Made by a program: the position numbers and the translations under genes. 64,000 nucleotides of DNA from an uncultured delta proteobacterium. Lineage in GTDB: Bacteria > Myxococcota_A > UBA9160 > SMWR01. Location of the stretch: positions 160,001 to 224,000 of the forward strand of contig CAWHTE010000004.1 of NCBI GenBank assembly GCA_963832165.1, read 5' to 3'. The notes beneath the pieces are model-generated. The model was not told the DNA's origin. It worked only from the letters and a program-made list of their open reading frames with translations, and searched no databases. Below, one piece after another: positions 1-64,000 of the stretch. Within the stretch, counting starts at the first letter, position 1. Each line of letters begins with the position of its first letter.

Positions 1-595
1 GCTCGAGCCGGCCTACGTAGACGACGAGCGGTTTGCGCTGCGCGATCGGCACGAACGGCGCCTCGGGGCGCCGGATGCCCGGAGGCTGCACCTCGATCTG
101 CTCGCTCGCGATGCCGCGCGCGACGAGGTCGTCGCGCGTGCTGTCGGAGATCGCGACGATCGGCGCGCTGCGATAGGCGAGCGGGATCGCGCGCTCGACG
201 GCCACGACGGCCGCCGCCACGGGCCACGAGACCTGGCGAAACGCGGTGCCGCCGAACAGGTGGTGACACAGGCCGAGCACGGGGCGCGCGGCATAGAGCG
301 GGGCGAGGAACGGCATCTTGTTGAGACACTCGACCACCACGTCGAATTCGCCGCTGCGGGTCGCTCGAGCGCAGCGCAGGGCCGCGCGCGGGTAATAGGT
401 GGGCACGGGGCCCATCCGCTCGAATCGGATCGCGTCGATCTCGTCGTGGGCCGTGGAGCCCGGGAACGAAGAGACGTACTCCGTCACCGAGTGTCCGAGC
501 GCGGCGAGTCGCCTGAACACTTCGTGCACGTGCGTCTCGGCACCGCCGGATCGGGGGTGGCGCGGGTCGCGCTCGTTGAGGATGAGAATCCGCAC
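1..595 (-). CDS. Glycosyltransferase family 4 (GT-B), runs off the window edge
   Basis: Manual translation from GTG at 595: [35 protein letters not shown]...VVYVGRLE, with typical GT4 N-terminal and 'VGRL' motifs. Not in the ORF track. Confidence 0.85.
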
Positions 596-607
596 CCGGC
601 CTCGTGG

Positions 608-1324
608 CTAGAGAAGACCTGCCGCGTCCGCGACGCGCAGGCGCAGCGCCACCCAGACCGCCTCGAAGCCGATCTGCCAGGTGAGCTTCGAGGTGCCGCG
701 GCGCCGGTCGACGAAGAAGAAAGGGATCTCCTTCACCTGGGCGCCCGCGCGCGCGAGCCGGTAGTTGAGCTCGATCTGGAACGAATAACCGTTCGCGCGC
801 ACCTGTTCGATTCCAATCCGCTCGAGCAGCTCGCGGCGCATGCAGCGGAAACCGCTCGTGGTGTCGGTGACCGCGAGCCCCGTCACCCGCTTCACGTAGG
901 CGTTGCCGAAATAGCTGATCAGGATCCGCTCGATCGGCCAGTTCACGACCGTGATGCCCTCGAGATAGCGCGATCCGCTCACCACCTCGTGGCGCTCGAT
1001 CTCCTGGAGCATGGTCGGGACCATCGCGGGCGGGTGCGAGAAATCGGCGTCCATCTGCATCACGCACTCCGCCCCGAGCTCGAGCGCGCGCGCGATGCCC
1101 GCGCGATAGGCGGGCCCGAGGCCCTGCTTGTGCGGGCGGTGCAGCACGTGGACGCGCGGGCTCGCGAGCGCGAGGTCGTCGGCGCACTTGCCGGTTCCAT
1201 CCGGCGAGTCGTCGTCGACCACCAACACCTCGATGCGATCGTCCTGCGCCAGCAACTCGGGAACGAGCAGGGGCAGGTTCTCCGCCTCGTTGTAGGTGGG
1301 AATCACGGCGATGCAGCGCGACAA
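608..1324 (-). CDS. Polyprenol monophosphomannose synthase (GT2, Dpm1-like)
   Basis: [42 protein letters not shown] motifs; TTG start preceded by AGGAG. Confidence 0.9.
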
Positions 1325-1479
1325 AACGGGCTCCTGAACCGGAGTTTGGCGTTCGGGCCGCGTGTGCGTCAACGCGGCGCGCGGCCGCGCCGGGCGGCTG
1401 GAAATTCCGGGTCCGCTCTCCTAGCTTCCCGCGCGCCCCGAGGCCGGGGCACGCCGAAAACAAGGTTTGCGCAGCGAGC

Positions 1480-1539
1480 GCAAGCTTCGCGCAGCGAGCC
1501 GCAGGCGAGCGAAGCTCATCGGGTCGGGCGAGCGAAGCC
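1480..1539 (+). repeat. Dispersed mini-hairpin repeat, copy A (intergenic)
   Basis: GCAAGCTTCGCGCAGCGAGCCGCAGGCGAGCGAAGCTCATCGGGTCGGGCGAGCGAAG closely matches 14044-14100. Confidence 0.75.
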
Positions 1540-1585
1540 CATTCAGCCAGGCCTCTTGCGGCCCATCCCCGGAGACCCGACATCC

Positions 1586-3619
1586 ATGTTCCAGATCGTC
1601 CTTTCTCTGATCGCCGCGATCGCCGCCATCGCCGTGGGCGTGGGGCTCTACCGGCGCGTGATCGCCGCCCCGACCAGCACCGAGCGCGCGAACGAAATCG
1701 CCGCGGCGATCCGCAGCGGCGCGGAGGCGTTCCTGTCGCGCCAGTATCGAACGGTCGCCAAGGTCGGGGTGCCGATCTTCCTGATCGTGTTGGTGTTCCT
1801 GGGCAAGTGGTACGCGTTCGGATTCCTGGTCGGCGCGCTCGCGAGCGCGGCCGCGGGCTTCATCGGGATGAACGTCTCCGTGCGCGCGAACGTGCGCGTC
1901 GCCGAAGCGGCCAAGACCGGCTTCGGCCGCGCGTTCCAGCTCGCGTTCCAGGGCGGCACGGTGACGGGACTCATGGTGGTAGGAGCCGGGCTCCTCTCGC
2001 TCGCGCTGCTCGTGCTGTGTATGCAGCTGGCCCGCCAGACCGATCCCGATGCACTGGTCGGCCTCGCATTCGGCGGGTCGCTGATCTCGGTGTTCGCGCG
2101 ACTCGGCGGCGGGATCTTCACCAAGGGCGCCGATGTCGGTGCCGACCTCGTGGGCAAGGTCGAGGCGGGCATCCCCGAGGACGATCCGCGCAACCCCGCG
2201 GTGATCGCGGACAACGTGGGCGACAACGTCGGCGATTGCGCCGGAATGGCCGCGGACCTGTTCGAGACCTACGGCGTCACCGCGGCGGCCGCGATGCTGC
2301 TCGCGCACATCATCTTCGCGGGCAGCGAGAGCATGTTCCTGTATCCGATGCTCGTCGGCGTCGCCGGCATCGCGGGCACGCTGCTCGCGCTCGGCTTCGT
2401 CACGATCGACGAGCCGGCTCCGGGCGAGGAGCCGGCCGTGATGAGCGCGATGTACAAGGGCCTCGCGATCGCGACGGGCGTGATGGTGGTGCTCGTCGCG
2501 GTGTTCAATCTCTTCGTCTCGTTCCCGGCCGCAGATGCCAACAACCACGCCGTGGGCGGCTTCCGGTTGCTCCTGTGCGCGGTCGTCGGCGGCGCGGTCA
2601 CCGCGGCGATGATGTGGATCACCGACGTCTACACGGGCTCGGGCTCGCGCTTCGTCGAGCGGATCGCGCGCGCGAGCGAGGGCGGTCACGGCACCAACGT
2701 GATCAGCGGGCTCGCGGTCGGCATGCAGGCGACCGCCGTCCCGGTGGTGGTGATCGTGCTCGCGATCATGGTTAGTTTCAGCCTCGCGGGTCTGTTCGGC
2801 GTCGCGATCGCCGCGATGTCGATGCTCTCGCTCGCGGGGATCGTGGTGTCGATCGACGCCTACGGCCCGATCACCGACAACGCGGGCGGCATCGCCGAGA
2901 TGGCGGAGCTCGGGGACGAGGTACGCCGCGTCACCGATCCGCTCGACGCGTTCGGCAACACCACGAAGGCGGTGACGAAGGGCTATGCGATCGCCTCGGC
3001 CGGGATCGCCGCCGTGGTGCTGTTCGCAACCTATCTGGAAGACCTCCGCGCAGCCGGCAACGCGGTGTCCTTCGGGGTGGGCGAGCCGCTCGTGCTCGCG
3101 GGCCTGTTCATCGGCGCGATGATCCCGTTCGTGTTCGCTTCCTTCGCGATGGATGCAGTAGGCCAGGCAGGGACGGCCGTGGTCGAGGAGGTGCGGCGTC
3201 AGTTCCGCGAGATCCCCGGCATCATGGAGGGCGTCGGCAAGCCCGACTATCGCACCTGCGTCGACATCGTCACGAAGGCCGCGCTGCGCCTCATGATCGC
3301 ACCCGCGCTGATCCCGGCCGCGATCCCGATCGTGGTCGGGCTCATGTTCGGCCCGCGCGCACTCGGCGGACTCTTGATCGGCTCGATCGTATCGGGTGTG
3401 TGCGTGGCGCTTTCGATGACCACGGGTGGCGCGGCCTGGGACAACGCCAAGAAGTACATCGAGTCGGGTCAGATGGGCGGAAAGGGCTCGGACGCGCACA
3501 AGGCTGCGGTGACGGGCGATACCGTGGGCGATCCGTACAAGGACACGGCAGGTCCCGCGATCAACCCGATGCTCAAGCTCGTGAACGTGGTCGCGCTGCT
3601 GATGGTCCCGTTCCTGTAG
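1586..3619 (+). CDS. hppA: Membrane-bound pyrophosphatase, K+-independent H+-PPase type
   Basis: [48 protein letters not shown] motifs; ATG at 1586 after GGAGA. Confidence 0.95.
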
Positions 3620-3652
3620 CCGCGAGGTGGGTCGCGCCGGCGAGTCCGCTCA

Positions 3653-3706
3653 GCGCTCGGCTTCGCCTCGCTGACCGTCGGCCGACTCTCGAGTCGGCCT
3701 CCTAGC
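3653..3706 (-). repeat. Dispersed mini-hairpin repeat, copy B (intergenic)
   Basis: Reverse complement GCTAGGAGGCCGACTCGAGAGTCGGCCGACGGTCAGCGAGGCGAAGCCGAGCGC resembles copies at 11052 and 36426. Confidence 0.6.
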
Positions 3707-3756
3707 TGGCGTTGGAAATTTCCAATAATCTTGCGGGATTAGGAGATTTCCGCGCG

Positions 3757-4962
3757 ATGAGCGACGGCGTCCACCATCACTTCGACAAGCTCAAGCGCCT
3801 CCCGCCCTACATCCTGGCCGAGGTGATCGATCTGATGAAGTCGGCGCGCCGCGCGGGCGACGACATCATCGATCTCGGCATGGGCAACCCGGACCTGCCG
3901 ACGCCGTCCCACATCGTCGAGAAGATCGCCGAGGCGTCGCGCAACCCGCGCAACCACCGCTATTCCGCGTCGCGCGGCATCCCGAATCTGCGCGCGGCGT
4001 GCAGCGAGTGGTACCAGCGCAACCACGGCGTCGAGATCGATCCCAACAGCGAAGCCATCGCGGTGATCGGCGCGAAGGAGGGGCTCTCGCACTTCGTGCT
4101 CATGACGATCGGCCCCGGCGACGTCGTGTTGTGCCCCGACCCCGCGTATCCGATCCACCAGTACTCGGTGATCATCGCGGGCGGCGACCTGCGCCACGTG
4201 CCGCTCACGCCCGACACGGACCTGATCGCGAACCTCGAGGTGGCGATCTCGCGCACGTGGCCGAAGCCGAAGATGCTCATCATCTCGTTCCCGCACAATC
4301 CGACCACGACCGTAGTCGACCGCGGATTCTTCGAGCGCATCATCGCGTTCGCGAAGGAGCACGACCTCATGGTGCTCCACGACTTCGCCTACGCCGAGGT
4401 CTGCTACGACGGCTACAAGCCGCCGAGCATCCTCGAGGTGCCGGGCGCGAAGGACGTGGCGATCGAGTTCCTCTCGCTCTCGAAGAGCCACTCGATGGCG
4501 GGCTGGCGCGTGGGCTTCGCCGCGGGCAACCGCGAGATGGTGCACGCGCTCGCGCGCATCAAGAGCTACCTCGATTACGGCATGCCGCAGGCGATCCAGA
4601 TCGGTGGGATCGTGGCGCTGCGCGGACCGCAGGACGTCGTGGCCGAGAACTGCGCGATCTACCGCGAGCGCCGCGACGCGCTGATCGACGGCCTGGGACA
4701 TCCCGGCGAGGGCGCATGGAAGATCGAGAAGCCGCTCGGGACGATGTTCGTGTGGGCGCAGATTCCCGAGCCATTCCGCGCACTCGGATCGATGGAGTTC
4801 TCGAAACGCTTGATCCGTGAGGCGAAGGTGGCCGTGTCGCCCGGGCTCGGCTTCGGCCAGAACGGCGAGGGCTACGTGCGCTTCGCACTCGTGGAGAACA
4901 AGCACCGCATCCGGCAGGCGGTGCGCGGCATCCGGCGGTTCCTGCGCGAGTCGGGCGCGTAG
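3757..4962 (+). CDS. alaC: PLP-dependent class I/II aminotransferase (AlaC-like)
   Basis: [41 protein letters not shown]; position upstream of hom-thrC. Confidence 0.8.
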
Positions 4963-4972
4963 GAAGGCTGAC

Positions 4973-6307
4973 GTGGGGGAGCGGGGCGTCGGAGTCGGTC
5001 TGATCGGGCTTGGAACGATCGGCATCGGAGTTGCGAAGGTGCTGAGCCGCAACGGCGCGGTGATCGAGCAGCGGCTGGGCTTTCCGCTGCGGCTGGTTCG
5101 CGTCGCGGAGCTCGACCTCGCGCGCGCGAACGGGGTCGACCTGGGCTCTGCGCGCGTCGATGGCGATGCCGAGGGGCTGATCGCGGATCCCGACGTCGCG
5201 ATCGTGGTCGAGCTGATCGGCGGCTACGACGTGGCGCGGCGGCTGATCCTGCGCGCGATCGAGGCCGGCAAGCACGTCGTCACCGCGAACAAGGCGCTGC
5301 TCGCGCTGCACGGGTCCGAGATCTTCGGCGCCGCGGCGCGCCGCGGCGTCGACGTGGGGTTCGAGGCGAGCGTGGCGGGCGGCATCCCGCTCTTGCGCTC
5401 GATCCGCGAGGGGCTCGTCGCCAATCGCATCGAGAGCGTGCACGGAATCGTGAACGGCACCACCAACTACGTGCTCACGCAGATGGAGCGAACGGGCGAG
5501 CCGCAGGAAGCGGTGGTGAAGCGCGCCCAGGGCCTGGGTTACGCGGAGGCCGATCCGAGCTTCGACCTCGACGGCATCGACGCGGCGCACAAGCTCACGC
5601 TGCTCGTGGCGATGGCATTCGGCGCCGAGCTCACGTTCAAGGAGATCCCGACCGAGGGCATCCGCGGGATCGAGCCGGTCGACTTCGAGGCGGCTGAGGA
5701 GTTCGGCTACCGGATCAAGCTGCTCGCGATCGCCAAGAGCCGTATGGATGGCGCGCAAGAGCGCATCGAAGCGCGAGTCCAGCCGACGCTGATCCCGCGC
5801 GAGAGCCTGCTCGCGAGCGTGGACGGCGCGATGAACGCGGTGGCCGTGACCGGCGACGCGGTCGGGCCGACGCTCTTCTACGGCGCGGGCGCGGGCGAGC
5901 TTCCCACCGCGAGCGCAGTGGTCGCCGACCTCGTGGAGATCGCGCGCGAGATCCGGCGCGGGGGAGGGGGCGCACAGCGCGTGGCGCCGCTGTCCTATCT
6001 GCCCGAGGAGCTGCGCCGGCTGCCGCTCGTTCCGCTTGGCGAGCTCGAGGGCCGCGCCTACCTGCGCTTCACCGCACTCGACCGGCCCGGCGTGCTCGGC
6101 CACATTGCGGGTGGGCTCGGCGAACACGGGATCGGGATCGAGTCGGTGATCCAGAAGGGCAGGGGCGGCCACGACGACAGCGTGCCGGTGCTCGTGCTCA
6201 CCCATCCCGCGCGCGAGGATGCCTTGCGCGCGGCGCTCGAGCGCATCGACACGCTGCCCGACGTGACCGCGCCGACGCGCCTGGTCCGGATCGAGGAGAG
6301 ATTGTGA
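4973..6307 (+). CDS. hom: Homoserine dehydrogenase with C-terminal ACT domain
   Basis: [51 protein letters not shown]-like DRPGVL. Confidence 0.95.
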
Positions 6308-7659
6308 TGGCCGCCTCGAAGCCCGCGCATCGCGCCTGGTTCCGCAGCATCGCGGATCACGACGAGGTGTATCCGCTCGACGAAGTCGTATACACCGCGC
6401 GCGACGGATCGCTGCTCGAAGTCGCGCACGACATGCAAGAGCTCGCCAAGACGCCCGCTGCGGAGTGGAAGCGGCTGTTCCGCGACCGCGCGCACTCGAG
6501 CACCTGGCCGTACGGATCGGGCGTATGGGGGAAGAAGGAGTGGGTGCTGCCCAACGTCGACAACGAGAACGTCGTGTCGATGTACGAGGGCCACACGAAC
6601 CTGTTCTGGGCCGAGCGCTACGGCCGTCAGCTCGGCCTCGACGAGCTCTGGATCAAGCAGTGCGGGAACTCGCACACGGGCTCGTTCAAGGACCTCGGGA
6701 TGACCGTGCTCGTGTCGATGGTCAAGGACATGATCCATCGCGGCCGCGAGATCCCCGCGGTCGCGTGCGCGTCGACGGGCGACACGTCGGCGGCGCTCGC
6801 GGCCTACGCGGCGGCGGCGGAGATCCCTGCGATCGTCTTCCTGCCGCGCGGCAAGGTGTCGGTGGCGCAGCTGATCCAGCCGGTCGCGAACGGCGCGATC
6901 GTGTTCGCGCTCGACACCGATTTCGACGGCTGCATGGAGATCGTGAAGGAGATCTCCGCCCGCGACGGCATCTACCTCGCCAATTCGATGAACAGCCTGC
7001 GCATCGAGGGCCAGAAGACCGTCGGGATCGAGATCATCGAACAATTCGACTGGGAGGTGCCCGACTGGATGGTGATCCCGGGCGGCAACCTCGGAAACGT
7101 GTCGGCGCTCGCGAAGGGACTCGACATGCTGGTCGAGCTGGGACTGATCGACCGCACGCCGAGGATCGTCTGCGCGCAGGCCGAGGCCGCCAACCCGCTC
7201 TACCTGTCCTATCAGCGCAACTTCGAGGTTTTCGAGCCGATCGCGGCGCGCCCGACGCTCGCCAGCGCGATCCAGATCGGCAACCCGGTCTCGATCGAGA
7301 AGGCGATCGACGCGCTCCAGCGCTACGGCGGGATCGTCGAGCAGGCGAGCGAAGAGGAGATCGCGGAGTCGTGTGCGCGCGCCGATCGCACGGGGCTGTT
7401 CAACTGTCCGCACACGGGCGTGGCGCTCGCCGCGACCGAGAAGCTCGTGGCGCGTGGCGTGATCCGGAAGAGCGATCGCGTGGTGGCGATCTCGACCGCG
7501 CACGGGCTCAAGTTCGTCGACTTCAAGGTGAAGTACCACGAGATGACGCTCGACGGGATCGTCTCGCAGCGGCCGAATCCGCCGATCGAGCTGCCGGCCG
7601 ACTACGACGTGGTGCGCGACCGCATGCACCGCGAGATCGAGCGCCGGTTCGGGAAGTAG
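6304..7659 (+). CDS. thrC: Threonine synthase
   Basis: [12 protein letters not shown] lysine, [22 protein letters not shown]; overlaps hom stop. Confidence 0.95.
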
Positions 7660-7663
7660 CCGT

Positions 7664-8260
7664 TTGTTCACGGGGATCATCGAAGCGGTGGGCACCGTCG
7701 CGGCGCTCGAGCCGCGGGGATCGCAGGTGCAGGTGGTGGTCGAGGCGCCGTCGATCGCGTCAGGCGTGCGCGTCGGGGACAGCATCGCCGTGAACGGCGC
7801 CTGCCTGACCGTCACGAAGATCGCGGGCGCGCTCCTCCACTTCGACGCGGTGCGCGAGACGCTCGAGTGCACTTCACTCGGCGACCAGCGCGTGGGCGCG
7901 CGCGTGAACGTGGAGCGCGCGATGCGCGCGGACGGCCGGCTCGATGGTCACATCGTGCAGGGACACGTCGACGGCACCGGCCGCGTGGACGCGCTCGCGC
8001 ACGACGGCGACGACGTGCGCTTCCACGTGCGCTGCGACGCCGAGATCGCGCGCTACCTGGTCCCGAAGGGCTCGATCGCGATCGACGGGGTGTCGCTGAC
8101 GGTGGTCGGCGTCACGGACACCGGCTTCGACGTCGCGCTGATTCCGCACACGCTCGCGGAGACGAATCTCGGCGACCGCCGCCCCGGTGACCGCGTGAAT
8201 CTCGAGGCCGACGTGCTCGGGAAGTACGTGGTGCGCTACCTCGAGCGCACGCGTCCTTAG
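7664..8260 (+). CDS. ribE: Riboflavin synthase (alpha chain)
   Basis: MFTGII start, GDSIAVNGACLTV, GHIVQGHVDG, KGSIAIDGVSLTV. Confidence 0.95.
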   Translation: MFTGIIEAVGTVAALEPRGSQVQVVVEAPSIASGVRVGDSIAVNGACLTVTKIAGALLHFDAVRETLECTSLGDQRVGARVNVERAMRADGRLDGHIVQGHVDGTGRVDALAHDGDDVRFHVRCDAEIARYLVPKGSIAIDGVSLTVVGVTDTGFDVALIPHTLAETNLGDRRPGDRVNLEADVLGKYVVRYLERTRP

Positions 8261-8605
8261 CCGTCTGAAATGCTTACCCTGACCGGGCGGATGTTGTCGC
8301 TCCGGCCCGGGCTTCGGCAGTGGACCCGGAGCCGCGCGGCGTTCCAGCTCCGACCCGACGGGCTCGCTCGCAGCGCCCGCTTGCGACTGCCGCGTCATTG
8401 AGAGGTTCACGCTTCCAGCGGCGATTCAGTCCGGAGCGGCTTGCTGCGGCGAAGTAAAGCGCAGCCGGCCACGGGCCCGTGCAGGCTCGGTGACACTTTG
8501 GAGCGTGAGCGGTCGCCGGCCCGGCGAAAGTCGACGTCCGCCCAGGCCTGGCGAGCCATGAGCGCAGCAAGTTAACCACTCCCCGCGCTCGACTTCGAGT
8601 CGGGA

Positions 8606-9388
8606 CTACAGCTCCGCGACGACGTGGCCGCCGTCGACGACGATCGTGGAGCCCGTCATCCAGGCGGAGGCGTCGGACGCGAGCAGGAGTAGCGGGCCGT
8701 CGAGGTCTTCGAACCGCCCATAGCGGCGCATCGGGATCCCCTTCTCGAACGCCTCGGACAGCGGGCTCTCGAGCAGCACGCGGGAGACGTCGGTGAGGAT
8801 GTAGCCCGGCGCGAGCGCGTTCACGCGGATCCCGAACTTGGCGCCCTCGAGCGCCATCACCTCGGTCGCCTTGACCAGGGCCGCCTTCGAGACCGCGTAC
8901 GGAAACTGCCCCTTGATGGTCCGGAACGCCGAGATCGAGGCGATGTTGACGATGTTGCCGCCTGTTTTTCGCGCAGCGACGCGCTCGGTGTAGAGCTTCG
9001 AGCCGAGCCAGACGCTCTTGAGGTTGGTGTCGAGCACGGAGTCCCAGTCGCCTTCATCAATCATGGCGTAGGTCTTGGGGCCAGGCTCGATGCCCGCGTT
9101 GTTCACGAGCACGTCGAGCGAACCGAACTCGTCCCAGGCGGCGTCGAGGAAGTGCGCGAGGCTCGCGGAATCGAGCACGTCGAGCGCGACGCCGTGCGCC
9201 TGCGCACCCGCGCTGCGCAGCTCTTCCACGCGCTCGGCGATCTTCTCCACGCGCCGCGCACCCAGCACGACGCGGGCCCCGGCCGATGCGAGGACGCCCG
9301 CGAAGTGGTGCCCGAACCCCGAGGACGCACCCGTGATCGCGACGGTCTTGCCGTCCAGGCGGAAGCGATCGAGGGGCGCGGTCGCCAT
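8606..9388 (-). CDS. SDR family oxidoreductase
   Basis: TGASSGFG, NNAG, YAVSK, RVNALAPG. Confidence 0.9.
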   Translation of the reverse strand: MATAPLDRFRLDGKTVAITGASSGFGHHFAGVLASAGARVVLGARRVEKIAERVEELRSAGAQAHGVALDVLDSASLAHFLDAAWDEFGSLDVLVNNAGIEPGPKTYAMIDEGDWDSVLDTNLKSVWLGSKLYTERVAARKTGGNIVNIASISAFRTIKGQFPYAVSKAALVKATEVMALEGAKFGIRVNALAPGYILTDVSRVLLESPLSEAFEKGIPMRRYGRFEDLDGPLLLLASDASAWMTGSTIVVDGGHVVAEL

Positions 9389-9417
9389 GCGTGCGGGTCT
9401 ATTCTAATCGTCTCGGT

Positions 9418-10113
9418 ATGAACCGGCTCCTCGATGTGACGACTTCCGTGTTCACGACCATTGGGCGCCTCGGCAGCGGCGCACGGGTGGGGGCGCTCGG
9501 CGCGAGGCCGGCGCGTCCTCTCGAGCTCTACGAGTTCGAGGCGTGTCCGTTCTGCCGCAAGGTGCGCGAGGCGCTCTCGATCCTCGATCTCGCGGCGATC
9601 GTGTATCCGTGCCCGAAGGGCGGCCCGACCTGGCGTCCCCGGGTGCGCGCCCAGGGTGGTCGCGAGCTGTTCCCGTACCTGGTCGACCCGAACACTGGCA
9701 AGGCGATGTACGAGTCGAGTGACATCGTCCGATATCTGTTCGCCGAGTACGGAGACGGGCGTGTGCCGCTCGCGCTGGGCGCCGGGGTGCTCACGGATGC
9801 GTCGTCGATCGTTTCCGGGTTGTGGCGCCTCGGGGAAGGCAGCCGGTACCGGCGCGCGCGCGTCCCCGAGCAGTTCCTCGAGCTCTACTCGTTCGAGGCG
9901 TCGCCGTTCAGCCGCATCGTGCGCGAGGAGCTCTCCAGCCTCGAGCTCGCGTACCGCCTCCGCAACGTCGCCGCGGGCAGCGAGCATCGCGAAGCGTTCG
10001 TCGCGCGTTCGGGCAAGATGATGGTGCCGTGGCTCGCAGATCCGAACACGGGCATCGAGATGTTCGAGTCGGCGGACATCGTCGCGTATCTGAACGAGAC
10101 CTACGCGCTGTAA
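9418..10113 (+). CDS. Tandem glutaredoxin/GST-N domain protein
   Basis: Two repeats: LYEFEACPFCRKVRE...PYLVDPNTG..MYESSDI and LYSFEASPFSRIVRE...PWLADPNTG..MFESADI. Confidence 0.85.
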   Translation: MNRLLDVTTSVFTTIGRLGSGARVGALGARPARPLELYEFEACPFCRKVREALSILDLAAIVYPCPKGGPTWRPRVRAQGGRELFPYLVDPNTGKAMYESSDIVRYLFAEYGDGRVPLALGAGVLTDASSIVSGLWRLGEGSRYRRARVPEQFLELYSFEASPFSRIVREELSSLELAYRLRNVAAGSEHREAFVARSGKMMVPWLADPNTGIEMFESADIVAYLNETYAL

Positions 10114-10212
10114 TCGTCACGTGCCGAGCAGTTCAGGGGCGCGCTGCCGCGCGCCGCCGCCCGACAGGCCGAGGCCCGTGCGCGATCGCATGAGCTCGTC
10201 ATCGGTGCGGCC

Positions 10213-11089
10213 GTGGCGCGCCCGAGCGTAGTACTCTCCGACGCGATGTCGGATCCGGATCCGGGCCTCCGCGTCGTCGACGGCGAGATGGACCAGGTGG
10301 CCCTTCACGCGCTGCCGGCCGGCGAGGTCGCCGTGTTCAGCTGCCGCTCGCCGGGCCGCGAGGGTCCGAACGAGGACTCGGCCGCGGTGCTCCCGTTCGG
10401 TGACGGCGCCTGCGTGCTCGCGGTAGCGGACGGCCTGGGCGGCGGCCGCTCAGGTGCGCGCGCCTCTGCGCTCGCGATCGAGGCTCTTGCCGCGGCGCTG
10501 GTCGAGGCGCAGCGCGAGCAGTGGCCGATTCGCACCGCGATCCTGAACGGGATCGAGCGCGCGAACGAGGCGATTCGTGGACTCGGGATCGGCGCGTGCA
10601 CGACGCTCTCGGCGGTCGAGGTCGCAGACGGAGCGATCCGCCCCTATCACGTGGGCGACTCGATGATCCTGCTGATCGGCCAACGCGGCCGGCTCAAGCT
10701 CCAGACGGTCGCGCACTCGCCGGTCGGCTTCGCGGTCGAAGCGGGGCTGCTCGACGAAGTCGAAGCGATGCACCACAAGGAGCGCCACCTCGTGTCGAAC
10801 GTGCTCGGCGCTCCGGACATGCGGATCGAGGTCGGCTCGCAGCAGCGGATCGCGCCTCGCGACACGCTGGTGCTCGCGAGCGACGGACTCTCGGACAACC
10901 TGCGCACCGACGAGATCGCCGCGCTGCTCCGCACGGGTCCGCTCGACGCCGCGTGCGATCGCCTCGCCGAGCTCGCGCGCGCGCGCATGTGCGCGCCATC
11001 GGAGGGCGAGCCGTCGAAGCCCGACGACCTGACGTTCGTGGCGTTCCGGTCGCAAGGAGGCCGACGAAGTCGGCCGACGCGCAGCGTAG
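10213..11089 (+). CDS. PP2C-family protein phosphatase (stop masked by a probable 1-nt insertion at 11086)
   Basis: NEDS, AVADGLGG, HVGDS, LASDGLSD, DDLT motifs. Confidence 0.85.
11052..11085 (+). repeat. Dispersed mini-hairpin repeat, copy C, in frame in the PP2C C-terminus
   Basis: GCAAGGAGGCCGACGAAGTCGGCCGACGCGCAGC nearly identical to 36426-36459; encodes QGGRRSRPTRS. Confidence 0.75.
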
Positions 11090-12051
11090 GCGAGCTTCGT
11101 GGAGCGCCGCTCGATCGTCGCGCGCGCGTCGCGCATCACCCGATCGATGATCTCGGCGCAGGTCGGGATGTCGTTGATGCCGCCGGCGCCCTGGCCGCAC
11201 GGCATGCACGCGCGCTCGGCCTCGAAGTCGTCCGCCTCGGCCGTGGCGAACAGCAGCACGCCTTCGCGCGCGGCCAGCGACATCTGATCCGGGAAGCGCC
11301 GGATCTCGTTCGGGCGGCGCTCCCAGTCGTCGACCCACGCGTTGCGCACCACGCGCATCGGCTTGCCCGAGTAGGAGCGCGTGATCGCCGTGTCCGCCGA
11401 GCTGATCTCGGTGATGCGCTTCTTGTAGCCCTCGTTGGCGCGCGCCTCCTGCGAAGCGATGAAGCGCGTGCCCATCCAGACGCCCTGCGCGCCGAACGCA
11501 AGCGCCGCGGCGAGCCCGCGTCCGTCGACGAATGCGCCCGCGGCCAGCACCGGAATCTTCACGGCGTCGACGATCTGCGGGATCAGCGCGACGCCGCCGA
11601 TCTGGCCCGTGTGTCCGCCGGCCTCGGTGCCCTGCGCCACCACGACGTCGCAGCCCGCTTCCTCGGCCGCGATCGCGTGGCTCACCTTGCCGCACATGCT
11701 CATCACGAGCAGGCCCGCGTCGTGACAGCGCTGGATCACGGGTCCCGGTACGCCGAGCCCCGCGATGAACGCCTTCGCGCCGCCTTCGATGATCGCGTCG
11801 ATCGACGCGAGCATGCTCTCGGGAAGGGCTGCGAGCAGATCGACGCCGAACGGCTTGTCGGTCAGGTCGCGCACTTTGCGCATCTCTTCGCGGATCCCGT
11901 CCGTGGTGGCGGCCGCCATGCCGAGCGTGCCGAAGCCGCCGGCCTCGGATACCGCGGCGCAGACGTCGGCGTAGGCGACACCGCCCATGCCCGCGAGACA
12001 GATCGGAACCTCGATGCCGAGCAGATCACAAAGGGGGGTTCGTAGATTCAT
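11085..12051 (-). CDS. Nitronate monooxygenase / FabK-like flavin oxidoreductase
   Basis: PICLAGMGGV, VAQGTEAGGHTG, LAAGAFVDGRG, GVWMGTRF; stop masked by the same insertion at 11086. Confidence 0.85.
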
Positions 12052-12350
12052 CGCGCGCATTGTAGCCGCAGTGAAACCCGCGCGAGGTCGAGCCTTTGCG
12101 TCTATCCCCGCCAGACGGGATCAAGGTCGGCGAATACCGGTGTTTGTTTTTGGCCCCGTTCCGTTCCGGGCGCAGGATTCTTGGAAAAGTGAATGATCGC
12201 GGGCCAGTTAAGCGCAAAGTCGCGTCTTGGAATTGCGCGCGTTGCGCTATCGTGCGTGTGTGACCAGCATCGCGCCGAGCGACACCGATGGCGCCTCGCG
12301 GGGGGCGGGTCGCCAGGACGGTTCGCACGAAGCAGGTGTGGAGGGCGCTG

Positions 12351-12584
12351 ATGAAGTCGCTGATCACGGCCATTGTTCAAGCTCTTGTTGACAAGCCCAA
12401 TGAAGTCCAGATCAAGGAAGTAATTGGCGAACACGCGCATGTGCTCGAGCTGCGCGTCGCCAAGGAAGATCTGGGCAAGGTGATCGGGAAGGGGGGAGCG
12501 CACGCTTCGGCAATCCGCACGCTGATGGCAGCGGCGAGTGGCAAGGAGAAGAAGCGCTACATCCTGGAGATCATCGAGTACTGA
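12351..12584 (+). CDS. khpA: KH-domain RNA-binding protein (KhpA/UPF0109 family)
   Basis: ALVDKP...ELRVAKEDLGKVIGKGG...AIRTL; GGAGG upstream. Confidence 0.85.
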   Translation: MKSLITAIVQALVDKPNEVQIKEVIGEHAHVLELRVAKEDLGKVIGKGGAHASAIRTLMAAASGKEKKRYILEIIEY

Positions 12585-12787
12585 TCCGGATTACAGGATC
12601 GCACTCGAAAGTACGGTTTCGAACTTCACCTCGCGAAAGCGGGTGATGCGCACCCACGTCGAAAATACGTGCGCGCGCGTGGGGGTTCCCGCCCGTATGC
12701 GGCGAGTCTGCATACGGCACGGGGCTTGCGATGTGATCGGGGACACCGAATTGGGCCGCCGCCGGGCGGCGAGGAGTCCGTCCCCCG

Positions 12788-13267
12788 ATGAGCAGCCACG
12801 CCAGTGCGCAAGAGCACTTCCGCCACGGTCGCGACGATCTACGCGAGGAAGCGCTGGATCGCGCGCTCGGACATTTCCGCGCCGCGCATCGCCTCGACCC
12901 GGGCAACGCGCGCTACCGCTCCTTCTACGGTCTAGTGCTCGGACTTTGCGAGCGGCGCTGGGAGCAGGCGCTCGAGCTGTGTCGGTCCGCTGCGCGCGAG
13001 GAGTTCTTCGACCCGATCCACTACCACAACCTCGCGCGCCTCCACCTCGCATTCGGATTCAAGGCGGAGGGGCTGCGACTGCTCAAGCGCGGTCTCATGA
13101 TCGCGCCCGATCACGAGGAGAGCCTCGACGCGCTGCGCCGCCTCGGCGTGCGCCGTCGCCCGCCGCTCTCGTTCCTGCGGCGCGACAACAAGCTGAACCA
13201 GTGGCTGGGCAAGCTGCTCGACCGCGTGCGCGTGTCTCCCGAGCCCGAGCCTTCGCCGAGCGCGTAA
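12788..13267 (+). CDS. TPR-repeat protein
   Basis: TPR-like helices (AHRLDPGNARY, YHNLARLHL, GLMIAPDH). Confidence 0.75.
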   Translation: MSSHASAQEHFRHGRDDLREEALDRALGHFRAAHRLDPGNARYRSFYGLVLGLCERRWEQALELCRSAAREEFFDPIHYHNLARLHLAFGFKAEGLRLLKRGLMIAPDHEESLDALRRLGVRRRPPLSFLRRDNKLNQWLGKLLDRVRVSPEPEPSPSA

Positions 13268-13284
13268 CCCGCGACCGAATCGGC

Positions 13285-13377
13285 TCAGCGCTTGCGCTTG
13301 TGGCGAGCGCGCCGGAGCAGCTTGCGCTTCTTGTGCTTGCGCATCTTCTTCCGGCGCTTCTTGATGACGCTGCCCAA
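13285..13377 (-). CDS. 30-aa basic protein, AURKAIP1/COX24 (bS22-like) family
   Basis: Manual translation MGSVIKKRRKKMRKHKKRKLLRRARHKRKR; TTG start with GAGGGA upstream; below the ORF-track length cutoff. Confidence 0.9.
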   Translation of the reverse strand: MGSVIKKRRKKMRKHKKRKLLRRARHKRKR

Positions 13378-13610
13378 AGGCCGTCCCTCGATGAACCGCG
13401 CGATCGCGGCGGCGACTGGTTAGTCGCTCGTCGCTGCGAAGTCAACTGCGCGCGCACATGCGGTGCGATCTGCGCGCGCACGCGATCGCGGAAATCGCAC
13501 CGCTTCGGAAACGCCGTTTGAGCGCGTACGAGCGCAGCATTTTCGGCGCGATTCCGATTCCGGGGCCGCAATTTCAGAGCGCATCGTGTTGATTTTTTTG
13601 TGATTGTGTC

Positions 13611-13640
13611 TTGACGAAGTCGAAAAGTCGGTGTTAGCGT
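13611..13640 (+). promoter_or_regulatory. Sigma70-type promoter
   Basis: TTGACG (13611) N18 TAGCGT (13635) with TG-n extended -10, and an AT-rich tract upstream. Confidence 0.55.
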
Positions 13641-13652
13641 CACCCGCAAGAG

Positions 13653-13818
13653 TTGCTCTAGGCCCGCGGTTTATGGAGAGATCGAAGGCAAATTGCCTTC
13701 AAGTAGTGTGTTGAGGGCTCCGATAGGAGGCGAACCAAAGGCTGTCAGGTCCATGCGACAGCGCGGAGATTCGTTTCCGCGTCGCAACCCAGGACGCACA
13801 GCCGTGGGCAACGAGCAA
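13653..13818 (+). ncRNA. Candidate structured 5' leader or ncRNA
   Basis: Outer stems 13653-58/13813-18 and 13662-71/13800-09 enclose hairpins 13684-13700, 13718-29, 13741-62 and 13763-80 (UUCG loop). Family not recognised. Confidence 0.5.
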
Positions 13819-13841
13819 TCCAAACAGGGGGGTGTACCCGT

Positions 13842-13928
13842 ATGGCAGCTCGCAAGAAGGCCTCGAAGAAGAAGGCTCGCAAGGCCAAGAAGGCCACTCG
13901 CAAGAAGGCCCGCCGCAAGAAGCGGTAG
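13842..13928 (+). CDS. 28-aa Lys/Arg/Ala-rich microprotein (histone H1-tail-like composition)
   Basis: MAARKKASKKKARKAKKATRKKARRKKR; G-rich RBS, every Lys codon is AAG, terminator downstream. Confidence 0.75.
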   Translation: MAARKKASKKKARKAKKATRKKARRKKR

Positions 13929-13959
13929 GTCCCATCGGCCTTCTTCGGAAGGTCCGAGG

Positions 13960-13999
13960 ACCCCGGCCGGCGTACTAACGCCGGCCGGGGTTTCCTTTT
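13960..13999 (+). terminator. Rho-independent terminator
   Basis: Perfect 14-bp stem ACCCCGGCCGGCGT/ACGCCGGCCGGGGT, 4-nt loop, followed by TTCCTTTT. Confidence 0.85.
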
Positions 14000-14043
14000 G
14001 TGGAGCCGTGCTAGCTTCCGGGCCCGCTCTCAGCCCCTCGGGT

Positions 14044-14100
14044 GCAAGTTCGCGCAGCGAGCCGAAGCCGAGCGAAGCCCATCAGGTGGGCGAGCGAAGA
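14044..14100 (+). repeat. Dispersed mini-hairpin repeat, copy D (upstream of rpoZ)
   Basis: GCAAGTTCGCGCAGCGAGCCGAAGCCGAGCGAAGCCCATCAGGTGGGCGAGCGAAG matches copy A. Confidence 0.75.
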
Positions 14101-14115
14101 CGATAAGGGGTCCCA

Positions 14116-14325
14116 TTGGCACGAATCACGGTCGAAGACTGCACCGAGAAGGTTCCGAATCGCTTCCATCTCGTGCAGATGGCATCGATCCGGACCAAGC
14201 AGCTCAAGAAGGGCGCGCGTGCGCTCGTCGCTTCCGAGGACAACAAGGAAGTCGTCGTCGCGCTGCGCGAGATCGCGGCGGGCTTCATCAAGCCCGACTA
14301 TCCGGAAGAAGAAGCGGAAGACTGA
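14116..14325 (+). CDS. rpoZ: RNA polymerase omega subunit
   Basis: MARITVEDC...NRFHLV...RTKQL...[14 protein letters not shown]. Confidence 0.95.
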
Positions 14326-14336
14326 ACGCGCAGCGT

Positions 14337-15584
14337 TCAGGCGCTGAGCGGGATCGTGAAGGCCACCGTCGTGCCGTGGCCGATGTCGCTCTGGACCGAC
14401 ACCTCGCCGCCGAGCAGCGTGATCAGGTCGCGCACGAGCGTGAGGCCGAGCCCCGCGCCGCGGTACTTCTGAGACAACGGCTCGTCGACCTGGAAGAACT
14501 CGTCGAACACGAGCCGCAGATCGTCGTGGCAGATTCCGATGCCCTCGTCCTGGATCGCCACCTGTAGCGTTCCCTCGTTCACGCGCCCGCGGATCACGAT
14601 CCGGCCCTGCGGGGTGAACTTGGCGGCGTTGTCGAGCAGCAGGAACAGGATCTGGTTCAGCTTGGTCAGGTCGGTGCGCAGGCGCGGGAACGGCTCGACC
14701 AGCTCGGTCTCGATGTGCAGCGGCTTGTCGCCGATCGAGTCCTGGATGCTGAAGATCGCCTCGTCCACGAGCTCGCGGAAGTTGACGTCCTGACACTCGA
14801 CCGGCAGCTCGCCCTGCTTGATCTTCCACAGGTCGAGGATGTTCTGGAGCGTGCGCAGGAACGCGCTGCCCTCGTCGAGCGCGCTGCGCAGCGTGGTCTT
14901 CGCGCCCTCGGAGAGCGAATCGTTCTCCCCGGTCAGCACCGCGATGATCGCCTCGATGATGCTGTTGAGCGGCGTGCGCAGCTCACGGCTCATCTTCTCG
15001 ATGAAGTCGTTCTTGAGGCGCTCGATCTTTCCGAGCTTCTCGGTACTGCGCAGTAGCTCGATGTCCTGGGCGAACAGCGCCTCGGAGAGGCGCAGCACCT
15101 CGTCGCTCTGAGCCGCGCCGTCCGGCTCGGTGGGGTCCGCCTTCGCGCTGAGCTCGGCGATGAGCCGGGCGTGATCGAAATGGATCGCGATCGTTTCGAC
15201 GATCTCCGCGACGCGGTCGATCTGCTCGGCGGTGGGCACCTCGGGCGATCCGACCACGACCGCGCCGTGCAGCTGCGATCCCGCGATCACGGGGTGCACG
15301 CGCACGCCACCCGCCGCGCGCGTGCCGAGGCCGTTCGCCTCGATCTCGCACACGCCGGTTCCGCGCATCGCCTCGAGCATGTGGGGCGCGAGCGCGACGC
15401 CCGCGGCGCGCGCCTGATCCGGCGCGGCAAATCCCGCGGCTGCGCGCAGCCGGAGGTCGTCGGGACCGCTGTCGCCGACCGCAAACACGAGCGCGACGCC
15501 ACCGCCGGTCGCGCGCGCAGCGCGCGACGCGCCAACACGCAGCGCCTGGGCCAGCGTCGGGGACGGATCTGCGGGTCCGCTCAC
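14337..15584 (-). CDS. Histidine-kinase-like protein with a GAF-like N-terminus and no H-box His
   Basis: SRELRTPL in place of SHELRTPL; N box LLDNAAKFT, G1 DEGIGI, F box VFDEFFQ, G2 GAGLGL intact. Confidence 0.85.
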   Translation of the reverse strand: MSGPADPSPTLAQALRVGASRAARATGGGVALVFAVGDSGPDDLRLRAAAGFAAPDQARAAGVALAPHMLEAMRGTGVCEIEANGLGTRAAGGVRVHPVIAGSQLHGAVVVGSPEVPTAEQIDRVAEIVETIAIHFDHARLIAELSAKADPTEPDGAAQSDEVLRLSEALFAQDIELLRSTEKLGKIERLKNDFIEKMSRELRTPLNSIIEAIIAVLTGENDSLSEGAKTTLRSALDEGSAFLRTLQNILDLWKIKQGELPVECQDVNFRELVDEAIFSIQDSIGDKPLHIETELVEPFPRLRTDLTKLNQILFLLLDNAAKFTPQGRIVIRGRVNEGTLQVAIQDEGIGICHDDLRLVFDEFFQVDEPLSQKYRGAGLGLTLVRDLITLLGGEVSVQSDIGHGTTVAFTIPLSA

Positions 15585-15604
15585 CTGGATCTGCCTCTCC
15601 GCTT

Positions 15605-15646
15605 CATGGTCTTCGCTCGCCTTCGGATCGCTGCGCGAAACTTGCT
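15605..15646 (-). repeat. Dispersed mini-hairpin repeat, copy E (between the pilT-like gene and the kinase)
   Basis: Reverse complement GCAAGTTTCGCGCAGCGATCCGAAGGCGAGCGAAGACCATG. Confidence 0.7.
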
Positions 15647-16791
15647 CAGAAACGCTCGTCCGACTCGAGCTCCATCGGCGCGAGCACGCGCTCCACCGCG
15701 CCGCGGTCGTCCGGATCGCCGCCCTCGAGGGCGAGCTTGGTCTTGAAGTCGGTCGGATTCGAAGCCGCAGCCATCGCGGTCTCGACCGAGATCTTGTTGG
15801 CGCGCAGCAGATCGAGCAGGTGCTGGTCGAAGGTCTGCATGCCTTCGGGCCGTGCGCGCCCGATGAAATCGGTGATCTCGTGGGTTTTCGCGGGATCCTT
15901 GATGCATTCCTGGATGCTGCGCGTGCTCACCATGAGCTCGACCGCCGGCACGCGCGCGGTTCCCTTCTTGTTCGCCAACAGGCGCAGCGAGACGACCGCG
16001 CGGAGGTTGTCTGCGACGCGGGCGCGCACCTGGAGCTGCTCCTCGGCCGGAAAGAACGAGACCAGGCGGTTGATCGTGGACACGACGTCGGCGGTGTGGA
16101 TCGAGGAGAACACCATGTGCCCGGTCTCGGCCGCCTTGAGCGACGTGTCGACCGTCTGGTGATCGCGCATCTCGCCGACCATGATCACGTCGGGGTCCTG
16201 GCGCAGCGCCGAGTGGAGCGCGGACGGGAACGTGCGCGTGTCGGTGCCCACTTCGCGCTGCGTGATGATGCTCTTGTCGTGCTTGAACACGAACTCGATC
16301 GGGTCCTCGATCGTGACGATCTTGGCCTTCCGGACCTTGTTCACCTCTTCGATCATCGTCGCGAGCGTGGTCGACTTGCCCATGCCGGTTGCGCCCGTCA
16401 CGAGCACACAGCCGCGGCGGATCTGTGCGAGATCGCGCAGGACGTTCGGGAGGTTCAGCTCATCGAAAGTGCGGATCTGGAGCGGGATCACGCGCAGCAC
16501 GACGTTGTAGTAGCGGCGCTGCCGGGAGATGTTGACGCGGAAGCGGCCCTCGTTCGGGAGCTCGTAGGCGAGGTCCACCTCGTCGAAATTCATCGACGCC
16601 GTGCGCGGATCGTCCGCGAGCAACAGCCTCGCGATCGCCTCGGTGTCGGTGTCGGTGAGCACCTTGTAGCGGAGCTCGACCAGATCGCCGTTGAAGCGAT
16701 AGAGGGGCAGGTATCCGACCTGGAAATGGATGTCCGAGGCACCCTTTTCGAGGCCCAGACGCAGGAGGCGGTACAGCTTCTCCCGATCCAT
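15646..16791 (-). CDS. pilT: PilT/PilU-family type IV pilus ATPase
   Basis: GASDIHF, GATGMGKSTT, TIEDPIE, LRQDPDVIMVGEMRD, AAETGH, GMQTFDQ. Confidence 0.85.
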   Translation of the reverse strand: MDREKLYRLLRLGLEKGASDIHFQVGYLPLYRFNGDLVELRYKVLTDTDTEAIARLLLADDPRTASMNFDEVDLAYELPNEGRFRVNISRQRRYYNVVLRVIPLQIRTFDELNLPNVLRDLAQIRRGCVLVTGATGMGKSTTLATMIEEVNKVRKAKIVTIEDPIEFVFKHDKSIITQREVGTDTRTFPSALHSALRQDPDVIMVGEMRDHQTVDTSLKAAETGHMVFSSIHTADVVSTINRLVSFFPAEEQLQVRARVADNLRAVVSLRLLANKKGTARVPAVELMVSTRSIQECIKDPAKTHEITDFIGRARPEGMQTFDQHLLDLLRANKISVETAMAAASNPTDFKTKLALEGGDPDDRGAVERVLAPMELESDERF

Positions 16792-16962
16792 CGCTTCCGC
16801 ACCCTCCGCGGATAGATTCCCTGCCGAAGGCCCTCGCTCGCGGTCGGGCCCCGCATGGTTATCGGCGGATCGCGAGCCGCCTTGACCCGGAACCTGCACA
16901 TGACCCGCGCGTACCCCTCGGGAACCGCGGTCTTCGAACGACCTCCTCGCTAGACTGGCTCC

Positions 16963-17487
16963 GTGGCGATTCGTGCACCGTCACTGCGTCTGCTCGTCGA
17001 GTGGATCGGGATTGCGATGCTGCTGATCCTCACGGGGCGCGCTGCGGCCTCGGACGAGGAGAAGGCGCCCGCACCCGCGGTGGACCCCGCGCCTCCGGTC
17101 GCCTACGACGCGCTGTTCCGACTCCCGAGCGACAGTGGCGCGAAGCCCACTGAGGGCGCTGCGCTCGACCGCAAGCGCTGGGAAGAGCGATTCACTGCGG
17201 TGCGCACCGATCTGGACGGCGCGCGGGAGCAGCTCGCGAAGTCCCAGGCCGAACTCGAGGCGATGGCCCGCAAGACCGAGAGTTGGCAGATGGCCGCGCC
17301 GGGCGCAAAGGCGAACAGCGAGAACTCGCCCGTGAGCTACAAGCTGCGGCAGGACATCCGCCGCTATCGCGAAGAAGTGGGGCGCGCGGAGCGCCGGCTG
17401 CGCGAGCTCGAGGTGGAGGCGAGCCTCGCGGGTGTGCCGGCGGATTGGCAACAGCCGGCCCATACCGACGCGGCGCCGGGGTCGTAG
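16963..17487 (+). CDS. Hypothetical exported coiled-coil protein
   Basis: Signal-peptide-like N-terminus, heptad-rich core, GVPADW C-terminus. Confidence 0.6.
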   Translation: MAIRAPSLRLLVEWIGIAMLLILTGRAAASDEEKAPAPAVDPAPPVAYDALFRLPSDSGAKPTEGAALDRKRWEERFTAVRTDLDGAREQLAKSQAELEAMARKTESWQMAAPGAKANSENSPVSYKLRQDIRRYREEVGRAERRLRELEVEASLAGVPADWQQPAHTDAAPGS

Positions 17488-17490
17488 CGA

Positions 17491-18204
17491 TTGGCAGAGC
17501 AGCGCGCGCGGCGGCTGACGCTCAGCTTCGACAACGGCCCGTTCCGCGACGTGACGCCGGGCGTGCTCGATGCGCTCGATGCGGCGCGCGCGACGGCCAC
17601 GTTCTTCGTGTGCGGCAAGGAGGCCAGCGACGCGCAGCGCCGCCCGCTGCTCGAGGCGATTCGCGCGGCGGGACATCGGATCGGGAATCACACGCAGAGC
17701 CACCGCGTGGAGCTGGGCGCGAGCGACGACCCCGACGCGCCGCGCCGCGAGATCGAGGACGCGCAGGCTGCACTGGCCGGTTTCTGCGACGGCGACAAGC
17801 TGTTCCGCCCCTACGGCGCGGGCGGCGTGCTCGGCCCGCGCCTGCTGTCCGCGGCCGCGGTGAGGCATCTGTGCGAGGGCGGCTACACGTGCGTGCTCTG
17901 GAACAGCGTGCCCCGCGACTGGGAAGACGTGACCGGGTGGCCTGATCGAGCCCTGGCCGATCTCAGCGTCAACGATTGGACGCTGCTCGTGCTGCACGAC
18001 ATTCCGAGCGGCGCAATGCGCGTGCTGCCGGAATTCCTCGCGCGCGTGCGCGATGCGGGCGTCGAGCTCACGGCGGAGCTTCCGCCCGCGTGCGTGCCGA
18101 TCCTGCGCGGCCGCGTGGTCGGCTCGCTCGACGGGCTCGTCGCGGATGAAGCTACGAGCGGGTCTCTTCCGATACCGGCTCGATCCAGCGCGCCGCGCGC
18201 GTGA
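17491..18204 (+). CDS. Polysaccharide deacetylase (NodB-like)
   Basis: SFDNGP, ATFFV, GNHTQSH, FRPYG, LVLHD. Confidence 0.85.
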   Translation: MAEQRARRLTLSFDNGPFRDVTPGVLDALDAARATATFFVCGKEASDAQRRPLLEAIRAAGHRIGNHTQSHRVELGASDDPDAPRREIEDAQAALAGFCDGDKLFRPYGAGGVLGPRLLSAAAVRHLCEGGYTCVLWNSVPRDWEDVTGWPDRALADLSVNDWTLLVLHDIPSGAMRVLPEFLARVRDAGVELTAELPPACVPILRGRVVGSLDGLVADEATSGSLPIPARSSAPRA

Positions 18205-19348
18205 GGAACGCGAACGCGGGCGCCGCGAACGCGGCCGTGAGCGCGAAGTAGCTGGCGTAGCCGGTCGCCTCGGTGATCCGGCCCGAGCCGCTTGCGAGCA
18301 GCGTGCCCACGGACGCGTACAGACCCGTGAGCACCGCGTACTGCACGGCCGCGTGCTCGCGCTCGCAGATCCGCATCAGGTACGACACGAACGCGGCGCC
18401 CACCGCGCCGCTGCTCACCGCCTCGAGCATCGACGCGACGTACACGCCGAGGCGTCCGCTCTCGGGCCACGCGGCGGCCGCGGCGTAGACGAGGTTCGAC
18501 GCAAGAGCGAGCGCTCCCGTCGCCCACAGCGCCGGAACGATCCCGGCGCGCGCCACGCACCAGCCGCCCGCGATCGCGCCCGCGATCGTCGCACCCGCGC
18601 CGAGCAGATTCGCGAGCAGCGCGAGCTCGGTGTCGCTGAAGCCGCGGTCGACCCAGAACGTGGGAAGCATCGGTCCCATGGCCTTGTCGCCGATCCGGAA
18701 CAGGATCACGAACGCGACCACGGGCACCACGCCCGGGCGCGCGAGCCACGTGCGCAGCGAGTGCAGCGGCTTGCGCTCGGCCGGTGCCGGCAGCGCGATC
18801 GGTGGCGTCAGCGCGAGCGCTGCGGCGAACCCAGCCGTGATCACAGCCGCAACGAGGAAGGTCTCGCTCCATCCGATCCACGCCGGCAGCAGCAGGAGCC
18901 CGCTTCCCGACGCGGCGAGCCCGACGCGATAGGCCGTGGTCCGCACGGCGTTGGCGGGACCTTCGCGGCCGCGGTCGACGAGTCCGATCGTGTAGCCGTC
19001 GATCGCGATGTCCTGCGTCGCGGACGCGATGCAGTACACCGCGAGCACGGCCGTGAGCGCGGCGCCGATCGGATTCGCGGGCAGCGCTGCGAGCGCCGCG
19101 AGCGCGGCGGCCATCGCGAGGAGCGCGCCGCGGATCCAGTCCTGGCGCGAGCCGAATCGCTCCACGAGCGGCGACCACAACGGCTTCGCGGTCCACGCGA
19201 AGCCCAGCGCGGCAAGCAGCCCGATCTCCGTCAGCGATACCCCGTGCCGGCGGAAGTACACGGAGAGGACGTGCTGATACACGCCCATCGGATAGCCCTC
19301 GATCACATAGACGAGTGCGACGACCGCGAGCTGACGGCGCAGGTCCAC
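18152..19348 (-). CDS. ampG: AmpG-family MFS transporter
   Basis: WTAKPLWSPLVER, SATQDIAIDGY, multiple TM helices, AAVQYAVLT. Confidence 0.8.
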   Translation of the reverse strand: MDLRRQLAVVALVYVIEGYPMGVYQHVLSVYFRRHGVSLTEIGLLAALGFAWTAKPLWSPLVERFGSRQDWIRGALLAMAAALAALAALPANPIGAALTAVLAVYCIASATQDIAIDGYTIGLVDRGREGPANAVRTTAYRVGLAASGSGLLLLPAWIGWSETFLVAAVITAGFAAALALTPPIALPAPAERKPLHSLRTWLARPGVVPVVAFVILFRIGDKAMGPMLPTFWVDRGFSDTELALLANLLGAGATIAGAIAGGWCVARAGIVPALWATGALALASNLVYAAAAAWPESGRLGVYVASMLEAVSSGAVGAAFVSYLMRICEREHAAVQYAVLTGLYASVGTLLASGSGRITEATGYASYFALTAAFAAPAFAFLTRAARWIEPVSEETRS

Positions 19349-19393
19349 TCGATCCCCCCCTGCGAGACCCCTGCGAGACGCTAGGTTAATTGG

Positions 19394-20233
19394 ATGTATA
19401 CGGGCCAGTTCGCGGACGACGAGGCGCTGTGCGCGCACGCGGGCATCGATGCATCGATTCCGGCGCGCGAGGGGTTGTTCCGCGAAGACGGTTGGCTGCG
19501 GCGCGTGGGTCGCGAGCCCGCGGTGCTGTTCGGCGGCGGGTGCGCTCTGCTGCTCGAGGTGGCCCATCCGCTGGTCGCGGCCGGTGTCGCCGAGCACTCC
19601 GATTTCCGGCGCGATCCGTTCGGGCGCCTGCAGCGGACACTCGCGGCGGTCACGGCGCTCGCACACGAGCCGCGCGACAAGGCGCTCGCGGCGGCGCGCG
19701 GAGTTGCGCGCGCGCATGAGCGCGTGCGCGGAACGCTACCCACCGCGGTCGGCCCGTTCGCGGCGGGGACGAGCTATTACGGACGCGACCCCGACCTCGT
19801 GTTGTGGGTGTGGGCGACGCTCGTCGACACGGCACTCGCGGTCTACCGCGACTTCGTGGGACCGCTCGGTGACTCGGCGCTCGCGGAGTACCACCGCGAT
19901 CAACGCTCGCTCGCGCTGCTGCTCGGTGCACCCGCCGACCGCACGCCCGGCGACCCCTCGTCGTTCCGGCGCTGGTTCGACGACGTCCTCGCCGGGGACA
20001 CGCTCACGGTCGGTGAGACCGGGCGCGATATCGCTCGCGCGGTGCTCGAAGGTCCGGGCGTTCAGCGCGGCCCCGTTCCGCTGATCACAGCCGCGCTGTT
20101 GCCCCCGCGGCTGCGCCGCGATTTCGGGCTCGCGTGGAACGACGACCGGGAGCGCCGCTACCGCGAGCTCGTGGCCGGCGTACACGCGCTGCGGCCCGCG
20201 TCGCCCGTCGACGCGCACGGCGAGTGCCGCTAG
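19394..20233 (+). CDS. MpaB/DUF2236-family oxygenase-like protein
   Basis: LLLEVAHPLVAAGVAEHSDF, AHERVRG, DPDLVLWVWATL. Confidence 0.8.
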   Translation: MYTGQFADDEALCAHAGIDASIPAREGLFREDGWLRRVGREPAVLFGGGCALLLEVAHPLVAAGVAEHSDFRRDPFGRLQRTLAAVTALAHEPRDKALAAARGVARAHERVRGTLPTAVGPFAAGTSYYGRDPDLVLWVWATLVDTALAVYRDFVGPLGDSALAEYHRDQRSLALLLGAPADRTPGDPSSFRRWFDDVLAGDTLTVGETGRDIARAVLEGPGVQRGPVPLITAALLPPRLRRDFGLAWNDDRERRYRELVAGVHALRPASPVDAHGECR

Positions 20234-20262
20234 GCTCCGCGCCGCTTGCCACCGGAGGGCGC

Positions 20263-20406
20263 ATGGGACCGGGACCCGAAGACGAAGAACCGCGCGGCCG
20301 GGTCGACGTCGTCTCTCTGCTGTACATCTTCGGCGGGATTCCCGTCATCGTGCTCTATCTCGTGGTGCTGTTCGCGTTCGCGCGCTCCTGTAACGCGCCG
20401 GCGTAG
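20263..20406 (+). CDS. 47-aa single-TM membrane protein
   Basis: GGAGGG RBS, ATG 20263, hydrophobic LLYIFGGIPVIVLYLVVLFAF. Confidence 0.6.
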   Translation: MGPGPEDEEPRGRVDVVSLLYIFGGIPVIVLYLVVLFAFARSCNAPA

Positions 20407-20555
20407 CGCCAGGCCCACGACCGGTTCGTTTTCCGGCAGCGCCCCGGCAAGAGTCGCGCTGGTTGCGCGTCGTGCAACGGAATCGCCGCGATCCGATAAA
20501 AGCACGCAATATCAGGTGCTTAGGTATCCGGCTCTAGACGCCGATACAACCTCGC

Positions 20556-21263
20556 ATGTGGTTGGGAAGCGGGAAGGTTGGATATTCCCGGGCTGCGCTC
20601 GCGCTGCTGTTCGGCAGCGTGCTCTTGCTCGCGGTCGGTGGCTGCCGCACGGTGATGCCGCAGGAGAACCACCTCAGCTACTTCGCGGCTCCGGCGCCCG
20701 ATGACGCGTGGAGCCGAAAGATCCGTGGCTGGCAGCAGCGCGAGCAGGTCGCGCACGCGGGTCCGGCTCCCGTGGCTGCGGAGCCGCCGCGCGTCGATCC
20801 CGCCGAGCGCGGCGTGCTGCGCGACAAGTACAACGAGTTCATCTCCGCGCGGAAGCGCGAGGTCGCGAGCGAGCTCGCCACCTGGATCCAGGAACAGTCG
20901 CGCGATCACTACATCCCCGACGGGGCCGTCGATCACTGGGCCACGTTCGAGGAGACGTTCAAGAACAACGGCGACGACTGCGACGGCCTCGAGCTGCTCG
21001 CGTATAACTTCCTGCTCGAGCTCGGCTTCGGCGAGAACGAGGTCTTTCGCGCCATCGTCGTGCGCCCCTCCGACGGGCAGCACCACATGGTCACGCTCTG
21101 GTTCGAGAGCCCGAACGATCCCTGGGTGATCGATCCCACGGGCGCGATGACCACGGGCATGCCGCGGATGTCGCAGGTTCCGGGCTGGAAGCCGCTCAAG
21201 GTGTTCAGCGAGAAGCGCGACTACACCGTCGCTCCGAGCTCGCTCCACACCGCCGCGCGCTAG
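20556..21263 (+). CDS. Lipoprotein with transglutaminase-like cysteine peptidase domain
   Basis: Lipobox-like VGGC; GDDCDG (Cys), HHMVT (His), VIDPT (Asp). Confidence 0.7.
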   Translation: MWLGSGKVGYSRAALALLFGSVLLLAVGGCRTVMPQENHLSYFAAPAPDDAWSRKIRGWQQREQVAHAGPAPVAAEPPRVDPAERGVLRDKYNEFISARKREVASELATWIQEQSRDHYIPDGAVDHWATFEETFKNNGDDCDGLELLAYNFLLELGFGENEVFRAIVVRPSDGQHHMVTLWFESPNDPWVIDPTGAMTTGMPRMSQVPGWKPLKVFSEKRDYTVAPSSLHTAAR

Positions 21264-23308
21264 CTACTCGTCTTCGCCTTCGAGGTCGAGCTGCTTGCGC
21301 TGTTGATCGGCCCGCTCGCGCGCCCGCTGCCGCTCGCGCTCGATCTCCGCCTGCAGCGCGCGCCGGATCTCCTCGTTGCGCTCGCGCTCCCGGTCGAGGC
21401 GCTGCTGGCGCGCGATCAGCAGGCAGTCCTCGAGCAGCCGATTGCGCTGCACGACCAGGTCGACGGGCAGCTCGGGGTCCTTGGCACCGTCGACGAGTGA
21501 TACCTCGATGCGGCGCTCGGCCTTTGCGCCTTCTTCGGCCAGCGCCGTCGCGCGGATCGTGTTGGCGCCCGGCTCGAGCGCGAGAAAACCCGCCCACGAG
21601 CCGTCTGCGGCGAGCCGGAACGGGCGCGCCTCGACGCGCGTCTTCGCCTGCACGAGTGTGACCTTCTCGACGTCGGCGAAGCGGACCTGCTCGACGATGT
21701 CGGCGAGTTCGCCCGGCGTGCGCACGGGGGTGAAGTAGCCGTGCGTGCGGCTGGCCATCTCCACGGCCGCGATCGGACCCGCGAGTGCCTCGGGCCCGAT
21801 CGCAAACGAGTGGATTCGGATGTTCGCGCGCTGCGCGCGGTTCGCGGCGCGCAGCACGGCGCGCACGTTGTCGGCTTCGCGATCCGGGTACGGCAGCGTC
21901 GGCTGCCCGTCCGTGAAGAAGAACACGACCTTCTCGTGGTCCGGCTCCGGCTTCGATCGCGCGCCGCGGAAGCCCATCAGCTCGATCGTGGCTTGATCGA
22001 CGCCGGCGGACATGTGGGTGTTGCCGTTCGGTCCGGTGTTCAACAGCTCGTCGAGTCCGCGCTCGATCGCGGCGAAGTCGCGCGTGAGCGCTGCAACCGT
22101 GAATGCGGGCTTGCGCGTCGAACCCGAGCCGGGCGGCTCGCCCGCGAACGCCACGAGACCGACGCGAGTGCTGCGCGGATCGAGGCCCGCGAGCACGCGC
22201 CTCGCGGCAGCCACTTCCGCGGCGAGGATCGAGTCGCCCTTGTCGGTGAGACCCGCACCGACCGCCGCTCCGAGCTCTCCGAATACCGGCTCGCCGATCT
22301 CGCCATTGCCGTTCACGTCGGTTCCGGCCGCATCGAGCGTCGAGCGCGAGGTGTCGATCACGACCATCACGTCGAAGCGGCGCGGCGCCCCGCGTGTCGC
22401 TTGCGCGCGGCCGGCCACGAAGGTCCCGCACACGGTCGACGACACCTGGGCGCCCTCGCGCGGGTACTCGATCGATAGATCGAGGTTCGTGGCCTTTCCG
22501 GCGGTCGGCTGGATCAAGGGGCGGCGAGGCGCTGGTGCGGCGGGCTTCGCGGGTGCGTCCGTCTTGGCCGCGGCAGGTGCAGGCGCCGCGTCGCGAACGC
22601 GGCGAAGCGGCGGCCCTTGCCACCGTCGAGCGGTTCGCGCAGCGCGTCGATGACTCCGCCGATCGGCGCCGCGAGCACGCTCGTCACTCCGTCGCCGGGC
22701 ACCGCGGCCTCGACGATGCCCACGACGTGATTCGTATCGGCCGCGAGCACGGGCGCGCCGCCCCAGCCTTCGAGAGAGCCCGCACGGTCGAGCTGAATCT
22801 GGATCCGCTCTGCGGTGGACGCGGTGACCGTGCCGAGCAGCTCCTGCTCGTGTTTCTTGCCCTCGCCGGGCCCGAGCACGCGCACGCGTGCGCCCGACGC
22901 GATCAGGCCCCGCGTATCGGCCGCGAGCGCGCGCACGCCGCGCGGCTTGGCCGTGAGCAGAAACACCGCGTAGTCCTCGCGTACCGTTCCTTCGGCGGCG
23001 TTGAAGGGTCGACCCGGCGCGACGGCATAGCGCTCCGACACCGCGACCTGCGCGAGCGAGCCGGGCAGTGCGAGCTCCATTCGCTGCGCGCGCGCGAGTG
23101 CCTCGGGCGCGGTCGTGTGCGCGGTGCCCACCGCCACCATGCCGGCCGCCACCTTGGCCTCGAGGAAGAACACGACGCCGCGAGCATGGGCGGGGGAACT
23201 CCCGATCCGCGCGAGGCCCGGACGTGCGATTGCGGGCGCTTCGGCGCTCGACGCGGCAGTGGCGAGCAGTCCCGTGACCGCCGCTGCCAGGAACGTGAAA
23301 CCTCGCAC
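21264..23308 (-). CDS. Exported protein: degenerate trypsin-like domain + VWA domain + C-terminal coiled coil (frameshift ~22592)
   Basis: Signal peptide, GTAH...DYA...GWGGAPV, Pro/Ala linker after a 1-nt shift, VIDTSRS MIDAS, FFTDG. Confidence 0.65.
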
Positions 23309-23511
23309 CAGCCCTCCACAGCCAATCGGCACACGCGGCTCGCAACCGCGCGTGATACGATCGGCGAAACCACCCCCCACCTGAACGCGAGAAGCCCAGC
23401 GAGACTGCCTCCCGCCCGGTCCTCGAGACCGCGGTTGATGGTGCGTTCAGTGCCCCGAGCCTACCTCCGCCCGATGCGCGCGCGAGGATAAGCGAGATCG
23501 GCAAGAGCGCT

Positions 23512-24400
23512 GTGGACGGCGGAGAGGCGACGCTCGAAACGGGTACGAGCTCCGCGTTGCCCGAGGGCATGCGCCGCGCGCTCGGCGCGCTGCGCGCAGA
23601 GGGCGCGCCCTTGTCGCCCGTCGAGCTCGCGCGCCGGCTGCTCGCCCTCGACGGCGTGCCTTCGGCACCGATCGCACGGCGTCTGGTCGCGGGCCTGCTC
23701 GGCGCGCGGGCCGAGTCGCTCCCGGAGGAGATCCCGCCGCGCGCGCTGCGACCCGCCGAGGAGAGCGCGGTGGCCGCGACGCCGCTCGCGCAGGCCGGCT
23801 TCGTGGTCGTCGACGTCGAGACCACCGGGCTCTCCAGCGCGCGCGATGTGATCATCGAGATCGGCGCGGTGCGCGTCGAGTGCCTGTGCGCCACGTCGCA
23901 GATTCGAAACCCTGGTCCGGCCCCCGGGACCGGGCCCGCTCTCCGCGGCGATCATCGCGCTCACGGGGATCGACGACGCGCTGCTCGCGCCGGCTCCGCC
24001 CGCACACCGCGCGCTCGCGCGATTTGCGAGCTGGCTCGGCGAGGCGCACGGCGCGCCGTGGGTGGCCCACAATGCGCGCTTCGACAGCACGTTCCTGCGC
24101 CGCGCGTTCGAGGGGCAGGGCGCGCGCGCACCGGCCGTCGCGGTGCTGTGTACCCAGCGGCTCGCGCGGCGTCTGTTGCCGCGGCTCGGTCGCTACGACC
24201 TCGACCACGTCTGCGCGCAGTTCGGCGTGGGCAACCGCGCGCGCCACCGCGCGCTCGGCGACGCCGAGGCCACCGCGCGCGTGTGGATCGAGCTGCTCGG
24301 TGTGGCCGCTGCGCGCGGCGTCGAGACGATTGGCGATCTGCTCGATCTCCAGGAGACGCCGGTGCGCCGCCGACGTCGCCGGCGCTCGTCCACGGCCTAA
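23512..24400 (+). CDS. DEDDh 3'-5' exonuclease (DnaQ-like), frameshift ~23900
   Basis: VVVDVETTG...IIEIGAV | FETLVRP...LTGID...AHNARFD...HRALGDA. Confidence 0.85.
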
Positions 24401-25014
24401 TCACTCGCGCGCGGAAATTCCTGCTCGCGGGTCTTGTTGCCGCGCTGGTAGACCGCGACTTTGCGCGTCGTTCCGTCCTCGTACCAGCCGGTCCAGGTGC
24501 CGTCGAACGCGCCGCGATCGAACGAGCCCTCCGACTGCTTCTGGCCGTTCTCGTAGTAGGCGATCGCGCGACCGTGGCGCTCTCCGTTGGCGTAGCGCTC
24601 CTCGAAGCGGAGCTGCCCGTTCGGATACCACTCCTTCGAGGTGCCGTGGAGCTCGCCGGCGCGATATTCCTGGCTGCGCGCGCGCGTGCCGTCGGGATAC
24701 CAGACCTCCCAGAGCCCCTCCCGCCGATCGTTCTGATAGGCGCCCGACATCGCAGCTCGTCCGTTCTCGTGCCAGGTCCGATAGGTGCCCTGCATCGCGC
24801 CGTGCTCGAAGTGGGCCTCGACCCGGCGCCGGCTCTGCTCGTCCCAGGCGACGCTCGGGCCGTGCTGGCGCTGTTGCGCATCCTCGCACCACTGGCGCTG
24901 GCCCGCGGGCGGAGCCTCCCCGCGGATCTCGGCGCCGGCAGGGCAAGCCATCTCGCCCGCCAGCGCGAGCTGTGGGAGCGCGAGCGTCCAGAGGAGCGCG
25001 AGCGCGCGACTCAT
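24397..25014 (-). CDS. Exported MORN-variant (YwqK-like) repeat protein
   Basis: Signal peptide followed by repeats G-x-W/Y-x-x-W-Y/H-x-N/D-G. Confidence 0.8.
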   Translation of the reverse strand: MSRALALLWTLALPQLALAGEMACPAGAEIRGEAPPAGQRQWCEDAQQRQHGPSVAWDEQSRRRVEAHFEHGAMQGTYRTWHENGRAAMSGAYQNDRREGLWEVWYPDGTRARSQEYRAGELHGTSKEWYPNGQLRFEERYANGERHGRAIAYYENGQKQSEGSFDRGAFDGTWTGWYEDGTTRKVAVYQRGNKTREQEFPRASD

Positions 25015-25107
25015 GACTCGCGCGACATTGACCGAGACGATGGCGAATCGCAAGCGCAATGGATTCGTCCGATGCGTTACGTTGGCGGCCGTGTCCGGGG
25101 GGAGCGC

Positions 25108-25917
25108 GTGAGACGATTTCCGAGTGCGAACCGGAGCCGGTGCCTCGCTGCTGCCGCGCTCGCACTCGCCATGGCCACGCCCGCGTCGGCCGCGGAGCGA
25201 TTCGACACGGTCGTCATCGACGCGGGTCACGGTGGCTCCGACATCGGCGCGAAGGGCTTCTCGCGCGCGCTCGAAAAGGATGTCGCCCTCGCGGTGGCGC
25301 GGAATCTCGCCGCGCGGCTGCGCGCGCGCGGCTTGAAGGTGGTCATGACGCGCGACGCCGACGTACGCGTCCCGCTCGAGCAACGGACGGCGATCGCGAA
25401 CGACGCGCGCGGCGATCTGTTCGTCTCGATCCACGCCAACGCGTCGCCCGACGCGAGCATCCACGGCAGCGAGACGTACTTCCTCGCACTCGAAGCGAGT
25501 GACTCCGGCGCCGCGGGAGTCGCGCAGCGCGAGAACAGCGCGTTCGCCACGGAGGGCGATCCCGAGATCGATGCGCTGTCGGATCCGTTCATCGCGCTGC
25601 TCGGCGACCTGATCTCGACCGAGCACCTCGACGAATCGAGCGCGTTCGCACAGCGCGTGCAGCAGGAGTTCGGGCGCATGCCCGTGAAGTCTCGCGGCGT
25701 GAAGCAGGCGCTGTTCGTCGTGCTTGCGGGCGTGCAGATGCCCGCCGCGCTCGTGGAGATCGGCTTCGTGACCCATGCCGGTGACGAGGGCATGATGAGC
25801 GGCACCGAGGGGCGGAAGGCGATCGTGGAATCGCTCGAGAAGGCGGTCGTCGCGTTCGGCGAGCGCTACGATGCGCGCCGCGGCCTGGGTTCGACGGCGG
25901 CCCCTGCGGCACGCTGA
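25108..25917 (+). CDS. N-acetylmuramoyl-L-alanine amidase (Amidase_3)
   Basis: VIDAGHGG, EKDVAL, FVSIHANA, ALVEIGF; signal peptide. Confidence 0.9.
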   Translation: MRRFPSANRSRCLAAAALALAMATPASAAERFDTVVIDAGHGGSDIGAKGFSRALEKDVALAVARNLAARLRARGLKVVMTRDADVRVPLEQRTAIANDARGDLFVSIHANASPDASIHGSETYFLALEASDSGAAGVAQRENSAFATEGDPEIDALSDPFIALLGDLISTEHLDESSAFAQRVQQEFGRMPVKSRGVKQALFVVLAGVQMPAALVEIGFVTHAGDEGMMSGTEGRKAIVESLEKAVVAFGERYDARRGLGSTAAPAAR

Positions 25918-25932
25918 GCGTCGGGGTGACAA

Positions 25933-26658
25933 GTGAGGAGCGACGGCCGCGCAGCCGACGCGCTGCGCGCGGTTCGATTCGAGGTGGACTTCACCGAGCA
26001 GCCGCTGTGCTCGGTGCTGTGCCGCGTCGGACGCACGACCGTGCTGTGCACGGTCTGCGAGGAATCCGGCGTGCCGCGTTTCCTCGCGGGCAGCGGGCGC
26101 GGCTGGCTGACCGCCGAGTACTCGATGCTTCCGGGCGCCACCGATACGCGCGGGGAGCGCGAAGCGTCGCGCGGGCGACCCTCGGGCCGGACCCAGGAGA
26201 TCCAGCGCCTGATCGGACGCAGCCTGCGTGCGGTCGTCGATCTCGAAGCGCTCGGCGAGCGCACGCTGTGGGTCGATTGCGACGTGCTCCAGGCGGATGG
26301 CGGGACGCGCTGCGCCTCGATCACGGGCGCTTCCGTGGCGCTCTCGATCGCGGGGGCGCGGCTCGTCGCGCGCGGCGCGCTCGCGCGCAACCCCGTGCGC
26401 GACTCGGTGTCCGCGGTGTCGGTCGGAATCGTGAAGGGCGAGCTGCTGCTCGACCTGCCGTACGCGGAAGACGCGGGCGCCGAGGTCGACATGAACGTGA
26501 TCGCGACCGGCGCGGGGCGATTCGTGGAAGTGCAGGGAACCGGGGAGCAGGGCACGTTCTCGCCCGACGAGCTCGCGAGGCTCACCGAGCTCGCGCTGCG
26601 CGGCACCGCGGAGCTCGCGCGCTTGCAGGCGCGCGCGGTCGCGGGGGCAGCGGGTTGA
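25933..26658 (+). CDS. rph: Ribonuclease PH
   Basis: GWLTAEYSMLP, SGRTQEIQRLIGRSLR, DCDVLQADGGTR, EVQGTGE. Confidence 0.95.
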   Translation: MRSDGRAADALRAVRFEVDFTEQPLCSVLCRVGRTTVLCTVCEESGVPRFLAGSGRGWLTAEYSMLPGATDTRGEREASRGRPSGRTQEIQRLIGRSLRAVVDLEALGERTLWVDCDVLQADGGTRCASITGASVALSIAGARLVARGALARNPVRDSVSAVSVGIVKGELLLDLPYAEDAGAEVDMNVIATGAGRFVEVQGTGEQGTFSPDELARLTELALRGTAELARLQARAVAGAAG

Positions 26659-27816
26659 ACGCTCCTGCCGTGGGCGGCCCCGTGCTCGTGGTCGCGACGC
26701 AGAACCCCGGCAAGCTGCGCGAGATCCGCGAGATCCTCGCAGACGCGCCCGTGTTGCTTCAGTCGCTCGCGGATTTTCCCGAGGTCGCACTGCCCGAAGA
26801 GGGCCATGACTACACCGCGAACGCGGCCGCGAAGGCGAGGGCGGTGGCGCGCGCTACGGGCCGCGCAGCGATCGCAGACGATTCGGGGCTCGAGGTCGAT
26901 GCGCTCGCGGGCGGGCCGGGTCCGCACTCGGCGCGCTACGGCGGGCCCGGCCTCGACGACGCGGGACGCGCCGCGCGTCTTCTGCACGAGATCGCTGCAG
27001 TGCGGAACGGTCGAGCGCGGGGCGCGCTTCGTGTGCGTGGCGGCGCTCGCGACACCCGACGGAGCGGTCGAAACCGCCCGCGGCGAGTGCGAGGGCGAGA
27101 TCCTCGCGGCGCCGCGCGGCAGTGGTGGCTTCGGCTACGACCCGGTGTTCCGGCCGCGCGGCGAAGCGGTCTCGATGGCGGAGCTCTCCACCCAGCGCAA
27201 GAACGAGATCTCGCACCGCGCGATCGCGTTTCGCGCGCTGCGCGCCGGGATCGCGCGCGCGGTGGCAAGCGCCCCCACCACGTTCGTGCTGATCCGCCAC
27301 GCCGAGTCGGTCTGGAACGCGCAGGACCGCTGGCAGGGGCACGCCGATCCGCCGCTGTCCGAGCGCGGCGTCGCGCAGGCGCGGGGGCTGGCGCCGATGC
27401 TCGCCTCCGACCGCGCGGACGCGCTCCTGTGCAGCGATCTCTCGCGCGCGCGCCAGACCGCGGAGATCCTGGGCGCGGCGCTCGGGCTCGCGCCGCGCTC
27501 TGATGCGCGTCTGCGCGAGCTCGACGTCGGATGCTGGGCCGGTCTCACGCGCGCGGAGATCGAGGCACTCGATCCAGAGCTGCTGCGCCACTTCGAAACC
27601 GAGGATCCCGCAGTGCGCGCGGGGGGCGGTGAGTCGCGTGCTGAGATTCGCGCGCGCGTGCGCACCGCATTCCGCGCGCTCGCGAACGAGCATCCGGGCG
27701 CGCGTCTGATCGTCGTGACCCATCTCGGTGTCGTGCGCGCGCTGCGGCCCGGCGCCGAGCTCGAGAACGGCGAGTGGATCTCGGTCTCCGCCGCGGAGCT
27801 ACCCGAACCGGAGTGA
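26655..27816 (+). CDS. rdgB: RdgB/HAM1 non-canonical NTP pyrophosphatase fused to a histidine-phosphatase domain (frameshift ~27005)
   Basis: ATQNPGKLRE, ADDSGLEVDAL, SARY | GFGYDPVF, KNEISHR, then in the same frame LIRHAES, LRELDVG, VTHLG. Confidence 0.8.
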
Positions 27817-28419
27817 GCTCCTGATCGCGCGTGCGTTAGTCGACGCTCGCATACACGACATCCCGGGCATCCCGGGCTCAACGGGGCGCCGGCCGGGGTA
27901 TCCGAGGCGGCGGGGTCTTCCCGGGCCTCCGTCGGGGCGGCCCAGTTTGGGTTGGCGGAGTGGCTTTTTCTTTCCCGACATGCTGCAAGGCATGTGGTTG
28001 GCCATTGACGGTGGGATCTACCCGTGTCACCCGGCCGATCCGTTCGAAAATCGACCGGAATGCGCCCGTCTCATTCTCCGCGCATTTATGTGGAAGCTCC
28101 CGGGTCCGGGAAGTACTTCCCCCGCGCCATGAATTTCGGTGGGGTACGGCTCCGCGCCGCTGGCGGCTATTCGCCGCGGATCGGGGTCGTGCTCCCCGAA
28201 CTCTGCCCGATTCCACCGTCGCCGAAGGGCGGTCACGGCCTTTCGCGGCCGGATGATTTCGGCGGCGGAACCGAGACCTCGGTCTCCTTGCACCGCGTGC
28301 CGCGACCGTCGAAGTCAGTGTACTCCGATGCATCGAGCTTGCAATCGAAATATTCGCGAAATGCACCGCGCGCAGGGTGTGCGGATGCAACGCGAGCGGA
28401 ACTTTGCGGGGAGCGGCTG

Positions 28420-30123
28420 CTACGAGCTCCCGGAGACGTCGAACGGAACCGCACCGCGCCCGCGCAGGGCGTTCTTGAGCAGCTTGCCGGCCGGATTGCG
28501 CGGCAGCAGGTCGTCCGTGAACTCGACGAACTCCGGCACCTTGAAGCTCGCGAGATGTGCCGCGACGTGCGCGCGCACGGCTGCTTCGCCGAGCGCGGAT
28601 CCCGGCACGCGGCGCACGATCGCCTTCACGCGTTCGCCTAGCTCGGTGTCGGGCACGCCGACCACCGCCGCTTCGTCGATCTCCGGATGATCGGCGAGGC
28701 AGTTCTCGATCTCGGTGCAGTACACGTTCTCGCCGCCGCGGATGATCATGTCCTTCGCGCGGTCGACTACGAAGTAGAAACCCTCGGTGTCGCGGTAGCC
28801 GAGATCGCCGGTGTGGAGCCAGCCGTCGCGGACCGCATCTGCGGTGGCGTCGGCGCGGTTCCAATAGCCGGGCGTGATCGTCGGACCGTAGATCAGGAGC
28901 TCGCCGAGCTGGCCGTCGGGCAGCTCCTTGCCATCGGAGTCGATGATCTTCATGTCGAGGATCGGCAGCGGCCGGCCGATCGACGTCTTGCGCTGGAGCA
29001 GGTCCTTGCCGCCGTTGACCGTGGCCACGCCGTGCGTCTCGGTGAGACCGTAGGCGTTCGCGAAGCTCGGCTCGATCGGCAGCACCTCGCGCGCGCGGTC
29101 GATCGTCTCGGGCGGTGTCGGCGCGCCGCCGAACGAGATCCCGCGCAGCGAGGAGAGGTCGTAGTCGCGAACCTTCGGGTGGTGCACCACGCGGTGCAAC
29201 ATGGTCGGGATCGCGCCCCAGATCGAGATCTTCTCGTCCTGGATCAGCTGCAGCACCTCCTCGGCGTCGAACCGGCCGCGGTTGAACACGAGCTTCGAGC
29301 CGATCGTCATCTGCGTACACACGATCGAGTGCAGTCCGCCGACGTGGAAGAGCGGCGACGTGAACAGCGCCGCGGGCTGCGTGCCGCTCGGCGGCAGGAG
29401 CGATCCGCCCGACAAGGCCGCGTTCACGATGTTCGCGAACAGGATCCCGGTAACCTGCGCGATCGTGCCGCGATGGGTCGTGATGCAGCCCTTCGAGCGC
29501 CCCGTGGTGCCCGAGGTGTAGAGGATCACGAACGGATCGTCCTCGTCGATCGCGATCGTGGGCGGCGTGTCGCTCGGCTCGATCAGCTCGTCGATCGGCA
29601 CGGTGCCCGACGGCGCGTGCTCGCCGATGTAGAACACCGTCTCGAGTCCGGAGATCCGGCCGAGCAGCGGCTCGACGCGCGGATACAGGCGTTCGTCGAC
29701 CACGAGGAATCGGCTGCCCGAATCGACGAGCCCGTATTCGAGCTCCTCGGTGGCCCACCATCCGTTGAGACCGACCGCGATGCCGCCCGCAGAGGTGGCA
29801 CCGAACAGTGCGATCATCCAGTCGGGGCAGTTGTAGGACAGGATGGCGACGCGGTCGCCCTTGGCCATGCCGTGGTCGCGCGCGAGCGCGTGGGCGGCGC
29901 CCCAGACGCGGCGCCCGAAATCGCCGTAGGTGAACCGCCGCTCTCCTTGAACGAGGAAGTCGACGTCGCCGCGCGCTGCGGCCGCTGCGACCTTCTCGCG
30001 CAGCGAGCGCTCGCGATTCTTGAACATCTTCATCGCGCGGCCGCGCACGGTCTCCGTGATCACTTCGAACGGGGCACCCGGTCCCGTGAGGCCGCGGACC
30101 ACATCTTCGTAGCGCTGTGTCAT
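28420..30123 (-). CDS. Long-chain acyl-CoA synthetase (class I adenylate-forming)
   Basis: YTSGTTGRSKG, YGLTET, TGDLG, RAKDMIIRGGENV, PRNPAGK. Confidence 0.9.
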   Translation of the reverse strand: MTQRYEDVVRGLTGPGAPFEVITETVRGRAMKMFKNRERSLREKVAAAAARGDVDFLVQGERRFTYGDFGRRVWGAAHALARDHGMAKGDRVAILSYNCPDWMIALFGATSAGGIAVGLNGWWATEELEYGLVDSGSRFLVVDERLYPRVEPLLGRISGLETVFYIGEHAPSGTVPIDELIEPSDTPPTIAIDEDDPFVILYTSGTTGRSKGCITTHRGTIAQVTGILFANIVNAALSGGSLLPPSGTQPAALFTSPLFHVGGLHSIVCTQMTIGSKLVFNRGRFDAEEVLQLIQDEKISIWGAIPTMLHRVVHHPKVRDYDLSSLRGISFGGAPTPPETIDRAREVLPIEPSFANAYGLTETHGVATVNGGKDLLQRKTSIGRPLPILDMKIIDSDGKELPDGQLGELLIYGPTITPGYWNRADATADAVRDGWLHTGDLGYRDTEGFYFVVDRAKDMIIRGGENVYCTEIENCLADHPEIDEAAVVGVPDTELGERVKAIVRRVPGSALGEAAVRAHVAAHLASFKVPEFVEFTDDLLPRNPAGKLLKNALRGRGAVPFDVSGSS

Positions 30124-30184
30124 GAGCTCCTCGCCGTGCGACGCGGAACCACGCTACCACGGGCCGGTGAGCGGCCGCGATGCT

Positions 30185-30673
30185 TCAGGCGCCCTGCGGC
30201 GAGGGGCGCGCGCGGCGGCGCAGGTAGGCGAGCCCCGCGAGCGCGACGGAGGCGCCGGCGGTGTCGAGCACGACGTCGGACGCCGCTCCCGTGCGGGTGG
30301 ACGTCTGCGCCTGGCGCAGCTCGTCGAGCCCCGCGATCGCGATGGCCATCGCGAGCGCCACGGCCGCGCCGCGCATCAACCCCGAGACACCCGACAAGAG
30401 GGCGGCGCGGAACGCGAGCGCCGCGAGCACTGCGTACACGGACGGGTGCGCGAACTTCCGGAGGTTCATCGCGAGTGCGAAATGCTGCTCGGGGGAGCCG
30501 GTCGGCCACAGCCACTGGATCATCGGCAGGAGATAGGCCGACGTAGCCCCCGCGCCGAACGCATCGCTACCGAGCCACCACACGATCACGGCCCAGACCG
30601 CGACGAGCAGCCACGCGAGGGCTACGCGCTCGGGCGGCGCTTCGGTGCCGGGCATGGATTGCACATCGGACAT
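30185..30673 (-). CDS. VanZ-family membrane protein
   Basis: RKFAH..Y, DELRQ...RTG...DV..D motif; hydrophobic helices. Confidence 0.8.
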   Translation of the reverse strand: MSDVQSMPGTEAPPERVALAWLLVAVWAVIVWWLGSDAFGAGATSAYLLPMIQWLWPTGSPEQHFALAMNLRKFAHPSVYAVLAALAFRAALLSGVSGLMRGAAVALAMAIAIAGLDELRQAQTSTRTGAASDVVLDTAGASVALAGLAYLRRRARPSPQGA

Positions 30674-30731
30674 GGGCGATCCGACCTTAGCGCCCGCCGG
30701 GGGGTGGGGTCGGGAGCGGTATCCTGCCGCC

Positions 30732-31733
30732 GTGACGGCCCTCCGCTTCGGTCTCGTGTTCGATCTGCTCGGAACGCATCCGCCGAGACCGGCTGCGCCC
30801 GCGGATCTCGATGCCGAGTACGAGCCCGAGGCGACCGTCGAGCTGCTCGAGGACTCGGTGCGCCGGCTCGGACACGTTCCGGTGCGACTCGGCAATCCGC
30901 ACGCGCTGCTCGCGACGCTGGGCAAGGGCGAGCTTCCGCCGCTCGATGTCGCGCTCTCGATCGCGGAGGGATACGGCAGCCGCAACCGCGAAGCGTGGGC
31001 GCCTGCGCTGCTCGAGATGGCGGGTGTTCCCTGTCTCGGATCCGATGGGCTCTGTCTCTCCGCGTCGCTCGACAAGGCGTGGGCACATCGGCTCGTCGCA
31101 GCGGCCGGCGTGCCGGTGCCGGATCCGCGCGTCGTCGTCTCGGCCGCTCTCGAACGCGGCGCGTGGGAGTTCCCCGTGTTCGTGAAGCCGAGATGGGAGG
31201 GCAGCGCGAAGGGGATCGGCCCTCACTCGCGCGCCGACGATCTGGCGTCGCTCGCGCGCGCCGTGTCGCGCATCGAGCGCGACTACGATCAGCCTGCGCT
31301 CGTCGAACGATTCCTGCCCGGCGCCGAGTACACGGTGGCCGTGGTCGGACACGCGCCGCCACGCGCACTGCCGGCGCTCCAGCGCGCGCTCGAGCCGACC
31401 ACCGGGATCGGCCTGCACGCGGTCGAGCGGCATCCGGCGCCCGCGGGAGGCTGGCGCTCGCACACGCCCGGCGCGCTCGACGCCGCACTCGAGAGCGAGC
31501 TGGCTCGACTCGCGGTGCTCGCGTTCGAGGCGCTCGAATGCCGCGACTTCGCGCGCGCGGACTTCCGCCTCGACGCCGCGGGCCGCCCCCATTTCCTCGA
31601 GATCAATCCGCTGCCGACGTTCGCGCCAGACGGCTCGTTCGCGATCCTGGCCGAGCTCGCGGGCCGCGAGCCGGCGGAGCTGATCGCGGAGGTTCTCGCG
31701 GAGGGGCTGCGGCGCCTGGGGCTCGACCGATGA
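30732..31733 (+). CDS. ATP-grasp ligase, D-Ala-D-Ala ligase-like (non-canonical)
   Basis: IAEG...RE, SLDKAWA, FVKPRWEGSAKGI, VERFLPGAEYTV, ARADFR, FLEINPLP. Confidence 0.85.
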   Translation: MTALRFGLVFDLLGTHPPRPAAPADLDAEYEPEATVELLEDSVRRLGHVPVRLGNPHALLATLGKGELPPLDVALSIAEGYGSRNREAWAPALLEMAGVPCLGSDGLCLSASLDKAWAHRLVAAAGVPVPDPRVVVSAALERGAWEFPVFVKPRWEGSAKGIGPHSRADDLASLARAVSRIERDYDQPALVERFLPGAEYTVAVVGHAPPRALPALQRALEPTTGIGLHAVERHPAPAGGWRSHTPGALDAALESELARLAVLAFEALECRDFARADFRLDAAGRPHFLEINPLPTFAPDGSFAILAELAGREPAELIAEVLAEGLRRLGLDR

Positions 31734-32827
31734 GCGCGCACGCGGGAGCCGCGCCGCTGCGTGCGAGCGCGGACTGGTACGACTGGACCTGGCAGATGCG
31801 CAACCGCGTCCGCACCGCGGATGAGCTCGAGCGCTTCCTCGAGCCCACGGCCGAGGAGCGCGCGGGCATCGAGCAGCTCGCGGAGCGCTTCCACTTCGTG
31901 ATCACGCCGTACTACGCGTCGCTGATGGATCCCGGCGATCCCGCGTGCCCGATCCGCCGCCAGGTCGTTCCGCACGTCGCCGAGCTCGGCGATCCGGCCG
32001 GGCTCGCCGATCCGCTCGACGAGGTCGCGCATTCGCCGGTCAAGAACGTGATCCGCGTCTACCGCGACCGGATCGCGTTCTGCGTGAACAACGAGTGCGC
32101 GCTCTACTGCCGCTTCTGCCTGCGCAAGCGCATGGTGGGCGAGCCCGAATGGGCGATGAAGAAGCGCGAGCTCGAGGTGGCGCTCGACTGGATCCGCGCG
32201 ACGCCCGAGATCCGCGACGTGCTGCTCACGGGCGGCGACCCGCTCGTGTTCTCGGACGAGCGGCTCGGCTGGCTGCTCGGGGAGCTGCGCGCGATCCCGC
32301 ACGTGGAGATCGTGCGGCTCGGCACCCGGCTGCCGGTGACGCTGCCGTTCCGCGTCACCGACGAGCTGTGCCGCATGCTCGCGCGTTCCATCCGCTCTGG
32401 CTCAACACGCACTTCAACCACCCGAAGGAGCTCACGCCCGAGGCCGCGGACGCGCTCGCGCGGCTCGCGGACGCGGGGATTCCGATCGGGAACCAGAGCG
32501 TGCTCCTGCGCGGCATCAACGACGACGTGGCGACGATGCAGGCGCTGTGCGAAGGGCTCGTGCGCCTGCGCGTCCGGCCCTACTACTGCTACCAGGCGCA
32601 GCTGCTCGAGGGCACCGCGCACTTCCGCGTGCCGATCGAAGACGGGCGTCGCGCTGTTCCGCGCGCTGCGCGGCCGCACGAGCGGCTTCGCGATCCCGCA
32701 GTACGTCCTCGACACGCCGTACGGAAAGGTCCCGCTCGCCCATCCCTATCTGCGCGGGCGCGAGGGCGACGACGTCGTCGTGGAGACCTACGACGGCCGG
32801 ATCTGGCGCGAGCCGAACCCGCGATAG
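31730..32827 (+). CDS. KamA-family radical SAM enzyme (lysine 2,3-aminomutase-like); compensating frameshifts ~32386 and ~32641
   Basis: DWTWQMRN, CALYCRFCLRKR, LLTGGDPL, THFNHPKE, NQSVLLRGINDD, YVLDTPYGK. Confidence 0.85.
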   Translation: MSAHAGAAPLRASADWYDWTWQMRNRVRTADELERFLEPTAEERAGIEQLAERFHFVITPYYASLMDPGDPACPIRRQVVPHVAELGDPAGLADPLDEVAHSPVKNVIRVYRDRIAFCVNNECALYCRFCLRKRMVGEPEWAMKKRELEVALDWIRATPEIRDVLLTGGDPLVFSDERLGWLLGELRAIPHVEIVRLGTRLPVTLPFRVTDELCRMLARSIRSGSTRTSTTRRSSRPRPRTRSRGSRTRGFRSGTRACSCAASTTTWRRCRRCAKGSCACASGPTTATRRSCSRAPRTSACRSKTGVALFRALRGRTSGFAIPQYVLDTPYGKVPLAHPYLRGREGDDVVVETYDGRIWREPNPR

Positions 32828-32843
32828 CTGGCATAATCGGGGC

Positions 32844-34408
32844 GTGGGGGGAACGCCCGCAAAGCGTCCGGGCGCGAGGGTCGGACTGGTCGCCCTCGTG
32901 CTCGCCGGCAGTGTCGCGCTCTCGCGCGTGCTCGGCGTCGCGCGCGAGATGGTGCTGTCGCGCGTGCTCGGCAACGGCGCGGAGGTGGACGCCTACCGCG
33001 CCGCGTTCATGCTGCCCGACCTGCTGAACTACCTGCTCGCCGGCGGCGTGCTGTCGATCGTGTTCATCCCGTTCTACACGCGGGTGCGCGAGCGGGAGGG
33101 CGATCGCGGCCGCGGACCGCTTCCTGGCGCTCGTATTCGGCTCGACCGGGCTGCTCGCGATCGCTGGGAACGCTCGCGATGTGGCTCGCGGCGGACCGGC
33201 TGGTCGCGCTGCAGTTCGGCTTTCCCGCGGAGCAGGCCGCACAGACCGCGCGCCTGACGCGGATCCTGTTGCCCGCACAGATCTTCTTCGTCGCGGGCGG
33301 CGTGTTGCGCGGCGCACTGATGGCGCGCGGCCACTTCGTCTCGCAGACGCTCGCGCCCGTGATCTACAACCTCGCGATCATCGCGGGCGGGCTCGCGTTC
33401 GGCCGCCAGCTCGGCGCCGAGGGCTTCGCGTGGGGCGCGGTGGCGGGCGCCGTGCTGGGCGCGTTCGGGACCGCGTGGGTCGAGGCGCGCCGCGCGTTCC
33501 ATCTGCGCGTGCGGATCGATCTGCGCGATCCCGCGCTGCACCGCTACATCGCAGCCGCCGTTCCGCTCGTGCTCGGCGCCACGATGGTCACCGTGGACGA
33601 GTGGTACGACAAATGGTTCGGGGCGCGGCTCGCGGAAGGCAGCATCTCGGCGCTCACCTACGCGCGGCAGCTCATGCTGTTGCCCGTCGCGATGATCGGT
33701 CAGGCGATCGCGACCGCCGCGCTCCCGACGCTCGCGCGCCTCTCGTCCGAGGGCCGCGAAGCGGAGCTCAACGAGACGCTGCTCGGCGCGCTGCGCGCGG
33801 GGCTCGCGCTGTCATGCGCGGCCGCAGCGGTCGCGTTCGGCTTCGCCGAGCCGATCGTGCGGCTGCTCTACGAGGGCGGGCGGTTCGGCGCGAGCGACAC
33901 GCAGCGCGTCGCCGGCCTGTTGCAGCTCTTCGCGCTCGCGGTGCCGGCGTGGATCGGCCAGCAGATCGCCGTGCGCGGGTTCTATGCGCGCGGCGAGACC
34001 TGGCAGCCGATGTGGCTCGGCACCGCGATCGCGGTCGCGGCGGCGGGGCTCTACTGGACACTCGGCCAGCGCTACGGCGCGACCGGACTCGCGGTCGCGG
34101 GTGTGCTCGCGATGAACGTCAACGCGCTCGCGACGCTTGCGCTGCTGCGCGGCGCCACGGCGGGCCCGCGCTCGCCGCGATCGCGAGCACCACGGCGCGC
34201 GCAGCGCTGATCGCCGGGGTCGCGGGTGTCGCCGCAGCCGCGGTTCCGCGCGCTGGGATCGGGCAAGATCGGCGCCGTGGTCGACCTCGCGGTCGGCGGC
34301 GGCGTGTTCGGGGCCATCGCGTTCGCGGGCGTGCAGGTCGTCGGCGATGATTCGCTGCGCAGCGCCCTGCGCGGAATCACGCGCCGGTTGCTGCGCGGGA
34401 AACGATGA
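32844..34408 (+). CDS. murJ: Lipid II flippase MurJ (four apparent indels)
   Basis: [49 protein letters not shown]; frame changes ~33105, 33169, 34148, 34262. Confidence 0.85.
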
Positions 34409-37400
34409 CCGGAACCTGGTCGTTCTGGATCGATCGCGGCGGCACGTTCACCGATGGCATCGGCGTGGCGCCCGACGGCGCGCTGCACATCGCGAAGGTG
34501 CTGTCTTCCGACGAGGCGCCGGCGCAGCTCGTGCGACAGGTGCTCGAACGCGCCGGCGCGCTCGCGCCGGGTGCTGTGCCACCGCACGTGCGCGTCGAGC
34601 TCGGCACGACCGTCGCGACGAACGCGCTGCTCGAGCGGCGCGGGGTATCCGACGCTGTTCGTCACCAACGCGGGCTTCGGCGACCTGCTCGCGATCGGCA
34701 CCCAGGAGCGGCCCGAGCTGTTCGAGCTCGCGATCCGCAAGCCCGCGCCGCTGCCGAGCGCCGTGCTCGAAGTGCGCGGGCGCGTCGGTGCGCGACGGCG
34801 AGGTCGTCGAGCCGCCCGATCTCGCGGCGGCACGCGATGCGCTCGCGCAGGCGCGCGCGCAGGGACACCGCGCGGTGGCGATCGCGCTGATCCACGCGAC
34901 CGCGTATCCGGAGATGGAGCGCGCGCTCGCGGTGCTCGCGCGCGAGGTCGGCTTCGAGCACGTCGCGGTTTCGCACGAGGTCGCGAACGAAGCGGGCCTG
35001 CTCGCGCGCGCCGAGACCACCGCCGTCGACGCGTATCTCACGCCGCTGTTGCGCGGACACGCCGCGGCGCTGCGCGCGGCGCTGCCCGACGCACAGCTGC
35101 GCTTCATGCAGTCTTCGGGCGGCCTGACCGACGCGGAGCGCTTCCGCGGCCCGAACGCGCTGCTCTCGGGTCCGGCCGGCGGCGTGGTCGGAGCCACCTT
35201 CGTCGCCGAGCGCGCGGGCTTCGCGCGCGCGGTCGGCTTCGACATGGGCGGCACCTCGACCGACGTCTCGCTGCTCGAGCCCGGCGATCTGCCGCGCAGC
35301 TTCGAGACCGTGGTCGGGGGCGTGCGCGTGAAGGCGCCGATGCTGCGCGTGCACACGGTCGCAGCCGGCGGAGGCTCGCTGTGCCGGTTCGACGGCTTCC
35401 GCTTCACGGTCGGTCCCGAGAGCGCGGGCGCGTTGCCGGGGCCGCTCTGTTATGGGCACGAGGGCGCGCGCGAGATCGCGCTCACGGACGCGAACCTCGC
35501 GCTCGGCCGCGTGCAGCCCGACCGCTTTCCGTTTCCGCTCGCGCGCGAGCGCGTCGACGCCGCGCTCGCACAGCGTGTGCGCGGTGCTGCGCGCAGCGGG
35601 CCTCGAGCGGACGCCGGAACAGGTCGCAGCGGGCTTCGTCGAAGTCGCGAACGCGAGCATGGCGCAGGCGATCGCACAGGTGTCGATCGCGCGTGGCGTC
35701 GACCCGCGCGCGTGCGCGCTCGTGGGCTTCGGCGGCGCGGGTGGCCAGCACGTGTGTGCGGTCGCGCGATCGCTCGGGATGAAGACGGTGCTCTTGCACC
35801 CGCTCGCGGGGGTCCTGTCGGCCTGGGGGATCGGAATCTCGGGCGCGAGCTGGGACGGGCAGCGCGACGCGCGGCGCGCGGCGCTGCCGGCCGCTCCCGC
35901 ATCGCTGCCCGAGCCCGTGCTCGCGGCGCTTCGCGAGCTCGAGCGGGAAGGGCGCGCCGCGCTGATCGCGGAGGGCATTGCCCCGGACGAGATCCTCGTC
36001 GAGCGGCGCCTCGATCTGCGCCACGTGGGCACGGAGACCGCGCTCGCCGTGGCCGAGCCCGCGCAGGGACACTGGGCGGCTGCGTTTGCGCACGAGCACC
36101 TCGCGCGCTTCGGCTACACGCGGCCGGAGCACCCGATCGAGATCACGGCGGCGCGCGTGCGCGTGTTCGAGCGCGGCGCGGCTCCACCGCTTGTCCGGGC
36201 CGCGACGAGCGCAGCGGCGGCTCCGCCCGCAGTACGGCGCAGCGAGCCCGTCTGGTTCCCCGCGCTCGGCCGCATCGCGACGCCCGTGTACTGGCGCGAG
36301 GACCTCGCACCGGGTCACGAGCTCGCGGGCCCCGCGCTGATCCTCGAAGCCACCGGCACCGTGGTGCTCGAGCCCGGGTTCGCGCTGCGCGTCGACGGCG
36401 AGGGCGTGCTGCATCTGCGCGACGAGCAAGGAGGCCGAGGAAGTCGGCCGACGCGCAGCGAGCCGGAGGCGAGCGAAGGCGGGCCCCTGCACGAGCAGGG
36501 AGCAGCCGCGGTCGAGCCCGCGCGCGACGCGGCGGATCCCGTGCGACTCGAGGTGTTCGGCAATCGCTGCATGTCGATCGCGGAGCAGATGGGTGCGGTG
36601 CTCCGAAACACCTCGATCTCGACCAACATCAAGGAGCGGCTCGACTACTCGTGCGCCGTGTTCGACGCCGAGGGCGGGCTCGTCGCCAACGCGCCGCACA
36701 TTCCGGTGCACCTGGGTGCGATGGCCGAGACGGTGGCGGTCGTGCGCCAGCGCTTCCCCGATCTCGCCGCGGGCGATGCCGTGGTCACCAACGATCCGTT
36801 CGCGGGCGGCTCGCATCTGCCAGACGTCACGGTCGTGACGCCCGTGTTCGCGGGCGGCAGCTCGCCGAGCTTCTTCGTGGCAAGCCGCGGCCACCACGCG
36901 GACATCGGCGGCACGACCCCGGGCTCGATGCCCGCCGACGCGACCTCGCTCGAAGAGGAGGGCGTGCTGATCGAGCCATTCCGCGTCGTGCGCGCGGGCC
37001 ACTTCGACGAGGCGCGCCTGCGCGCGCTCCTCACGGGCGCGCGCTATCCCGCGCGCCGGCCCGACGACAACGTGGCGGAGCTCACCGCGATGATTGCGGC
37101 CAACCGGGCGGGCGCGCGCCTGCTCGAGAGCTGGGTGGAAGAGCAGGGGCTCGCACCGATCGCCGCGACGATGCGGGAGCTCCAGGTCGCCGCCGCCGGA
37201 AAGGTGCGCCGCGAGATCGCGCGGCTGCCCGACGGAGAGCACCGTTTCGCCGATCAGATGGACGACGGCACGCCCGTGGCCGTGAAGCTCGTGGTCGCGG
37301 GCGATCGCATGACGATCGACTTCGCGGGCACGGGCCCCGCGGTCGCGGGCAACCTGAACGCGCCGCGCGCGGTGGTGCAGGCGGCCGTGATCTACGTGCT

Positions 37401-38064
37401 GCGCAGCCTCGTGGCCGAGCGCATCCCGCTGAACGGCGGCTGCCTCGAGCCCGTGACGATCGAGGTTCCGCGCGGCTCGCTGCTCGATCCGCCGCGCGGG
37501 CATGCGGTCTCGGGCGGAAACGTCGAGACCTCTCAGCGGGTCGTGGACGTGCTGCTCGGCGCGATCGGCCGCGCCGCGGCGAGTCAGGGCACGATGAACA
37601 ACGTCGCGTTCGGCGACGAGACGTTCGGCTACTACGAGACGATCGGCGGCGGTGCGGGCGCGGGGCCCGGCTTCGACGGCGCGTCGGGCGTGCACACCCA
37701 CATGACCAACACGCGCATCACCGATCCGGAGATCCTCGAAACGCGCCATCCGGTGCGACTCGTCGCATTCGCGCTGCGGCGCGGCTCCGGCGGGGCGGGG
37801 CGCTTCCGCGGCGGCGACGGGCTCGTGCGCCGATATCGGTTCCTCGCGCCGCTCACCGCGTCGCTGCTCACGGAGCGGCGCGTGCGTGCGCCATACGGTC
37901 TCGAGGGCGGGTCACCTGGCGCGTGCGGACGCAACGCCATCGTGCGCTCGGACGGACGCGTCGAAGAGCTGCCGTCGCGCGCGGTGGTAGTGCTCGCGCC
38001 CGACGACGAGCTCGTGATCGAGACACCCGGTGGCGGCGGCTACGGCGCACCGCGCGGCGCGTGA
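34405..38064 (+). CDS. 5-oxoprolinase / hydantoinase A+B fusion (three apparent indels)
   Basis: [63 protein letters not shown]. Confidence 0.9.
36426..36480 (+). repeat. Dispersed mini-hairpin repeat, copy F, in frame in the oxoprolinase A/B linker
   Basis: GCAAGGAGGCCGAGGAAGTCGGCCGACGCGCAGCGAGCCGGAGGCGAGCGAAGGC encodes [18 protein letters not shown]. Confidence 0.8.
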
Positions 38065-38106
38065 GCCACTTGCCCCGACGGCGATGGCTCTCTAAGGTCG
38101 GCCCCG

Positions 38107-38182
38107 GGGCGCGTAGCTCAGTTGGTAGAGCAAGGGACTCTTAATCCCTAGGTCGAAGGTTCGAGCCCTTCCGCGCTCACCA
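38107..38182 (+). tRNA. tRNA-Lys(CTT)
   Basis: Cloverleaf GGGCGCG/CGCGCTC, anticodon arm AGGGA-CTCTTAA-TCCCT, GGTTCGA T loop, encoded CCA. Confidence 0.95.
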
Positions 38183-39122
38183 TTGAATCAATGGGTTACG
38201 CGCACTCGGCTCGGAGCGGATTCCGCCACGTAAGCACCACGTAAGCGGATGGAGCGTGTTCACCCGCGGGTGTCCATGGGGTTCCGCCGCGACGCGGGGG
38301 TCCATGAGGTGATGTTCGCTCATGGGCTTCAACGTGGCGCAATTCGTTCATGGGCTCGCGGTCGAACTCGCGAGCAAGCGACGGCATCGATGAGCTTCAG
38401 CCAGAGAGTGATATTGCTCGCGGTCGCTTGTCTCTTTGCTTGCGGGGCCAAGGTCGAACGAATCGGCCCGGATATCGCCATTGTGGCGGCGACCGTACCG
38501 GGCAGTGTCTCGGAAGTAGCAACTACACTCCGCCGTTCGAAGACTCTAACGCAGGAAGGCGTTGCAAAGGATTTTTGTGGTTACTGGGTTAGAGGACTTA
38601 GATCTGGTGAAAGACGATGCGTCCGCTAGAGATCCGTCCGCTGATAATCTCAATAACCCAGAAGTGGAACGATATTTGGCGCTGCCGTCCGAGCGGCGAA
38701 GGGAAGATATATTCCTCGAGAATTTGGGGGCGTCCTTTTGGATCTCGGAATACGTGGTGGACGGGAAACCAGCTCCCTTTTCGTGCAGCTTCATTCTCCA
38801 CCTAGAGCCCGACGGCGACCAGCGGACTCGGGTCGTGGTGCTGGAGTACCAGCCGCGAGTTGACGTTGGGTCGAAGATCGACCTAACGCACCACGGCTTT
38901 GTGCTCGTACCCGACCTGCAAATCGTTCCACCGACTACTCGCGATCGCGTGGAAGTGTTGGAGCGAGTGCAGAACGTGATCTCTGATTCGGAATAAGGGG
39001 GTCACGATCGCGGGTCTGATTGTCCTTTCCGCTCGCGCAGATCGCGCGGATAGGTACGCATCGACTCCGAGTGGGCGGTCACAAAAGTGACACTTCACGC
39101 GCGCGCGAACCCGCGCTCACCA
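38183..39122. mobile_element. Small tRNA-Lys-anchored islet, no integrase
   Basis: CCGCGCTCACCA at 38171-38182 repeated at 39111-39122; visibly lower GC; tandem CCACGTAAGC at 38226 and 38237. Confidence 0.55.
38390..38996 (+). CDS. Hypothetical lipoprotein (frameshift in T-run ~38575)
   Basis: MSFSQRVILLAVACLFAC lipobox; continues into ORF 38562-38996 after a frame change. Confidence 0.55.
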
Positions 39123-39280
39123 GTTTCTCCAGGCCTTCGAGGCCCGGGCTTCCGAAGACGGCGCAGATCGAGCGATGAAATCTCCTCGAGATCGCGATCC
39201 GTCTTCTTCGAAGCAAACCGAGCGCGGGCCACGCAGCCGTCCAATCGGCGGTAGCTAAGAAAGCGCAATATTCTAAGTTC

Positions 39281-39331
39281 ATCAAGCATTCTATTTAAGT
39301 GCTTGATAAAGCAAGCAAACCGAGGGATACT
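39281..39331 (+). promoter_or_regulatory. Promoter with overlapping operator-like inverted repeat
   Basis: TTGATA (39303) N17 GATACT (39326); inverted repeat ATCAAGCA N11 TGCTTGAT (39281-39307) overlaps the -35. Confidence 0.6.
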
Positions 39332-39337
39332 GGGCCG

Positions 39338-39733
39338 ATGCGAAGCGGCACCAAACGGCGTGGCAAGCGCGCCGAGTTCGTCGCGCGATCCTCCGAGCTG
39401 GGCGCGCTCCTCTCCGATTTGCGCAGGGCGAAGGGACTCACGTTGCGCGAGGTGGAGGAAGCTGCGGACAAGGCGGTCTCGAATGCCTATCTGAGCCAGC
39501 TCGAGAATGGGAAGATCCGCAAGCCCTCTCCCAACGTGTTGTACAGCCTCTCCGAGGTCTATGCCGTGCCGTACGACACGTTGATGGAGAAGGCCGGATA
39601 CCTGTCGCCCACTCAGAATGGAAGTGGACGCCGCAAGAGGTTGACGGCCTTCGCGATCGACGACCTGACCGCCGAGGAGGAGGAAGAGCTGCTCAAGTAC
39701 CTGGCGTTCCTCCGCTCCCGAACTTCTTCATGA
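39338..39733 (+). CDS. XRE-family HTH transcriptional regulator
   Basis: LRRAKGLTLREV...SNAYLSQLENGKIRKPS; short C-terminal helix LTAEEEEELLKYLAFLR. Confidence 0.9.
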   Translation: MRSGTKRRGKRAEFVARSSELGALLSDLRRAKGLTLREVEEAADKAVSNAYLSQLENGKIRKPSPNVLYSLSEVYAVPYDTLMEKAGYLSPTQNGSGRRKRLTAFAIDDLTAEEEEELLKYLAFLRSRTSS

Positions 39734-40209
39734 CATCGCTGCCCGGAGTATCCAACGTGACTCAAGCCCGCGTATACGTCAGCTTCGATATCGACCACGA
39801 CCGGGAGCTCTACGAACGGCTTCTGGCTCAGTCTGGAGACTCGAGCTTCTGTGTCTCGGGCCGATCCGAGTTGGCGATCACGGCCGACGCATGGACCGAC
39901 CACGTGCGCAGTCGAATCCGCGATGCGGACGAGGTGATCGTCATTTGCGGCGAGCACACCGAGTCGTCGCCGCGCATGAGCGCCGAGCTGCGGATCGCGC
40001 AAGAGGAGTCCACACCCTACTTCCTCCTCTGGGGTCGACGCGGGATGCTGTGCACGAAGCCGGTGGGAGCGAAGCCCCTGGAGGGGATGTACAAGTGGAC
40101 GCGGGAGATCCTGGAAGATCAGGTCGCCATCGCCCTGCGCCGCGCGCGCGCGCTGGAACCGACCTCCGCGGTCTCTGCGAGCACCGATCGCGGATCGGCC
40201 ATCGGGTGA
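39730..40209 (+). CDS. TIR-like domain protein (MTH538/DUF1863, ThsB-like)
   Basis: RVYVSFD, W...VRSRIRDADEVIVICGEHT, SAEL (Glu at the usual catalytic position), YKWT; ATGA overlap with the HTH gene. Confidence 0.7.
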   Translation: MTSLPGVSNVTQARVYVSFDIDHDRELYERLLAQSGDSSFCVSGRSELAITADAWTDHVRSRIRDADEVIVICGEHTESSPRMSAELRIAQEESTPYFLLWGRRGMLCTKPVGAKPLEGMYKWTREILEDQVAIALRRARALEPTSAVSASTDRGSAIG

Positions 40210-40246
40210 TGCGCACCCGGCGACCACGCGAAGCACCCCGAAGCTT

Positions 40247-41293
40247 TCAATCGCTCGCTTCGATCGCCCGGATCGCCGCGAGGTCGCCGGCGATGCGCCG
40301 GTGCAGCGCACCGCCGGTGCGCCACATGTAACAGGAGTCGGTCATGCCGCCGCCCGCCATCATGCCGGGCCGCGGCGCGCCGGGCTGTCTCTGCCAGCGC
40401 TCCATCACCGCGGGCACGCATTGGATCAGCGTCGGCGCGAGGTTCAGCAGCGCGTCGAGCAGGGGGCGATCGGACTCGCGCGCACCCAGGCGCGCGAACA
40501 GCGCCGCGGCCATGCCCGCGAGCGCGCTCTTGCCCGCGAGGTCGGCGAGCGGCTCGCTGCGGTCGCGCCACTCGCCATAGAACGCGCCGCGGCCGCTCTC
40601 TCGCTCCGCGGCGCGCAGCGAACGCAGCACCATCGTGTCGGGATCGATCTCGGCCTGCGCGCGGATCTCGAGTCGGCTCGCGAGGCGCTCGAGCGGGTCG
40701 GTGTCGGCGCGCACCACGAGCGGAACGAAGTGGACGTCGGCCTGCTGCAGCGTGAGCTGGAGACCGTCCCTTCCCAACACGCCATCGACCGAGAGGCTGC
40801 GGTGGAAGATCCGCTGTCCGTCCGGACGCACCCGGCCGGCGTGGCGCTCGCGCTCGAGCGCGAGACCCGTCTGCGCCGTGGAGAGCAGGAGCTGCGCGAG
40901 CGTGAGCACGTGCGAGCAGCCGAGCGGGCCGCCCAGCGCCGCGGCAAGCCGGCGCGTCGCATCCGCGTCGAGTGGTGTGCCCACGAGCGCTTCGATGCGC
41001 GCGTGGGGATCGCGGCAGCACTCACCGCCCGTCGCGAGCGACGGCTCGAACGCGACGCTCGGTTGCTCGACACGAACCGAGGTGATGCGCGCCGCGGGCA
41101 GCTCGATCTCCGCGCGCACGTGCATGTCGTGGATCACGCCCGCGGTCTGCAGATCACTCGCCATCGGAACGAGACCGCGCTTGCGCACGTCGACGATCGC
41201 GCCATTCGCATCGACCCGGCCCGGATCCAGCTGCGTGAGCGCGACGACGAGCGTGCGGGTGTGTGCGGGGGCGCCGATCGCTTCGAGCTCCAT
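40247..41293 (-). CDS. DUF2889-like protein
   Basis: HTR, D.RK, IHDM, LGGPLGCSHV, DSCY motifs. Confidence 0.65.
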   Translation of the reverse strand: MELEAIGAPAHTRTLVVALTQLDPGRVDANGAIVDVRKRGLVPMASDLQTAGVIHDMHVRAEIELPAARITSVRVEQPSVAFEPSLATGGECCRDPHARIEALVGTPLDADATRRLAAALGGPLGCSHVLTLAQLLLSTAQTGLALERERHAGRVRPDGQRIFHRSLSVDGVLGRDGLQLTLQQADVHFVPLVVRADTDPLERLASRLEIRAQAEIDPDTMVLRSLRAAERESGRGAFYGEWRDRSEPLADLAGKSALAGMAAALFARLGARESDRPLLDALLNLAPTLIQCVPAVMERWQRQPGAPRPGMMAGGGMTDSCYMWRTGGALHRRIAGDLAAIRAIEASD

Positions 41294-41358
41294 GGCGGCG
41301 AGTGTCCGCGCCGCGATTGGCGTCCGCAAGCAAGCTCAGCCATCCTCGCGGACCCTGC

Positions 41359-41442
41359 GCCGGGGTGGCGGAACTGGCAGACGCGATGGCCTTAGAAGCC
41401 ATCGTCCGAGAGGGCGTGCAGGTTCGAATCCTGTCCCCGGCA
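41359..41442 (+). tRNA. tRNA-Leu(TAG)
   Basis: GCCGGGG/CCCCGGC stem, ATGGC-CTTAGAA-GCCAT, long variable arm; CCA not encoded; directly upstream of tig. Confidence 0.95.
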
Positions 41443-41484
41443 CCGCCTCCACCCCTCCTTTCCGACCACTCGAGGCCCACTCCG

Positions 41485-42888
41485 ATGAGCGCGCACAGCC
41501 ACGACCACGACCACGCGCACGACCACGATCACGGCGCGCACGACCACGACCACGATCACGGCGCGCACGATCACCGCCACGACCACGACTCGTCCGATCT
41601 CGACGTGGTCGCGAGCGAGGAGGGCCCGAGCCGGCGACGGATCGAGGTCACCGTTCCGCGGGCGCGTGTGCAGCGCGCGTACGATCGCGCGTATCGCGAC
41701 ATCGCGAAGAACGCGCGCGTGAAGGGCTTCCGCCCGGGCAAGGTGCCGCGCGCCGTGCTCGAGCGCATGTTCGGTCCGTCGCTCGGCGAGGAGATCGAGC
41801 GCGCGCTCGTGAACGAGACGCTCGGCGCGGCGCTCGCGAAGGCGGGCGTCGAGCCCGTGGCAACGCCCGCGGTCGACGCGACGCCGCCGCAGGCGGATCG
41901 CGATTTCCAGTACAAGGCGCTCGTCGAAGTGCGTCCTCCCATCGAGCTGCCCGCGCTCGAGGGACTGCCGGGCCGCCGCCCGGTCGTGCTGGTCGGCGAC
42001 GACGAGATCGAGCGCGAGATCGAGGAGCTGCGGCGCCGGAACGCGCCGCTGATCGAGGAGTCCGCGGGCACCTCCGCCGCGAACGGCCACATCCTCACGG
42101 TCGATTTCGTGGGCCGCGTCGATGGCGTCGCATTCGAGGGCGGGAGCGGACGCGACGTCGAGATCGAGCTCGGCGCGGGCCGCTTCATCCCGGGCTTCGA
42201 AGAGCAGCTGGTCGGCGCGGCAGCGGGCGACGATCGCGTGGTGAACGTGACCTTCCCCGAGCAATACGGCAACGCCGAGCTCGCGGGCAAGGCGGCCGTC
42301 TTCCAGGTGCACGTGGCCGAGGTAAAGCGGCGCGAGCTGCCCGCGCTCGACGACGAGTTCGCGAAGGACGTCGGCGAGTTCGAGACGTTAGGCGCGCTGC
42401 GCGACCGGATCCACCAGGATCTGCGCGAGTCGCGGGATCAGACAGCGCTCGGTGCGCTGCGTCGTTCGGTGCTCGGCGCGCTCGTCGATCGCGTCGCGTT
42501 CGATGTTCCGCCCGGTGCGACCGACGGCCAGCTCGAGCGGCGCCTGCGGCTCGCCGTGCAACAGCTCCATCAGGGCGTTCCCCACGACCTCCTTCACGCG
42601 CAGGTCGAGCGCTGGCGCGAGGAATGGCGGCCCGCCGCGGAGCGCGAGGTGAAGGAGCGCTGGCTGCTCGATGCGATCGCCGAGGCGCGCCAGCTCGCGG
42701 TCGAGGACGCCGCCATCGCGGAGCAGGTCGAGCGCATGGCGACCTCCCAAGGCGTCACGCCTGCGCAGCTGCGCGACCAGGTGGGTGCGGAGCTGCTCGA
42801 CGCGTCGGTCCGAGAGGACCTGCGCCGCGAGCGCGCGCTTGATTTCCTGGTCTCTACGGCTAAAGTCGAAGAAGTCACGGATACTTAG
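41485..42888 (+). CDS. tig: Trigger factor with His/Asp-rich N-terminal extension
   Basis: GFRPGKVP, FEGG, FIPGFEEQLVG, FPEQY, LDDEFAK; followed by clpP-clpX-lon. Confidence 0.95.
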   Translation: MSAHSHDHDHAHDHDHGAHDHDHDHGAHDHRHDHDSSDLDVVASEEGPSRRRIEVTVPRARVQRAYDRAYRDIAKNARVKGFRPGKVPRAVLERMFGPSLGEEIERALVNETLGAALAKAGVEPVATPAVDATPPQADRDFQYKALVEVRPPIELPALEGLPGRRPVVLVGDDEIEREIEELRRRNAPLIEESAGTSAANGHILTVDFVGRVDGVAFEGGSGRDVEIELGAGRFIPGFEEQLVGAAAGDDRVVNVTFPEQYGNAELAGKAAVFQVHVAEVKRRELPALDDEFAKDVGEFETLGALRDRIHQDLRESRDQTALGALRRSVLGALVDRVAFDVPPGATDGQLERRLRLAVQQLHQGVPHDLLHAQVERWREEWRPAAEREVKERWLLDAIAEARQLAVEDAAIAEQVERMATSQGVTPAQLRDQVGAELLDASVREDLRRERALDFLVSTAKVEEVTDT

Positions 42889-43179
42889 AGCGACAGTTCA
42901 CGGCGGGTCCAGGATCGCTGCACCGGTTACCCCCTCCGGCCGGTGCCCTGGGCCTGGATCGGGTTTCAGGGTCCGAGAGGTCGCGCCCACCCCCTGGCGC
43001 GAACGGAGGCGATGCAGGGTGCCTGCGCGGCGCGGCCGCGCGCGGGTCCCGGGATCGGGATTGTGGAATTCACTGGAAACGCGGCGCCGCAGGGGTCCGG
43101 CCGGGGTACCTTCGAAGGCCGGAGTGCAACTCACCGATAAGCTAGACAGGGTCCTCGGGCGGCGAGACGGAGCATCCCA

Positions 43180-43818
43180 ATGTTGATTCCGATGGTGATC
43201 GAGCAGAGCTCCCGCGGTGAGCGCTCGTTCGACATCTATTCGCGCCTGCTGCGCGACCGGATCGTCTTCCTGGGCCAGGCGCATCGACGACGACGTCGCC
43301 AACCTCGTGATCGCCCAGCTGTTGTTTCTCGAGGCCGAAGATCCCGAGAAGGACATCTCGCTCTACATCAACTCGCCGGGCGGCTCGGTGACGTCCGGCC
43401 TCGCGATCTACGACACGATGCGTTACGTGCGGCCCGCGGTCGCCACGATCTGCCTGGGACAGGCGGCTTCGATGGCGGCCTGGCTGCTCGCTTCCGGCGC
43501 TAATGGGAAGCGTATGGCGCTGCCGAACTCGCGGATCATGATCCACCAGCCCATGGGGGGCGTGCAGGGACAGGCCTCCGACATCGAGATCCACGCGCGC
43601 GAGATCCTGAAGCTGCGCGAGCGCATGAACGAGATCCTGGCGGAGCACACCGGGAAGCCGCTCGCCCAAATCGCCGCGGACACCGAACGCGATTACCATA
43701 TGTCGGGAGAAGAGGCGCTGGCGTACGGGCTGGTCGACAAGGTCGTGCGCGAGCGGGAATCGGCGGGGCCGAATGGCCCGGCCGGCGCGAAGCACATCTC
43801 CGGGGGAGGCTCGAGGTC

Positions 43819-43822
<4 letters not shown>
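43180..43822 (+). CDS. clpP: ClpP protease subunit (frameshift ~43280)
   Basis: [11 protein letters not shown] | [27 protein letters not shown]. Confidence 0.95.
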
Positions 43823-45067
<1,245 letters not shown>

Positions 45068-45095
45068 CCCCGCTTCCACCGGCGAAGAGAGGACC

Positions 45096-47588
<2,493 letters not shown>

Positions 47589-47596
47589 CCGCCTCC

Positions 47597-47672
47597 GGGC
47601 GCGTAGCTCAGCTGGTAGAGCGCCTCGCTTACACCGAGGAAGTCGGCGGTTCGAGCCCGTCCGCGCCCACCA
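47597..47672 (+). tRNA. tRNA-Val(TAC)
   Basis: GGGCGCG/CGCGCCC, CCTCG-CTTACAC-CGAGG, encoded CCA. Confidence 0.95.
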
Positions 47673-48134
47673 TCAGTTCTCCGGGATGTCGCGGTCCAGC
47701 ACGGTGCGGCGGCCTTCGCGCTGGGCGCTGCGGATCGCCTGATCACAGACGCGGCGCACGATCTCGGAGAGCGGGCCGAGCACGCGGTCGGAGGTGTTGT
47801 AGCCGGACTTCGCGCGGATGTAGTCCTTGAGCCGGGTCGTGATGATCAGCACGTCGTCGGTCCCGGGCGCAGGCGCTGCGGGCGCGCTGCCGGACCGCAC
47901 GATTCTGCGCTGTCCGGTGCGCTCGGGGCCGGACTCCTCGCGAGCGGGCGCAACGCGCTCCTCGGCCCAGGCCTCGCGGTGACGCGCGACCGGCAGGTGC
48001 GCGTCCCAGCAGCTCACGGTGCAGAACGCGAGGCCCGTGCGCTTCTGGTTGCACGTGGACACGCTGCAGACCCAGTAGGTGGCCCCGAATCCGATCGGGT
48101 TCTTGCACGCGCTGCAGCGCCGCCAATCCGCCAT
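47673..48134 (-). CDS. Bacterial histone-fold protein with N-terminal ZZ-type zinc finger
   Basis: ATG 48134 after GGGAGGTG; C-x2-C-x12-C-x4-C-x9-C-x3-C-x3-H-x5-H, then [13 protein letters not shown]...NTS...LSEIVRRVC...[14 protein letters not shown]. Confidence 0.85.
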
Positions 48135-48227
48135 GTCACCTCCCTCGAAGCGCGAAAAACCTACCGCGCTTGAGGTCCGGCCGCGCCTCTGAGAAGATCG
48201 CGGCTGCGCCTGCGCCAGAGGGGCCCC

Positions 48228-49475
48228 ATGTCGGCAGACCTCGCCACACTCGACATCATCAGCAACGACACCTACGCGCAGAACGGATATCCGCACGACG
48301 CCTGGGCGCGCCTGCGCCGCGAGGATCCGATCCACTGGAACGACCGCAACATCATCAATCCGTTCTGGGCGGTCACGAAGCACGCGGACATCGTCTGGAT
48401 CTCGAAGCAGCCCGAGCGATTCCTGAACGGCCCGCGCCTCGCAGCGTTTCCCGAGTTCACGCCTCCCGAGGGCACTGGGCCCGTGGTGGTGCGCCACCTG
48501 CTCAACATGGATCCGCCCGACCACGCGCTGTTCCGCAAGCTCGCGAGCCACCGGTTCACGCCGCGCGGGCTCGAGCGGATGCGCCGTGACATCGATCAGA
48601 TCACTCGCGACCTGCTCGACGAGATGATGGGCGACGGCGGAGCCCAGCAGGGCGACTTCGTGGAGCGCCTTTCGGGCCCGCTGCCGCTCCAGGTGCTCGC
48701 AGAGCTCCTCGGCGTTCCGCGCGACATGTGGCCGACGATGTTCGACTGGACCAATCGTGTGATCGGCTCGGCAGACCCCGAGTACCAGCAAGCCGGCGAC
48801 GACGCATTCCGCACCGCGCAGAAGGCGCGGCTGTCGCTGTTCGGATACTTCGCCGAGATGGCGCGCGAGCGCCGAGCCAAGCCGACCGACGACATCGTGA
48901 GTCTGGTCGCCAACGCGCAGCTCGACGGCAATGCGCTGCCCGAGCGCGAGCTGCTCTCGTTCTATTTCCTGCTCGTCGTCGCGGGCAACGAGACCACGCG
49001 CAACGCGATGACGGGCGGCCTGCTCGCGTTCCTCGAGCATCCCGAGCAGTGGGATCGCCTGCGTCGCGAACCGGCGCGGTTGGACACGGCCGTCGAAGAG
49101 ATCGTGCGCTGGACGACGCCGGTGATCCAGTTCTGCCGCACCGCGACCGAGGACGTCGAGATCCGCGACAAGAAGATCCGCCGCGGCGAGAACCTGTGTC
49201 TGTTCTATCCCTCGGCGAACCGCGACGAGGAGGTGTTCGACGATCCGTTCTCGTTCCGGATCGACCGCAAGCCGAACCGCCACCTCGCGTTCGGGATCGG
49301 CGAGCACTTCTGCCTCGGCGCGAATCTCGCGCGGCTCGAGCTGCGTGTGGTGTTCCGCCATCTCGCCGCGCGACTCGCGGAATGCGAGCTCGCCGGGCCG
49401 ATCGAGCGGCTGCGCTCGAGCTTCGTGGGTGGGATCAAGCGCATGCCGATCCGGTATCGGCTCACAGGGGCCTAG
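48228..49475 (+). CDS. Cytochrome P450 (CYP125/142-like)
   Basis: MDPPDH, AGNETT, EEIVR, FGIGEHFCLG. Confidence 0.92.
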   Translation: MSADLATLDIISNDTYAQNGYPHDAWARLRREDPIHWNDRNIINPFWAVTKHADIVWISKQPERFLNGPRLAAFPEFTPPEGTGPVVVRHLLNMDPPDHALFRKLASHRFTPRGLERMRRDIDQITRDLLDEMMGDGGAQQGDFVERLSGPLPLQVLAELLGVPRDMWPTMFDWTNRVIGSADPEYQQAGDDAFRTAQKARLSLFGYFAEMARERRAKPTDDIVSLVANAQLDGNALPERELLSFYFLLVVAGNETTRNAMTGGLLAFLEHPEQWDRLRREPARLDTAVEEIVRWTTPVIQFCRTATEDVEIRDKKIRRGENLCLFYPSANRDEEVFDDPFSFRIDRKPNRHLAFGIGEHFCLGANLARLELRVVFRHLAARLAECELAGPIERLRSSFVGGIKRMPIRYRLTGA

Positions 49476-49490
49476 CGCGGCGCGTCCGTC

Positions 49491-49904
49491 CTACAGGAAA
49501 TCGAGCGAATCCTCGCTCACCACGCGCCGGTAGTAGCACGCGGGTCGCGCGCGGCCGTCCGGGCCGGTCGTGTGGCAGGCGCTGCCCGTGCGCGGGACCA
49601 CCCTGTAGAGCAGCGAGTTCTGCTCGCAGTTGACGCGCACTTCGACGATGTCGAGCACGTCGCCCGAGGTGGCGCCCTTGTGCCAGAGCTCGTCGCGCGA
49701 AGTCGACCAGAGCACCGCCTCGCGGCGCCGCAGCGTCTCGCGCAGCGCCTCGCGGTTGGCGTAGCCCACGAATAGCACCGCGCCGGTCTCGGCGTGTTGC
49801 AGCACCACCGGCACCACCTGTTGACCGCGCATCCCGATCCGGCCGAGCTTGTCGAACTCGAGCGTGAGGCGCGTTCCCTCTTCCAGCTCGCGGGCGTCGC
49901 CCAT
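49491..49904 (-). CDS. hisI: Phosphoribosyl-AMP cyclohydrolase
   Basis: WSTSRDELWHKGATSG, NCEQNSLL, ACHT, CYYR. Confidence 0.85.
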   Translation of the reverse strand: MGDARELEEGTRLTLEFDKLGRIGMRGQQVVPVVLQHAETGAVLFVGYANREALRETLRRREAVLWSTSRDELWHKGATSGDVLDIVEVRVNCEQNSLLYRVVPRTGSACHTTGPDGRARPACYYRRVVSEDSLDFL

Positions 49905-49987
49905 GGCCGCTCCTCGTGTGGCCGCCGAGGATAGGTCACGCTGGGGTAGACTCCGCGCTCGCTGCGTTCTCTTCGCATGGAGTGCTG

Positions 49988-50647
49988 ATGCCCGAGTTCC
50001 CGCGCGCGCCGGTGTCCCCGGCGGAGTTGATCGAGAAGTATCTGCCCGCGGCGTTTGCGGAGTCGAATCGGCCCGAGGCCGCGGCGAGCGTGGCCGTGGC
50101 GCTGGGCGTGCAGCTCGTCGGTGATGGCGGCGGCGAGTGGGTGTTCGAGCTCTCCGGAGGCGACGTGCGCGTGCGCGCGGGATCGCGCGCCGAGACCGCC
50201 TTCAGCTACGTACAGAGCGTCGACGATTGGCGCGGAGCGCTCTGGGAGGGCCGCGGTGGCGCGGTGGGCCGCGGCACCGCCGCGCTGTTCCACCCCGGTG
50301 CGCCCGAAGTCGAGGCCGCGGTCGGAATGGTCGGTGCGGGGATTCCGGCTGCGCTCCAGGCGCTCAGCCCGCTGCGCGGGCTGTTGCGTGTGGTCGTCAC
50401 CGATCCCACGGGCGACTGGCGCGTCGGCCTCCAGCTCGGACCCGGGGAGATCCCGAGCCAGCCCACCACCGAGGTGAGCGTGTCGGCCGCCGATGCGGAT
50501 CAGATGCTGTTGGGGAAGCTCCAGCCGATCGAGGCGTTCATGGCCGGTCGCATCCGCATCCTGGGCGACATGAGCCTCGTCCTCCAGATCCAGGCCGCGC
50601 AGATGCAGGCCGCGGGAGCGTTCGCACGCGGCGGCCGGAGCAGCTGA
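49988..50647 (+). CDS. SCP2 sterol/lipid-binding domain protein
   Basis: GDGGGEW and C-terminal LQPIEAFMAGRIRILGDM SCP2 signature. Confidence 0.75.
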   Translation: MPEFPRAPVSPAELIEKYLPAAFAESNRPEAAASVAVALGVQLVGDGGGEWVFELSGGDVRVRAGSRAETAFSYVQSVDDWRGALWEGRGGAVGRGTAALFHPGAPEVEAAVGMVGAGIPAALQALSPLRGLLRVVVTDPTGDWRVGLQLGPGEIPSQPTTEVSVSAADADQMLLGKLQPIEAFMAGRIRILGDMSLVLQIQAAQMQAAGAFARGGRSS

Positions 50648-50759
50648 GGCGGCTCCGCGCCCCTGTCTTCGCGGGCGCCATTTTGCTAATCGGACCCGCG
50701 TGTCGGAGAATCCCGGCGCTGCGCGCGGTGATCGTCACTGCGCGCACAACGAAGGAATT

Positions 50760-50836
50760 GGGGCGGTAGTTCAATCGGTTAGAGCACCGGCCTGTCACGC
50801 CGGAAGTTGCGGGTTCGAGTCCCGTCCGCCCCGCCA
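50760..50836 (+). tRNA. tRNA-Asp(GTC)
   Basis: GGGGCGG/CCGCCCC, CCGGC-CTGTCAC-GCCGG, encoded CCA. Confidence 0.95.
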
Positions 50837-50873
50837 TTCCCACTGGCTGCCACCCATCCAACAAAAGGAATCC

Positions 50874-52007
50874 ATGCGCAGAACAGCACTCGGAGTTTCG
50901 ATCGTTTCGTGTGTCTTCGCGCTTGCATGCGCGACCCCGGTCGTGAAACCCGTCGATGTCCAGCCGGTCACGCCTGGCCCCGGCGAGACCGTTGCGGTCG
51001 ACCAGTCGATCGTGATCGCCGACGTCTCGGGATCGATCGGTCGCAGGGACAATTTCCCGGGTGAGAAGGCGCTGGTCCAGTCGCTCGTGTCGTCGATGCC
51101 GGCGGGCAAGTACGAAGCGAGCGCGATCGCGTTCGGCGGCGTCAAGCGCGAGGTGCATCCGCTCGCGGCGTTCGATCGCGCGGGACTGGCCGATCACGCG
51201 GGCGACATCACCTACCTCAGCGAGGGCACGCCGCTCCATCAGGTGATTGCGGAGGCGGGCGCTTCGCTCAAGGGCAAGAGCGATCACGCCGCGATCACGG
51301 TGATCTCCGACGGCCATCCCACCGACGTCGTCGGCCGCCTGGTGGCGCAGGAGCTCACGCTCGATGCCGCGAAGGCGGTCGCGAAGGGCTATCAGGGGAA
51401 GGTCTGCTTCCACACGATCCAGGTCGGCTCCGATGGGGATGGCGCCGAGTTCCTGAAGAAGCTCTCGAACACGACCGACTGCGGGTCGCATCGCGCGGCG
51501 AGCTCGCTCCAGACCGCGGCGGCGATCCAGGGCTTCCAGCGCGACGTCTATTTCGCGAGCGCGCCCGTGGCGAGAGCTGCAGTGGACGGCGACGACGATG
51601 AAGACGGCGTGCTCAACAGCAAGGACCGGTGCCCGAACACTCCGAAGCTCGTGAGAGTGGATGACCGCGGGTGCTGGGCTTCGAGGGACGTGTACTTCGA
51701 GACGAACAGCGCCGAAATCGACGAAAACTCCAAGGAGCTGCTCCGGACGCTCGGCGTGGCGGTGCTCAAGGCGAACCCCGATCTGCGCGTTCGCGTCGAC
51801 GGGCATACCGACGCGCGCGGCAGCGACGCCTACAACCAGCAGCTCTCGGAGAAGCGCGCGGCGGCGGTGCGGAAGTTCTTCATCGACGAGGGGATCGACG
51901 GGGGTCGCCTCGAATCGCGCGGCTTCGGCGAGTCCTCGCCGGCCGCCCCGAACGACACCCCCGAGAACATGCGTCTGAATCGGCGCGTCGAGTTCACGCC
52001 GCTCTAG
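50874..52007 (+). CDS. Lipoprotein with VWA domain, TSP3-like repeat and OmpA C-terminal domain
   Basis: Lipobox ALAC; DVSGS MIDAS, ISDG; DGDDDEDGV..KDRCP; GHTD..GS..YN..LS..RA, NRRVE. Confidence 0.85.
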   Translation: MRRTALGVSIVSCVFALACATPVVKPVDVQPVTPGPGETVAVDQSIVIADVSGSIGRRDNFPGEKALVQSLVSSMPAGKYEASAIAFGGVKREVHPLAAFDRAGLADHAGDITYLSEGTPLHQVIAEAGASLKGKSDHAAITVISDGHPTDVVGRLVAQELTLDAAKAVAKGYQGKVCFHTIQVGSDGDGAEFLKKLSNTTDCGSHRAASSLQTAAAIQGFQRDVYFASAPVARAAVDGDDDEDGVLNSKDRCPNTPKLVRVDDRGCWASRDVYFETNSAEIDENSKELLRTLGVAVLKANPDLRVRVDGHTDARGSDAYNQQLSEKRAAAVRKFFIDEGIDGGRLESRGFGESSPAAPNDTPENMRLNRRVEFTPL

Positions 52008-52016
52008 GCGCGGGGA

Positions 52017-52748
52017 GTGCAGATCGCGCTGCGATCCCCGCTGCGAGCGTGGATCCTCGTGACCGCAGCCGGCGTCGGCTTTGCCGTCGCCGGCTGCGCT
52101 GCGCTCGGCCAGAGGCCTGCGTCCGGAGTGTTCGCGCCTGCGCCCAGCGAGGCCACTGCCTCGGCCGGTCTCCGGGAAGCGCTCCAGTTCAGCGCCGAGC
52201 GCGGCGTGTCGCGCGCGGCGCACGCGGGTTCATTCCTCGATGATCCGCGCGTGCGCATTCCGCTGCCCCCTGAGCTCGAGAAGCTGGGGCGCGGACTGCG
52301 CGAGATCGGCTTCCACAGCGCCGTGGACGATCTCGAGGTGGCGATGAATCGCGCCGCCGAACGCGCCGTGCGCGAGGCGCAGGAGCCGCTGGCCGCCGCG
52401 GTCGTCCGACTCCAGATCGCGGACGCGCGCGCGATCCTGTCCGGCCCCGGCGACGCGGGCACGCAGTTCCTGCGCCGCGAGAGCGAGCCCGCGCTGCGCA
52501 AGCGCTTCGAGCCCGTGATCGAAGCCGCCATGCGCAGTGCGGGCGTCCCCCAGGCCTACCAGCAGATCTTGTCGCGCAACCGCGCGCTCGTGCGGATGCG
52601 CCTGCCCACCGTCGACATGAACCGCTATGTCACGGCCGAGACGCTCGACGGGCTGTTCACGTTGATCGGTGACGAGGAGCGGCGCATCCGAAACGATCCC
52701 ACCGCACGCACCACCGATCTCCTGCGCGCCGTGTTTGGCGAGCCCTAA
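52017..52748 (+). CDS. DUF4197-family protein
   Basis: GLREAL, VRIPLP, MNRAAE, LDGLF..I..EE..IR.DP.AR.TDLL..VFG. Confidence 0.8.
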   Translation: MQIALRSPLRAWILVTAAGVGFAVAGCAALGQRPASGVFAPAPSEATASAGLREALQFSAERGVSRAAHAGSFLDDPRVRIPLPPELEKLGRGLREIGFHSAVDDLEVAMNRAAERAVREAQEPLAAAVVRLQIADARAILSGPGDAGTQFLRRESEPALRKRFEPVIEAAMRSAGVPQAYQQILSRNRALVRMRLPTVDMNRYVTAETLDGLFTLIGDEERRIRNDPTARTTDLLRAVFGEP

Positions 52749-52810
52749 CGATCGCACGGCGGCGCGAATTTGATACAGTGCGACTGCACTAACAAGTGGG
52801 AGGTCGCGCG

Positions 52811-53200
52811 ATGGGTATGCTTCAGGAGTTCAAGGAGTTCGCGCTTCGCGGGAACGTCGTCGACATGGCCGTGGGTGTGGTGATCGGCGGCGCGTTCGGA
52901 AAGATCGTCTCTTCGTTCACGAACGACCTGTTGATGCCCCCGCTCGGGATGCTCACGGGCGGGATGGATTTCTCGGAGCTGGCCTGGAAGCTCAACGAGC
53001 CGCTCGGAGACGTTCCCGCGGTGGCCGTGAAGTACGGCACGTTCGTCAACGTCGTGATCGACTTCGCGATCGTGGCGTTCGCGATCTTCCTGCTCGTGAA
53101 GGCGATGAACACGCTGATCAAGAAGGAGCCGCCGCCGGCTGCTGCGCCCTCACGCGAAGAGGTGCTGCTCACCGAGATTCGCGACGCACTGCGTCGTTGA
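52811..53200 (+). CDS. mscL: Large-conductance mechanosensitive channel
   Basis: [35 protein letters not shown]. Confidence 0.95.
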
Positions 53201-53209
53201 GGTGTTTCG

Positions 53210-54094
53210 ATGCGTTGGCAACGGCGCGGGCGCAGCGAGAACCTCGAAGACCGGCGCGGTGAAGGCCCCGACCTCGAACGCGCCCCGATGCGCTTCCCGC
53301 TGCCAGCGGGCCGTGGCGGCCGGATGGGGCTCGGGAGCGCGGTCGCACTGATCGCCGTGATGTGGTTGCTGGGCGTCGATCCGATCGAACTGCTCGGCGG
53401 TGCCGGCACGAGCCTGGGGGTCGATCCCGACCAGGCGTTCCCCGCGCCCGGCGCGGCGTCCGGCGAATTTCGCGCGAGCCCCGAGGAGGAGGATCTCGTC
53501 CAGTTCGTCTCGTTCGTGCTCGACGATCTGCAGAGCACGTGGAAGCAGCTGCTGCCCGGCTACCGCGATGCGCGTCTCGTGTTGTTCCGCGACGCAACGC
53601 ATTCCGCGTGCGGCACCGGTCAGAGCGAGATGGGGCCCTTCTACTGCCCGGGCGACCAGAAGGTGTACATCGATCTGTCGTTCTACGGCGAGCTGCGCCA
53701 GCGCTTCGGTGCGCCCGGCGACTTCGCGCAGGCTTATGTGCTCGCACACGAGGTTGGCCACCACATCCAGCGGCTCACGGGCGTCGAAGAGCGCGTGCGC
53801 AGCCAGCAGCGCGCCGATCGCGCGAGTGCAAACGATCTCTCGGTTCGGTTGGAGCTCCAGGCGGACTGCTTCGCAGGGGTCTGGGGCCATCACGCGGCGC
53901 TCCGCAACGTGCTGGAGCCCGGCGACGTCGAGGAAGGCCTACGCGCAGCGGGGGCGATCGGCGACGACCGGATCCAGGAGATGTCCGGTCGCGGCGTGCA
54001 TCCCGAGTCGTTCACGCACGGTTCCTCGGAGCAGCGCACGCAGTGGCTGCGCCGCGGACTCGAGAGCGGCAATCCGGAAGTCTGCGACACCTGA
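53210..54094 (+). CDS. Neutral zinc metallopeptidase (YpfJ-like)
   Basis: GPFYCPGD, AHEVGHH, ELQADCFAG, FTHGSSEQR. Confidence 0.9.
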   Translation: MRWQRRGRSENLEDRRGEGPDLERAPMRFPLPAGRGGRMGLGSAVALIAVMWLLGVDPIELLGGAGTSLGVDPDQAFPAPGAASGEFRASPEEEDLVQFVSFVLDDLQSTWKQLLPGYRDARLVLFRDATHSACGTGQSEMGPFYCPGDQKVYIDLSFYGELRQRFGAPGDFAQAYVLAHEVGHHIQRLTGVEERVRSQQRADRASANDLSVRLELQADCFAGVWGHHAALRNVLEPGDVEEGLRAAGAIGDDRIQEMSGRGVHPESFTHGSSEQRTQWLRRGLESGNPEVCDT

Positions 54095-54111
54095 CGAGCA
54101 GGGGAGCGCGC

Positions 54112-55626
54112 GTGCTCGATCTCGGCTGGTTCGGGAGGTCGGCCCCTCGCGCCTTCGCCGCGGGCATAGCAGTCGCAGCGCTCGTCGCAGTGCTGTATGC
54201 GCCCGTGCGCCATCACGAGTATCTCGACTACGACGACGACGCATTCCTGGTGTGGAATCCGGACATGCAGCCCGCTTCGGTGGCCGACGCGATCGCGATC
54301 GCGTTCACGCGGCCGCTCGCGTCGAACTGGCTGCCGCTCACGGCGCTCACCCATCAACTCGATCGCCGGCTCTGGGGGCGCAGCGCAGCGGGTCCGCTGG
54401 TCGAGAACGCGCTGTTGCACGCGTTGGGGTCGGTGGTGCTGCTGCTCGCGCTGGAGCGGCTCACGGGGCGCCTCGCCGCGAGCACCTGGGTCGCCGCGGT
54501 CCACGCGGTACACCCGCTCCACGTCGAGTCGGTGGCCTGGGCGATCGAGCGCAAGGACGTGCTGTCGGGCTTCTGGTTCTCGTGCCTGCTCTGGCTCTAC
54601 GCGCGCTACGCCGAAGCGCCGGATTCGCGCGGACGCTACCGGGCGGTGCTCGTGTGCCTGGGGCTGGGCCTGCTCAGCAAGCCGATGCTCGTGACGGCGC
54701 CGTTCGTGTTGCTGCTGATCGACTACTGGCCCCTGGCTCGTCTCGACCGCGCGGCCATCCGCGAGAAGCTGCCGATGTTCGGCATGGTGGGTCTGGTCTC
54801 CGTGATCACGTGGCGCAGTCAGCGAGATACCGGAGCGTTCACGTACGGTGCGGCGCTGCCGATCTGGGCGCGGTTCGAGAACGCACTCGACGCGCTGGTC
54901 CGGTACCTCGGCGATGCGTTCTGGCCCACGCGGCTCGCGGCCTACTACCCGCATCCGGGTGCGTCGCTCGATGCCCTCCACGTCGCCGGCTGCGCCGTCC
55001 TGCTGGGCACCGTGAGCGCGGGAGCCTTGTTGTTGCGGCGACGCCAGCCCTGGCTGCTCACGGGCTGGCTCTGGTACCTCGGCATGCTCGTGCCCGTGCT
55101 GGGTCTCGTTCAGGTCGGCATGCAGGCGCGCGCGGACCGCTACACCTACCTGCCGCTGATCGGCATCGCGCTCGCGCTCGCGTTCGCTGTCGACCACTGG
55201 GCGCAGACCCCGTTGCGACGGCGTTGCACGGGGGCGGTCGGCCTCGCGTCCATCGCCGCACTCGCGGCGGCCGCGATTCCCCAGATCGCGACGTGGCGGG
55301 ACTCGCGCGCGCTCTACGGGCAGATGCGCAGCGTCCACCCCGAAGCCGCGTTTCCAGAGCTTCGGCTCGGCATGGTGGAGGCGATCGGCGGCCACTTCGA
55401 CGCGGCGTCGCTGCACCTCGAGCGCGCGTTCGCGCTCGAACCCAGGATCGTGCCCGAGGTGATGTACCAGCTCGAGAACCTCGCGCGCTCTCAAGCCGCA
55501 CAGGGCCGAACGGCACAGGCGAAGAACAACTTGCTCTGGGCGATCGGAGTTGCGGAGCGCGCGAAGCAACCCGAACGAGCGCGATATCTCCGCGTGATGC
55601 TCCGGATGTTGAGGGCCAGGGACTGA
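54112..55626 (+). CDS. TMTC-like multi-pass membrane protein with C-terminal TPR-like helices
   Basis: YDD, NWLPLT, HPLHVESVAW..ERKDVL, LSKP, ADRYTYLP. Confidence 0.75.
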   Translation: MLDLGWFGRSAPRAFAAGIAVAALVAVLYAPVRHHEYLDYDDDAFLVWNPDMQPASVADAIAIAFTRPLASNWLPLTALTHQLDRRLWGRSAAGPLVENALLHALGSVVLLLALERLTGRLAASTWVAAVHAVHPLHVESVAWAIERKDVLSGFWFSCLLWLYARYAEAPDSRGRYRAVLVCLGLGLLSKPMLVTAPFVLLLIDYWPLARLDRAAIREKLPMFGMVGLVSVITWRSQRDTGAFTYGAALPIWARFENALDALVRYLGDAFWPTRLAAYYPHPGASLDALHVAGCAVLLGTVSAGALLLRRRQPWLLTGWLWYLGMLVPVLGLVQVGMQARADRYTYLPLIGIALALAFAVDHWAQTPLRRRCTGAVGLASIAALAAAAIPQIATWRDSRALYGQMRSVHPEAAFPELRLGMVEAIGGHFDAASLHLERAFALEPRIVPEVMYQLENLARSQAAQGRTAQAKNNLLWAIGVAERAKQPERARYLRVMLRMLRARD

Positions 55627-55696
55627 GGGGCCTGAACCCCATCCACGCCGTTGGCGACGCGGGTATCTTGCGGCCTCGTTCGAAGCAGGAGGATCG

Positions 55697-56809
55697 ATGT
55701 TCGATCGCAAACGGGGTGTGGCGGCGGCGACGGCAGCGCTCGCGTTGCTCGTGCCGGTGGTTGCGGCGGGTCAGGGGAAGCTCGTCTCGAAGGGCGACAC
55801 GATCCATGGACACGTGGCCGATGTCACGGCCGAGGGCGTGGTCTTCGAGCCGGCCCAGGGCAAGGGTTCGATCGCGGTCAAATGGGCCGACGTGGAGTCG
55901 CTCGAGACCGACGGACCCTACACGGTGCTGCACGGCGACGCGGGCGAGGCGCGCGGGCGGATCCTCGGGTTCGAGGGGGGGGAGTTCCTGCTGATCGGCG
56001 ATGGGCCCGCGAACGCCGAACGCGTCGACGTCGGCGCGCTCGTCCATGCCTACGACGAGGGCAAGGCGACGGGCTCGTGGGTGGAGCGCATGCGCGGCCG
56101 GCTGCGCTTCTGGAAGGCCACGCTCGACGCGGCCGCGGCCTACACGGACAGCACCACCGACACGACCGCCGGAACCCTGGGCATGCTCATCGATCGCAAG
56201 AAGGCGCCCACCCACTTCCTGTTCGAAGCCGGCGCGCACTACGCGGACGAGAACGAGCAGCACGAGGAGCGCACGATCACCGAGAACACGCTGTTCGCGT
56301 TCGGACGCGGCGAGCTCGACCTGACCGAACACGTCTACACCTACGCGTCGTCGCGCTTCACCCACGACAATTCGCAGCACCTGGCGCTGCGCTCGGAGCC
56401 GCGCGCGGGCGCGGGCTATCACTTCATCAAGAGCAAGACGCGCAACTTCTCCACGGACGTCGGTCTCGCCTGGATCTCCGAGTCCTACTTCGGCGACGAG
56501 TTCATTGCGGTCGGGAACGACAGGGCGCGCGGTCGCAACGACTTCTGGGCCATCGCGTTCGGTACCCAGGCCGATGCCGTGCTGCCGTACGGGTCGCTCT
56601 GGCGGGCCCGCGCGGAGTACCTGCCCGCAGTCGACGACTGGCAGAACGAGTACCTCGCGCGCGCCGAGACCTCGCTGGACATGCCGATGCTGCAATGGCT
56701 GGCCTTCCGGCTCGCGTTCTCGGACGAATACGACAACACGCCCGCCCCGGGCGCACAGCACAACAAGTTCGTCACCACGGCCGGCTTCGCGATCCGCTTC
56801 ATCCCCTGA
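55697..56809 (+). CDS. DUF481-like outer-membrane beta-barrel protein
   Basis: Signal peptide, GDTIHG N-domain, alternating beta strands, YDNTPAPG near the C-terminus. Confidence 0.7.
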   Translation: MFDRKRGVAAATAALALLVPVVAAGQGKLVSKGDTIHGHVADVTAEGVVFEPAQGKGSIAVKWADVESLETDGPYTVLHGDAGEARGRILGFEGGEFLLIGDGPANAERVDVGALVHAYDEGKATGSWVERMRGRLRFWKATLDAAAAYTDSTTDTTAGTLGMLIDRKKAPTHFLFEAGAHYADENEQHEERTITENTLFAFGRGELDLTEHVYTYASSRFTHDNSQHLALRSEPRAGAGYHFIKSKTRNFSTDVGLAWISESYFGDEFIAVGNDRARGRNDFWAIAFGTQADAVLPYGSLWRARAEYLPAVDDWQNEYLARAETSLDMPMLQWLAFRLAFSDEYDNTPAPGAQHNKFVTTAGFAIRFIP

Positions 56810-56925
56810 CGCCCCCAAGTTGCACTTTTGAGACAACCGTCACGTTTCGGGGTCGCCGATCGCGCCGAATCGGATAGGGCAGGCGCTGGCCCCCACGGGC
56901 CGGCGCGGCGGCGGGAGGACAGCTC

Positions 56926-57342
56926 ATGCGCGACGACGCGAGCCCGAGCGGCGACCGTTCCGCGGGACCCCACGGCGATGGCTTCGAGCGGTATACGGTG
57001 AGCTTGATCGTGGTCTCCGGTCCCTTGACCGGTGAAGAGCACGTGGTGGAGCGACCGCGATGGGTGATCGGACGCGGGCCCGGCGTGGATGCCGCGTTCA
57101 CGGACCCCGAGATGTCACAGCACCACCTGCGTATCGAGTTCGAGCGCGGTCGCTTCCAGGTGATCGACCTCGACAGCACGAACGGGACCCGCGTGAACGG
57201 CACCGGGATCTCTTCCGCGGAGCTCGCACACGGCGACCGCATCCAAGCGGGCGCCCAGGTGTTCCAGATCCTGATCGAGAAGAACGCGCGGACCTGGCAG
57301 GGCCGGTCAGCGAGCGGCGACGTCGTTCCGCGGATCCAGTGA
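56926..57342 (+). CDS. FHA-domain protein
   Basis: IGRG, MSQHH, DLDSTNGTRVNG. Confidence 0.85.
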   Translation: MRDDASPSGDRSAGPHGDGFERYTVSLIVVSGPLTGEEHVVERPRWVIGRGPGVDAAFTDPEMSQHHLRIEFERGRFQVIDLDSTNGTRVNGTGISSAELAHGDRIQAGAQVFQILIEKNARTWQGRSASGDVVPRIQ

Positions 57343-58044
57343 CCAGGCCTGGAACGAGACCTGCCGCGCGTGCACGATGTAGCGCCACGGCGCGTCACCC
57401 ACGTGATAGAACGGGTAGCAGGTCACGAGCGTGAGCGTGCGATCGGCCGTGGGCGCGAGCACGTCGGTGCGCTTCGGGTCCACGATCTGGATCTTGTCGA
57501 CGCGATAGCGCACGACGCCGTCGAGTGTCGTGATCGACATTTCGTCGCCGGTCTCGAGGTGTCGCAGGCCGCGGAAGTAGCCGTCGCGATGACCCGCGAT
57601 CCCGAGATTCCCAGTCTCTCCGGGGCGAGCGGTCCCGGGGACGTGCCCGACTGCGCGATCGAGCGTGCTGTCTTCGGTGCCCTCGAGCACCATCACCGAG
57701 AGATCGGCGTCGGGAATCTCCAGACGCCCGATCGCGTTCACGGGCTTCTCGAGGCTCGCTTCGTACTTGGCGACGCGCGCGGGCGACCACTCGCGCGGGT
57801 TGGGCGGCGACTCCTCGTGGATCTGCCGCTGGACGCGCGCCTGGATCCGCGCGCGCACCGCCTCGTCGAACGCCGCGCTCTCGCGGCTCTGGGTCAGCGA
57901 TGCCCGCGCGCAGGCGCCGCCATAAGCGATCAGACACGCACCACCCGCGAGCGCAAGCGTGTACTCCGCGGCGCGCAAGGCAGTGCGCAGCGCGCGGTGG
58001 TGCACGGTCGTGGATCGCGGTGTGGTGGCGTCAGAGTCGCTCAA
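57307..58044 (-). CDS. Sortase (class D-like)
   Basis: N-terminal TM; IAGHRDGYF (His), TLVTCYPF (Cys), PWRYIV (Arg); AGGAG RBS. Confidence 0.92.
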   Translation of the reverse strand: MSDSDATTPRSTTVHHRALRTALRAAEYTLALAGGACLIAYGGACARASLTQSRESAAFDEAVRARIQARVQRQIHEESPPNPREWSPARVAKYEASLEKPVNAIGRLEIPDADLSVMVLEGTEDSTLDRAVGHVPGTARPGETGNLGIAGHRDGYFRGLRHLETGDEMSITTLDGVVRYRVDKIQIVDPKRTDVLAPTADRTLTLVTCYPFYHVGDAPWRYIVHARQVSFQAWSLDPRNDVAAR

Positions 58045-58068
58045 GACGGCTCTCCTGGAGCGCGAGCA

Positions 58069-58094
58069 GGTGGACCCGCTCGCGCGGGTCCACC
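58069..58094 (-). other. Intercistronic hairpin without U-tract
   Basis: Perfect 11-bp stem GGTGGACCCGC/GCGGGTCCACC; GCGA (GNRA) loop on the transcribed strand. Confidence 0.7.
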
Positions 58095-58098
58095 GGGA

Positions 58099-58350
58099 CT
58101 AGCGGATCCGGTTTCGCAGTACGTGCAGAGCGCCAGCACCCGCGAGAGCCGCCAGGCCCGAGAGGCCCAGCGCGGGCAGCGAGCTACCGGTCTTGGGCAG
58201 CTCGCGCACTTCCGGCTCGTAGACGGGCTCGGGCGCGGGCGGCGCCGGCTCGGCCACGGGCGGGGTCGGCGGCGGAGTCTCCGGCTCGGGAGAGCTCGCA
58301 CACGCAACCAGGTTGAATACGAGTCCAAGGATCAAAAGCAAACGCACCAT
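58099..58350 (-). CDS. 83-aa lipoprotein with LPXTG sorting signal
   Basis: MVRLLLILGLVFNLVA-C lipobox, 33-aa Pro/Glu spacer, LPKTG, hydrophobic helix, RNRIR basic tail. Confidence 0.88.
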   Translation of the reverse strand: MVRLLLILGLVFNLVACASSPEPETPPPTPPVAEPAPPAPEPVYEPEVRELPKTGSSLPALGLSGLAALAGAGALHVLRNRIR

Positions 58351-58431
58351 GAAATGCCTCACTAGGGGGGTTTAGAACGCGGGCAATCATTGCATAGCCA
58401 TCGTGGCTTTGCATCGCGTGTTGGTAACGGC

Positions 58432-59754
58432 TCAGGACTCCTCCTGCTCCCGGCGCCGCCGCCAAGCCTCGAGCCATTCGGCCTGTGCGGCCTCCGCTCC
58501 GGAGCGACTGGGCTGATAGAAAGTCGCCTTTCCCAGCGCATCGGGCAGGTTGTTGCGCGCGACGAACGCATCGGGCGCGTCGTGCGGATAGGTGTAGTCG
58601 CGCCCATAACCGAGCCCTTCCATGAGCCGCGTGGGCGCATTGCGCAGGTGCAGCGGCACGGGCTGCGAGCCGTGCTCCTCGACCGCCGCGAGTGCCCGCC
58701 CGAGCGCGCGGTAGGCCGCGTTGCTCTTGGGCGCGCAGGCGAGATGGGTAATCGCCTGGGCCAGCGGAATCCTGCCTTCGGGCAGACCGATCCGCTCCGC
58801 GGCGAGATAGGCCGCAGTGGCCACGCCCAGCGCCGTGGGATCGGCATTGCCCACATCCTCGGAAGCGAAGATCACGAGTCTCCTTGCCAGGAACAGCAGA
58901 TCGTCCCCCGCCGCGAGCAGGCGGGCCGCGTAGTAGAGCGCCGCGTCCGGATCGCTCGCGCGCAAGCTCTTGATGAACGCAGACGCGAGGTTGTAGTGCT
59001 CTTCGCGGTCGCGGTCATGCAGTAGAGTTCGGCGCCCGACCGCTTCTCGCACCGTGTCGAGCGTCACGCGTCCGTCATTTCCTGAGATCGCGGCCGCAGT
59101 TTCGAGGATGCCTAGCGCGCGCCGCGCATCGCCGTCCGCTGTGTGCGCGATCGCTGCGATCACTTCGTCGTCGAGCGCAGCGCGCCCGCCGAGACCGCGT
59201 TCATTCTCCGCTGCGCGACGAACCAGCAGCGCGAGTGCATCTTCGCGGAGCCGCTCGAGCACATAGACGCGGCAGCGCGAGAGCAAAGGTGCGATCACTT
59301 CGAACGAGGGATTCTCAGTGGTGGCGCCCACGAGTGTCACGGTGCCGCGCTCGACGTGCGGCAAGAGCGTGTCCTGCTGCGCGCGGTTCAAGCGGTGGAT
59401 CTCGTCGAGGAACAACACGGTGCGGCGGCGTTCGCGTCCCGCACGCTCGACAACGGCGCGGATCTCCTTCACGCCGGCGGTCACCGCAGAGAGCGGTTCG
59501 AAATGGGCACCGATCACCTCGGCGAGCAAGCGCGCGATCGTGGTCTTCCCGCTGCCGGGCGGACCCCAGAGGATCAGCGACGGCAGCGTGCCCGCATCGA
59601 GCAGTGCACGCAGCCCCGCGCCGGGCGCGAGCAGCTGCGGCTGTCCGACCACCTCGTCGAGTAGCCGCGGGCGCATGCGCTCCGCGAGCGGCGCGTTCGG
59701 CGGCTCCCCCGGTCCGCTGCTCGCGCTCGGGAACAGGTCGAGCGACTGGGGCAT
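58432..59754 (-). CDS. rarA: Replication-associated recombination protein A
   Basis: PLAERMRP, WGPPGSGKTT, DEIHR, ATTENPSF, SEDVGNADP, HLRNAPT. Confidence 0.95.
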   Translation of the reverse strand: MPQSLDLFPSASSGPGEPPNAPLAERMRPRLLDEVVGQPQLLAPGAGLRALLDAGTLPSLILWGPPGSGKTTIARLLAEVIGAHFEPLSAVTAGVKEIRAVVERAGRERRRTVLFLDEIHRLNRAQQDTLLPHVERGTVTLVGATTENPSFEVIAPLLSRCRVYVLERLREDALALLVRRAAENERGLGGRAALDDEVIAAIAHTADGDARRALGILETAAAISGNDGRVTLDTVREAVGRRTLLHDRDREEHYNLASAFIKSLRASDPDAALYYAARLLAAGDDLLFLARRLVIFASEDVGNADPTALGVATAAYLAAERIGLPEGRIPLAQAITHLACAPKSNAAYRALGRALAAVEEHGSQPVPLHLRNAPTRLMEGLGYGRDYTYPHDAPDAFVARNNLPDALGKATFYQPSRSGAEAAQAEWLEAWRRRREQEES

Positions 59755-59773
59755 GCGCAGAGCCTAGCAACGT

Positions 59774-60650
59774 GTGATTCTTTCCGGCGTGAAGCTCCAG
59801 ACGGTCGGAATCTGCGTCAAGCGCGATCAGCCGCAGGTGGCCGAACGCGTCGCCGCGCTCGAGGAGTGGCTGCACGATCACGGCGTGGAGGTGCTGCTCG
59901 ACCGGGAAGCCGCGCGCTGGCTGGGCCGTCAGGGCACCGAGCTCGACGATCTCGCGGCGCGCGTCGATCTCCTGATCGTGCTCGGCGGCGACGGCACGCT
60001 GCTCTCCGCCGCCCGCGCGATCGGCGAGCGCGCAGGTGCCGCTCCTGGGCGTGAACCTGGGCACGCTCGGCTTCCTCGCGGAGACCTCGACCGACGATCT
60101 CTACGACGCGCTCGAACACGCGTTCGCGGGGCGTCTGATCGTCGCGCCGCGCATGCGCCTCGACGTCGAGGTCGAGCGCGACGGTCAAGTCGTCGGGCGC
60201 TATCTCGCGCTGAACGACGCCGTGATCGGAAAGAGCGCGCTCTCGCGCATGATCGACCTCGAGACGCGCGCCGATGGCGCCTTCGTCACCACCTATCATT
60301 CCGACGGGTTGATCGTCGCCACGCCGACCGGATCGTCGGCCTACTCGCTATCGGCGGGCGGTCCCCTGCTGTTGCCCGAAGACGAGGCGATCGTACTCAC
60401 GCCGATCTGTCCGCACACGCTGACGCAGCGGCCTCTCGTGCTTCCGGATCGCTACCGGATCGAGATCCTCGTGCTCGACACGCGCGGCGGCGACGTGCAC
60501 CTGACCGTGGACGGCCAGGTGGGGGTCGTGATCGAGCAGCGCGATCGCGTCACTGTGACGCGTTCGGCTCATCCCGCGCGACTGCTCGTGTCGCCGCATC
60601 GCAGCGCCTTCGCCGTGATGCGCGAGAAGCTCCGCTGGGGCGAGCGTTGA
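59774..60650 (+). CDS. nadK: NAD kinase (frameshift ~60034)
   Basis: LGGDGTLL | GVNLGTLGFL, ALND, DGLIVATPTGSSAYSLSAGGP. Confidence 0.92.
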
Positions 60651-62350
60651 TCGAGACGCTGCGCATCGAACAGCTCGCGATCGTGGAAGAGGCGGCGCTC
60701 GAGTTCGCGCCGGGCCTCAACGTGCTGACCGGAGAGACCGGCGCGGGAAAATCGATCGTGCTCGGCGCGCTGACACTGCTCGCGGGCGGCCGCGCACTCG
60801 CCCGGGCGGTGCGCGATGGCGCCGAGCAGGCGGTGGTCGAAGCGGTGTTCCGCACCGACGCGCTGCCAGAGCTCGAGCGCGCGCTCGAAGAGCGCGGCCT
60901 CAGCGGCGATGCGCACGAGCTGATCGTGCGCCGCGCGCTCGCGAAGGGCGGGCGCAGCCGCGCGTGGGTGGCGGGCCAGCTCACGCCGATCGCGGCGCTC
61001 GCGGAGCTGTTCGCGGATCGGATCGAGATCTCGAGTCAGCACGACTCCCAGTCGCTGCTGCATGCGCCGCGCCATGCGGAGCTGCTCGATCGCTGGGCCG
61101 GGCTCGAGCCGACGCGCGATCGCGTCGCCGCCGAGGTGGCCGGGCAGCGCGAGATCGCCGCCGAGCTCGCGCGGCTGCGCGCGGCCACGCGCGACCGCGA
61201 GCAGCGCCGCGACTTCCTGGTGTTCCAGGTGCGCGAGATCGACGAGGCGAAGCTCGCGCCGGGCGAGCTCGAATCGCTGCTGGCGCTGCGCTCGCGGCTC
61301 GCGCACGTGGATCGGATCGGCCGCGAGGGCGGCGCCGCGCTCGCGCGCCTGATCGGAGATCCGAGTCAGCCCGACGCGGCGGGCGCGGGCGACCTGATCG
61401 CCGACGCCGCGCGCGCGCTCACGGCCTTGTCGGCGCTCGACCCCGAGCTCGCGCCGTTGGCCGATCGGCTCGCGGGCGCGCTCGCCGAGGTGCGCGATCT
61501 CGGTGCGGATCTCGAGCGGCGTCTCGACGGGCTCGAGGCGGATCCAGGCCGGCTCGCCCAGGTGGAGGAGCGCCTGCACCGGATCGAGTCTCTGCGCCGC
61601 AAGTACGGAGCGAGTGTCGAGGAGGTGCTCGCGCACCGCGATGCGGCTGCGCGCGAGCTCGACGCGCTCGAAGGCGCGGACACGCGCGAGGCCGAGCTCG
61701 AGTCGGAACGCGCGGCCGGTCGCAAGCGGCTCGAGGCCGCGGCGGCGGAGCTCTCGCGCGGGCGCAAGCGCGCCGCCGCGGAGCTCGCGCGCGCGGTCGT
61801 GCCGATGCTGCGCGAGCTCGCGATGCCCGAGGCGCGCTTCGAGGTCGCGCTGCCGCCCGCACCGGCGCCCGAGGGACTGCCGTGCGGAGCGGGCGGCGCC
61901 GAGGCGCCGGAGTTTCTGTTCTGCGCGAACAAGGGCGAGCGCATGCAACCGCTGCGCGACATCGCGAGCGGCGGTGAGCTCTCGCGCGCATTCCTCGCGC
62001 TCAAGCAGGCGCTGCGCGAGCAGAGCGCGGGCATGGTGCTCGTGTTCGACGAGGTGGACGCGGGAGTCGGCGGCGAGGCGGCGGAGCGCGTCGGGCAGCG
62101 GCTCGCCGAGCTCGCCGATCACCACCAGGTGCTCTGCATAACGCACCTGCCGCAGATCGCCGCCTACGCGCACCGTCACTTCCGCGTGTCGAAGCAGACG
62201 AGCGCGCGCCGCACGGGCGTGGCGATCGAGCGCGTGGAGGGCGACGCGCGCGTGGACGAGATCGCGCGCATGGCGAGCGGCGATCGCGCGGGTGACGCCG
62301 CGCGCGAGTACGCGCGCGAGCTGATCGCCACCCGAGGGGATCGACCCTAA
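60647..62350 (+). CDS. recN: DNA repair protein RecN
   Basis: LTGETGAGKS, ASGGELSR, FDEVDAGVGG, CITHLPQIA. Confidence 0.95.
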   Translation: MIETLRIEQLAIVEEAALEFAPGLNVLTGETGAGKSIVLGALTLLAGGRALARAVRDGAEQAVVEAVFRTDALPELERALEERGLSGDAHELIVRRALAKGGRSRAWVAGQLTPIAALAELFADRIEISSQHDSQSLLHAPRHAELLDRWAGLEPTRDRVAAEVAGQREIAAELARLRAATRDREQRRDFLVFQVREIDEAKLAPGELESLLALRSRLAHVDRIGREGGAALARLIGDPSQPDAAGAGDLIADAARALTALSALDPELAPLADRLAGALAEVRDLGADLERRLDGLEADPGRLAQVEERLHRIESLRRKYGASVEEVLAHRDAAARELDALEGADTREAELESERAAGRKRLEAAAAELSRGRKRAAAELARAVVPMLRELAMPEARFEVALPPAPAPEGLPCGAGGAEAPEFLFCANKGERMQPLRDIASGGELSRAFLALKQALREQSAGMVLVFDEVDAGVGGEAAERVGQRLAELADHHQVLCITHLPQIAAYAHRHFRVSKQTSARRTGVAIERVEGDARVDEIARMASGDRAGDAAREYARELIATRGDRP

Positions 62351-62481
62351 CGCGTCCGCCCGCGGGGATCGGCTTCCCTATCTCAAGGACGCCCGAACCC
62401 TCGCCGATGCACCCGGAGACGACGCCGGTGTTTCTCCCGTTTTGTGTCGGGGATCACGCGTCGCGCACCCGGAGGGTGCCG

Positions 62482-62832
62482 ATGGACGCTGAGACCAGCC
62501 GTGAAAGCACGCCTGCGGGGCCCGTGCCCGGAGGCGGATCGATTCGAGTGCTGCGCGGCTTCTACGAGGGACTGGAGATGCCGGTGGATCGGGACTGGAT
62601 GGTGATCGGACGCGGTCGCGGTGCGGACATCGTGATCGCGGAGCCCACCATGTCGCGCGCCCACGCGGCGATCGGATACGACGGGACGAACTTCTTCGTC
62701 CAGGACCTCGGCAGCACGAACGGGACCCGCGTGAACGGGAACCGCGAGCAGAAGGCAGTGCTGCACAGCGGAGACGAAGTCCAGCTCGGCAAGCTCGCGC
62801 TCGCGGTGACGTTGCCGAAATCGGGGGCGTGA
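62482..62832 (+). CDS. FHA-domain protein
   Basis: IGRG, MSRAH, DLGSTNGTRVNG. Confidence 0.85.
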   Translation: MDAETSRESTPAGPVPGGGSIRVLRGFYEGLEMPVDRDWMVIGRGRGADIVIAEPTMSRAHAAIGYDGTNFFVQDLGSTNGTRVNGNREQKAVLHSGDEVQLGKLALAVTLPKSGA

Positions 62833-63797
62833 TGGACAGCTATTCCCTGATCGTCGTCTCCGACGAGACGAGTCCCGTCCGGCGCTTCCAGCTGCGCAAG
62901 GTGCTGCTCAAGCGCGCGGCGATCGGCGCCGGGATCTTTGCCTTGACGCTGCTCGGCCTCTCGGTCGACTACGTGCGGCTGCGGATCGACAACCACGAGC
63001 TCGGCTCGCTGCGCAAGGAGACGGTCGAGCGCCGCGCCCAGGTGGCGGCGTTCGAGAAGAAGATGGGCGAGGTCGACGGCAGACTCGAGCGGATCATGGA
63101 GCTCGAGCGCAAGGTGCGCATCATTGCGAACCTGCCCGGGTCGGCCGCCTCGGGCGGTGAGGACGTCACGGCGATCGAGCCCGAAATCGAGCCAGGCGGC
63201 CAGGGCGGGCTCGACGAGTCCTACCCGAGTGAAGCGCCGGTGCGCCGCCCGTCGCGGCTGCCGGTGATCCCCGACGATGCGGGCGTTCCCGAGCGGGTGA
63301 GCCTGCTCGAGAAGTCGGCCGACTACCTCGGCGCGATCGCCGACGGGCAGGGCGACAGCCTCGAGGACCTGCTGCGGTCGCTCGAGGGCAAGCGCCAGCG
63401 CCTCGAATCGTCGCCCTCGATCTGGCCCTCGCGGGGCTGGCTCACGTCGGGCTTCGGCTACCGCGTCTCGCCGTTCACGAACCGCAAGCAGTTCCACTCG
63501 GGCATCGACATCGCGGGCACGCCCGGCACGGCCGTGATCGCTCCGGCGCGCGGCCGTGTGGTGTTCGCAGGGCAGAACGGCCCGCTCGGCCTCTCTGTGA
63601 CCATCGACCACGGCTACGGCGTGCGCACGCAGTACGGGCACAACCAGGCCCTGCACGTGAAGGCCGGCCAGGAGGTCACGCGCGGCCAGAAGATCGCCGC
63701 GCTCGGGAACAGCGGGCGCAGCACGGGCCCGCACCTGCACTACACGATCGAAGTGGGCGGGAAGACGCGGAACCCGCTCGACTACATCTTCGACTAA
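62829..63797 (+). CDS. M23-family metallopeptidase
   Basis: TM + coiled coil; HSGID, YGH, GRSTGPHLHY. Confidence 0.9.
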   Translation: MMDSYSLIVVSDETSPVRRFQLRKVLLKRAAIGAGIFALTLLGLSVDYVRLRIDNHELGSLRKETVERRAQVAAFEKKMGEVDGRLERIMELERKVRIIANLPGSAASGGEDVTAIEPEIEPGGQGGLDESYPSEAPVRRPSRLPVIPDDAGVPERVSLLEKSADYLGAIADGQGDSLEDLLRSLEGKRQRLESSPSIWPSRGWLTSGFGYRVSPFTNRKQFHSGIDIAGTPGTAVIAPARGRVVFAGQNGPLGLSVTIDHGYGVRTQYGHNQALHVKAGQEVTRGQKIAALGNSGRSTGPHLHYTIEVGGKTRNPLDYIFD

Positions 63798-63903
63798 GCG
63801 CCCACGATCAAAGATTTCGCTTGGCGCATCGCAGGTTTGCCCGCGAATTGCGGCTCTCGTACACTCCGCGCCTCGCTCGCCCCCGCCGCGTGCGTAAAGC
63901 GCC

Positions 63904-64000
63904 ATGCCCAATCCTCTGCGGTCCCTCTTCGGCAGCCACAACGACCGGGTGATCCGGCGGATCGTTCCGCTCGTCGAGCAGGTCGGCCGCCTCGAACCCT
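63904..64000 (+). CDS. secA: Preprotein translocase SecA (N-terminus only)
   Basis: MPNPLRSLFGSHNDRVIRRIVPLVEQVGRLEP matches the SecA N-terminal pattern; follows an M23 gene. Confidence 0.75.
   Translation, partial: MPNPLRSLFGSHNDRVIRRIVPLVEQVGRLEP

Follow-up and report, generated by a model that had tools for sequence, protein, structure and literature searches.

A probable ZZ histone, with a two-zinc finger ahead of a short-α3 histone fold, in a soil Myxococcota genome

A 153-codon gene on the minus strand of the window (the whole 64,000-nucleotide stretch of contig CAWHTE010000004.1 analyzed here; gene at 47673–48134) probably encodes a ZZ histone. As judged from homology and structural models, the product would be an HBb/Bd0055-type histone with a short third helix (α3), preceded by an N-terminal two-zinc cross-brace finger and a flexible linker. 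The protein is another member of an already published family and not the discovery of a new one. Bacterial histones have been accepted only recently, and to our knowledge those studied at the bench are HBb and HLp, with none from the zinc-finger class. To the ZZ histones the window adds one from soil Myxococcota, in a lineage where almost all genomes carry the gene, and three features now lend themselves to testing: the conserved motif in the linker, the finger-fold-fold doublets that occur in nature, and strict co-occurrence with a second histone in one order. These are modest additions to the known family. If the finger turns out to be a docking module, ZZ histones would be a case of histone-plus-reader logic in bacteria.

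The gene ends with a TGA stop codon at 47673–47675, and its translation gives the 153-residue protein that had been described by an earlier reading of the DNA letters without database searches (the sequence-only reading). The minus strand upstream reads AGGGAGGTGAC-ATG, in which the Shine-Dalgarno core GGAGG (48139–48143) lies 4 nt before the start codon, in agreement with the strong ribosome-binding site noted in that reading. The start at 48134 is consistent with the alignment of 43 relatives, whose starts fall 0–17 residues before the conserved Trp4. The same frame is open much further upstream, and the enclosing ORF encodes 562 aa (47673–49361, minus strand). The 562-aa ORF is spurious because its upstream part, a non-coding extension of 1.2 kb (48135–49361), is antisense to a divergently oriented cytochrome P450 gene (48228–49475, plus strand; 415 aa; Pfam PF00067, E = 7.3e-26). 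The extension also has an antisense-type composition (GC1 0.88, GC3 0.68), and the view that the histone gene is hidden in a spurious long ORF was thus correct. GC3 was 0.92 in the 153-codon gene versus 0.95 in lon and 0.89 in the P450 gene, at a window GC content of 69.5%. Scans for promoter and terminator consensus sequences around the histone gene returned no site. The encoded protein is basic throughout, with a pI of 9.3 for the whole protein, 8.7 for the finger (nine Lys and Arg residues) and 9.6 for the linker.

The assignment to the histones is carried by the C-terminal domain (residues 94–150; 47685–47855, minus strand). A phmmer search against PDB sequences matched these residues to HBb/Bd0055 (PDB 8cmp and 8fvx) with an E-value of 4.5e-8, and more weakly to 9qt0 (E = 0.008), a chain labelled DUF1931 domain-containing protein that is HLp. 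An AlphaFold2 model built on 43 relatives had a mean pLDDT of 86, with values of 89–96 across residues 101–150, and contained helix α1 at residues 99–110, α2 at 116–139 and a single-turn α3 at 147–149. When the full-length model was compared with the PDB by Foldseek, HBb was the top match (E = 1.4e-4, TM 0.86–0.89, rmsd 1.2 Å, 36% identity), followed by HLp and then archaeal HTkC. The VIA-align wide search, which is independent of Foldseek, returned the same three proteins with Z-scores of 8.9 for HBb, 8.2 for HLp and 8.0 for HTkC, and all other chains, including every nucleosomal, TAF or NF-Y histone, had Z-scores of 6.0 or below. The sequence-only reading had claimed a C-terminal histone domain and had proposed a check by AlphaFold and Foldseek against Bd0055; the check yielded a three-helix histone fold, and sequence and structure searches both place HBb at the top. 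General histone profiles recognized the domain only in part: Pfam CBFD_NFYB_HMF (PF00808) scored 13.5 bits against a cut-off of 21.4 and NCBIfam archaea_histone (NF043032) 20.4 bits against a cut-off of 50, each matching only residues 122–150. Sub-threshold PF00808 matches were present in 18 of the 43 relatives.

The RxTxxxxD motif is present as R142-R-T144-VLDR-D149, with R142 and D149 forming the RD clamp. In the available text of the HBb study (PMC11317129), α3 is a single turn, the clamp is R51-D58, and the DNA contacts are N22, R57, S9, T53, T8, S24, K10, K12, K52 and K16. With the constant offset of 91 in the phmmer alignment, these contacts map to N113, R148, T100, T144, T99, S115, R101, K103, R143 and R107, respectively, and the clamp maps to R142-D149. 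Six of the ten positions are identical and four are conservative Lys/Arg or Ser/Thr swaps. R142 and T144 never vary among the 43 relatives, and conservation reaches 90% or more at N113, S115, K103, R148 and D149. Given the kept HBb contacts, the conserved residues and the RxTxxxxD motif, the predicted fold is that of a "bacterial dimer" α3 histone and the DNA-binding surface most probably is as well. The window protein and HBb (PDB 8CMP, 8FVX, 9EZZ and 9F0E) are 36% identical over 57 residues and are alike in the modelled fold, the one-turn α3, the RD clamp and the ten DNA-contact positions. They differ in that HBb consists of about 60 residues with neither finger nor linker, whereas the window protein carries 93 additional N-terminal residues; at 153 residues, including this finger and linker, it is too long for the class of stand-alone, dimer-only histones that HBb typifies. 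In Bdellovibrio bacteriovorus, HBb is highly expressed and probably essential. We had expected the finger to be more conserved than the fold, and this expectation was dropped when the mean pairwise identities were 0.54 for the finger and 0.51 for the fold.

The N-terminal finger (residues 4–63; 47946–48125, minus strand) contains eight ligands, C7, C10, C23, C28, C38, C42, H46 and H52, spaced as C7-x2-C10, C23-x4-C28, C38-x3-C42 and H46-x5-H52. We infer two zinc sites, C7/C10/C38/C42 and C23/C28/H46/H52. In 43 sequences, C7, C10, C23 and C28 are invariant and C38, C42, H46 and H52 are at least 90% conserved, and all eight are invariant in the 32 finger sequences; the sequence-only reading had likewise counted eight Cys/His ligands. 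Other conserved features are W4, S8, K11, a C-S-V-S-T-C-N knuckle, F37 and a tail past the last His. Modelled alone by AlphaFold2, the finger had a pLDDT of 89, with strands at residues 3–6, 13–15, 19–23 and 57–61 and a helix at 40–50.

By structure, the finger resembles ZZ domains. The first non-histone Foldseek match of the full-length model was the ZZ domain of p62 (E = 0.037, probability 0.98), and among the matches listed for the finger alone at ranks 1–14, all were ZZ domains (p62, BIG, HERC2 and KCMF1), at E-values of 0.18–0.73 with none at or below 1e-3. The p62 structure 5yph matched the finger with Foldseek probabilities of 0.93–0.98. In the VIA-align wide search, where Z-scores of up to 5.0 are in a range common for small domains, ZZZ3 (6e86) scored 4.1, HERC2 (6ww3), p62 and EP300 (7vhy) 3.9, the ZZ domain of CPEB1 3.8 and BIG within 3.8–4.1. 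Above this set were chains of RSC, Nbr1 and SAGA (Z 4.5–5.0), whose aligned regions we take to be ZZ domains. MYM/TRASH fingers appeared only at Foldseek rank 23 and VIA-align rank 32. By sequence, the ZZ domain was not recognizable: with Pfam ZZ (PF00569), all 43 family members went unmatched at E ≤ 1, as did the window protein at E ≤ 10. The weak Pfam matches of the finger were to zf-FLZ in seven and zf-FCS in two of the 43 members, and to C1_2 and DUF7576. A profile of the 32 fingers found nothing significant among PDB sequences, with the MYM-type 2das at E = 0.32. In the ESM Atlas, the nearest clusters to the finger were unnamed Myxococcota proteins of 69–78 aa at a borderline score of 0.90. 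The models thus suggest a ZZ-like cross-brace with weak structural scores, and the ZZ-type finger claimed earlier is upheld at this level, by its C4 plus C2H2 ligand set and its best structural matches. As modelled, the finger has the two-zinc cross-brace fold in common with eukaryotic ZZ domains (p62/SQSTM1, HERC2, ZZZ3, p300, BIG, PRT1 and KCMF1) but differs in the lack of a match at the sequence level and in a conserved C-terminal extension, modelled as the extra strand 57–61. A search for fusions of the finger to other domains, of a kind whose negatives carry little weight, returned a single protein of more than 268 aa; it contains a luciferase-like domain and may stem from two genes called as one.

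This combination of domains corresponds to the ZZ histones of Schwab et al. (2024, Nat Commun 15:7950, PMC11390915), which in the available text consist of a ZZ-type finger with C4 and C2H2 sites followed by a bacterial-dimer-like histone. The eight ligands, the ZZ-like structural matches, the short-α3 fold and the RxTxxxxD motif, which are the defining features tested, were all found in the window protein. Compared with what that text gives, the finger ligand set, linker, short-α3 fold and motif are the same and nothing essential differs, and the lineage fits as well, in that Myxococcota and Bdellovibrionota belong to the former 'Proteobacteria'. The earlier claim of a little-characterized family of ZZ-finger/histone fusions is in line with this published architecture, and a literature search by term returned computational treatments of ZZ histones only. 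For the Haliangium ochraceum protein D0LYE7, the text (PMC11390915) prints C20, C23, C51 and C53 as the C4 site and C36, C41, H59 and H65 as the C2H2 site. Seven of the eight finger ligands coincide with these printed positions at a constant offset of 13. The exception is the fourth Cys of the C4 site, which forms a CxxxC in every sequence seen, including a Haliangiales MAG, and lies two residues later than in the D0LYE7 print; the printed number may be a slip, or D0LYE7 may differ. By description only, the window protein can also be likened to Bd3044 of B. bacteriovorus (Hocher et al. 2023, PMC10627809), a longer, less conserved and less abundant second histone-fold protein found in 37% of Bdellovibrionota genomes.

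The two domains are connected by a low-complexity linker of Ala, Pro and charged residues (residues 64–93; 47856–47945, minus strand), as the sequence-only reading had described it, and it is predicted to be disordered (pLDDT 55–64 over residues 71–100). Linker length was 14–98 aa, with a median of 49.5, in 68 intact finger-fold representatives. Within the linker lies R76-R77-I78-V79 (47898–47909, minus strand), which fits the motif [KR][KR][IVLT][IVL]. This motif occurred in 42 of 101 representatives at 50% identity with the finger-then-fold order, against a mean of 1.1 and a maximum of 5 in shuffled linkers. It was also present in 113 of 120 close homologs and in 51 of 78 two-domain genome loci, including Bdellovibrio, Pseudobdellovibrionaceae, Haliangiales and Kofleriaceae bins. 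Its distance to both domains is variable, as in a short linear motif. In their main text, Schwab et al. (PMC11390915) make no mention of an RR[IV][IV] linker motif.

To survey domain architectures, profiles of both domains were run over the best 150 of 617 cluster representatives. Finger-fold was the most frequent architecture (68/150), and 12 representatives carried a second fold after the first (finger-fold-fold), incomplete in one case. Four were fold-fold, 37 had the finger only, many of them surely short-contig fragments, and 29 had other partial architectures. Because finger-fold-fold and fold-fold forms occur, in which the tandem folds would pair with each other, homodimerization of the single-fold form is supported. 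Searches by term in the main texts of Schwab et al. and of a 2026 review of double histone folds found no mention of these tandem forms.

A search of a set of 5.8 billion proteins returned 1781 homologs at E ≤ 1e-3, the best 120 of which were full-length with 64–89% identity. Named homologs among the best listed were annotated as "hypothetical protein" or, twice, as "histone H3/H4" and came from Myxococcota or "Deltaproteobacteria" MAGs. Among representatives of 50%-identity clusters, an exhaustive search matched 617 at E ≤ 1e-3, of which 395 passed a threshold of E ≤ 1e-10. A species-level genome scan gave 135 confirmed loci, of which 80 were kept. By bin labels, some of which are plainly wrong, these loci were mostly from Myxococcota (Kofleriaceae, Nannocystaceae, Haliangiales and Sandaracinaceae) and otherwise from Bdellovibrionota (Bdellovibrio, Pseudobdellovibrionaceae and Oligoflexia). 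Relatives found by tblastn included one in a MAG labelled Haliangiales (L069, 48% identity) and two in MAGs labelled Bdellovibrio sp. (L050, 52%; L062, 49%). Of 151 genomes sampled from the phylum, 40 were matched by a ZZ-histone profile. Within the soil Myxococcota order of the source genome, almost every genome has the gene, with a match in 22 of the 23 others, 18 full-length and four partial through contig-end cuts or stops. The sole genome of the order with no match is 2.2 Mb in size and 91% complete.

The sequence-only reading had proposed a search of the genome for a stand-alone histone partner, and this search was successful. The source genome (5.5 Mb in 11 contigs, 89% complete) contains one ZZ histone and, at C1:848639–848848 (L012:1501–1710), a stand-alone histone of 69 aa with its own GGAGG site. 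The 69-aa protein scored 42.7 bits against Pfam PF00808, over the cut-off. A profile of this protein and 16 orthologues matched histone H3, Methanopyrus kandleri HMk, HmvA and HPhA at about 1e-8, and it is therefore a canonical-type histone and not one of the HBb type. In hhalign, it was related to the ZZ-histone fold with 94.7% probability, and its α2 is longer by four residues. Among the 151 genomes of the phylum, the canonical small histone was found in 18, all from the same order or one sister family. Each of the 18 order genomes whose ZZ histone is full-length also had a second histone-fold match, which was the canonical small histone in 12 and a short HBb-like ORF in six, all of family f4. 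This order-wide co-occurrence compares with 50% of all ZZ-histone proteomes in the available text of Schwab et al. 2024 (PMC11390915); the genomes of the order are kin, and the co-occurrence is a pattern rather than a statistic. Complex prediction with the full ZZ histone and the 69-aa histone gave a score of 0.11 where the mark was 0.32, which we counted neither for nor against an interaction. A second weak match in the genome (C4:559748–560017, E = 0.012) was dismissed as a long GC-rich frame with no fitting short ORF.

From homology and models, a mechanism can be proposed. The C-terminal folds of two protomers would pair into an HBb-like dimer, as suggested by homology and by the natural tandem-fold relatives. 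The available text on HBb reports crystal structures and bending data for a protein that dimerizes via its fold, binds the DNA backbone at minor grooves independently of sequence and bends DNA (PMC11317129). Considering the kept HBb contacts, the dimer formed by the window protein would likewise bind the backbone at minor grooves without sequence preference and bend the DNA, using T99, T100, R101, K103 and R107 at the N-terminus of α1, N113 and S115 in loop 1, and R143, T144 and R148 in loop 2 and α3. Each protomer would then hold its two-zinc finger at the end of a tether, about 30 residues long and containing the RRIV motif. Most likely, although by inference only, the finger would serve for docking and connect the dimer on the DNA with another macromolecule, and the protein would accordingly act as a low-copy adaptor or bridging histone rather than a bulk packaging protein. 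We tentatively lean towards a protein or peptide as the partner of the finger, with the linker motif and the co-occurring second histone as candidates, and consider a nucleic acid partner possible but less likely.

Eukaryotic ZZ domains dock histone H3 tails, and by analogy the finger may read peptides or partner proteins. This analogy is weakened by a reservation of Schwab et al., who in the available text doubt that the finger reads histone tails since residues of the ZZ peptide pocket are not conserved (PMC11390915). An extension of the analogy, which we regard as quite unlikely, is a two-histone system in which the finger docks a peptide and thereby cross-links DNA-bound dimers into a regulated bridging network; candidate peptides would be the RR[IV][IV] motif in the linker of a neighboring dimer or a segment of the co-occurring stand-alone histone. 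Were it true, a bacterial histone-reader module would be built into the histone itself.

Alternative explanations concern both the identity of the protein and its role. Spurious long ORFs are common in this 69.5% GC genome, where 32 ORFs of at least 40 aa overlap one 4-kb span and the 562-aa frame surrounding the gene is itself spurious, and the 153-codon frame might likewise be open by chance and encode nothing. That reading is practically inconceivable: it is refuted by homology, with 1781 homologs and full-length best matches, and the coding-type GC3, the GGAGG site, the confident fold predictions and the conserved ligands speak against it as well. The ZZ assignment of the finger is less secure. 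The finger might be an independent bacterial cross-brace or treble-clef finger with no homology to eukaryotic ZZ domains, such as a CxxC...FCxxxC core of the FCS/MYM kind into which a second site was inserted, in which case 'ZZ' would be merely a fold-level label without functional meaning. The failure of Pfam ZZ across the family at E ≤ 1, sequence hints only to FCS/FLZ/MYM-type fingers, Foldseek E-values no lower than 0.037 (full-length model) and 0.18 (finger alone), VIA-align Z-scores of at most 5.0 and the unconserved ZZ pocket residues reported in the available text of Schwab et al. (PMC11390915) would all fit such an origin. However, the order and spacing of the ligands suit a two-site cross-brace as in ZZ, ZZ domains head two independent structure searches, and MYM/TRASH fingers rank low in both, so that we judge the non-homologous origin unlikely.

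As to its role, the protein might be a bulk nucleoid-packaging histone like HBb in Bdellovibrio, with the finger and the RRIV linker as further means of DNA binding or self-association, through which DNA is bridged or condensed and no partner is recruited. Some FCS/MYM-type fingers bind nucleic acids, and the weak resemblance of the finger to this group (zf-FLZ, zf-FCS and 2das) is compatible with such a role, as are the kept HBb DNA-contact residues, the basic pI of the whole protein, finger and linker, and the near-universal presence of the gene in its order. On the other hand, the ZZ histone of B. bacteriovorus HD100 has very low mRNA and protein levels according to the available text of Schwab et al. 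(PMC11390915), Bd3044 is the less abundant histone in that organism (PMC10627809), and the separate small histone with its strong ribosome-binding site could do the bulk packaging in the present genome. Because of the low expression of the Bdellovibrio member and the presence of the separate small histone, we favor, on a rough and still tentative estimate, the adaptor or bridging role, and regard bulk packaging as doubtful. A further alternative takes the protein for a zinc-finger protein that keeps its histone fold for dimerization alone, the fold having lost DNA binding as has been proposed for DUF1931 proteins. Schwab et al. caution in the available text that histone-fold proteins need not all organize genomes (PMC11390915), and the domain weakly matched the DUF1931-labelled chain 9qt0. 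This chain, however, is the DNA-binding histone HLp, and the window protein keeps all ten HBb DNA contacts together with the RxTxxxxD motif, which the family conserves as well, making loss of DNA binding very improbable.

The gene lies downstream of the co-directional run tig, clpP, clpX, lon and tRNA-Val, convergent with the run and divergent from the P450 gene. ARAGORN placed a tRNA-Val(tac) at 47597–47672 on the plus strand, and its encoded CCA (47670–47672) directly adjoins the histone stop codon, exactly as the sequence-only reading had it. Relatives do not share the zero-base gap: in L013 and L015, the two close relatives that could be aligned, about 45–55 nt separate the stop codon from the tRNA, a spacer cleanly missing here. 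The abutment is therefore either a deletion at this locus or a product of the assembly, and no function is evident for it. No public contig aligned to the window bridges the junction, which rests on this assembly. In two RNA-labelled soil runs examined over 47300–48700, contigs covered only the conserved end of lon and the tRNA; these runs share few words with the window, so that the missing coverage of the histone gene has no bearing on its expression. A role of the ZZ finger in N-degron recognition, hinted at by the adjacency to lon and clpXP, was dropped as a candidate because the adjacency is not conserved: the lon, tRNA-Val and P450 flanks were found only in the three closest of the 80 genome loci. 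No gene neighbor was conserved family-wide, with no neighbor cluster in more than 10 of the 80 loci, as clustered with a crude ORF caller that recovered the histone itself in only 40 of them. Recurrent neighbors were lineage-specific and included a trypsin-like protease, a beta-lactamase-fold protein, a hydrolase, a PPTase and RecQ/topoisomerase.

The linker joining the two-zinc finger of the ZZ histone to its HBb-type histone fold is otherwise variable and disordered, and within it a short motif of the RR[IV][IV] type is conserved (window positions 47898-47909, minus strand). The motif also occurs in the relatives P0123, P0125, L014, L050, L069 and others. Among ZZ-histone representatives, 42 of 101 carry it, where approximately one was expected from shuffled linkers; for genome loci, spread over Myxococcota and Bdellovibrionota, the figure is 51 of 78.

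Natural doublets were also found, in which a single ZZ finger is followed by two HBb-type histone folds in tandem. This finger-fold-fold architecture is present in proteins P0122, P0124, P0127, P0128, P0135, P0138 and P0153, while P0220 and P0224 carry the tandem folds without a finger; a natural doublet is also encoded in genome G063 (contig C87:5327-5974). Term searches of the main texts of the ZZ-histone family paper (Schwab et al. 2024, PMC11390915) and of a 2026 review on double histone folds returned no doublet forms.

The genome encodes a second, stand-alone histone outside the window (P0121, 69 aa; L012:1501-1710, plus strand, equal to contig C1:848639-848848), whose gene is preceded by a GGAGG site of its own. 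By profile, P0121 is classified as a canonical-type (H3/HMk/HPhA-like) rather than an HBb-type histone. Its orthologues were found in 18 of 151 sampled phylum genomes, only in the order of the window organism and one sister family.

In close relatives, a spacer of ~45-55 nt separates the histone stop codon from tRNA-Val (L013:5459-5504, L015:3255-3310). This spacer is cleanly missing at window positions 47670-47675, so that no terminator could fit between the two convergent genes. None of the public contigs aligned to the window, which came from two RNA-labelled soil runs, bridged this junction. In the public gene call of a close relative (P0165, 191 aa), the N-terminus is extended by a long stretch of antisense-P450 type, as in window ORF 47673-49361 (minus strand), indicating that automatic annotation of the ZZ-histone gene is prone to over-extension in high-GC genomes.

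In the Figure 4 legend of PMC11390915, the last of the four Cys ligands in the C4 site is given as C53 (C43, HMM numbering), whereas the CxxxC spacing in every sequence examined (alignments A1, of 43 ZZ histones, and A2, of 32 fingers) predicts C55 (C45, HMM numbering of that paper). The mismatch may reflect an error in the printed numbering, or D0LYE7, the paper's Haliangium ochraceum example, may itself be unusual. Myxococcota may also encode ZZ-like fingers on their own, not fused to a histone fold: the candidates are ORFs of 107-116 aa in genomes G115 (C65:10186-10344) and G150 (C14:79719-79886). Further finger-only candidates are Myxococcota proteins in ESM Atlas clusters (69-78 aa), whose match to the finger is borderline (score 0.90).

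Follow-up and report, generated by a model that had tools for sequence, protein, structure and literature searches.

The means by which the outer membrane is held to the wall have been worked out in detail in only a few bacteria, and a gene pair from an uncultured soil bacterium of the Myxococcota raises the question of whether a sortase could do this work. The pair lies in a stretch of 64,000 nucleotides (the window) and consists of a gene for an 83-aa protein followed by a sortase gene on the same strand. Judged by its sequence, the pair seems made to link a membrane covalently to the wall, by a chemistry that looks new for such bacteria. An earlier note on this DNA had proposed such a tether from an ORF with a lipobox, a 33-aa spacer with 13 Pro, an LPKTG motif, a helix and an RNRIR tail; this description was confirmed in every detail (Table 1).

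Table 1. Features of the sortase locus and its surroundings (positions in the window)
Feature	Position	Strand	Basis or remark
83-aa lipoprotein/LPXTG precursor gene	58099..58350, stop included	-	ORF from ATG 58350; TIGR01167, PF00746
Shine-Dalgarno GAGG	58357..58360	-	6 nt before ATG 58350; read from sequence
Signal peptide MVRLLLILGLVFNLVA	58303..58350	-	n-region Arg3, h-region, lipobox L-V-A then Cys
Cys17 codon TGT, predicted lipidated +1 residue	58300..58302	-	invariant in alignment
Pro/Glu-rich spacer, 33 aa, 13 Pro	58201..58299	-	net acidic, no predicted fold
LPKTG sortase motif, predicted cleavage after Thr54	58186..58200	-	L, P and T invariant in alignment
Hydrophobic segment SSLPALGL...HVL and RNRIR stop-transfer tail	58102..58185	-	ORF, TIGR01167, PF00746
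Sortase gene, 245 aa, TTG start	57307..58044	-	PF04203, TIGR01076; start column matches orthologues
AGGAGA upstream of sortase TTG	58051-58056	-	6 nt before start
N-terminal hydrophobic segment of sortase, aa 28-46, with invariant Cys37 and Cys45	57907..57963	-	orthologue alignment
Catalytic beta-barrel of sortase, aa 104-233	57346..57735	-	AlphaFold2, fold match, alignments
Sortase His152 codon	57589-57591	-	
Sortase Cys209 codon	57418-57420	-	
Sortase Arg221 codon	57382-57384	-	
DUF481 barrel	55697-56809		profile match
OmpA-domain protein with lipobox ALAC	within 50700-52007		profile match
256-nt soil metatranscriptome contig, 1 mismatch	57935..58190	.	run X20, record 20; spans small-gene end and sortase start

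The small precursor and its sortase

The C-terminus of the small protein carries a complete LPXTG sorting signal, with the motif, a hydrophobic stretch of 23 aa and a basic tail. The search with TIGR01167 that the earlier note had suggested gave 24.3 bits (cut-off 15.9; 25.8 bits in a six-frame scan of the genome), and PF00746, the sole Pfam match of the protein, gave 26.8 bits (cut-off 20). At the other end, the precursor is predicted to be a bacterial lipoprotein and a substrate of Lgt and LspA. Lipoboxes follow the pattern [LVI][ASTVI][GAS]C behind a basic n-region and an h-region, with the Cys at about position 15-35. The small protein starts with M-V-R and has a basic n-region, an h-region and the lipobox L14-V15-A16-C17, of which Ala16 and Cys17 are invariant in 8/8 sequences. 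The lipobox call is made from this pattern together with the conservation of the Cys; the Asn at -4 does not fit the older PROSITE pattern. The predicted mature product, from Cys to Thr, is 38 aa long, and its spacer is 39% Pro with 7 Asp/Glu against 1 Lys/Arg. Each of the two genes has its own Shine-Dalgarno sequence, and an alternative GTG start at 58362 falls within that of the small gene.

The sortase matched PF04203 with 109.3 bits (E 1.4e-31, cut-off 26.6) and TIGR01076 with 90.6 bits (cut-off 39.35). The His/Cys/Arg triad that had been read as intact was found by alignment to be so: His152 (IAGHRD), Cys209 (TLVTC) and Arg221 are invariant in 12/12 orthologues and align with the catalytic residues of the solved class D sortases 4d70 and 2ln7. 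An AlphaFold2 model (pLDDT 80.4) consists of a barrel (aa 104-233) and a single helix (aa 12-76), in agreement with the eight-stranded beta-barrel and N-terminal membrane anchor of the sortase superfamily. Foldseek returned 138 PDB matches for it at E <= 0.001, all of them sortases among the matches listed, the best being 4d70, C. perfringens SrtD (E 2.3e-13). Of the class profiles, those of class D matched best and yet stayed below their cut-offs (NF058671, 134.3 against 140; NF033746, 123 against 165). By sequence and model, the enzyme is thus an intact class-D-like sortase on a predicted membrane-anchored helical stalk and, as a member of the superfamily, is predicted to cleave between T and G of LPXTG and to transfer the product to an amine. 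A predicted complex of sortase aa 98-245 with substrate aa 34-70 (score 0.01, mark 0.32) counts neither way.

The N-terminal Cys37/Cys45 pair is invariant in the sortases of this clade (n=12) and absent from the enzymes of a wider family described below; it could change the topology of the enzyme. We also considered that the sortase might itself be a lipoprotein, with an 'A-C' at Cys45. This reading was not adopted: the Cys stands 45 residues in, a continuous AlphaFold2 helix runs through it, and the Tyr at -4 does not agree with the PROSITE lipobox pattern.

The host genome (5.5 Mb, 89% complete) holds a single sortase and a single TIGR01167 match in the six-frame scan, and that match is the small ORF, 54 nt upstream of the sortase and on the same strand; this juxtaposition is more than chance. 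A second candidate substrate outside the window (C4), with the tail ...AKLPRTAPPIPAL...RSRRRS, was discarded, its gene being split over two frames; it had no TIGR01167 match at E <= 1, nor one in the genome scan. The host is a diderm, as had been judged from the window: a DUF481 barrel and an OmpA-domain protein with a lipobox are encoded in it, and the genome encodes BamA (562 bits). LspA, Lnt and two LolA matches are also present, and MurE carries a DNPR motif, which we take to point to meso-diaminopimelate (mDAP). A scan of 56800-60000 for promoters and terminators found none between rarA and the small gene, and a small hairpin in the 81-nt gap was no better than shuffles (z -0.62). In the search for expression no run held one fifth of the words of the stretch, and the parts left uncovered are uninformative. 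The one metatranscriptome contig over the pair gives presence only, with neither level nor strand, and may come from DNA in the library, so that it is a weak hint of expression.

Conservation of the gene pair and of the two ends of the small protein

The earlier note had named three tests of conservation: that the genes stay paired, that homologues keep both end signals, and that the spacer keeps its length while its sequence drifts. None of them refuted it. In 11 of 13 related loci the genes are adjacent with the small gene first, and the remaining two are cut by a contig end. The pair stays together where the flanking genes differ, as they do outside the genus. Among 61 relatives, 8 gave a strong match to the small protein (E <= 1.4e-25). 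All eight belong to the nine genomes with an orthologous sortase (E <= 2.2e-64), and the ninth has its sortase at the end of a contig. Across the phylum, 6 of 401 sampled genomes had strong matches. The module is therefore patchy, and so dispensable for such cells. On this reading of the genomes, the 83-aa gene and the sortase are a dedicated one-enzyme, one-substrate module.

Homologues of the small protein numbered 152 at E <= 1e-3. By a strict pattern, both the lipobox Cys and LPxT[GA] were kept in 116 of 120 metagenomic homologues; three of the four failures are start-codon problems or a miss of the pattern, and the fourth (P0058) has LPKRG. The sorting motifs of the 116 are LPKTA (69), LPKTG (39), LPRTG (4), LPDTA (3) and LPRTA (1). 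The residue at +2, noted before as Ala in the protein of the window, is Ala in 104 of them, Thr in 8, Ser in 2, and Leu and Phe in one each; Asp or Lys occurs in none. Spacer length was held at 28-45 aa (median 36) among the homologues while the sequence drifted, with 115 distinct spacers among 117. Across the family the spacers are 35% P, 16% E and 15% A with a mean net charge of -4.3, and the tail measures 24-31 aa in the 117 homologues. What is conserved is the two ends and the length alone, as would be expected of a pure connector. A profile search with alignment A4 for divergent small lipobox-LPxTA proteins returned 10 proteins. In distant clusters the spacer covers 24-60 aa by pattern-based counts and is not always Pro-rich, which weakens a model of the spacer as a strict ruler.

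A proposed tether and its alternatives

We propose the following pathway. The precursor would be exported by Sec. Lgt, LspA and Lnt would attach lipid to Cys17 and take off the signal peptide, the other end being kept in the inner membrane by the C-terminal helix. The sortase would then cut between Thr54 and Gly of LPKTG and form a thioester with Thr54, and meso-diaminopimelate, in lipid II or the wall, would resolve it with its side-chain amine; the product would be a 38-residue lipopeptide amide-linked to peptidoglycan. Finally, LolCDE and LolA would carry the lipid end to the outer membrane, a step suggested by the Ala at +2 in place of an Asp or Lys retention signal. The outcome would be a covalent tether between outer membrane and peptidoglycan, in which the job of Braun's lipoprotein is done by sortase chemistry, with the L,D-transpeptidase replaced by a sortase and the coiled coil by a Pro-rich rod; fully extended as polyproline II, the mature peptide would measure about 12 nm. 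We give this reading, a tether between outer membrane and peptidoglycan built by a sortase from a lipoprotein, a probability of roughly 0.42. Several points count against it: the patchy distribution of the module, the conventional tethering candidates in the genome, the spacers of distant clusters, the Asn at -4 of the lipobox, the invariant Cys pair and the below-cut-off class D scores of the sortase, and the need for Lol to extract a lipoprotein whose other end is held by the helix, the thioester or the wall. The interpretation offered earlier is partly supported: it came through the conservation tests, while its central claims, a sortase-made bond between Thr38 of the mature product and peptidoglycan and an outer-membrane position of the lipid end, are inferred rather than observed.

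The lipid end might instead remain in the inner membrane, in its outer leaflet, with Thr54 linked to mDAP; the peptide would then connect wall and cytoplasmic membrane or fix the distance between them. Whatever speaks for sortase processing and for mDAP as acceptor holds equally for this arrangement, which needs no transport step because enzyme, precursor and lipid II are all at the inner membrane. A covalent link between an inner-membrane protein and peptidoglycan exists in Dickeya (excerpt of PMC12274547), and the signals for Lol avoidance vary among taxa (excerpt of PMC3222651). According to the same excerpt, Lys stands at +2 in 8 of the 12 inner-membrane lipoproteins of M. xanthus. Against this stands the +2 residue of the 116 homologues, which is never Asp or Lys, so that neither the E. 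coli nor the Myxococcus xanthus retention signal is present; the genome also has its two LolA matches. In E. coli, lipoproteins with no retention signal go to the outer membrane by default, and by analogy the same fate may be expected in this host. We regard retention in the inner membrane as unlikely.

It is similarly improbable that the acceptor is something other than the wall. The sortase might only clip the helix, leaving a free 38-aa lipopeptide for Lol, or ligate the peptide to a protein lysine, an N-terminus or the head group of phosphatidylethanolamine, in which case it would act as a portable lipid anchor. The acceptor is unreadable from the sequence of the pair, the invariant Cys pair of the sortase hints at some clade-specific feature, sortases can hydrolyse their own thioester, and class C enzymes use protein lysines. 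But a C-terminal helix would be pointless in a lipoprotein if removal were its only fate, the pair is accompanied by no conserved gene that could encode an acceptor, and the mature peptide has no conserved motif except its ends. The sole conserved Lys is that of LPKT, where 8 of the 116 homologues have Arg or Asp instead, which argues against self-polymerisation as in a pilus, and the closest solved enzymes attach their substrates to mDAP. For B. anthracis SrtC, an excerpt of PMC3297441 describes cleavage of LPNTA, m-Dpm cross-bridges as the nucleophile and a compartment bounded by two membranes.

That the small ORF is a non-functional product of 70%-GC DNA, or its motifs a coincidence, is hardly conceivable: such DNA is rich in spurious long ORFs (46 ORFs of 40 aa or more within 6 kb) and the protein is of low complexity, but conservation already contradicts this account, since the 152 homologues keep both end signals while the spacer drifts, and the ORF has a correctly spaced Shine-Dalgarno sequence, is the genome's single HMM match, adjoins the only sortase and co-occurs strictly with the orthologous enzyme.

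Relation to other sortases and to known tethers

The nearest relatives by sequence and fold are the class D sortases of Firmicutes (B. anthracis SrtC with BasH/BasI; C. perfringens SrtD, 2ln7 and 4d70). Shared with them are an LPxTA-type motif (LPKTA in 69/116 homologues; the small protein itself has LPKTG), few dedicated substrates and, presumably, an mDAP acceptor, which in B. anthracis is the cross-bridge (excerpt of PMC3297441); class D sortases are linked to LPXTA in an excerpt of PMC8225981. They differ in that the host here is a diderm of the Myxococcota, the class D scores are below cut-off, the enzyme stands on a long helical stalk (aa 12-76) with two invariant Cys, and the substrate is a lipoprotein with no folded domain. 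Gram-negative sortases are described as not well characterised in the excerpt of PMC8225981, which cites Comfort and Clubb 2004 for class GN, the 'marine proteobacterial' type (TIGR03784). This uncharacterised class resembles our pair in having a lone sortase with a lone adjacent substrate in a Gram-negative. Its substrates, however, are large VWA proteins (L016, with a DxSxS motif) rather than a small lipoprotein with no VWA domain, the sortase here scored 95.5 with TIGR03784, below the cut-off of 158.25, and in a quick IQ-TREE tree the 7 rows of class GN split as a separate clade from the 88-row family (aLRT 100).

A wider family of sortases, 37-59% identical to the one studied here, was found in Acidobacteriota, in the gammaproteobacterial Halieaceae, Woeseiaceae and Steroidobacteraceae, and in other Myxococcota. 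Its substrate is a folded periplasmic protein with a disordered spacer and the same LPxTA-SPLP..GL..RRR sorting signal as here. Candidate substrate ORFs were found in 55 of 80 loci, and most of them (43 of 55) follow the sortase gene. These substrates have 160-450 aa with folded beta-domains and type-I signal peptides, whereas in our module a lipid anchor replaces the folded cargo. Pfam searches with 11 of them gave the anchor motif only in 2/11; one CusF_Ec match barely over the cut-off and sub-threshold small-barrel matches were all in L026. A model of one substrate (pLDDT 62.5) had no PDB match at E <= 0.001, its best rows being TOBE/OB-like small barrels at E >= 4e-3. We found no description of the wider family in the literature, nor one of a sortase paired with a minimal double-anchored lipoprotein. 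The wider family includes the cultured strains Parahalioglobus pacificus KCTC 23430 and Litorirhabdus singularis IMCC14734.

Braun's lipoprotein (Lpp) of Enterobacterales and three further orders, which the L,D-transpeptidases LdtA/B/C attach, is also a small protein with an N-terminal lipid anchor made by Lgt, LspA and Lnt, and its function, like that proposed here, is connecting and spacing only; the C-terminal residue of our product is likewise predicted to be amide-linked to mDAP. Mature Lpp has 58 aa, against a predicted 38 aa. Homology was not found: the small protein lacks a PF04728 match, coiled-coil heptads and a C-terminal Lys, its mature end being Thr. Lpp is a trimeric coiled coil joined through the epsilon-amine of its C-terminal Lys by a YkuD enzyme, whereas here a Pro/Glu-rich rod with no predicted fold would be joined through the carboxyl of Thr by a Cys-transpeptidase sortase acting between T and G of LPKTG, and a further, transient membrane anchor is part of the precursor. 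The rigid (Glu-Pro)-rich segments of TonB span the periplasm. They resemble the Pro/Glu-rich spacer, and one homologue (P0090) is named 'TonB' by its source, but the small protein has no TonB C-terminal domain or ExbBD partner, and both of its ends are anchoring signals. Lpp, whose absence from the host had been proposed as a check, was not found by a profile search of the genome with PF04728; this result is uninformative, since the protein occurs only in four orders of Gammaproteobacteria (excerpt of bioRxiv 10.1101/2021.05.31.446380). With 7 YkuD and 11 OmpA-like matches in the genome, a sortase-built tether would be one among several.

A broader proposal follows, tentative and with the odds somewhat against it: that a lineage of diderm Myxococcota independently invented an equivalent of Braun's lipoprotein with sortase chemistry, in which a Pro/Glu-rich lipopeptide of 33-50 residues, with its lipid end in the outer membrane and its Thr in amide linkage to mDAP, would tether the outer periplasm and act as a spacer or ruler. 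It would be the extreme of a wider undescribed practice, by which sortases of Acidobacteriota, Gammaproteobacteria and Myxococcota may pin periplasmic proteins to a thin wall. Its one enzyme and one 38-residue product, in which only two anchoring signals and a length are conserved, make the module about as simple a test object as one could have. Should the product be wall-linked, this would be a convergent tethering of the outer membrane with different chemistry, the first case of a function assigned to a diderm sortase, and a natural spacer whose length could be engineered as a probe of the width of the periplasm. The module also points to a large uncharacterised family of sortases and substrates in Acidobacteriota and marine Gammaproteobacteria.

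Layout of the locus and the small precursor

The earlier note proposed that a sortase and the 83-aa precursor encoded next to it build a membrane-peptidoglycan tether that does the job of Lpp. Its numbers on the locus and the small protein were all correct when ORF, spacer and motif were re-read (see table). In the precursor, Cys17 comes directly after the signal peptide MVRLLLILGLVFNLVA; next are a spacer of 33 residues (13 Pro, 7 acidic residues and a single basic one), LPKTG, a 23-residue Gly/Ala/Leu-rich segment and the tail RNRIR. It scores above the curated cut-offs of the LPXTG model TIGR01167 (24.3 against 15.9) and of PF00746 (26.8 against 20), in line with the sorting signal first read by eye. 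The gap preceding the small gene is fairly AT-rich, and a short hairpin within it (AGCCA-CGA-UGGCU flanked by GCAA..UUGC-like arms) folds no better than shuffles (z -0.62); a scan of this gap found no promoter-like site. In a soil metatranscriptome run (X20), one contig with 1 mismatch bridges the two genes of the pair; of the run's 8 pieces on the 3-kb stretch, it alone is nearly identical to this organism's sequence.

Features of the locus and its surroundings (window coordinates; starts and upstream motifs read from the sequence)
Feature	Position	Strand	Remark
RarA/MgsA ATPase gene	58432-59754	-	first of three minus-strand genes in a row
rarA-small gene gap, 81 nt	58361-58431	-	hairpin
Small-protein ORF, 83 codons	58099-58350	-	81 nt past rarA; ATG 58350, GAGG 6 nt upstream
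Sortase gene, 245 codons	57307-58044	-	54 nt past small ORF; TTG 58044, AGGAGA 6 nt upstream
Hydrophobic segment of sortase, aa 28-46	57907-57963	-	Cys37, Cys45
X20 contig, 256 nt	57935-58190		bridges the pair
FHA-domain gene	56926-57342	+	convergent with sortase gene
DUF481 outer-membrane barrel gene	55697-56809	+	beyond FHA gene
OmpA-domain protein gene	50700-52007	+	lipobox ALAC
Apparent tRNA gene region	~50.5-50.7 kb		opposite-strand translation

The host genome (5.5 Mb, 11 contigs, 89% complete, 69.6% GC) contains one sortase match and, in six frames, one TIGR01167 match, the small ORF, which is also the sole clean LPXTG signal among the 35 matches of a looser pattern scan. One enzyme and one candidate substrate therefore lie side by side. 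Outside the window, a gene split over two frames (contig C4, ~690411-691712, -; locus L113) ends in ...DLGFRVAKLPRTAPPIPAL...RSRRRS; this tail loosely resembles a sortase signal but gives no TIGR01167 match. Several ORFs with PEP-CTERM-like tails (VPEP..hydrophobic..RRR) were seen on contigs C1, C5 and C11, and an exosortase system is probably also present.

The sortase and its diderm host

Against PF04203 the sortase gives E 1.4e-31, and it exceeds the cut-off of TIGR01076, the model for sortases in general. Among the class models it fits those of class D best (NF058671, 134.3; NF033746, 123), both scores lying under the curated cut-offs, and it falls below the model for class GN, the marine proteobacterial sortases with large VWA-domain targets (TIGR03784; 95.5 where 158.25 is needed). 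Of the solved structures, the closest are C. perfringens SrtD (4d70, E 5.9e-19), which also ranks first in Foldseek, and a class D sortase from B. anthracis (2ln7, E 8.7e-16); the His of GHR, the Cys of TLVTC and the Arg of RY(I/V) all align with theirs, confirming the intact catalytic residues reported before. An AlphaFold2 model built with 12 orthologues (pLDDT 80.4) predicts a single long helix (residues 12-76), which would span the hydrophobic segment and about 30 more stalk residues, then a short helix and the sortase barrel (104-233). Cys37 and Cys45 are invariant in the 12/12 sortases paired with a small lipoprotein (alignment A2), and sortases of the wider family lack them at that position. 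Cys45 is preceded by Ala and followed by Ala, Thr or Ser (A-C-[ATS]), a context compatible with a lipobox or with part of an AxA signal-peptidase site, though it may be neither of these.

The diderm envelope suggested from the window is borne out by the genome, with BamA (562 bits), two LolA matches and 11 OmpA-like domain matches, 10 above cut-off. LspA, Lnt (one match above cut-off) and 7 YkuD L,D-transpeptidase matches were also found; Lpp (PF04728), which the earlier note suggested looking for, was not found in the host genome. For the one OmpA-domain protein within the window, an internal-Met start gives MRRTALGVSIVSCVFALAC followed by A, which would make it a lipoprotein with Ala at +2; the stretch ahead of its OmpA_C domain is, we presume, possibly VWA-like. 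MurE contains the motif DNPR, the signature of mDAP-adding enzymes. Among named genomes, the nearest relatives were assembled from metagenomes and bear the label Myxococcota.

Conservation of the pair and the wider sortase family

A word-index search with the small protein gave 152 proteins (E <= 1e-3), of which the 120 listed (69-139 aa) are counted here. A lipobox Cys together with [LIVMFA]PxT[GASN] 15-35 residues from the end is kept by 116/120; the other four comprise two wrong or extended starts, one lipobox that the pattern did not catch (VMAC) and one LPKRG. The sortase motif is LPKTA in 69, LPKTG in 39, LPRTG in 4, LPDTA in 3 and LPRTA in 1, and the +2 residue is Ala in 104, Thr in 8, Ser in 2, Leu in 1 and Phe in 1. 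Spacers measure 28-45 aa (median 36, interquartile 35-40). Under a wider pattern (117 of the 120 listed) they are composed of P 35%, E 16%, A 15% and V 10%, with a mean net charge of -4.3, and 115 are different: length is held while sequence drifts, the behaviour that the earlier note suggested testing for. An exhaustive profile search of 1.84 billion representatives returned 402 proteins at E <= 1e-3 (22 at E <= 1e-10). Among the matches listed, 134 were new, 41 with a lipobox-like Cys and a sorting signal and 88 with the signal and no lipobox. The 41 include very divergent proteins (73-113 aa), with spacers of 24-60 aa by pattern-based counts that are not always Pro-rich; one of these proteins, P0187, proved on later inspection to have an ordinary signal peptide.

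An orthologue-level sortase (E <= 2.2e-64) is present in 9/61 relatives, namely 7/7 members of the genus, one more genus in its family and one genus from a different family within the order. Strong matches to the small-protein profile (E <= 1.4e-25) occur in 8/9 of these genomes and 0/52 others; the ninth genome has its sortase at the end of a contig. Six other genomes give weak matches (E >= 3.4e-6), which cover Pro-rich or anchor parts only. In a phylum sample of 401 genomes, 6 had a match at E <= 1e-8, all in the host's order, and the three that were new again carry the small gene directly 5' of the sortase gene. The gene pair expected to be conserved is together, small gene first and on the same strand, at 11/13 loci, contig ends cutting the other 2. 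The rarA, FHA and DUF481 flanks are common only to genus members; elsewhere the pair alone persists. The module is patchy among relatives and thus dispensable.

In a collection of species-representative genomes, 139 relatives of the sortase were found, the best 80 in Acidobacteriota, Gammaproteobacteria (Halieaceae, Woeseiaceae, Steroidobacteraceae), Myxococcota and one Methylomirabilota. A candidate substrate ORF ([LM]PxT[GAS], hydrophobic stretch, basic tail) adjoins the sortase at 55 of these 80 loci, downstream in 43/55. Except at four small-lipoprotein-type loci, the substrates have 160-450 aa and ordinary AxA-type signal peptides; three scripted lipobox flags were artefacts on inspection. 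Thirteen aligned substrates share two beta-rich domains, which belong to no Pfam family, a variable Ala/Pro/Gly spacer, predicted to be disordered (residues 175-238 of a model), and an LPKTA-SPLP..GL..RRR signal. The wider-family loci (L026-L100) include Myxococcaceae and cultured Halieaceae strains. This is apparently a large, undescribed Gram-negative sortase family, whose members have, at 55 of the 80 loci, one adjoining substrate each; across the family the sorting signal takes the form [LM]PxTA-SPLP..GL..RRR. A quick maximum-likelihood tree was built from 95 rows, leaving out five duplicates. In it, the 10 small-lipoprotein-type sortases form one group (aLRT 94) nested in an 88-row family (aLRT 100), apart from 7 class GN sortases.

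A proposed route to a double-anchored connector

With the signals, the intact catalytic residues, an exclusive and conserved pair and the lipoprotein/Lol machinery all present, a tether would arise in three steps. The sortase would cut the small protein after Thr54, of which we are highly confident because such signals serve that purpose and the genome has no other sortase or substrate; that the two are enzyme and substrate has a probability of about 0.9. The cleaved protein would then be passed to mDAP of the wall, by analogy with the nearest solved enzymes, which are of class D, and with B. anthracis SrtC, described as cutting LPNTA between T and A and using m-Dpm cross-bridges, also in the forespore, a compartment that two membranes enclose (PMC3297441); a wall-linked product is somewhat more likely than not. 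Finally, the lipid end would move to the outer membrane, as suggested by the absence at +2 both of Asp (E. coli rule) and of Lys, the residue in 8/12 M. xanthus inner-membrane lipoproteins (PMC3222651).

We hold the full outer-membrane tether tentatively, at somewhat below even odds. Other tethering candidates abound in the host genome, the timing of Lol extraction relative to sortase transfer poses a kinetic problem, and spacer length and composition appear to vary more in distant family members. With the polyproline II rise of 0.31 nm per residue, 38 residues would reach up to ~12 nm, and the 33-50 residues seen across the family would give 10-15 nm; real end-to-end distances would be shorter. 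The tether interpretation survives every sequence-level test able to kill it, as a hypothesis about chemistry and location, and the original observation is real and sharper than first stated.

A full-text literature search turned up no sortase-lipoprotein tether that occurs naturally in a diderm; most subscription-journal papers lie outside its coverage, so a published description may still exist. Its matches concerned engineered Lpp-OmpA display or sorting systems of other kinds (PEP-CTERM, MYXO-CTERM), or were reviews on Gram-positive bacteria. Passages of a 2026 review discuss sortases for monoderms only (PMC13721041), and a 2021 review calls Gram-negative sortases not well characterised (PMC8225981). 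The parts, a sortase, an LPXTG signal and a lipobox, are of known kinds; a minimal double-anchored connector made from them in a diderm is, as far as we found, undescribed. On the simplest reading, the wider family pins periplasmic proteins via a flexible spacer, and in one myxobacterial lineage the cargo has shrunk to a lipid anchor.
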